Source of the DNA: Desulfobulbus propionicus DSM 2032
GTDB lineage: Bacteria; Desulfobacterota; Desulfobulbia; Desulfobulbales; Desulfobulbaceae
Reading direction: 5' to 3'
NCBI RefSeq assembly: GCF_000186885.1
Contig: NC_014972.1
Coordinates: forward strand, 3,060,001 to 3,092,000
DNA length: 32,000 nucleotides
In this document: piece after piece, positions 1 through 32,000 of the stretch
Position numbering within the stretch: position 1 is the stretch's first letter
Layout of the letters: each line of letters starts with the position of its first letter
Notes under the pieces: generated by a model
What the model was told of the DNA's origin: nothing
Databases searched by the model: none
What the model saw: only the letters and a program-made list of their open reading frames with translations
Translations under genes and position numbers: made by a program

Positions 1-698
1 AGGAGAAAGGCGGCCACATTGGCGGCCTCGTCGGTCTGCACTGCCCGCTTGCGCAGGGTGGCCTGTTCGGCAAAGAGATAGCTGTCGATGTAGCCAGGAA
101 TGCCGGCCGAGGCCGAGGTCTTGAGCAGGCCGGGGCAGACGGCGTTGAAGCGGACCTCGGAGAAGGCGGAAAAGCTTTTGGCCAGGAAGCAGAGCGACGA
201 TTCGAGCGCCGCCTTGACCGGGGCCATGTAGCCGTAATTCTCCGCCGCCATGCGGGTGGTGGAGATGGAAATGGTCACCAGCGAGGCCTGCCGGGCCAGC
301 AGTTCCTTGAAATGGTTGGCGATGCTGATGAACGAGAAGCAGGAGATATCCATGGCCTGGAGGAAATCGCGCTTCGGCGTCTGATGGAAGGGCCGCATGC
401 CCTCACTGTAGTTGGCAAAGGCGATGGAGTGGACGATGCCGTCGATGGGTTCGCTGATGTGGCCGGCGATCTCGTCGCGGACCCGGACGATGTTGGCCTC
501 GTCTTCGACATCGCAGCAGAACACCGGGCTGGTGGGGAAGAGCTTGGCCGCTGCTTCCGCCCGCTGCCCGCTGCGCACCACATGGACCACTGTTGCCCCG
601 GCCTCGACCAGCACCCGGCCGATGGCGCAGGCCACCGATTTCTTGTTGGCCAGGCCAAAGACCACAATCGTTTTGCCCGCAAGCTGCAAAAAATCCAC
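1..698 (-). CDS. FabI-family enoyl-[ACP] reductase (SDR), 3' end cut by window edge
   Basis: Absent from the ORF track because it runs off the window. My translation from GTG (698-696) reads [38 protein letters not shown]..., a FabI-like glycine-rich loop with S-x-A-x-x-I-G. It also contains ...[15 protein letters not shown]..., which has the Y-x6-K spacing typical of FabI. The start abuts the stop codon (699-701) of the upstream dehydratase gene. Confidence 0.7.
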
Positions 699-1133
699 TC
701 AGCCCCCCTTGCGCGCGCAGGCGAACTCCACCTGCACCGCAGTTTTGCCGCCCACCTTGACCGCACCTTTCATGATCCAGGCCGGCCCCATCCGCTCGAC
801 TAGGGAGGCGCTAATCTCCAGGGTATCGCCGGGCCGAACCTCGCGTTTGAATTTGGCGCCGAGGATGCGGGTCAGCACCGGCACGCCGTCGCCCTCTTCC
901 GCCGCGCCGCGCATCCGTTCACCGATCAGCAGGGCCCCAGCCTGAAAGACCGCCTCGCAGAGCAGCACACCGGGCATGAGCGGATAGTCGGGATAATGGC
1001 CGCGAAAGACATCCAGATCTTCGTCCACCTTTTTCTCGGCGCGAATGGTGTCGCCGCTGATCGCCACCACCCGGTCCAGCCAGAGAAAGGGCGGCCGGTG
1101 GGGAATGCGTTCGAGAATGAAGGGATCAATCAT
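699..1133 (-). CDS. FabZ/FabA-like hotdog-fold 3-hydroxyacyl-[ACP] dehydratase
   Basis: 144 aa. It has RIPHRPPFLWLD and FRGHYPDYPLMPGVLLCEAVFQ (catalytic His plus the PGVL motif, as in FabZ). It lies 5 nt downstream of the KR gene. Confidence 0.85.
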   Translation of the reverse strand: MIDPFILERIPHRPPFLWLDRVVAISGDTIRAEKKVDEDLDVFRGHYPDYPLMPGVLLCEAVFQAGALLIGERMRGAAEEGDGVPVLTRILGAKFKREVRPGDTLEISASLVERMGPAWIMKGAVKVGGKTAVQVEFACARKGG

Positions 1134-1138
1134 GATGG

Positions 1139-1879
1139 TTACAGCCCGCCGGTGATTTCGAGCACCGCGCCGTTGATGTAGGCGGCACGATCGCTCGCGA
1201 GAAAGAGCACCGCCTCGGCCACTTCGGCCGGGGTGCCGAAACGGTTTGCCGGCACCATCTTCTTGTATTCCTTCACCTGCGCCTCGGGCAGATCAGCGAT
1301 CAGTTCGGTGGCGATGAACCCGGGCGAGACGCCGTTGACCGTGATCTTGCGCTTGGCCACCTCCTTGGAGAGCGATTTCATCAGGCCCACCTGGCCGGCC
1401 TTGGAGGCGGCGTAGTTGGCCTGGCCGGCAAAGCCCAGATGGCCCATGGGCGAGGTGACAAAGACGATGCGGCCATACTTCTGCTTCATCATCAGCGGCA
1501 CCGCGAACTTGGACATGGTGTAGCCGCCGGTGAGGTTGACATCGATCACCCGCCGCCAGTCCTCCTCCTTCATCATCGCCAGGACCGCATCACGGCGGAT
1601 GCCGGCGTTGTTGACCAGGATGTCGAGGGTCTCCCACTCGGCTTCCAGCTCGGCAAAAAAGGCAGCCACGGCCGGGTAGTCGCTGACATCCAGCTGCCTG
1701 AGCCGCAGACGGTCGCCGTATTGCGCACAGTCCAACCGCATGGCCTCGGCTGCCGCTGCATTGCCGCCATAGACCCCGACCACGTTTGCCCCCTGGGCGA
1801 GCAACGCCTCGGTGATGGCCCGGCCAATGCCGCGGGTGGCACCGGTGACGAGAGCTTTTTTCCCTTCAAATTCGAGCAT
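1139..1879 (-). CDS. FabG-like 3-oxoacyl-[ACP] reductase (classical SDR)
   Basis: 246 aa. It has the TGATRGIGRAI cofactor loop, NNAG, and the catalytic YAASKAG (Y-x3-K). ATG at 1879. Confidence 0.9.
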   Translation of the reverse strand: MLEFEGKKALVTGATRGIGRAITEALLAQGANVVGVYGGNAAAAEAMRLDCAQYGDRLRLRQLDVSDYPAVAAFFAELEAEWETLDILVNNAGIRRDAVLAMMKEEDWRRVIDVNLTGGYTMSKFAVPLMMKQKYGRIVFVTSPMGHLGFAGQANYAASKAGQVGLMKSLSKEVAKRKITVNGVSPGFIATELIADLPEAQVKEYKKMVPANRFGTPAEVAEAVLFLASDRAAYINGAVLEITGGL

Positions 1880-1920
1880 GGATTTTTTATTACCGTTTTG
1901 CTAATTATTTTAATTTTGAG

Positions 1921-2613
1921 CTAACACTCCAAAAAAGCGTGATTTCCTATAACCCAAACCCCAAAAAGAGGAACTTTTGACGAGACACTTAATTTTTGCA
2001 ATGATCCAACAACGGCCTCAACTTCAAACAAGCTTGCAAACCTGCTATAATCCAACCATCCAACAAGCTCTCGGCTGAACGAATGAATCAGCATCACCGC
2101 AGCAACAGCCCTAAATTGCTCTGCCGTGATTATAGCGGAGACTGCGCGATGAAGTAGTTGGTACCTAATCGTATCATCGGGTAGAGACGTCAACCCCAAG
2201 GAATCCAAAAGGAATTCCAGCCGTTTCATCTTCCCCTCCGAAGCATTTTTCAACCAATCTGTCACTCTTGGTCCAAAAGACTCGCTGACTTTGCCTTCCA
2301 CCATGATGCAGACAGGGCCAGCTGTGGATCGGGATAAGATAAAGATATCGTTTTGCGAACTATTCCTTCCCCCAGGCAAAGGAACCTTAAATTCGGGAAT
2401 GCCGATGACAGGCTGAAGATTAGCTAAAAGTGGATCCATGCTCTCTGCAAAGGGTTGTGCAACTTCCTCTGGTAGTTCCTCCGACGACTCCCAGCAATAC
2501 GCTAAGGTCCGAGCGGAATATCCTTTTCGCCAATGTCTATCTGGATCAGCCAGCAAAGCCTGCCAATCCTCAACCCCGGTCGTAAAAGGAAATATACGGG
2601 ATTTCTTTTCCAT
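1921..2613 (-). CDS. Hypothetical protein with a PD-(D/E)XK nuclease-like motif, in a lower-GC insert
   Basis: 230 aa. The segment NDIFILSRSTAGPVCIMVEGKVSE gives D...E-x-K on two hydrophobic strands, the PD-(D/E)XK pattern. An AGGGA Shine-Dalgarno lies 5 nt upstream. The start is 9 nt after the stop of the upstream flavoprotein gene. Hand counts of several 60-nt lines give about 38-50% GC, against over 60% in the neighbours. Confidence 0.65.
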   Translation of the reverse strand: MEKKSRIFPFTTGVEDWQALLADPDRHWRKGYSARTLAYCWESSEELPEEVAQPFAESMDPLLANLQPVIGIPEFKVPLPGGRNSSQNDIFILSRSTAGPVCIMVEGKVSESFGPRVTDWLKNASEGKMKRLEFLLDSLGLTSLPDDTIRYQLLHRAVSAIITAEQFRAVAAVMLIHSFSRELVGWLDYSRFASLFEVEAVVGSLQKLSVSSKVPLFGVWVIGNHAFLEC

Positions 2614-2622
2614 GTTCCCTAA

Positions 2623-4032
2623 CTACCCCCTCAAATACCCATCCACATCGTTGGCCACGATCACCCCATAGTTGATCGCCCCCAGCCAACCGCTCATGAT
2701 GATCCCGACCGAGCCGACATGAAAGAGGCCCCCTATCTCCTTGTGCAGGAAGCGGGAGATGTCGAGGCCCTCGAACTTGGTGCCGAACGAGGTGCCCTTG
2801 GTGTGCAGGGTGTAGCGGTGGAAGGTCTTGGGCGTGGCCGACTCGATGGTGTCGATCTTGGCGCGGATGCCGGGGAGGTAGCGGTCCAGATCGACCAGAC
2901 AGCGTTCGATCATCGCCTCCTTGGCCGCATGGTAGGCCGCATCGCCCAACCCGGCCCAGTCGTCGTAGTTGGCATTCATCGAGGCGACGATGGTGTAATC
3001 GGGCGCCGCATCCGGCCGGGTTTTGGGATAGTAGAGGGAAAAGGTGCGGCTTTGGGTGTCCATGCGCCGCATCTCCTCCGAGGAGAACTCCGGGGCGGTG
3101 GAGGTGAAGAGCAGGTCGCCGATGTCGGGAATGGTCTCGCCCCGGCGGATACCGAAATAGACCTGGCAGCTCGAATTGTTGACCTGCACCTTACCAAAGC
3201 GGCCGAGGAAGTCCTTGGTAAAACACTCCCGCCCGACCAACTGGTCGATGGTGTTGGTGACGCCCGCGTTGGAGACCACTGCCCGGGCGCTGATCTCGCG
3301 GTCCCCCACCACCACGCCGGTGGTCACGCCGTCCTTCACCAGGATGCGGTCCACCCGCGCGCCGGTGCAGATATCCACGCCCTTGGCCAGCAGTTCCTCA
3401 GCCATCAGGCCGATCAGTTTGTCGGTGCCGCCCTCGAAGGTGAACACGCCCCGGTTCATGAAGTTGGAGAAGACGATGCCGTAGGTGATGGCTGGCTCGT
3501 CCAGGGTGGAGCCGTTGGCGTAAGTGATCGGTTCCATTAGCAACCGGTGCACGTCGCTACGGCCGGGAAAGAATTGCTCGAACAGTTCCCGGGTGGTGAG
3601 CCGCTGGTCGTCGTAGAAGTTCATGCCATCCACGGTGGCGAAGAAGTCCTCGACCACCTGCTGGCTGATGCCGAACCGTTCCTGAAGGATGCGGATGAAG
3701 TCCTCCTTGCTGAAGGTGGTGGTCAGGGAGAACTGGGGGTTGTCGAAGACGATGTGCTGCAGCTGGACGATGGAGTCGCGGATGGCCTTGCCCCAGTACT
3801 TCTTGCAGGTCTTGACCATGCCGTAGGGAAAGCCGTGCAGGGAGACGTCGAAGATATGGCCGCCGCGCTTGAACCAGGTGGCCAGCCCGCCCAGTTGAAT
3901 GTGATGTTCGAGCAGCAACACACTGTGGCCGGCCGCGGCCAAGCGGTTGGCGCTGGTCAGGCCGCCAAGCCCGGAACCGACCACAATGACGTCATATTGG
4001 GGGCGAACCCTATCCAGCGGTGTATAGCGCAT
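2623..4032 (-). CDS. FAD-dependent oxidoreductase, phytoene desaturase (CrtI)/amine-oxidase superfamily
   Basis: It has the [29 protein letters not shown] dinucleotide-binding fold (GxGxxG...E). Length and overall layout are CrtI-like. I prefer ATG 4032 (GGAG 5-8 nt upstream) to the TTG at 4053 used in the track. Confidence 0.8.
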
Positions 4033-4086
4033 CGTTCTCCATGGTGGTTGCAAAACGGACGGACACAGCTCTGCTCTGGGGGCGGA

Positions 4087-5463
4087 TCACCGCAAAATAT
4101 GCTGATTGACCACGGTAATCCCGCTGAGCATGGCACCGACAATACCCAGGTAACCCTGATCGGTGCCGGCGAGAAAGAGGTTGGGCCAGGGAGTCCGGCC
4201 GTCCTTGATCTTGATGCCGCTGCCATAGACCGCACCCTGGGCCTTGCGGGTGAAGCGTTCGATGGTCACCGGCGTGAAGCTGTCCTGATATACAATGAAC
4301 CGGCGATAATTCCCAACGATTTCCTCGCTGGCCACGGTGGCGGCCTCGGTCCAGTGCTGTTTCGCAGCCCTGTACGCCGCTGGAGCCAAAGCCTTCCACA
4401 ACGGATAGCTGGCGGCGTTGGTCACCCGGATCTGGGCCATGTCCGCCGGCGGCAGACCGGCAAAATGCTCGGGAAAGCAGATCACCCCCCAGGAGGGGTC
4501 GAGATAGTCGGCAGGCCGGCAATAGTTGAGCCGCTCGCCGTTGTGGTAGAAGATGATGGTCCGCTCCCGGCCAAGCGATGCGGCCGCAGCCTGCGGCAGC
4601 AGGGAGATGGTCTCCATGAAGCTCATCCGGCCGCAATAGCGTTCCTGGTCGGCCTTCCAACCGGAGAGCCGGATCGTTTCCGGGATGCCGGCGGTGGACA
4701 GCACCACCTCGGCGCTCAGTTCCTCGCCGTTTTCCAGCCGCACGCCCGCAACCCGACCCTGATCGATGCAAAGGGCACCCACTGGGCTGCGAAAGCGCAG
4801 TTCGCCGCCGAAGGATTGATACTGGCGCACCAGCAGATCGAGGAACTCGCGCATGGTCGCGGCGGGCCGGAAAAACCCTTCCTCGAACACGGCGCGGAAC
4901 ATGATGACAAACTGGCCCAGGTCCATGTCCTGCTCCTCGGCATTGCCGTAGACCATCAGCGGCAGCAGCAGCATGTCTTCCAGGAGCGGATTGCCCAGTC
5001 GTTCGGCCAACACAGCCCGGGTGGATCGCCACGGGGCCGGGGCAAAGGGATCGTAGGCCGCGATCTCGGCCCGCAGCGCTCGAAAATGGTCGAGGCTTTC
5101 GGGAAACTCGCGGGCAATTTCGGCCTCAAGGGTCGCCGGATCGTTGCTGAATAGCAGAGAGCGGTCGGCAAAGCGGATTTCGGATCCGATCTGCTCGTGC
5201 AGGGCAAACTGCTTGCGGGAGAGGTGCAACTGGCGAAACAGCCGGTTGAGCGGGGCGCGCTTGTCGCCGAGCGCGGCACAGTTGGTCATGGCGTGCAGCC
5301 CGGTTTCAAACAGCCGCCCCTGGCGGAGATAGAAGGAGTTGAGCCCACCGGGCAGGCTGTGCTGCTCCAGGATCAGGGTTTTGCGGCCGAAGCGGGCAGC
5401 GCGGATACCGGCCGCCAGTCCCGACAACCCACCCCCGATGATGATCAGTTCATAGTCAGCCAT
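4087..5463 (-). CDS. FAD-dependent oxidoreductase, CrtI-like superfamily (second, divergent copy)
   Basis: 458 aa. The N-terminus is YELIIIGGGLSGLAAGIRAARFGRKTLILEQ (GxGxxG...E). It lies in tandem with the 2623-4032 paralog. Confidence 0.8.
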   Translation of the reverse strand: MADYELIIIGGGLSGLAAGIRAARFGRKTLILEQHSLPGGLNSFYLRQGRLFETGLHAMTNCAALGDKRAPLNRLFRQLHLSRKQFALHEQIGSEIRFADRSLLFSNDPATLEAEIAREFPESLDHFRALRAEIAAYDPFAPAPWRSTRAVLAERLGNPLLEDMLLLPLMVYGNAEEQDMDLGQFVIMFRAVFEEGFFRPAATMREFLDLLVRQYQSFGGELRFRSPVGALCIDQGRVAGVRLENGEELSAEVVLSTAGIPETIRLSGWKADQERYCGRMSFMETISLLPQAAAASLGRERTIIFYHNGERLNYCRPADYLDPSWGVICFPEHFAGLPPADMAQIRVTNAASYPLWKALAPAAYRAAKQHWTEAATVASEEIVGNYRRFIVYQDSFTPVTIERFTRKAQGAVYGSGIKIKDGRTPWPNLFLAGTDQGYLGIVGAMLSGITVVNQHILR

Positions 5464-5526
5464 GGACGCGGGCAGGACCGGCGGACGTGGTCCGACATCA
5501 GGACCACTCGCGCGCCGGCAGGAGGC

Positions 5527-5778
5527 TCAGACGTTTTGCAGTTTGGGTTCCAGATAGTTGACGCAACTGGTCAGGGTGGCGAGCTGCGGATATTCCTCCT
5601 CGGGGATCTGCAACTTGTAGCGTTTGCGCAACTCCATGACAATATCGAGAAAATCCATGGAGTCGAGATCCAGCTGGTCGCGCAGGGGGGCATCGGCATC
5701 CAGGCTGGCAAAATCGGCTTCTTCATCAATATCTGCTATGATTTCAAGGATTACGTCCTTGATTTCGTCACGGCTCAT
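5527..5778 (-). CDS. Acyl carrier protein (dedicated, non-housekeeping type)
   Basis: 83 aa and acidic. QLDLDSMDFLDIV contains the D-S-(L/M) phosphopantetheine attachment serine. A GAGGA RBS precedes it. Confidence 0.85.
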   Translation of the reverse strand: MSRDEIKDVILEIIADIDEEADFASLDADAPLRDQLDLDSMDFLDIVMELRKRYKLQIPEEEYPQLATLTSCVNYLEPKLQNV

Positions 5779-5854
5779 ACTTCGGTTCCTCTATATAAAA
5801 AAACAAATACAGTTGAAGTTCGGTAAAAATTGGAGAGAAATACCACAGACACCC

Positions 5855-7114
5855 TCAGTTCGCCACAAATCTCTCGACAATGACCACCGAATTGATCCCC
5901 AGCATGCCAAAGGAGTTGTTGAGGATGGCATCGACCCGTTCCAGCTGCTTCGGGGCGTTGGCCACCAGTCCGGGCAAGGCGCATTCCGGGTCGAGGTTGT
6001 CCACATTGATGGTCGGATGGACCATATTGTCGGTGAACGAGGGCAGGTTGCCGGCCAGTTCGAGCACGCCGGCAGCGCCCATGGCATGGCCGATGCTCGA
6101 CTTGGTGTTGTTGATCCAGGTGTTCTCACAGCCGGCAAAGGTCTCGCGAACGGCGTTGCACTCCTCGACGTCGCCCTGCTTGGTGCCGGTGGCGTGGGTG
6201 TTGACAATGGTGATGTCCGCAGGCGACAGGCCAGCCCGCGCCAGCGCCATTTCCATGCACTGCCGTTGGCGAGGCCCATACGGCAGGACAAAATCGCGAG
6301 CATCGGAGTTCATGGCATAGCCGGTGATCTCGCCGTAGATTGAGGCCCCGCGCTCCAGGGCCGCATCCAGCCGCTCCAGGGTGAAGACGCAGCCGCCCTC
6401 GGAGATGACGATGCCATTGCGGTCGCGGTCAAAGGGACGGCTGGCCTTGGTCGGGTCCTGGTGCTCGGCTAGCGCCCCCTGGGCCCGGAAGGAGGCAAAG
6501 ATGCCAAACGAGCCGACGCATTCCGAGAGGCCGCCGCACAGGGCGAGGTCGACCTCGCCCAGGCGCAGCATCTGTACCCCCTGGATCAGGGCCGCGTTGC
6601 CGGCGGCACAGGCCGCGCCGATGGAGTAATGCGGTCCGGTCAAGCGGAGATTCATGGTGATCTCGCCGGCCGGATTGTTGAGCACGGTACGCGGATTATG
6701 GTGGTGAGTCCAGTAGTTGACATCATGGCCGTACTGGCCGATGTTATAGACCTCGTTTTCGGTCTCCACCGTGCCGTGTTCGGTCAGACCGATGTACACA
6801 CCGGTGGCGGCCGGGTCGTAGGTGGAAAAATCGATGCCCGCATCCACCAGGGCCTCGTTGGCGCAATAGACGCCGATGCAACCGGCGCGGGTGCCGCGGC
6901 TGTTCTCCCGCTTCTTGCGGTAGCGGGTCTCGGCAAAGCTGCATAGACCGGCCGGATGGACGCCCATATAGCGCAGGTCAAGGGTGGAGATGCCGCTGGT
7001 GCCGGCCAGGAGATTGGCGCGGAATTCGCTCAGATTGGCGGCGCCGGGCGCGGTCAGACCGACACCGGTGATGACGATACGTTGATGTGTTGCGTGTTGT
7101 TCCATACTGCTCAT
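5855..7114 (-). CDS. Beta-ketoacyl-[ACP] synthase, KAS I/II (FabB/FabF) type
   Basis: 419 aa. It has the Cys-His-His triad contexts SIGAACAAG, VNTHATGT and SSIGHAMGAAG. The start is 8 nt after the alaS stop. Confidence 0.9.
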   Translation of the reverse strand: MSSMEQHATHQRIVITGVGLTAPGAANLSEFRANLLAGTSGISTLDLRYMGVHPAGLCSFAETRYRKKRENSRGTRAGCIGVYCANEALVDAGIDFSTYDPAATGVYIGLTEHGTVETENEVYNIGQYGHDVNYWTHHHNPRTVLNNPAGEITMNLRLTGPHYSIGAACAAGNAALIQGVQMLRLGEVDLALCGGLSECVGSFGIFASFRAQGALAEHQDPTKASRPFDRDRNGIVISEGGCVFTLERLDAALERGASIYGEITGYAMNSDARDFVLPYGPRQRQCMEMALARAGLSPADITIVNTHATGTKQGDVEECNAVRETFAGCENTWINNTKSSIGHAMGAAGVLELAGNLPSFTDNMVHPTINVDNLDPECALPGLVANAPKQLERVDAILNNSFGMLGINSVVIVERFVAN

Positions 7115-7122
7115 TCAGGGGA

Positions 7123-9771
<2,649 letters not shown>

Positions 9772-9962
9772 TGTGTTGTCATGGCTTGATTTTTTCAGGG
9801 AGAATCCACACCGGGACCACTGACGGGCAGCCGCTTGCCACCCGCTGTGCCCGCCAAGAGGAGAAACACTCCAGGGCAAGCAGGCGAGGTGCCCACAGCA
9901 GAGCTGACCATGATACCATGAAATCAGCCGTTGCAAAGAAAAAATGACACCAGGAGTCCCTG

Positions 9963-9994
9963 ATAAAAAAAGGCGGGATGCCATGCATCCCGCC
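9963..9994 (-). terminator. Rho-independent terminator downstream of acs
   Basis: A 9-bp perfect stem, GGCGGGATG (9972-9980) with CATCCCGCC (9986-9994), and a 5-nt loop. On the minus strand it is followed by TTTTTTT. It lies 66 nt after the acs stop. Confidence 0.75.
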
Positions 9995-10060
9995 TGTCCA
10001 TTTCCCTGCGACCATGCCGACTGCTGGCGGCGGCGCGCGTGGAACAACCGATGGGGCTGA

Positions 10061-12046
<1,986 letters not shown>

Positions 12047-12589
12047 AACACGCTCCCCCTCAACAAAAAAACCGCTTGTTCCATGTTACCCATGCCTCCC
12101 GCGTCTCAACCCCTCCGCAGGCAGCCATGGCCAGCCAACTCGGAACACTGGACCGCGCCGTCAGCCTTTTCTTCGGCAAAAGCCTGCCACCAAGGACAAC
12201 TTCTGCTGTTCGATCTGGTACTGAGGTTTTCGGCTCAGAACTCCTAGTTTGAATATGTACAGGAGATTTGCAAAAAAAGAAAACGATTCCCGCGTGAAAC
12301 CGCTGTCAATGTGCATTTTCCCGCGAAAGAGACTCACTATTGACAAAAAGCGGCCCGTTCCATCAGCAGAATCGAGAATTGGAATCAATTTCCTTGCGGT
12401 TTCAAGGAGCTGCGCACTTTGCCATCTTGCTTGTTTGCACAGTATGACCAATATAGTATTGATAACGAAATACCCGCACGCGTGACCACCGGCCGCTCGG
12501 TGATGACGCATGCACGACAATCTGACAACAAACGGTCACGCACCGTTCTGGCCAGGCGCTCTGCCTGAAATCCACCCTTGGAGGTTTTG

Positions 12590-12805
12590 ATGATCATCAC
12601 CGACTGGATTCACGCGATTGCTGGATTTTTCATCCTGATCAGCCTGGCACTGGGCGTTGACAGCCCGAACAACCCCCTGTTCGTCAGCCGGTATTGGTTG
12701 CTGCTCACCGCTTTTGTCGGTGCCAACCTGTTGCAGTTCGGCTTCAGCAAATTCTGCCCACTGGGGCTGATCCTGAAAAAATTGGGCGTCCCGGAACAAC
12801 GGTAG
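12590..12805 (+). CDS. Small two-TM membrane protein, DUF2892/YgaP-C-terminal-like
   Basis: 71 aa counted from the ATG at 12590, with GGAGG 5 nt upstream. The track starts at a TTG at 12578. It has two hydrophobic helices and the conserved-looking FGFSKFCPLG motif. Confidence 0.55.
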   Translation: MIITDWIHAIAGFFILISLALGVDSPNNPLFVSRYWLLLTAFVGANLLQFGFSKFCPLGLILKKLGVPEQR

Positions 12806-12831
12806 CTCGCGTGCCGGTTCCGCCGTTTCCA

Positions 12832-14193
12832 TCATTGCCCTGTCGCGCCTCGGTGCCGCCTTAACCGGGACAGGCAGAGCAAGGAGACAAGGAGCAGGCC
12901 GATAACCAGGTACCACGGAAAATAGCCCATGGTCAGACGGAAGGCCTGATCCTCGATACGCGCTGCCGGCCACTCGGGATGTAACAGCGCCGTGGTGTCG
13001 CGCAACCGTTGCATTAGCCCGGCAAAAACCAGGCCGATGCCCCCATAGGCGGCGTTGAAGGCCAGCCCCTTGAAGCTCAGCACCGTGGCGCGTTGATGCG
13101 ACTCGGCAATCTCGTTGAGATAATGGCTGGTGAAAAAGCTGGTCAGGGTGAGGGCGACGAACACCGCAACCATCGGCAACACCCCCAGATAGGGGACGAA
13201 TACCGTCAAACCGCCCAGCACCACCAGGGAACCGCCGCCAAGCAGGAGCAAATTCCTGGCAGGAGAAAACCGTTCGACCATCCCCCGCGCCAGGCGTGGC
13301 ACGAACAGGCCAAGCACCGCCACCAGCGAACCGATCAGGCCGAAACTGGCCTCCGGCAGATCTATCAGGCGATAATACTTGCTGGTGAGAGTGACGATCA
13401 GCCGCAGGGTATGATCAATGGTCATGGCGTAGAGAATGATCGCCAGGGCCAGGGGGGTGTGCACAATCCATCCGCCGGCGCGCACCGTCAGCCGCGAAAG
13501 CTCCCAGAGCGCTGCCAGGGACGACACGCTTTGCGACCGGCGCGTTCGCCCCGCCGAATCCCGCATCCGCAGGGTCACCGCCAGCGCCAGTAGGCCAAAG
13601 ATCAGGGTGAGATACACCGGGTAGCGCATGGTCATCTGCTGGGTCACGTTCCCGCCCCAGCCCACCCACCCCAGTATCCGATTGACCATGCCGGGATCGT
13701 AGACCACCGCGCCAAGGGTCATGGCAAACATATAGCCGATGCTCTGGGCCCGCATCTGCACCTCGAGCACCCGGGGCCATTCGCCAGCCAAGCCATGAGC
13801 CGCCAGGGTGTCATAGGCCAAGGCCTCGTCGGCGCCGCTGGCCAGGGCCTCGGCCAGGCCGCTGAGTATCCGGTTGGCGAGAAAGGCGAGAAAAATACCT
13901 TGCGGGTTGCCGAGCGGCACAAAGGCGAGCAGCGCCATCTCGGCGATCATCAGGCCCGAGGTGGTCACCAACAGTCGTTTCCGGCCCAGCAAATCGGCCA
14001 GCGCCCCGGAAGGAACCTCGGCAAGGACAATGGTGAAGGCCCACACGGTGTTGAGCAGGGCAAACTGCTCCAGGCTCAGTCCGTAATCAAGGAAGAGGAT
14101 GGTGAACACCGGATAATAGAATCGAGCATTGAACAGAACGCGGAACATCACGAACAAACGGATATTGGGCAGGGCGAGCGGCGATCTGTTCAT
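12832..14193 (-). CDS. MFS transporter
   Basis: 453 aa, about 12 hydrophobic segments, and an MFS-like loop motif GALADLLGRKRLL between TM2 and TM3. Confidence 0.8.
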   Translation of the reverse strand: MNRSPLALPNIRLFVMFRVLFNARFYYPVFTILFLDYGLSLEQFALLNTVWAFTIVLAEVPSGALADLLGRKRLLVTTSGLMIAEMALLAFVPLGNPQGIFLAFLANRILSGLAEALASGADEALAYDTLAAHGLAGEWPRVLEVQMRAQSIGYMFAMTLGAVVYDPGMVNRILGWVGWGGNVTQQMTMRYPVYLTLIFGLLALAVTLRMRDSAGRTRRSQSVSSLAALWELSRLTVRAGGWIVHTPLALAIILYAMTIDHTLRLIVTLTSKYYRLIDLPEASFGLIGSLVAVLGLFVPRLARGMVERFSPARNLLLLGGGSLVVLGGLTVFVPYLGVLPMVAVFVALTLTSFFTSHYLNEIAESHQRATVLSFKGLAFNAAYGGIGLVFAGLMQRLRDTTALLHPEWPAARIEDQAFRLTMGYFPWYLVIGLLLVSLLCLSRLRRHRGATGQ

Positions 14194-14368
14194 CGGTCGA
14201 CCCCGTTGCCGCCAACCGCCTCTCGCGCCGCGCTCCCCAGCCCTTCCCGGCCAACAGGCAATTGCATTGGACTCTTCCTCCGTGATCCTTTATAGTTAAA
14301 AACAGTTCTCTTCACGCGACAACCACGCTCGCTTCCATGCAACCGCCAGGGCCGGAACCCACAGGAAC

Positions 14369-17305
14369 ATGACACTGCGATCGAGAATTTTTCTTGCCTA
14401 TACAGTGTTTTTTCTCGTTCCGCTCTGTGTCGTGTTCGGCGGTGGCGGCTACCTGATAGCCTCCGCCCTCACCCACCGGGAGGAAGCGCGAGCGCAGGCC
14501 GACATGACCGTTGTCCGCCAGCTGGCGGAAACCGCCACCCAAACCGTTTTCACTCACACCCTGCGGACCACGGCCGAAAACATCCGCCTTGTTTGCCAAA
14601 CGCTGTTCCACCAACATCAATCAGGAAGGTTGACCCTGGACGAGGCCCAGCGGCTTGCGCTCGAGGCACTGGCGGCGCAGCGCGTCGGCCAGCAGGGCAC
14701 GGTGCTCTGCATCGACAGCCAGGGCATGCTCCTGCGGCATCCCGACACGACCAGGATCCGCACCCGCCTGGATGCCGCTGTTTTCAGTCGGCTGCAACAG
14801 CTGACCGCCGACGGCTACCTGGAGCACCAGCCCGGCGGTCAACCGCCGACAGCCCTTTACCGGGCCGCTTTCCCGCCCTGGGGCTGGACCATCCTCGCCA
14901 CCTGCGAACTGGGGGAGCGGCAGCGGATGCTGCCCCAGATCCTTGCCGCCGGCACACCCGCCACGGCCTTGCCGGTCGACGGCCGCCAATCGTTCCTCCT
15001 CTCGCCGAGCGGTGTATTCTGGCCGCCTCTCTTCCCCGAAGCCGCACCCACGCCGGAGCAGCGGCAAGCCCTCCTGTCCTTGGCCGAAACCATGCGTCGC
15101 CAACAAAACGGCCGGATTACCTGGACACCGCCAACAGCTCTCCAGGGCGAAGAGAAAACAATCCTCTTCCGCCACCAGCCCGACAACGACCTGCTCGCCG
15201 GCGTTGTTGTTCCGAGCGCGGCGTTGCGAGAACCGTTCGCCCAGTTCCGCCGCCTCGCGCTCTTTTTTCTGCTGCCGCTCGCGTTGGTAGCCCTCGGCCT
15301 GGCCCACTTGCTCGCCCGGCGACTTGCCGCGCCGCTTCGGCAGCTGGCCCGCGACCTGGACGCCAACGATCAAGACCAGCCCCCGCCATCCGCCGCCGAC
15401 GAAAGCACCGACGAGCTGGCCCACATCGTCATGGCCTGCGCGCGACTGCAGGCAGCCCTCGAACACCACCGCCGTCAGCTGGTCGAGGAACAAGAGGCCT
15501 GCATCCTTGTGCAACGGCAGCTGCATCAGGAAATAGCCAGCCGCAAGGAGATGGAACAAAAGCTGCTGGCCGAGAACGCCACCCGCAAAAGCGCCGAAAA
15601 CTACCTGCAGCTGTTCAAAAGCATCTTCGACAACGCCATCGAGGGCATCTACATCACCGACCCCGAGGGACGCATCCTGACCGTCAACCAATCGTTCTGC
15701 AAGATCACCGGATACCAGGATGCGGAAGTGATCGGCCGCAATCCGAGCATGCTCGGCTACGGCGATCAGGGCAAGGCATTCTACCAGGGCATGTGGCGCA
15801 ACCTCCGCACCATGGGCGCCTGGTCGGGCGAAGTGTGGAATCAGCGCAAGGACGGCACCGTCTGCCCGCAATGGCTCTCGATCAGCGTCATCCGAAACGA
15901 TCAGCAGCAGATCACCCATTATTTCGCCTTTTTCCACGACATCACCGAACTCAAGCGCCGGGAAAAGCAGATCTCGATCATGGCCTACAGCGACGCCCTG
16001 ACCAAGCTGCCCAACCGGGCGGCGCTGGAACGCCGCCTGACCAAGGCCATTGCCCGGGCCAGCCGCAACCACCTCAACTTGGCGGTGTTCTTTATCGACC
16101 TGGACAATTTTAAAAATATCAACGACACCCTGGGCCATGACAAGGGCGACCAGGTCCTGATCGAGGTGGCCGATCGTCTGTCCGGAACCATCCGCAGCGA
16201 GGACACCCTGTCGCGGCTGGGTGGCGACGAATTCATCCTGCTGAGCGAAAGCATCGACAACGAGCAGGCGGTCTACACCCTGGCCAGCCGCATCCTGGCC
16301 TCGCTCAAGCAGCCGATCCAGCTCACGCCCCACACCATCTACATCAACGCCAGCATCGGTATCGCCCTTTTCCCCGAGGACGGCCAAACCACCCAGGAAC
16401 TGATCAAAAACGCCGACATGGCCATGTACAAGGCCAAGAGCGAAGGCAAGAACACCTTTGTCCTGTTCACCCGGGAGATGAACGAAAAGCTGCTCAACCG
16501 GGTCCGCACCGAAAATGCCATCCGCGCCGGACTGAAAAAACGGGAGTTCTCAGTCTTCTATCAGCCGAAAATCGATCTCGCCAGTGAACGGCCCACCTCG
16601 TTCGAGGCCCTGGCCCGCTGGCACCGCAACGGCGTCGTCATCGGCCCGGACCAGTTCATCCCCATCGCCGAGGAATCGGGCCTGATCGACGAGATGAGCC
16701 TCTACGTCCTGGACGAGGTCTGCCTGTTCCTCGGCAAGCTGCAGGGCCACAACCTACGCATGCTGCCGATCAGCGTCAACATGTCGCCCCGGACCTTCAA
16801 CAACGTGCAGATCGTCGAAACCATCGACGCCATCCTCGGCTCGCACCACATCGATCACCGGCTGATCGAGTTCGAGATCACCGAGACCACGGCCATGAAG
16901 GACGTCCAGCACACCCTGGCCACCATGCACCGTTTCCGCCAGCGGGGCATCCGTTTTTCGATCGATGATTTCGGCACCGGCTACTCCTCGCTCAGCCATC
17001 TCAGCGAAATGCCGGTGTCGACCCTGAAAATTGACAAGCGGTTCATCGGCGCCGATGACCCCAACAGCCGCAGCATCGTCTCCACCATCACCGCCATGTC
17101 CAAGCAGATGCAGCTCAAGGTGGTGGCCGAGGGCGTGGAAACCAGCAATCAATTGCAGTGGCTGCGACAAATCGGTTGCAATGAGGTGCAGGGGTTTTAT
17201 TATTCCCGGCCGATGCCCGAGGAGGAAACCCTGCACTACCTGCAGCTCCGCGCCGACTCACCGTCCCAGGATACCACAGCCGTCCAGTCCGTCACCATCC
17301 ATTAG
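14369..17305 (+). CDS. Membrane sensor with periplasmic domain, HAMP-like linker, PAS, GGDEF and EAL domains (c-di-GMP turnover)
   Basis: 978 aa. It has an N-terminal TM, a roughly 270-aa extracytoplasmic segment and a second TM ([19 protein letters not shown]). The PAS region reads [30 protein letters not shown] is intact ([10 protein letters not shown]). The EAL motifs are intact ([17 protein letters not shown]). Confidence 0.9.
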
Positions 17306-17309
17306 CCGC

Positions 17310-18605
17310 ATGTCCCTTACCACTCGTTCCGTCCCTGTTGCCGCCGCGATGACGGTCTGTCCCGATTGCGGCCTGATCCTGCGCTCACCCAGGCTGCGCC
17401 CCCATCTGGTGGCGGTCTGCCCGCGCTGCGCCCAGGCGCTGCGCCGCTACAGGCACAATCCTGTCCAGAAGGGGCTGGCCCTGAGCCTGACCGGCCTGCT
17501 GCTCTATCTGCCGGCCAACCTGCTGCCGCTGATGACCTTCTCGGTGCTCGGCATCGAGAGCCGCGGCTCCATTGTCCAGGCCTGCGGACACATGTTCGCC
17601 TCCGGCCAGTCTTTCATCGGCCTGATCGTGGCCCTGACCACCCTGGTCTTTCCGCTGGCCATTCTCTCCGGGCTGCTGCTGATCACCCTGGGGCTGTCGC
17701 GACAGCGCAAGGCGGCCTGGATGCCGGCCCTGTTCCGCAGCTATCACCATCTGACCGAGTGGGCGATGACCGATGTCTTTCTTGTCGGGGTGCTGATCAC
17801 GATCATCAAGATGTCCCACATGGCCGCCGTCACCCTCAACCCCGGATTTTTCTGCCTGGTCGGCCTGGTGGTCACCACTGTGGCCGCGCAGACGGTGATC
17901 GATCCGCCGCTGTTCTGGTCACGGATGGAGGAGCAGGAACCGCAGCCCAGCCCCCTGCAAACACCTGCGGACGGCACCGAGCCGCAACCCGCCGATCTGC
18001 TTGCCTGCCACGGCTGCCACAAGCTGCTGCCCGCCGATTATCCGCAGCAAAGCGGCCGCCACCGTTGTCCGCGCTGCGGCCACACGCTGCATCCGCGCAA
18101 GCCCAACAGCATCAACCGCACCTGGGCTCTCTTGGCCACCGCCGCCATCCTCACCCTGCCGGCCAATCTGCTGCCGATCATGGAGGTCGATTATTTCGGC
18201 GTGCCCGATCGTTCGACCATCATGGACGGCATCATCTACTTTTTTCAGGAGGGCTCCTACGGCATCGGCCTGGTGATTTTCGTCGCCTCGGTGCTGGTGC
18301 CGCTGTTCAAGATCGTCGGCCTGGTGATCATTCTCCTGTCCATCCGCTACCGCTGGCAGAGCTGGCTGCGGCACAAGGCCATCATGTTCCGGGCCATCGA
18401 ATTCATCGGCCGCTGGTCGATGCTCGATATCTTCGTCATCACCCTGCTCTGCTCGCTGGCCCAGTTCGGCTTTCTCTCGACCATCAGCGCCGCGCCGGCC
18501 GCCCTGTATTTCACCGGCGTCGTCCTTTCCACCATGTTCGCGGCCCTGAGCTTCGATCCCCGGCTTCTCTGGGATGCGGCCGCCGCCACCGAAACCCGTC
18601 AGTAA
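17310..18605 (+). CDS. letA: PqiA/LetA(YebS)-family integral membrane protein
   Basis: An internal duplication: each half has a CxxC...CxxC zinc-ribbon (CPDCG...CPRC and CHGCH...CPRCGH) followed by TM helices. I chose ATG 17310, 4 nt after the EAL gene stop. The track start at 17031 overlaps the EAL domain. Confidence 0.8.
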   Translation: MSLTTRSVPVAAAMTVCPDCGLILRSPRLRPHLVAVCPRCAQALRRYRHNPVQKGLALSLTGLLLYLPANLLPLMTFSVLGIESRGSIVQACGHMFASGQSFIGLIVALTTLVFPLAILSGLLLITLGLSRQRKAAWMPALFRSYHHLTEWAMTDVFLVGVLITIIKMSHMAAVTLNPGFFCLVGLVVTTVAAQTVIDPPLFWSRMEEQEPQPSPLQTPADGTEPQPADLLACHGCHKLLPADYPQQSGRHRCPRCGHTLHPRKPNSINRTWALLATAAILTLPANLLPIMEVDYFGVPDRSTIMDGIIYFFQEGSYGIGLVIFVASVLVPLFKIVGLVIILLSIRYRWQSWLRHKAIMFRAIEFIGRWSMLDIFVITLLCSLAQFGFLSTISAAPAALYFTGVVLSTMFAALSFDPRLLWDAAAATETRQ

Positions 18606-18608
18606 CCC

Positions 18609-21323
18609 ATGGAAAAACCTGTTATTCGTCGTCGGCGCAGTGTCTCCCCCATCTGGATCCTGCCGCTGGTCGCCCTGTGCATCGGCGCCTGGCTGCTCCA
18701 CACCAGCATGAAGGAGGCCGGCATCGACATCTATGTCCATTTTGAGGACGCCACCGGCATCACCCCCGGCAAGACCAAGGTCATCGTCCGCGGCATTCCC
18801 GTGGGCACGGTCAAAAAATTGAATATCGACGAAGGGATGAAAGGCGTCAACCTGGTGATCAACATGGACAACCAGGTCCGTTTCGCCTTGGTGGAAGACA
18901 CCGCCTTCTGGATCGTCAAGCCCGAGGTGTCGGCCGGACGGATCAGCGGCCTCGACACCCTGTTCGGCGGTTCGTACATCGGCATGCGTCAGGGCAAATC
19001 CACCACCCTGGCCAATCATTTTCAGGGCTTGCCCGAACAGCCCTCGGTCGACAGCACCACCCCGGGCCTACACATCACCCTGGAAACCGACACCCTCTAC
19101 TCGTTGCAGCGCGGTTCCAACATCTACAGCAAAAACCTGCAGATCGGCTACGTGGAGGATTACCTGCTCCAGGACAACGGCACCATCCTGGTCAAGGCCT
19201 TCATCGAGGAACGGTTCGCCCACTTGATCCACACCGGCACCCGCTTCTGGAACGCCAGCGGCCTCAGCCTGACCGGCGACGTGCAGAGCGGCCTGAGCGT
19301 CAGCGTCGAGTCGCTGGCCTCGCTGATCTACGGCGGCATTACCTGCGACACGCCGCCGTCCCTGGAAACCACGGAACCGGCCACCAACAGCAGCACCTTC
19401 AAGCTGTACAAGGACTTCGAGGACGCCGAGTACGGCATCACCGCCACCCTGCAGCTGGCCACCGGCGAGGGCATTGTCGCCGGCAAGACCAAGGTGCTGT
19501 ACCGGGGATTGAAAACCGGGGTGGTCAAGACCATCGACATCAACGACGACCAGTTCCACACGGTCACCGCCACCCTGCTGCTCGACCCGCGGGCGGAAGC
19601 CATTCTCAAGGAGACGACCCGCTTCTGGATCGTCCGCCCCCAGGTGCAGATCACCGGGGTCAAGAATCTGGAAACCGTGCTCACCGGCCCCTACATCACC
19701 TTCGAGATCGGCGAGGGCAAGCGGCGCGATACCTTTGTCGAGGAATCCAGCCCCATGGTCGCCTCGGCCACCCGGCCGGGTATCGCCTTTACCCTGGTGG
19801 CCCCGGACAGCGGCGGACTGACGGTGGGCGCCCCGGTGCTCTACAAGCAGATCACGGTCGGCGAGATCACCGGACTGGCGCTCGCCCCCAAGGGTGAGCA
19901 GGTGCTGGTGCGGGTACTGATCCACGAACCCCACGCCGATCTGGTCACCAAAAAATCCGTGTTCTGGAACGGCGGCGGGGTCAAGATCGATGCCAGCCTC
20001 AGCCGTCTTCAGGTCAACATGGGCTCGGTCCAGTCGCTGCTTGCCGGCGGCGTCGCCTTCGCCAATCCGCCGCTCAAGTCGCGTCCGCCGGCGGCCGAGG
20101 CGGAAAGCCGCTTCACCCTGCACGGGTCCTACGGCGAGGCCCTCAAGGCCGTGCCCGAGCTGGAGCTCAAGGGGCTGCGACTGCAACTGCGCACCGCCAA
20201 GGCACCGCCACTCAACGCCGGGGCGCCGGTGCTCTACAACAACATCCGGGTGGGCGAGATTTTGGGCTTTGACCTGGCCCAGAACCGGCAGGACACGGTC
20301 ATCCAGGTGCTGATCAAGGACCACTACCGCGACCTGGTCACCGGAACCTCGCGCTTCTATACCTACTCCGGGGTCACGGTCAACGCCTCGCTCCAGGGGG
20401 TCAACCTGGAAACCGCGCCGTTCGACGCCCTGCTCAACGGCGGCATCGCCTTCTTCACCGAGGGCAAGGGGGAACCGGCTCGTGCCGACCAGACCTTTCC
20501 GCTGTTTGCCTCGCAGCAGGAAGCGCTCAATGCCGACGCCCTGCGCCTGACCCTTCATTTCCCGAGCGGCGAGGGCTTGGCCACGGCCACCGAGATCCGC
20601 TACCAGGGCATCACCATCGGCAAGGTGACTGATCTCAGCCTCGACCCGGCCAGCGGCGATATCCGCGGCGAAGCCAGCGTCGACCGGGAGATGGCGCGCC
20701 TGTTCCGCAAGTCCACCACCCTGCGCCTGGTGCGCCCCGAGGTCAGCCTCGCCGGGGTCAGTCATCTGGAAGCGGTAATCACCGGCGCCTTCATCGATGT
20801 CCGGACCGGGATGGGGGCACTGCAGACGGAATTCTCCGTCCTCCCCTTGGCCGAGGATACCTTCAAACCGGCCACCGGCCTGAACATCGTGCTCGAAACC
20901 GCCACCCTCGGCTCGCTCAAGCAGGGCAGTCCGGTCTACTATCGCCAGATCAAGGTCGGCCGGGTCACCGGCTACCGGCTGTCGCCCACGGCCCAACAGG
21001 TTTGGCTGGAGGTCAACATTGAACCGGACTACACCAAGCTGATCTATTCCGGCACCCGGTTCTACAACGCCAGCGGCATCAAGGTCAGCGGCAGCGTGCT
21101 CAGCGGCATGACCATGCGCACCGAATCCATGGAATCGGTGCTGGCCGGCGGCATCGGCCTGGCCACCCCCGAGGGCACGGAGATGGGGCCGCCCGCCTAT
21201 CCGGGCCAGCATTTTCAGGTCAGCGAAACCGTGGACGAGGCGTGGCTCAAGTGGCAGCCGCCGCTGCCGCCGATGGTCGACAAAGCCGACAAAAAATCAG
21301 CCCCCGTCAAGAAGGGATCGTGA
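18609..21323 (+). CDS. letB: Multi-MCE-domain protein, LetB(YebT)-like (7 MCE repeats)
   Basis: 904 aa with an N-terminal TM (IWILPLVALCIGAWLL). There are seven repeats of the MCE core pattern: GIPVGTVKK, LQIGYVED, LKTGVVKT, ITVGEITG, IRVGEILG, ITIGKVTD and IKVGRVTG. PqiB has 3 MCE domains and LetB has 7. No PqiC-like lipoprotein gene follows. Confidence 0.8.
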   Translation: MEKPVIRRRRSVSPIWILPLVALCIGAWLLHTSMKEAGIDIYVHFEDATGITPGKTKVIVRGIPVGTVKKLNIDEGMKGVNLVINMDNQVRFALVEDTAFWIVKPEVSAGRISGLDTLFGGSYIGMRQGKSTTLANHFQGLPEQPSVDSTTPGLHITLETDTLYSLQRGSNIYSKNLQIGYVEDYLLQDNGTILVKAFIEERFAHLIHTGTRFWNASGLSLTGDVQSGLSVSVESLASLIYGGITCDTPPSLETTEPATNSSTFKLYKDFEDAEYGITATLQLATGEGIVAGKTKVLYRGLKTGVVKTIDINDDQFHTVTATLLLDPRAEAILKETTRFWIVRPQVQITGVKNLETVLTGPYITFEIGEGKRRDTFVEESSPMVASATRPGIAFTLVAPDSGGLTVGAPVLYKQITVGEITGLALAPKGEQVLVRVLIHEPHADLVTKKSVFWNGGGVKIDASLSRLQVNMGSVQSLLAGGVAFANPPLKSRPPAAEAESRFTLHGSYGEALKAVPELELKGLRLQLRTAKAPPLNAGAPVLYNNIRVGEILGFDLAQNRQDTVIQVLIKDHYRDLVTGTSRFYTYSGVTVNASLQGVNLETAPFDALLNGGIAFFTEGKGEPARADQTFPLFASQQEALNADALRLTLHFPSGEGLATATEIRYQGITIGKVTDLSLDPASGDIRGEASVDREMARLFRKSTTLRLVRPEVSLAGVSHLEAVITGAFIDVRTGMGALQTEFSVLPLAEDTFKPATGLNIVLETATLGSLKQGSPVYYRQIKVGRVTGYRLSPTAQQVWLEVNIEPDYTKLIYSGTRFYNASGIKVSGSVLSGMTMRTESMESVLAGGIGLATPEGTEMGPPAYPGQHFQVSETVDEAWLKWQPPLPPMVDKADKKSAPVKKGS

Positions 21324-21330
21324 GGCGCCC

Positions 21331-21999
21331 ATGCCGCTTGTCAATCTGCTGTTCGACCTCGATGGCACCCTGACCGACCCCAAGCTCGGCATCAGCCGGT
21401 GCATCCAGCACGCCCTGAGCGAACTCGGCGTCGACCCTCCCCCGGCGGACGACCTGGAATGGTGCATCGGCCCGCCGCTGCGCCACTCCTTCGCCAAGCT
21501 GCTCGACTCGACCGATGATGGCCTGCTGGAGCAGGCGGTCTTGTTCTACCGGCAACGGTTCGCCGAGGTCGGCCTGTTCGAAAACGCCGTCTATCACGGG
21601 ATTCCCGAAGCCCTGGCCGGGCTGAACGCCGCGGGCTTCCGTCTGTTCCTCGCCACTTCCAAACCGCGCGTCTACGCGGAACGTATCCTGGCGCATTTCG
21701 GCCTGGCCGTCTATTTCGAAACCGCCCACGGCAGCGAACTCAGCGGCGCCCTCACCGACAAGCCGTCGCTGGTGCGGCACATTCTCGCCACCGAGGGGTT
21801 GCGGCCCGACCAGACCCTGATCGTCGGCGACCGCAAGTACGACATCATCGGCGGCAAAACCAACCACATCGGCACCGGCGCGGTGACCTACGGCTACGGC
21901 ACCCTCGACGAGTTGACGGCCAGCGCCCCCGATGTTCTGGTCGATGCGCCCGACCATCTGCCGCTGGTGATGGACAGCCTGCGGCAGCGGCACCGATAA
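21331..21999 (+). CDS. HAD-superfamily hydrolase (phosphoglycolate phosphatase-like subfamily)
   Basis: 222 aa. Motif I is LFDLDGTLTD, motif II is LATSK, and motif IV is VGDRKYDIIGG. The start is 7 nt after the letB-like stop. Confidence 0.8.
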   Translation: MPLVNLLFDLDGTLTDPKLGISRCIQHALSELGVDPPPADDLEWCIGPPLRHSFAKLLDSTDDGLLEQAVLFYRQRFAEVGLFENAVYHGIPEALAGLNAAGFRLFLATSKPRVYAERILAHFGLAVYFETAHGSELSGALTDKPSLVRHILATEGLRPDQTLIVGDRKYDIIGGKTNHIGTGAVTYGYGTLDELTASAPDVLVDAPDHLPLVMDSLRQRHR

Positions 22000-22017
22000 C
22001 TTCGCCGCCACGGCCGC

Positions 22018-22797
22018 TCAACGCTGCCAGTCGAGCACGGCGGTGATCGGATAGTGGTCCGAGGGAAAAAGGTGCCCGTGGCATGAACGGTCGATCCGCG
22101 CCTCGGTCACCCGGAAATGGCTGGAGACGAGAATCCAGTCAATGGCCGCCTGCTCCTCCGGCCGGCCAAAGGCGTGAAAGGTGCTCTCGTTCCCGCCCTG
22201 CGGCGCAACCTGACGCAAGGCGTCGAGCAAATTCCCTCCATCAGTCAGTAACCGATAGGCATCGGAGCGTTTATCGGCGTTAAAGTCGCCGGTGACGATG
22301 CACGGCATCTCCCGGCAATGCCTGTCCAACCACTGCCGCAGGCACCGGGCGTCGCCGTCGATGGCCGAGGGCTCGTAATCGAAGTGGGTGTTGGCGTAGA
22401 GAAGCGTCTTGCCGGTCCCGCGACAGGCCAGTCGGACCCAGCTCACCGTCCGCGGGTAGTTGCTCCCCCAGCTCATGCTGCCGGGATCATCCGGGCTTTC
22501 GCTCAACCAGAAACAGCCGCTGTCGAGCAACGTGAAGGCCGAGCGACGAAACAGCAGGGGCGCCATCTCTAGGGCCGTGTCGCCTGGACCTTGCCGATGA
22601 ACGCCCCAAAAATGGTACTCCGGCAGGCAGGCACGGACAAACTCGGCCTGGCCATCGTCGCGGCACTCCTGGAGCCCGAGCAGATCGGGGCCAAAGGCCC
22701 GAATCCTGTCCAAGGCGAAATGCTTGCGCCTGTTCCAGTGGTTGTCCCCGTCGTCAGCCAGGCCATAACGAATATTGAAACTCATCACCCTGATCAT
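22018..22797 (-). CDS. Endonuclease/exonuclease/phosphatase (EEP) family protein
   Basis: 259 aa. It has MSFNIRYG, LQEC, VTGDFNAD and the C-terminal PSDHYPI, which are hallmark EEP motifs. No signal peptide. Confidence 0.75.
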   Translation of the reverse strand: MIRVMSFNIRYGLADDGDNHWNRRKHFALDRIRAFGPDLLGLQECRDDGQAEFVRACLPEYHFWGVHRQGPGDTALEMAPLLFRRSAFTLLDSGCFWLSESPDDPGSMSWGSNYPRTVSWVRLACRGTGKTLLYANTHFDYEPSAIDGDARCLRQWLDRHCREMPCIVTGDFNADKRSDAYRLLTDGGNLLDALRQVAPQGGNESTFHAFGRPEEQAAIDWILVSSHFRVTEARIDRSCHGHLFPSDHYPITAVLDWQR

Positions 22798-22812
22798 GGC
22801 CAGGATGCCCGC

Positions 22813-23994
22813 TCAGGCCGCCAGATCCCTGGCCCGGTCGAGGATGGCGCGTATGCCCGCCATCTGCTCAGTCCGGCCCAGGTCGGGAATGAATCCCTGC
22901 TCCACGCAGTCGCGGTAGCTCCATTCCGGGGTGGTCTCGGTGCGGTAGGTCCAGAAGAACCAGCCGGCGTATTTCTCGAAGGTCAGCAGTTGGGCCGAAG
23001 CGTAGCCGCGATAGGCCGCGGCCATCTGAAACTCGTCCATGGCCTCCAGGGCATGGTTGAAGGGGCCTTCCGCCCATAGCGACACCACTTTCAGATCCAA
23101 CCCCAGACTCCATTCGCCGCAGTAGACCTGATAACCTGACTCGCGGATGATCTCGTCCGCCTCAAGGCGCAAATCCACGGCGCTCTTGCGGATGTGCCCG
23201 AAAATATCCATGTCGATGTCGTCGCGGGCAAAGCACTGATAGCGATGGATGTCGATGGCCACATTACGGAACGCCGGTTCCTGGAGAAATCCGGCATATT
23301 CGCGGAAATCGCGGAAGCCGTCGTGGAACACCACCGTGGTCCGCTCGGGCGGGCAGTGGCGGCGGATGCGCTGATAGGCCTCCAGGGTATAGCGCTTGAG
23401 CAGCTCGGTGGGGATGTCCCAGCGTGGTTCGTTGAGCGCCTGGATGCCATGCAGCGCCGGGTGTTCGCCGTAGCGCTCGGCCAGCCGTTCCAGCACATCC
23501 AGGGAGTGTTCGATATATTCCTCCTTGGTGTGCCACTCGCACACGCCGAGGATGCCGCCGTTGTCGAAGCCGTTCTGGCAGCCGGGCGCGGCATGGAGAT
23601 CCAGGACCACCCGCAAGCCGAATTCCCCGGCCCATTCGAACACCTTGTCGACGATGTCCAACCCGCCCACCACGAAGGGATGGCGTGCCTCGCCGTAACT
23701 GCGGTGATAGGGATAGTCCTTGCCGAACAGCCAGTGGCCGAACGGCAACCGTACCGCGTTGACGCCGGCGCGGCGCAACCAGGCGAAGTCGTCGCGGGTG
23801 ATGAAGGTGTTCCAGTGCTGGTGTAGGCGCCGGGTGGCCTCGGCCTCGCCCAGCTCGACACAGTACGAGGTTTCATCGGTGGCCTTGAGCCCCGCGAACA
23901 GGCTGGGGGTGATCCATTTCTCCAGCACCAGCCAGCCGCCGAGATTGACGCCGCGCAGTTTGTCGCCGTTTTCGTGAACCGTTGGAGTTGTCAT
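22813..23994 (-). CDS. Glycoside hydrolase family 5, exo-beta-1,3-glucanase-like
   Basis: 393 aa. It has GVNLGGWLVLEKWITPSLF, ALNEPRW (acid/base Glu in NEP) and YCGEWSLG (nucleophile Glu). No signal peptide. Confidence 0.8.
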   Translation of the reverse strand: MTTPTVHENGDKLRGVNLGGWLVLEKWITPSLFAGLKATDETSYCVELGEAEATRRLHQHWNTFITRDDFAWLRRAGVNAVRLPFGHWLFGKDYPYHRSYGEARHPFVVGGLDIVDKVFEWAGEFGLRVVLDLHAAPGCQNGFDNGGILGVCEWHTKEEYIEHSLDVLERLAERYGEHPALHGIQALNEPRWDIPTELLKRYTLEAYQRIRRHCPPERTTVVFHDGFRDFREYAGFLQEPAFRNVAIDIHRYQCFARDDIDMDIFGHIRKSAVDLRLEADEIIRESGYQVYCGEWSLGLDLKVVSLWAEGPFNHALEAMDEFQMAAAYRGYASAQLLTFEKYAGWFFWTYRTETTPEWSYRDCVEQGFIPDLGRTEQMAGIRAILDRARDLAA

Positions 23995-24018
23995 GGGGGT
24001 TGCTCCTGAGGGTGTTTG

Positions 24019-25707
24019 TCAGAGAGCCAAACGGCGCGAGTAGAACGCGGAGCCGTTGGCGGTATGGGAAATCGCAATCAGGGTGACACCGGGAAGCTGG
24101 TCGCAGATCAGGCGCAGCATGCGTTCCTCGTCCTCGGGTTCCAGGGAATCGAAGGCCTCCTGAAGAAAGATCCACTGGGGCCGATTGAGCAGCAGGCGGA
24201 CCATGCCCAAGCGCTGCTGCTCGGCCGGGGCCAGGGTGTGGAGCCAGTTTTCTTCCCGGTCGAGCTGACCGATCAGATGCTCAAGCCCCACCAGCCGCAA
24301 CGCTTGCTCGATCTGTTCCTGGGTGAACACCCGCCGGGAGGAAGGGTAGCAGATGGCGTTGCGCAAGGTGCCGGTGGGCAGATGCGGCCGGGGCGGCATG
24401 AAAAAGAGGCGTCCCTGGCTGGGCAGTTCGATCATCCCCCCGCCCCAGGGCCGTATTCCGGCGATGGCCCGAAACAGTTTGGCCCCGGTGAAGGCGTTGC
24501 CGGTGAGCAGGACGTGTTCGCCCTGGTTGATCTCCATGGTGATCCCCTCGGCCTGGACCGATCCGTCGTATTTGACAATACTCAGATCGTGGAAGGCCAG
24601 CACCTGCCGGTCGGAGTTCTTTACCTGGATCAGATGCTCCGCTTTGGCCAGCTCCTCGTCGACGTTTTCCAGTGCCGTCAGCAGGCCCAGGATGCGTTCC
24701 ACCGAGGCACGCCACTCGGCGATGCCGCCGGCATTGTTGACCGGCCAGGAAAGGGCTGAGGTCATGTGCTGAAAGGCCTGGGCCGATTGCATCAGCGCGC
24801 CCAGGGAAATTTTCCCCAGGATGTAGCGGGGGGCGGAAATGAGGATTGGGAAGGCCATGGACAGCACCGAATAACCGGAACCGAACATGAGGATGTTGCG
24901 CCATGCGGTGGTTTGCGCGTCCCAGATCACCCGTATCCGGCGGAACAGCTCACGGAACTGGTGCCGCTCGCAGCTCTCGGCATGAATCAGGGCAATGGCC
25001 TGGCTGTTATCCTGAGCTTCCAGCAAACTGGCGCGGAAGTCCGCCTCGGCCGACTGCCGGGCATTGGTGGCGCCGGTCAGCGGCCGGCTCACCAGCCAGC
25101 CCAGCCAGGAGGCCACGGCCGAGTAGAGAATGGCGATCCACACCAGATGCCCGTGGATTGGAATCGCGGCGAACCCCAGATCGAGCGTCACCACTCCGGA
25201 GCGCGACCAGAGCACTTCGGTGAAGCCGATCAGCAGCAGGATGGAGTAGAGCAACGAATGGGCCAGGACCACCGCCGACTCGGTGGCCACCCGGCAATCC
25301 TCGGCGATGCGGCCGTCGGGGTTGTCGTGTTCGCCCGGCAGATGGGTGATCAGGTAGTGGCGGCCGGCCTGCATCCAGCGGGAGTAGACGTGTTCGGTCA
25401 TCCAGTCGCGCCAATATATCTGCAGGTTGCGTTTGACGACCAGATGCCAGCCAGTGAGCACCATGTCGCCGAGGAAAAGGAGCGCCAGCAGACCGGTCTG
25501 GGTCATGAGGCCGCTCATGGAATGCTGCTCCAGGGCGTTGAACAAGCCCGCACTCCACTGGGTGAGCAGCACCGCCATGACCATCTGCACCATGGTCAGC
25601 ACGGCCAGGAGGACGGCGGCTTTCCGGATCATCCGTTTTCGGTTCGAGAACCAGAACAGCTTGCTCAGCCGAAGAAATTCAACAAAAAAATGGCGGGATG
25701 GAGGCAT
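24019..25707 (-). CDS. ABC half-transporter of the YddA/BacA(ABCD-like) type with degenerate nucleotide-binding motifs
   Basis: 562 aa with an N-terminal 6-TM domain and a C-terminal NBD. The Walker A region reads GNAFTGAKL (expected GxSGSGKST). The Q-loop reads FMPPRPHLP (expected LPQRPYLP). The signature reads LAPAEQQR (expected LSxGEQQR). Walker B reads IFLQEA (expected FLDEA). The H-loop His is retained (ISHT). Confidence 0.8.
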   Translation of the reverse strand: MPPSRHFFVEFLRLSKLFWFSNRKRMIRKAAVLLAVLTMVQMVMAVLLTQWSAGLFNALEQHSMSGLMTQTGLLALLFLGDMVLTGWHLVVKRNLQIYWRDWMTEHVYSRWMQAGRHYLITHLPGEHDNPDGRIAEDCRVATESAVVLAHSLLYSILLLIGFTEVLWSRSGVVTLDLGFAAIPIHGHLVWIAILYSAVASWLGWLVSRPLTGATNARQSAEADFRASLLEAQDNSQAIALIHAESCERHQFRELFRRIRVIWDAQTTAWRNILMFGSGYSVLSMAFPILISAPRYILGKISLGALMQSAQAFQHMTSALSWPVNNAGGIAEWRASVERILGLLTALENVDEELAKAEHLIQVKNSDRQVLAFHDLSIVKYDGSVQAEGITMEINQGEHVLLTGNAFTGAKLFRAIAGIRPWGGGMIELPSQGRLFFMPPRPHLPTGTLRNAICYPSSRRVFTQEQIEQALRLVGLEHLIGQLDREENWLHTLAPAEQQRLGMVRLLLNRPQWIFLQEAFDSLEPEDEERMLRLICDQLPGVTLIAISHTANGSAFYSRRLAL

Positions 25708-25835
25708 CTTGAATCAGGGGGGTTAGGAATACAGGGCGCCAGCCGACGACGGGGTCGCTGGCCGGCGCGCCGGAGTTGACCGCAGGGGCGGCGTGGGCCG
25801 GGCAAGGCAGCGGCGGGACAGGAAGCATGACCCGG

Positions 25836-27149
25836 TCATCGTCCGTGGCGCTCCAGAGTGGGCAGCGCATCGAGAAAAGCCCGGATCGTCTCGCCGTCAA
25901 AGCCGTTGTCCCGGATCACCTGCCGATAGAACAGGGCGCTGGGTTTTGGAGTGCGCTCGAAGGTCTGGAAATCCACCGCCACCAAGCCAAAACGGGGGAC
26001 AAAGGAGGTCCATTCGTAATTATCCATCAGCGACCAGTAAAAATAACCGCGCGCGTCCACCCCGCGCTCCATCGCCTCGTGGAGCGCGGAAAGGTGCAAC
26101 GCCAGGTAGACGATGCGGAAGCGGTCATCGTCACACGCGCAGCCGTTTTCGGTGATGTAGACCGGATAGTCGCGCAACCGCTCCAGGTTGGCGATCAACC
26201 CCTCGGGATACATCTCCTCCAGATAAAACCGCATGGGGATCATCTTCAGTTCCTTGTGACGGAACCGGCGGCCATCCAAACCGGCTTGGCGGGCGTCGAC
26301 CATGTGGCGGGTGTAATAGTTGACGCACCAGCAATCGAGCGCGCCCTTGACCTCGGGGGCATACTCGGCATCCACGCCCGGATGGACCAGTTCCCCGGTA
26401 CGCAGGGCATGGAAGAAGAACTCGTTGGTGACGAAGTCGGCAAGCCCGGTCATCCGCCGGTCCAAATCGTCATGAAAACGGCGCGGAAACCAGTGAATAA
26501 AGGCGTGGGCGCTGCTCACCGGGGCGGTGGAGTGGGTCTTGATCAACCGGTAGCCCAGGGCATGGACCCGCAGCATGTTGAACTTCAGCGCCGCCACCTC
26601 CGGTCCGGCGGTGAGCCCGCCCCATTGGTTGAACTCGTTGATCACGTTCCAGCCGCTGACATAAGCGCTGATGCGCGGCAGGAGAAAGGCGAGATAGCGC
26701 TCGAAGAAGCGGCGGTTGTCGGCTTTGGCAAAGCCCCCCAGCCGGTCGAACCACAGCGGATGGGTGAAATGGTGCAGGGTGACGAACACCTGGATGTCCC
26801 GGTCGACCAGGCGCTCCAGCAGATCGCGGTAATGAGCCAGGGCCTCATGGTCCCATCGTCCTTCCTCGGGCTCGATCCGGCTCCACTCGATGGACATGCG
26901 GTAGGCCCGGTGACCCAGGGCAGCGATCAATTCCACATCCTGGCGGTAGAGCCGGTAGTGGTCGCAGGCCTTGCCCGACGGGGCGCGGACCGCGCGGTTC
27001 GGGTCTTCCTGATAGAATTCCGGCAGCTGCTCCTTGTACCACGCCTGGGAATGGATGTTGTCGCCCTCGATCTGATGCCCAGCGGTGGCGCTGCCCCACA
27101 CAAAGTGGTCAGGGAAGTGGATGGGCGGCAGGCTGAAGACGTCGTACAT
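25836..27149 (-). CDS. Glycoside hydrolase family 1 beta-glucosidase
   Basis: 437 aa. It has FVWGSATAGHQIEG, VINEFN (acid/base Glu) and YITENGCA (nucleophile Glu). No signal peptide. Confidence 0.9.
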   Translation of the reverse strand: MYDVFSLPPIHFPDHFVWGSATAGHQIEGDNIHSQAWYKEQLPEFYQEDPNRAVRAPSGKACDHYRLYRQDVELIAALGHRAYRMSIEWSRIEPEEGRWDHEALAHYRDLLERLVDRDIQVFVTLHHFTHPLWFDRLGGFAKADNRRFFERYLAFLLPRISAYVSGWNVINEFNQWGGLTAGPEVAALKFNMLRVHALGYRLIKTHSTAPVSSAHAFIHWFPRRFHDDLDRRMTGLADFVTNEFFFHALRTGELVHPGVDAEYAPEVKGALDCWCVNYYTRHMVDARQAGLDGRRFRHKELKMIPMRFYLEEMYPEGLIANLERLRDYPVYITENGCACDDDRFRIVYLALHLSALHEAMERGVDARGYFYWSLMDNYEWTSFVPRFGLVAVDFQTFERTPKPSALFYRQVIRDNGFDGETIRAFLDALPTLERHGR

Positions 27150-27504
27150 GACAAATACCCCTGGAGCATCTCGACACGCCGCAGCCGCTGGCGGCTATGC
27201 GGCGGAAAGAAATCGCTTTTCCGGCGGGCCGGCGGCCCCGGTCAACCTCACAGGGTCAGTTCCTATAAGAAACCAGGAGCACAGTCAACACCTTCTTGTG
27301 CTGGCCGGGAAAAAGGGAGCCGGCCCGCCCTTCTTCCATGCCGCCTCAGCCAGCGTGTGCCTTGGATGCTGCTGGTCCGCGCCAGCAAAGCCACCAGTTC
27401 GAGGAGGACCGCAGCGATGGGCAGAAACCTCATTTTCCTATTATCCCGATGTTTCTACGGATTCCAATAGACCAAAACTGCTTACATAGTGCGTACACGA
27501 ACCC

Positions 27505-27543
27505 ACAAAACAAAAAACCCTGCTTTCTTTCGAAAGCAGGGTT
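27505..27543 (-). terminator. Strong hairpin terminator, best on the minus strand
   Basis: A perfect 12-bp stem, AACCCTGCTTTC (27516-27527) with GAAAGCAGGGTT (27532-27543), and loop TTTC. On the minus strand it is followed by TTTTTTGTTTTG. On the plus strand only TTTCT follows. Confidence 0.6.
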
Positions 27544-27578
27544 TCTATATATTGCCTGTAATGTACAGGACTTAGAAA

Positions 27579-27597
27579 TGGTGGCGATGCAGGGAGT
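27579..27597 (-). other. Possible remnant of a tRNA 3' end (candidate attachment-site scar)
   Basis: The plus strand reads TGG-T-GGCGATG-CAGGG-AGT. This is the reverse complement of a partial T-loop, T-stem 3' half, 7-nt acceptor 3' strand, discriminator A and CCA. The hairpin terminator lies 35 nt downstream on the same strand. No complementary 5' acceptor or cloverleaf is present, so it is not an intact tRNA. Confidence 0.25.
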
Positions 27598-27665
27598 GGA
27601 GCTTTTCGACCCCTAAAAAGCCTATATTGCTGGAATCATTCCATTAAACAAAAGGGTTCAATTTC

Positions 27666-27701
27666 CCGTGTACCAATTTTGTGTACCTGAACCGTGTACC
27701 A
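27666..27701 (+). repeat. Three direct GTGTACC repeats with an exact 13-bp period
   Basis: GTGTACC occurs at 27668-27674, 27681-27687 and 27694-27700. The outer copies share the 10-mer CCGTGTACCA. Confidence 0.7.
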
Positions 27702-27725
27702 GACCGAAAAAACAATGAATTATCA

Positions 27726-27800
27726 GTTAATTAACTTATTAACCGATTAAAAGCAAGGAAAATATCAATCAATCAACCTGTTGATTAACTACTTGATTTA
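27726..27800 (+). promoter_or_regulatory. AT-rich block of palindromes and short repeats upstream of the island promoter (candidate operator, ori or att architecture)
   Basis: There is a perfect palindrome GTTAATTAAC (27726-27735) and the ATCA unit in tandem three times (27764-27775). An inverted repeat is AATCAA (27771-27776) / TTGATT (27781-27786), with a further TTGATT at 27793-27798. AATCAACCTGTTG (27771-27783) matches the IHF consensus WATCAANNNNTTR. CTTGATT (27792-27798) is one mismatch from the CTTGATA nick core of pC194/phiX174-type origins. Confidence 0.4.
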
Positions 27801-27813
27801 CCGTTATTATCTC

Positions 27814-27842
27814 TTGACAGTGACCATGGGTGCCGGTAGGAT
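27814..27842 (+). promoter_or_regulatory. Sigma70-type promoter (TTGACA-17 nt-TAGGAT)
   Basis: A perfect -35 TTGACA (27814-27819), an exactly 17-nt spacer, and -10 TAGGAT (27837-27842). It lies about 37 nt upstream of the 50-aa ORF start. Confidence 0.55.
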
Positions 27843-27878
27843 GCTGGGAAATTTCAACCCCTACAAGGAGCGCACCAA

Positions 27879-28031
27879 ATGATCGAGATCAAGACCGCCG
27901 CAGTTGACGATTACGCCAACCAGCCCAGCACAGAAGAGCTTGTCCCAGGTGTCTACCGGGACCGTCAGACCGGTGCCGTCTATGTCAGCGATGGAAAGCA
28001 AACAATCCGCCTGGAGGTCACCGCTGAGTAA
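27879..28031 (+). CDS. Small hypothetical protein (50 aa, acidic)
   Basis: Below the ORF-track size cut-off. My translation is MIEIKTAAVDDYANQPSTEELVPGVYRDRQTGAVYVSDGKQTIRLEVTAE. AAGGAG lies 8 nt upstream. Third codon positions are G/C-rich. It is bracketed by a consensus promoter and a strong terminator. Confidence 0.5.
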   Translation: MIEIKTAAVDDYANQPSTEELVPGVYRDRQTGAVYVSDGKQTIRLEVTAE

Positions 28032-28060
28032 ACCCGCCCCACCTTCCAGCCCCCAGGACC

Positions 28061-28098
28061 AAGGCCACCAGCAAAGGTGGCCTTTTTCATTTTTTTTT
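28061..28098 (+). terminator. Rho-independent terminator
   Basis: A 9-bp stem, AAGGCCACC (28061-28069) with GGTGGCCTT (28076-28084), followed by TTTCATTTTTTTTT. Confidence 0.8.
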
Positions 28099-28172
28099 GG
28101 GCCAAATGGCACGGTTTTCCTATAGGTGAAGACTTTTTTTATTTTATCGAACAAAACAGAGGAAAATCGAAC

Positions 28173-29027
28173 ATGCTTACACTTCAGGGCCTTTCAATTC
28201 GCGAACGTCTTGTCAATTTGACAATGGAGTTTGAACTCCCATTGTCTACAATCACTCAAGAGCTTGAATGGCTTGACAAAGAAGAGACCGCACTTATCCA
28301 GCTTTCAGCGAAGTGCAAGGCGATTAACAGCGATGAAGACAAGAGCTTTACCGGTCGCAAAAAAGCCGTTGATGCAGCGATCCAGGAACAAATCAAACGC
28401 CTTGCCGGTCACGAAAGCAAGATTGCCGCTTTCGACAGATTTATCAAAGACGTTGACGCCGAAATCGTAAACATTTTGAGCCGTGCCAAAGGAAGGACCA
28501 TCGTTCGTGATTTGACAGAAACGATGCTTTACGAGCTGAGACTACAGGAAATCCGCCGTTTGCTGATCGAAAAACAAAAAGATGCCCGCGAAGAGCTTGA
28601 TGCCCGTATCGCCAGGGCAAAGAAATTTGAACTACCGCTTTCTGATGAAGAGCGCACCTTACAGAATGTAGCGCTCAGTCACGCCCTTGCAGCAGCGCAG
28701 AGCTACAATGCAGACACCGACCGGGCAAAGCTGATGCTCGTTGCAGTCGAGGACAGCCCCGTTGCAATGATCACCGCCGACGAACAGGCCCAGGTCGATC
28801 AAACCCTTGCCGGGCAGGTAGCCCAGCCCCGGCTTGAGGCCCAGAAAGCCGCCAGACTGAGAAAGGCAGCAACCGAGCTGATTTTGAGCCAGCTGGAGAA
28901 ACTGAGCCGCCAACCTGAGCTTGTTGTTGAGGCCCGCCAGCAGGATCAGCCGCCTCTGTCCGATCAGCAGCGCGCTTTACTGGCAGCAGGTGTTCCCTTG
29001 GAACCCGTCAAGCCGCTTGAGGTCTGA
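28173..29027 (+). CDS. Hypothetical coiled-coil-rich protein (284 aa), no recognisable family
   Basis: I prefer ATG 28173 (GAGGA about 9 nt upstream), because the track start at 28077 lies inside the terminator. The sequence is rich in E/K/R/Q/A/L heptad-like stretches. It has an internal repeat (E/K)FELPLS at aa 19-25 and about aa 151-157, which is also visible at DNA level. Confidence 0.7.
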   Translation: MLTLQGLSIRERLVNLTMEFELPLSTITQELEWLDKEETALIQLSAKCKAINSDEDKSFTGRKKAVDAAIQEQIKRLAGHESKIAAFDRFIKDVDAEIVNILSRAKGRTIVRDLTETMLYELRLQEIRRLLIEKQKDAREELDARIARAKKFELPLSDEERTLQNVALSHALAAAQSYNADTDRAKLMLVAVEDSPVAMITADEQAQVDQTLAGQVAQPRLEAQKAARLRKAATELILSQLEKLSRQPELVVEARQQDQPPLSDQQRALLAAGVPLEPVKPLEV

Positions 29028-29029
29028 CC

Positions 29030-29233
29030 ATGCAACCCGGCAAACGTGGGCGACAACTCAAGACGCCCAATGACGTAGGCAGAGCGACACGGGAGATTAT
29101 AAACAAACTTGATACGGGTGTTATGTCACCTGACAAAGCCCAGGCCATTCTTGCAGGTTTGGCGCTGGCCTTCAGTGTAATGCAACGCGATTCCGGAGCC
29201 ACTCCCGCAGGTAATCGGCAGCAAACAGCCTGA
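29030..29233 (+). CDS. Small hypothetical protein (67 aa), translationally coupled
   Basis: The ATG is 2 nt after the upstream TGA (TGAccATG). It has a basic N-terminus (PGKRGRQLKTP) followed by an amphipathic helix-like segment. Confidence 0.5.
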   Translation: MQPGKRGRQLKTPNDVGRATREIINKLDTGVMSPDKAQAILAGLALAFSVMQRDSGATPAGNRQQTA

Positions 29234-29249
29234 GTAATCGCTTTCGAGT

Positions 29250-29286
29250 GCTGGGGTGGTAGCCGATCCCTCCCAGCCTTTTTTTA
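29250..29286 (+). terminator. Probable rho-independent terminator
   Basis: GCTGGG (29250-29255) pairs with CCCAGC (29272-29277), with partial extension, followed by CTTTTTTT. Confidence 0.45.
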
Positions 29287-29299
29287 GGAGAACCAAAAA

Positions 29300-29827
29300 A
29301 TGGAAAAGAGAAAAGGCCGTACCAGCCGCCTTACCCGTGAGCTAATCAACGAGCTTGCCCACAACGTGGCACAAGGCTTTTCGTATAAGGTATCTGCTGC
29401 CCTGGCAGGGGTTGCCGAGAGCACTTTTTATTACTGGCTGGCCAAAGGGAAGGAATCGAAAAGCGGTATCTTCCTGGATTTTTTAGAGGAAATTAAGGTA
29501 GCGGAGCAAAAGGCCAAAGTGACCACCTTGGAGGCAATCAAAGAAATTGCCTATGGTGGCCGGATCATCAAGAAAATTCAGGAGCGCAGGGACGAAGAAG
29601 GACGGCTTATCGGAACTATTGAAACCACAGAGCAGCTTGCCCCCAGCCTGGCCGCCTGTTGCTGGATGCTTGAGCGAAGATGGCCCGAAGAGTTCGCCCC
29701 ACGGTCAGCTCTGGAAATCTCCAACGGCAAGAATCCTTTTCAGTTTGCCGGAACCCTGTTCCAGCAGGCTGTTTTACCCGGATCAGCCGACCATGGCCCG
29801 GTAGACACCGACGACAGCGACGAATAG
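29300..29827 (+). CDS. Phage terminase small subunit-like HTH protein (stand-alone)
   Basis: 175 aa with an AGGAG RBS. The N-terminus is KGRTSRLTRELINELAHNVAQGFSYKVSAALAGVAESTFYYWLAKG (HTH). Later comes ...AACCWMLERRWPEEF. Together these match the pattern I associate with small terminase / HTH_Tnp_1_2-type proteins. The C-terminal tail is acidic. Confidence 0.5.
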   Translation: MEKRKGRTSRLTRELINELAHNVAQGFSYKVSAALAGVAESTFYYWLAKGKESKSGIFLDFLEEIKVAEQKAKVTTLEAIKEIAYGGRIIKKIQERRDEEGRLIGTIETTEQLAPSLAACCWMLERRWPEEFAPRSALEISNGKNPFQFAGTLFQQAVLPGSADHGPVDTDDSDE

Positions 29828-30044
29828 GCATAGCCCCGGCAGTGCATATAGCCATTGCATACAACCGCGAAGTCAACCCCTTCCCAGGACAGCGGAGCAT
29901 TGCCGAGGGGGTAGGGTCAGAGGGGGTGCCCTGCCAATACCTTCAAGAAGGCCCACAGCAGGCCCTACAATCGACTTTTGGAGCTTGGCCTATAGGATGC
30001 CTTGCGTAGAAGGTAAAAAGGCCCTATATTGAGCCCTGGACCCA

Positions 30045-30107
30045 TAAAACAAAAAAGCCCCATGCTCGATGATTGGCGTCGGAGAGCACAGGGCAAAAAT
30101 GGAAGAC
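30045..30107 (-). ncRNA. Predicted ~60-nt small RNA (countertranscript-like) upstream of rep
   Basis: On the minus strand there is a promoter TTGACA-17 nt-TATTGT (30142-30114). It is followed by an 11-bp stem, GCCCUGUGCUC/GAGCAUGGGGC (30094-30057), with a 16-nt loop and UUUUUUGUUUU. Two positions in the stem are G-U pairs on the minus-strand RNA but C-A mismatches on the plus-strand RNA, so the structure is strand-specific. Confidence 0.4.
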
Positions 30108-30113
30108 ACATGA

Positions 30114-30142
30114 ACAATACTGCCTGCTTCAAAGATTGTCAA
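30114..30142 (-). promoter_or_regulatory. Sigma70-type promoter for the predicted small RNA
   Basis: On the minus strand: perfect -35 TTGACA (30142-30137), a 17-nt spacer, and -10 TATTGT (30119-30114). Confidence 0.45.
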
Positions 30143-30180
30143 GCCCGCCTTAACTTTCCCACCCACCTGCCCACAGTTCC

Positions 30181-30211
30181 TTGTCTGTTGTACTCTATGA
30201 CAATAGAGTAC
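30181..30211 (+). promoter_or_regulatory. Candidate rep promoter overlapped by a perfect 9-bp inverted repeat (operator- or ori-like)
   Basis: TTGTCT (30181-30186), 17 nt, TAGAGT (30204-30209). The inverted repeat is GTACTCTAT (30190-30198), loop GACA, ATAGAGTAC (30203-30211). It lies 29 nt upstream of the rep ATG. An alternative upstream promoter is TTGCGT-17 nt-TATATT at 30002-30030. Confidence 0.35.
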
Positions 30212-30239
30212 CCTATAGCTAAATAATTCAATCGTCACG

Positions 30240-31037
30240 ATGAAACGGTTATTTAGCAAACTCTCCAGCCCCCAGAGGAAGGCTCTTTATTGCCTGACCG
30301 AAAATGTTGAACGTTTCGTTGGGCAGTACGGGAGGGACCGCGTAGCGGTCATGACCCTTACTTTCCCAGATCACTTAACAGACCCCAGAGAAGCATCGAA
30401 GCGGTTGAACTCTTTCATGAGTAATTTCCTTCGTGAAAGGATTGGCTCTTTTATCACGGTCAGGGAATTGCATGAAAGTGGTTCATGGCATTACCACCTT
30501 CTTGTTGCTTTCCAGGCCCCTATTTGCCTTGGTTTTCGATGGAAATACGCCAAGGACCACAAGGCTATCCCGGTATTCAAAACCGCAACCAAGGCCCTGA
30601 AAACGCTCTGGAGAGACATTCGTGAGGCCGCCCCAAAGTACGGTTTTGGTCGTTCAGAAATCCTTCCAGTCCGAACTGGCAAGGGTCTTGCAAAGTATTT
30701 CAGCAAGGTCATTCTCCAAAGAGCCCTGGACCCTGAACGATTCAAGGGTGTCCGCCTGGTCAGCTACTCCAGGAATTTCCTACGGTCTGTTGCCCGCTTC
30801 GCGTGGAATAACCCGTATACCCGAGATTTCCGCCGTAAAGTGAAACGGTTTGCTACCGAATTGCTTGGTATCACTGAGAAATTGACAGATGAGCCGCCGG
30901 ATGTTGATTGGCTGAGTTACCTATTCCCAGCCTGGTTCTGGCGATACGGAAAAGTCATCGACGGCATTGACCGTATCCTTGCCCAGCCGGACCTTGCCAA
31001 TATGTACCGGCACACCATCCAGCCCGCAGAGTTCTAA
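30240..31037 (+). CDS. HUH-superfamily rolling-circle replication initiator (Rep)-like protein
   Basis: 265 aa with Rep-order motifs. Motif I is VAVMTLTFP (aa 35-43). Motif II is the HUH WHYHLLV (H84-Y-H86). Motif III is GLAKYFSKV (Y153), resembling the AKYxxK catalytic-Tyr motif of pC194/phiX174-type Reps. No obvious Shine-Dalgarno. Confidence 0.7.
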   Translation: MKRLFSKLSSPQRKALYCLTENVERFVGQYGRDRVAVMTLTFPDHLTDPREASKRLNSFMSNFLRERIGSFITVRELHESGSWHYHLLVAFQAPICLGFRWKYAKDHKAIPVFKTATKALKTLWRDIREAAPKYGFGRSEILPVRTGKGLAKYFSKVILQRALDPERFKGVRLVSYSRNFLRSVARFAWNNPYTRDFRRKVKRFATELLGITEKLTDEPPDVDWLSYLFPAWFWRYGKVIDGIDRILAQPDLANMYRHTIQPAEF

Positions 31038-31155
31038 TCCTTTCAGGAAGCCCCCTATCCGCCCCGTAGAGCAAGATTTAACCCTTGGCCTATACCTAAT
31101 ACCCATTGACCTTGTTTTTTGATTGTAGGCCGTTTCTGTGGAGCTTCATTGATGG

Positions 31156-31185
31156 TTGACAGGTGTTCTCCAGGTGTGTTACATA
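31156..31185 (+). promoter_or_regulatory. Candidate promoter for the recombinase gene
   Basis: TTGACA (31156-31161), 18 nt, TACATA (31180-31185). It overlaps the first of two TGTNACA elements. Confidence 0.3.
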
Positions 31186-31233
31186 ATATCAAACGTTCGT
31201 ATGAAGGTTTGTAACATACCAGGGAGGAACGCA

Positions 31234-32000
31234 ATGGAAGGCCGTTTTGTGACATATTACCGAGTGAGTACAGCCAAGCAGGGCCGGTCCGGTTTGGGCC
31301 TGGAAGCGCAGAAAGAGACGGTGACCCGCTACCTGAATGGCGGTAACTGGGAAGTGGTTGGCACATATACCGAGGTGGAAAGCGGAAAGCGGGATGACCG
31401 GCCCGAACTGGAAAAGGCGATCAGGGATTGTAAGTTGAAAGGTGCCCGGCTGTTGGTGGCCAAGCTGGACCGACTGAGCCGTGACCTGCATTTCATTACC
31501 AGCTTGCAAAAGGCCGGTGTGCCCTTCACCGTTGCCGAGATGCCGGACGCAACAGAGTTGACCGTGCACATATACGCCGCCATGGCCGAACATGAACGCA
31601 AGGTTATTTCCCAGCGCACCAGGGCCGCCTTACAGGCCGCCAAGGCAAAAGGAAAGAAGCTGGGGAACCCCTGCTTACAGCGTGGCGAGCAGATACCCGG
31701 CAGCGGTGCCCCTAAGAACGCCAACAAGGCCCGGATTGAGAAGGCCGACGACTTCGCCCGACAGATGGCCCAGATCATCCAGGAAATGCGCTCTGAGGGT
31801 GATTCACTCCGGGATATAGCCGACAGTTTGAATAATGCTGGGTACAGGACCGCACGGGGAAAGGAATGGCAGGCAGCCAGCGTGAAGCGTGTTCTTGACA
31901 GGGTGACACCGAGGGAACCCGAAATGAAAATGATTGTTATGGGTGATGCTGCACCAAAGTCTTTTGACGGAACCACCCCAAAAACCCATAACCTTCTTGA
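31234..32000 (+). CDS. Serine recombinase (resolvase/invertase family), 3' end beyond the window
   Basis: Absent from the ORF track because there is no in-window stop. An AGGGAGGA RBS precedes it. My translation is MEGRFVTYYRVSTAKQGRSGLGLEAQKETV...LLVAKLDRLSRD...ERKVISQRTRAALQAAKAKGKKLGNP...SLRDIADSLNNAGYRTARGKEWQAASVKRVL. It has the catalytic Ser in YxRVSTxxQ, the resolvase core and a C-terminal HTH. Confidence 0.9.
   Translation, partial: MEGRFVTYYRVSTAKQGRSGLGLEAQKETVTRYLNGGNWEVVGTYTEVESGKRDDRPELEKAIRDCKLKGARLLVAKLDRLSRDLHFITSLQKAGVPFTVAEMPDATELTVHIYAAMAEHERKVISQRTRAALQAAKAKGKKLGNPCLQRGEQIPGSGAPKNANKARIEKADDFARQMAQIIQEMRSEGDSLRDIADSLNNAGYRTARGKEWQAASVKRVLDRVTPREPEMKMIVMGDAAPKSFDGTTPKTHNLL

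Follow-up and report, generated by a model that had tools for sequence, protein, structure and literature searches.

A Mosaic Island Integrated at tRNA-Met in Desulfobulbus propionicus: A Possible Phage Satellite with a Plasmid-Type Rolling-Circle Replicon

Results

Gene Content and Boundaries

The window analyzed here is a stretch of 32,000 nucleotides from D. propionicus DSM 2032 (contig NC_014972.1, positions 3,060,001 to 3,092,000). Its right-hand end contains six open reading frames on the forward strand, which encode proteins of 50, 284, 67, 175, 265, and at least 255 amino acids, the last without a stop codon before position 32000. The features of this region are listed in Table 1.

Table 1. 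Features of the Island within the Window
Feature	Position	Strand	Description
attL core	27579–27595	+	17-nt copy of the tRNA-Met(CAT) 3′-end, TGGTGGCGATGCAGGGA; + strand is the reverse complement of the tRNA end
three GTGTACC repeats	27668–27700	+	13 bp spacing; candidate arm-type binding sites for a tyrosine integrase
AT-rich inverted repeat (I2)	27725–27790		24-nt arms, 71% complementary; candidate operator upstream of promoter
σ70-like promoter	27814–27842	+	TTGACA-17-TAGGAT, upstream of p50; 10/12, consensus match only
p50 (50 aa)	27879–28031	+	conserved orphan, first gene inside attL
terminator-like hairpin and T-run	28061–28084	+	intrinsic type, after p50; 9-bp stem, 6 GC pairs, tail TTTCATTTTT
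p284 (284 aa)	28173–29027	+	all-α-helical orphan, signature gene of the island family
p67 (67 aa)	29030–29233	+	small orphan between p284 and TerS
TerS homologue Despr_2685 (175 aa)	29300–29827	+	stand-alone; phrog_4102
conserved noncoding block	30030–30239		candidate for the double-strand origin and control region, upstream of rep
candidate antisense (counter-transcribed) RNA	30046–30142	−	~60 nt; promoter and terminator predicted
HUH Rep (265 aa)	30240–31037	+	PF23343, HUH and Tyr motifs
imperfect palindrome (I1)	31170–31223		26-nt arms, immediately before the serine recombinase gene; candidate recombination/operator site of the cassette
small serine recombinase (≥255 aa)	31234–32000	+	resolvase/invertase type; runs past the window end

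The GC content was found to be 0.60–0.67 until approximately 27.2 kb, 0.395 at 27400–27799, and 0.44–0.595 from there to the end of the window. The mean values are 0.619 for positions 1–27578 and 0.517 for positions 27579–32000, which bears out the drop from above 60% near 27.5 kb described in an earlier sequence-only reading of this DNA. Position 27579 is exactly the first base of the 17-nt copy of the tRNA-Met 3′-end and is therefore assigned as attL. This copy is contained within a 20-nt direct repeat, AAATGGTGGCGATGCAGGGA, at 27576–27595. In the relative L002, a 20-nt direct repeat is found at 7296 and 13401, the second copy being the 3′-end of tRNA-Met, and equivalent repeats delimit the islands in L003, L075, L076, L137, and L141. 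The partner of the left junction that the earlier reading had proposed to look for is thus present in the complete relatives.

The element continues past position 32000, and its complete form is visible in metagenome contigs of near-identical hosts. The complete island is 6105 bp in L002 and approximately 5.84 kb in L137. In complete relatives such as L002, the island ends with a DUF6538-type tyrosine integrase, which is followed by the intact tRNA-Met and groESL. D. propionicus encodes an orthologue of this integrase (P0035, 89% identity); by analogy with the relatives, the integrase gene and attR would lie just beyond the window. The sharp drop in GC content, the tRNA-Met 3′-end repeat, and the complete copies of defined length establish that the island is real and bounded. 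The DNA from 27579 onward makes up the left three-quarters of this mosaic element, which is ~6.1 kb long and integrated in the 3′-end of tRNA-Met(CAT) beside groESL.

Three of the four GTGTACC matches in the 32-kb window fall in the cluster inside attL, whereas 1.57 matches are expected in the whole window. Both ends of the L002 island (7388/7401/7414 and 13318–13343) carry repeats of this motif, as do both ends of the diverged L137 island. No genes for capsid, portal, TerL, tail, Zot, coat, ssDNA-binding, or conjugation proteins were found in the complete relative islands. The locus is not the end of an ordinary prophage, since the complete relatives are islands of 5.8–6.1 kb. The end of an inovirus-like element, which had been offered as an alternative, is excluded for these relatives by the absence of Zot and coat genes.

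Orphan Proteins

No family was found for p50, p284, or p67 in Pfam, PHROG, NCBIfam, or PADLOC. The sequence-only reading, which recognized no family for the three, was correct to this extent; however, they are not singletons, and p284 and p50 define a small island family. The inverted repeat upstream of p50 lies in a region that is 98–100% identical to L002. At the corresponding position, p50 homologues are encoded in L002/L003 (54% identity) and in L081 (43%), an island of the large-serine-recombinase type. Homologues of p284 are confined to 14 cluster representatives among 1.84 billion proteins, and their N-termini agree with a start at 28173. The AlphaFold2 model of p284 (pLDDT 87.7) has 10 helices and found no match in a fold comparison (best E 0.13, TM at most 0.28). 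The dN/dS ratio relative to L002 was determined to be 0.26. Positional homologues of p67 were found in L003 (71 aa, 40% identity) and L137 (68 aa, 39% identity); this protein is short and fast-diverging.

Terminase Small Subunit Homologue

The product of 29300–29827 is identical to Despr_2685 of D. propionicus DSM 2032 and matches phrog_4102, "terminase small subunit", with an E value of 2.2e-23. Its top four PDB profile matches are all to the TerS of Sf6 (gp1), with an E value of 0.014. The homologues of virus PhiF3, L088, and L116 are encoded immediately before TerL (and portal), and the same arrangement occurs in 23 of 55 loci. On the basis of these matches, the protein is assigned as a genuine TerS homologue rather than an unrelated regulator, in agreement with the stand-alone TerS-like gene proposed earlier. 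The dN/dS ratio is 0.22. The identity to any phage homologue found is at most ~31%, and therefore no cognate helper phage is evident.

Rolling-Circle Replicon

The 265-residue protein matches PF23343 (REP_ORF2-G2P) with an E value of 5.8e-8 and a score of 33.4 bits, above the Pfam cutoff of 27.8, and it also matches phrog_3419, "rolling circle DNA replication initiation". The conserved motifs, in Rep-class order, are an FLTLTF-like segment (T39, T41), H84-x-H86, and Y153-xx-K156, and the earlier assignment as an HUH Rep is confirmed. The protein is 33–42% identical to "phasyl DNA replicon protein arp" of 1.3–2.1-kb plasmids and ~38–42% identical to the Reps of Neisseria filamentous phages. The L137 Rep is only 50% identical to that of the window, and the dN/dS ratio for Rep is 0.27.

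The noncoding block upstream of rep is nearly identical to that of L002, with a handful of mismatches that are mostly beyond 30167; the flanking TerS DNA is ~55–65% identical. Blocks within this segment are conserved even in L137. A perfect hairpin, GTACTCTAT-GACA-ATAGAGTAC, is found at 30190–30211 and is the sole element retained in the centroid fold. No phiX-like origin sequence was found. On the minus strand, a predicted promoter (TTGACA-17-TATTGT, 10/12; −35 at 30142–30137 and −10 at 30119–30114) precedes a predicted terminator, composed of a hairpin at 30094–30057 and a U-run at 30056–30046 (U6GU4). The terminator has a z-score of −2.85, and 0 of 200 shuffled sequences folded equally well. 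L137 retains the promoter (TTGACA-17-TATCTT) and the stem with a different loop, and an analogous pair of antisense promoter and terminator is present in L135, a phasyl-type plasmid of 1.3 kb. The ori-plus-rep block of ~1 kb is 83–100% identical between the window and L002, unlike its neighbors, and is a candidate phasyl-like replicon cassette.

Serine Recombinase

The final gene matches Resolvase (5.4e-31) and Recombinase (1.9e-7) and contains the active-site motif YYRVSTAKQ, as expected for the small serine recombinase noted earlier. The protein is 78% identical to a 229-aa resolvase from L074 but shares only 30% identity with the recombinase that takes its place in L002. The L074 gene is also preceded by the palindrome, whereas the remaining upstream DNA is not alignable. 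The sequence-only reading had a serine recombinase in place of the tyrosine integrase typical of PICIs; the serine recombinase is present, but the relatives place a tyrosine integrase and a tRNA att site in the element as well, the former beyond the window. For this reason the serine recombinase is probably not the integrase of the element but an exchangeable cassette of the resolvase type that brings its own palindromic site.

Relatives and Turnover

The host flank is 99.9–100% identical between the window and L002 across 7.3 kb, whereas the island interior is 43–90% identical and the recombinase genes are not alignable. L141 carries unrelated cargo at the same attB in the same host background. 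These comparisons indicate mobility and turnover at this site. In L137, the gene order is preserved at 30–50% protein identity, and together with the dN/dS ratios of 0.22–0.27 for p284, TerS, and Rep, this argues that the island genes are functional. Three diverged lineages share the seven-gene order, intact att repeats, and arm sites. In larger islands of the p284 family, genes for an SPP1-gp7/MuF head protein and for a tape-measure protein are also present, which connects the family to tailed phages. Relatives of the L075 type have no Rep, yet they keep p284, TerS, and MuF. The window variant is without the MuF gene of its relatives, and no AlpA, Xis, or repressor gene was recognizable in it. 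The island is absent from IMG/VR, and neither a circular nor an attP or concatemer form was observed. Four modules make up the mosaic: integrase/att, p50-p284-p67-TerS, the phasyl-like replicon, and the resolvase with its site.

Discussion

The interpretation that we favor, at about an even chance of being correct, is a minimal, helper-dependent phage satellite with a plasmid-type rolling-circle replicon. The reading is based on a genuine TerS in islands whose complete forms nevertheless have no TerL, portal, capsid, or tail gene, and the satellite logic recognized at the outset has survived testing as a compact island with a lone TerS. In the proposed cycle, the DUF6538-type tyrosine integrase, read inward from the tRNA, would recombine the 17–20-nt core via the GTGTACC arm sites at both ends. 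The excised circle would be replicated by the HUH Rep from the conserved block upstream of rep, as homology and conservation suggest, and the ~60-nt antisense RNA in the rep leader may set the copy number. The small serine recombinase and its adjacent palindrome could resolve or rearrange multimers. The TerS homologue would then recognize the element DNA and recruit the large terminase of a helper phage, and multimeric DNA would be packaged in helper capsids, as in the TerS hijacking of SaPI/PICI and the concatemer packaging of PICMIs and VEIMEs. The conserved accessory proteins p50, p284, and p67 may function in regulation, excision, or helper interference.

Several observations count against this satellite reading. 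The usual products of HUH rolling-circle replication are single-stranded circles of unit length rather than double-stranded concatemers. Copy control by an antisense RNA suggests that the element is maintained steadily, in the manner of a plasmid, rather than replicated in bursts. The absence from IMG/VR, the absence of any observed circular, attP, or concatemer form, the low identity of TerS to phage homologues, and the lack of AlpA, Xis, a repressor, and MuF are of the same kind.

The PICMIs (minimalist chromosomal islands that are phage-inducible) of the Vibrionaceae are similar in size (~6 kb, 6–7 genes) and also have a site-specific tyrosine integrase, their own replication gene, and no capsid or capsid-remodeling genes; their packaging as concatemers into full-size helper capsids is the model that fits so small an island (PMC10803314). 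However, PICMIs integrate beside fis rather than in a tRNA, and their core is int, alpA, and a primase without terS or HUH Rep (PMC10803314), whereas the island has TerS, HUH Rep, and a serine recombinase without alpA or primase. Virion-encapsidated integrative mobile elements (VEIMEs) have no major capsid genes, and TerS homologues are present in many of them; in six subgroups a tyrosine integrase occurs alongside a serine recombinase, and some have plasmid-like replication genes, with concatemers consistent with rolling-circle replication (PMC9618062). VEIMEs are defined by sequencing from marine virus particles, and the portion of that report consulted does not mention a PF23343-family HUH Rep (PMC9618062). 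The host of the island is an anaerobic Desulfobulbus.

PICI-like tycheposons of Prochlorococcus share the full and partial tRNA flanks, an inward-facing tyrosine recombinase at one end, a small serine recombinase as a hallmark gene, a small replication module, and terS as the sole packaging gene (10.1101/2020.12.28.424599). They differ in that replication is by primases, helicases, or polymerases, not by an HUH Rep, and in that their hosts are cyanobacteria and other marine bacteria; their integrase is described as a lineage-specific clade (10.1101/2020.12.28.424599). The PICI/SaPI model of SatelliteFinder comprises an integrase, a replicon, and a satellite TerS that redirects the helper terminase (PMC10085698). 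The island has at most two of the named core components, terS and (in relatives) the integrase; it is without AlpA, a primase-replicase, or a capsid-morphogenesis gene and is about half the usual PICI size (PMC10085698).

The island could instead be an integrative rolling-circle plasmid, in which a phasyl-like mini-replicon and a resolvase on a tRNA-targeting integrase backbone alternate between the chromosome and a low-copy plasmid. The TerS-like protein, p284, p50, and p67 would then act as regulators or be remnants inherited from a satellite ancestor, and the element would move only passively, through generalized transduction, transformation, or vesicles. The closest replicons agree with this: the arp plasmids are non-mobilizable, the ori-plus-rep block behaves as a cassette, and a conserved antisense promoter with its terminator in the leader of rep is classical for copy control in rolling-circle plasmids, as in L135. 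A resolvase with an adjacent site is likewise a typical module for plasmid multimer resolution. The motif order of Rep is shared with the arp plasmids and with the Neisseria replicons, and the cassette has the size of a whole phasyl-type plasmid replicon. Phasyl-type plasmids are free, the Neisseria replicons belong to 5–8-kb inoviruses with Zot and TspB, and in the island the replicon forms a single module within an integrated element, with a Rep in which the second Tyr of the Y-x-x-K-Y pair of its relatives is not conserved. Purifying selection on TerS, p284, and p50, which are syntenic across variants of 30–50% identity, argues against inert leftovers, and the Rep-less L075-type relatives indicate that the family core is the phage-related module and not the replicon. 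We regard a plasmid of this type as unlikely.

An integrative mobilizable element (IME), in which the HUH Rep would be a noncanonical relaxase whose oriT lies within the conserved block and the excised form would be mobilized through a co-resident element's conjugation pore, is distinctly less probable. Profile searches found no coupling protein (TcpA, VirD4) and no canonical relaxase, no evidence of an oriT or a relaxosome is present, the closest relatives of Rep drive tiny non-mobilizable plasmids and filamentous phages, and antisense-RNA control points to vegetative replication. The model also leaves unexplained TerS and the MuF and tape-measure genes of the relatives. IMEs are defined by conjugative mobilization, and phage-packaging genes are not one of their features (PMC5704250). 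Nonetheless, many IMEs are small and integrated in tRNAs or gene 3′-ends by tyrosine or serine recombinases, and like the island have no transfer apparatus of their own. Many encode relaxases akin to the initiators of rolling-circle replication, among them phage-type proteins (PHA00330, Viral_Rep), and some are without a coupling protein (PMC5704250).

Export of Rep-made ssDNA circles by the morphogenesis proteins of a helper inovirus, as for TLC-φ/RS1, with the TerS-like HTH protein as a regulator, is very improbable. PF23343 is the family of inovirus G2P and plectrovirus ORF2, the similar Neisseria phage Reps accompany Zot and TspB, and filamentous-phage satellites with an HUH Rep and no morphogenesis genes exist, as reported for TLC-φ (PMC6744903). 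Against this, Zot, coat, and ssDNA-binding genes are absent from the complete islands, the conserved companion genes are typical of tailed phages (TerS in the window, with MuF and tape measure in relatives), integration is via a tRNA-specific tyrosine integrase and not Xer/dif, and no filamentous helper is known for Desulfobulbus. A decaying chimera of a degraded satellite or prophage fragment and a trapped small rolling-circle plasmid, now immobile, would account for the missing MuF gene, the fast-diverging p67, and the lack of a recognizable regulator or excisionase, but it is scarcely credible given that all ORFs are intact with low dN/dS ratios, that gene order, att repeats, and arm sites persist in three diverged lineages, and that near-identical hosts carry different variants.

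Conclusions

The island from D. propionicus has features in common with PICMIs, VEIMEs, and PICI-like tycheposons but belongs to none of these groups. There are precedents for 6-kb satellites that are packaged as concatemers (PMC10803314) and for terS occurring together with a tyrosine recombinase and a small serine recombinase in PICI-like tycheposons (10.1101/2020.12.28.424599). The island, in which a rolling-circle replicon of plasmid type is combined with a single phage packaging gene, is most likely a minimal phage satellite of a type not described so far.

Integration Site and Boundaries of the Island

The GC content of the window is 0.60–0.67 up to approximately 27.2 kb, falls to 0.395 in the interval 27400–27799, and ranges from 0.44 to 0.595 from there to the end of the window. 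The mean values before and after position 27579 were determined to be 0.619 and 0.517, respectively, and the drop in composition near 27.5 kb that had been counted by hand in the sequence-only reading is real and sharp. The island part of the window contains six open reading frames, all on the same strand, and the last of these is open-ended. The start that had been proposed for the island is the first nucleotide of a 17-mer from the 3'-end of tRNA-Met. The features of the island are summarized in the table.

Features of the island and of its left border in the window
Feature	Position	Strand	Description
Terminator hairpin	27513–27546		strong, bidirectional; just outside attL
attL	27579–27595		17-nt copy of the tRNA-Met 3'-end
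GTGTACC repeats	directly inside attL		three copies, 13-bp spacing
p50	27879–28031	+	orphan protein, 50 aa
p284	28173–29027	+	orphan protein, 284 aa
p67	29030–29233	+	orphan protein, 67 aa
TerS	29300–29827	+	terminase small subunit homologue, 175 aa
Conserved block	30030–30239		210 bp upstream of rep; candidate origin
Perfect 9-bp hairpin	30190–30211		in the conserved block upstream of rep
Antisense promoter	within 30030–30239	–	TTGACA-17-TATTGT
11-bp hairpin with U6GU4 tail		–	after the antisense promoter; z-score –2.85, no shuffle folds as well
Rep	30240–31037	+	HUH initiator, 265 aa
Imperfect palindrome	31170–31223		54 bp, just upstream of the recombinase
Small serine recombinase	31234 to beyond 32000	+	C-terminus cut by the window end

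Metagenome contigs L002–L006 carry the same host flank as the window (a GH1 glycosidase, an SbmA-like transporter, and a cellulase) together with the same island. In the L002-type arrangement, the recombinase gene is followed by a gene on the opposite strand for a 485-residue tyrosine integrase (DUF6538 and Phage_integrase domains), tRNA-Met(CAT), groEL, and groES. A 20-nt direct repeat is found in L002 at 7296 and 13401, and thus the L002 island is 6105 bp in length. The integrase and tRNA-Met were observed in L002, L003, L004, and L137, and the integrase of D. propionicus (P0035) is 89% identical to that of L002. A tRNA-integrated element is recognized by a distal direct repeat of the tRNA 3'-end and by an integrase beside the intact tRNA; the repeat is in the window, and the integrase and tRNA are in the relatives. 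From the att repeat, the complete relatives, and P0035, we infer that the island is such an element, with its integrase just beyond the window and a right end that probably corresponds to those of L002 and L137. An exact match to the window DNA was found in Logan for one 2.5-kb contig only. The possibility that the island is the end of an ordinary prophage was rejected, since the complete relatives measure 5.8–6.1 kb between the att repeats.

The sequence GTGTACC occurs four times in the whole window, where 1.57 occurrences are expected, and three of the four are clustered just inside attL. The motif is also found beside the L002 integrase gene, and the diverged L137 island has it at either end. 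These repeats are candidate arm-type sites for the integrase.

In the interval 27150–27546, outside attL, approximately 360 bp of DNA that is high in GC and apparently non-coding lies between the start of the GH1 gene (27149, minus strand) and the terminator hairpin. The only Rfam matches here are below threshold and fall on the hairpin. The chromosomal DNA of the window is otherwise ordinary, apart from dips in GC content to 0.53–0.54, relative to about 0.62, at 2001–3000 and 12001–13000. In L137 (16292–21477), a type I restriction-modification system (HsdM and HsdS) and an AAA/SMC-like ATPase are located directly outside of the distal att repeat. The L137 copy of the 17-mer beside the integrase, at the expected (predicted only) tRNA site, reads ...GCCAATA, and the distal repeat reads ...GCCACCA. 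Should the integrase-side copy prove to be the end of the tRNA gene itself, the L137 element would supply the tRNA with a new 3'-end.

Variation among Islands at the Same Site

The window and L002 are 99.9–100% identical over 7.3 kb of the host flank and the left att/arm region. In contrast, the interiors of the two islands are 43–90% identical, and no alignment at all is possible for the recombinase genes. A third lineage is found in a Desulfobulbus MAG (L137–L140, on 18 contigs), where the att repeats are approximately 5.84 kb apart and the order p284-p67-TerS-Rep-resolvase-integrase is kept between them. The p284, p67, TerS, and Rep proteins of this lineage are 49, 39, 30, and 50% identical to those of the window, respectively, and its integrase is 73% identical to that of L002. 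The dN/dS values for the window and L002 were determined to be 0.26 for p284, 0.22 for TerS, and 0.27 for Rep. In L141–L143, with the same host background and the same attB, a homologous integrase is accompanied by an unrelated cargo of approximately 7.5 kb. In L141 (9897–17409) and also L143, this integrase is 75% identical and is located at the tRNA-Met attB of the window; the cargo encodes a 62-residue HTH_3 protein, a second Phage_integrase protein of 198 residues, and many small orphans. The contrast between flank and interior, the conserved gene order, the dN/dS values, and the exchange of cargo suggest that the island is a living, mobile, and modular element.

The Rolling-Circle Replicon

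The assignment of the 265-residue protein as an HUH initiator was borne out by profile searches. Its match to PF23343 (REP_ORF2-G2P) scores 33.4 bits (E = 5.8e-8), above the Pfam cut-off of 27.8; it also matches phrog_3419, "rolling circle DNA replication initiation", at 1.3e-6, and it is identical to a "rolling circle replication-associated protein" of D. propionicus at NCBI. Across a 17-sequence alignment, T39/T41 (xLTLTF, motif 1), H84-Y-H86, and Y153-xx-K156 are invariant and follow the order of the Rep class. The paired second tyrosine of the relatives (R-Y-x-G-K-Y) is absent, in a region where the alignment is ambiguous.

The relatives of Rep are of three kinds. The first is the "phasyl DNA replicon protein arp" (33–42% identity) of 1.3–2.1-kb non-mobilizable plasmids from Enterobacteria, Pasteurella, and Aeromonas. 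The second comprises the Reps of Neisseria filamentous phages, on contigs that also contain TspB, Zot, and an IS110-type transposase, and the third comprises copies integrated in the chromosomes of Verrucomicrobiota and others. No further gene is common to the island and the plasmid, filamentous-phage, or integrated loci that were compared. At six of the integrated loci (L014, L022, L030, L039, L042, and L047, from Verrucomicrobiota, Nevskiaceae, and other chromosomes), tyrosine integrases are found within a few kilobases, which suggests other, unrelated integrated Rep elements.

The conserved block upstream of rep is almost identical in the window and L002, whereas the adjoining TerS DNA is only about 55–65% identical. 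With its hairpin, this block is a candidate for the origin nicked by Rep; no phiX174-type origin better than chance was found by sequence search in the island or in the phasyl-type plasmids. The minus strand of the block carries a promoter and a terminator-like hairpin. In L137, the promoter (TTGACA-17-TATCTT), stem, and U-run are kept and the loop differs, and an analogous antisense promoter and terminator precede arp in the phasyl-type plasmid. Rolling-circle plasmids classically control their copy number through an antisense counter-transcribed RNA, and we infer that such an RNA of approximately 60 nt (minus strand, 30107 to about 30048) controls rep. No known RNA family matched at its gathering threshold, and weak matches were limited to the terminator of the host and the region of the putative antisense RNA. 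The cassette 30030–31037 would be a captured phasyl-like mini-replicon.

The Small Serine Recombinase

The last open reading frame matches PF00239 (Resolvase, 5.4e-31), PF07508 (Recombinase, 1.9e-7, partial), and HTH_62, and contains the active-site motif YYRVSTAKQ, in agreement with its initial identification as a small serine recombinase. The protein is 78% identical to the resolvase of L074 (an island from the wider family described below), whereas its identity to the recombinase that occupies this position in L002 is only 30%. The palindrome upstream of the gene is conserved with L074 amid otherwise unrelated upstream DNA, and thus the recombinase and its adjacent site appear to move together as one cassette. 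Given the tyrosine integrase and the att sites at the tRNA, a role as a resolvase or invertase is more likely than one as the integrase.

The Terminase Small Subunit Homologue

The 175-residue protein is identical to Despr_2685 and matches phrog_4102, "terminase small subunit", at 2.2e-23. When a profile of the island TerS proteins was compared with the PDB, the top four matches were all gp1 (TerS) of Shigella phage Sf6, at a marginal E of 0.014; the match includes the HTH as well as the motif W-x-L-x-R-x-x-P-x-x-[FY]-G, which is conserved. The best match in the phage database is ORF8 of Methanobacterium virus PhiF3, which is directly upstream of TerL and portal genes. Pfam-confirmed TerL (Terminase_6N/6C) and portal genes are immediately downstream of the TerS relatives in L088 and L116, and a TerL-like reading frame has this position in 23 of 55 loci with enough sequence. 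On the basis of the phrog_4102 match, the Sf6 gp1 matches, and the TerL and portal neighbors, the protein probably belongs to the true TerS family and is not a generic HTH regulator. The AlphaFold2 model, made from a single sequence only, is poor (pLDDT 51.7).

The stand-alone character that had been attributed to this gene was also confirmed. Neither the window nor the complete islands L002 and L137 encode a TerL with which it could be paired, and the island TerS is always alone, as in satellites. In peat and bog metagenomes (L087, L093–L099, and L102–L107), TerS-like proteins of about 140 residues occur with no same-strand reading frame of at least 300 residues immediately downstream; these may be further orphan-TerS elements or differently organized phages.

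Orphan Proteins and the Wider Family of Islands

The three proteins p50, p284, and p67, for which no family had been recognized, indeed have no match in Pfam, PHROGs, NCBIfam, or PADLOC, and no meaningful match to a defense system was found with PADLOC. An exhaustive HMMER search of 1.84 billion cluster representatives returned only 14 relatives of p284. The AlphaFold2 model of p284 is confident (pLDDT 87.7) and all-helical, and Foldseek found no fold match to it in the PDB or BFVD. The p284 alignment contains no conserved 7-mer.

Islands of 10.5–10.8 kb (L075–L078; for example, L075:1855–12692) are located in the same tRNA-Met beside groESL. These encode, in order, a p50-like protein, p284, an SPP1-gp7/MuF head protein, a TerS that is 43% identical to that of the window, a 1043-residue tape-measure protein (TMP_3, 7e-43), a small resolvase, and an integrase; no capsid, portal, TerL, tail-tube, or replication gene is found in them. 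It is unusual for a satellite-like element to bring its own tape measure. In L074 and L081–L083, a large serine recombinase replaces the tyrosine integrase, and p50 (43% identical), p284, MuF, and the small resolvase are kept. This recombinase is 629–635 residues long in L074 (97–7669) and L081 (276–8552), and L081 also encodes an acetyltransferase. An AlpA gene is found upstream in the p284-relative context of L073. No capsid, portal, TerL, or tail-tube gene is present in any of the p284-family islands, and from their gene contents the conserved core of the family is a tailed-phage-related module with no virion, which is the hallmark of helper dependence. In the D. propionicus type, MuF and the tape measure are missing, and the Rep cassette is found at that position.

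Proteins of 156–172 residues with HxH...Y-like motifs and no Pfam or PHROG match are encoded directly upstream of the p284 homologues in L081 (4925–5443) and L080 (111–581). These were rejected as kin of Rep; the resemblance is limited to the motifs (hhalign probability, 0.5%).

Comparison with Known Classes of Satellites

The SatelliteFinder core of the PICIs consists of an integrase, an AlpA-type regulator, a primase-replicase, terS, and a capsid-morphogenesis gene, of which at least four of five are needed (PMC10085698). Only the integrase (in the relatives) and terS are present here, and Pfam, PHROG, and further profile searches of the island gave no match to AlpA, a primase-replicase, or a capsid-morphogenesis gene. 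The PICMIs, 6-kb satellites that are packaged as concatemers, are defined by int, alpA, and primase genes next to fis (PMC10803314); the island has no alpA or primase and is located at tRNA-Met beside groESL. A flanking tRNA, a tyrosine recombinase, a small serine recombinase, and terS characterize the PICI-like tycheposons, and this architecture is found in L002; the tycheposons are defined further by a specific integrase lineage with hallmark primase, helicase, and polymerase genes (10.1101/2020.12.28.424599), whereas the island has an HUH Rep in place of a primase/helicase. With no alpA, no primase/helicase, and an HUH Rep instead, the island falls outside the PICIs, PICMIs, and tycheposons in its gene content. 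Some subgroups of the VEIMEs, which were recovered as concatemers from virus particles, have a tyrosine integrase with a serine recombinase; many VEIMEs have TerS homologues, and capsid genes are absent from the VEIMEs (PMC9618062). In the model proposed below, the island would work like the PICMIs, VEIMEs, and PICI-like tycheposons. A full-text search, incomplete in coverage and hence weak evidence, found no paper that joins phage satellites with a rolling-circle initiator.

Discussion

The best-supported model, to which we give an even chance of being correct, is that the island is a minimal phage satellite. The tyrosine integrase would excise the element, which would then replicate by rolling circle from its plasmid-type replicon; the resolvase would handle multimers, and TerS would direct packaging by the terminase of a helper. 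The logic of a phage satellite had been raised from the sequence, with the reservation that PICIs normally have tyrosine integrases and primase-helicase replicons. It is now the leading explanation, with the correction that the element probably integrates through a tyrosine integrase at tRNA-Met, encoded just outside the window. Against the model, no helper phage was identified, no copy of the island was found in IMG/VR with TerS, p284, or the origin block as queries, and no regulator or excisionase is recognizable.

The putative antisense control of rep is more in keeping with steady maintenance as a plasmid than with a burst of replication. This also counts against a satellite and would suit an integrative rolling-circle plasmid that lacks a transfer function of its own, an explanation that we consider rather unlikely. 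Less probable still is an IME in which Rep acts as a non-canonical relaxase. IMEs require an oriT and a relaxase, with or without a coupling protein, for conjugative mobilization, and an HUH Rep could in principle serve as a non-canonical relaxase (PMC5704250). Profile searches of the island found no canonical relaxase or coupling protein. The Neisseria Reps bring to mind a filamentous-phage satellite comparable to TLC-phi, but the true inoviruses among the Rep relatives carry Zot and TspB, and with no Zot-type ATPase or coat genes in the window or the complete islands, we regard this as very unlikely. A decaying chimera is the most improbable explanation, given the conserved gene order and the dN/dS values.

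As an extension of the satellite model, it is possible, and we propose only tentatively, that the island belongs to an undescribed family of tailed-phage satellites in the Desulfobulbaceae that are recognized by p50, p284, and an orphan TerS and in which MuF may be present or absent. In the D. propionicus type, the usual primase-type replicon would have been exchanged for an HUH rolling-circle replicon of plasmid or filamentous-phage type under antisense-RNA control. Rolling-circle multimers would undergo TerS-directed headful packaging into helper capsids, and the sister types would instead bring their own MuF and tape measure. If true, the use of these head-internal and ejection proteins would be a hijacking strategy that has not been described for any satellite. 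In kind, these appear to be small helper-dependent integrative elements, in a small and apparently undescribed family, and their functions are putative.

The mosaic is a clear natural example of module exchange among plasmids, filamentous phages, and tailed-phage satellites, in which independently swapped integrase, replicon, and resolvase cassettes share one attB in hosts that are approximately 100% identical. For genetic work in Desulfobulbus, the ori-rep cassette of 1 kb and the integrase for tRNA-Met are possible tools. Should the island be merely an integrative plasmid, it would be a modest addition to the known diversity of islands. If it is a satellite, a minimal satellite could be built from an integrase, one packaging gene, and a 1-kb replicon captured from a rolling-circle plasmid, and p284 and p50 would be novel candidate hijacking or regulatory proteins with no structural match. 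To our knowledge, no helper-satellite system is known in the sulfate-reducing Desulfobulbaceae, and phage satellites would then extend to these bacteria.
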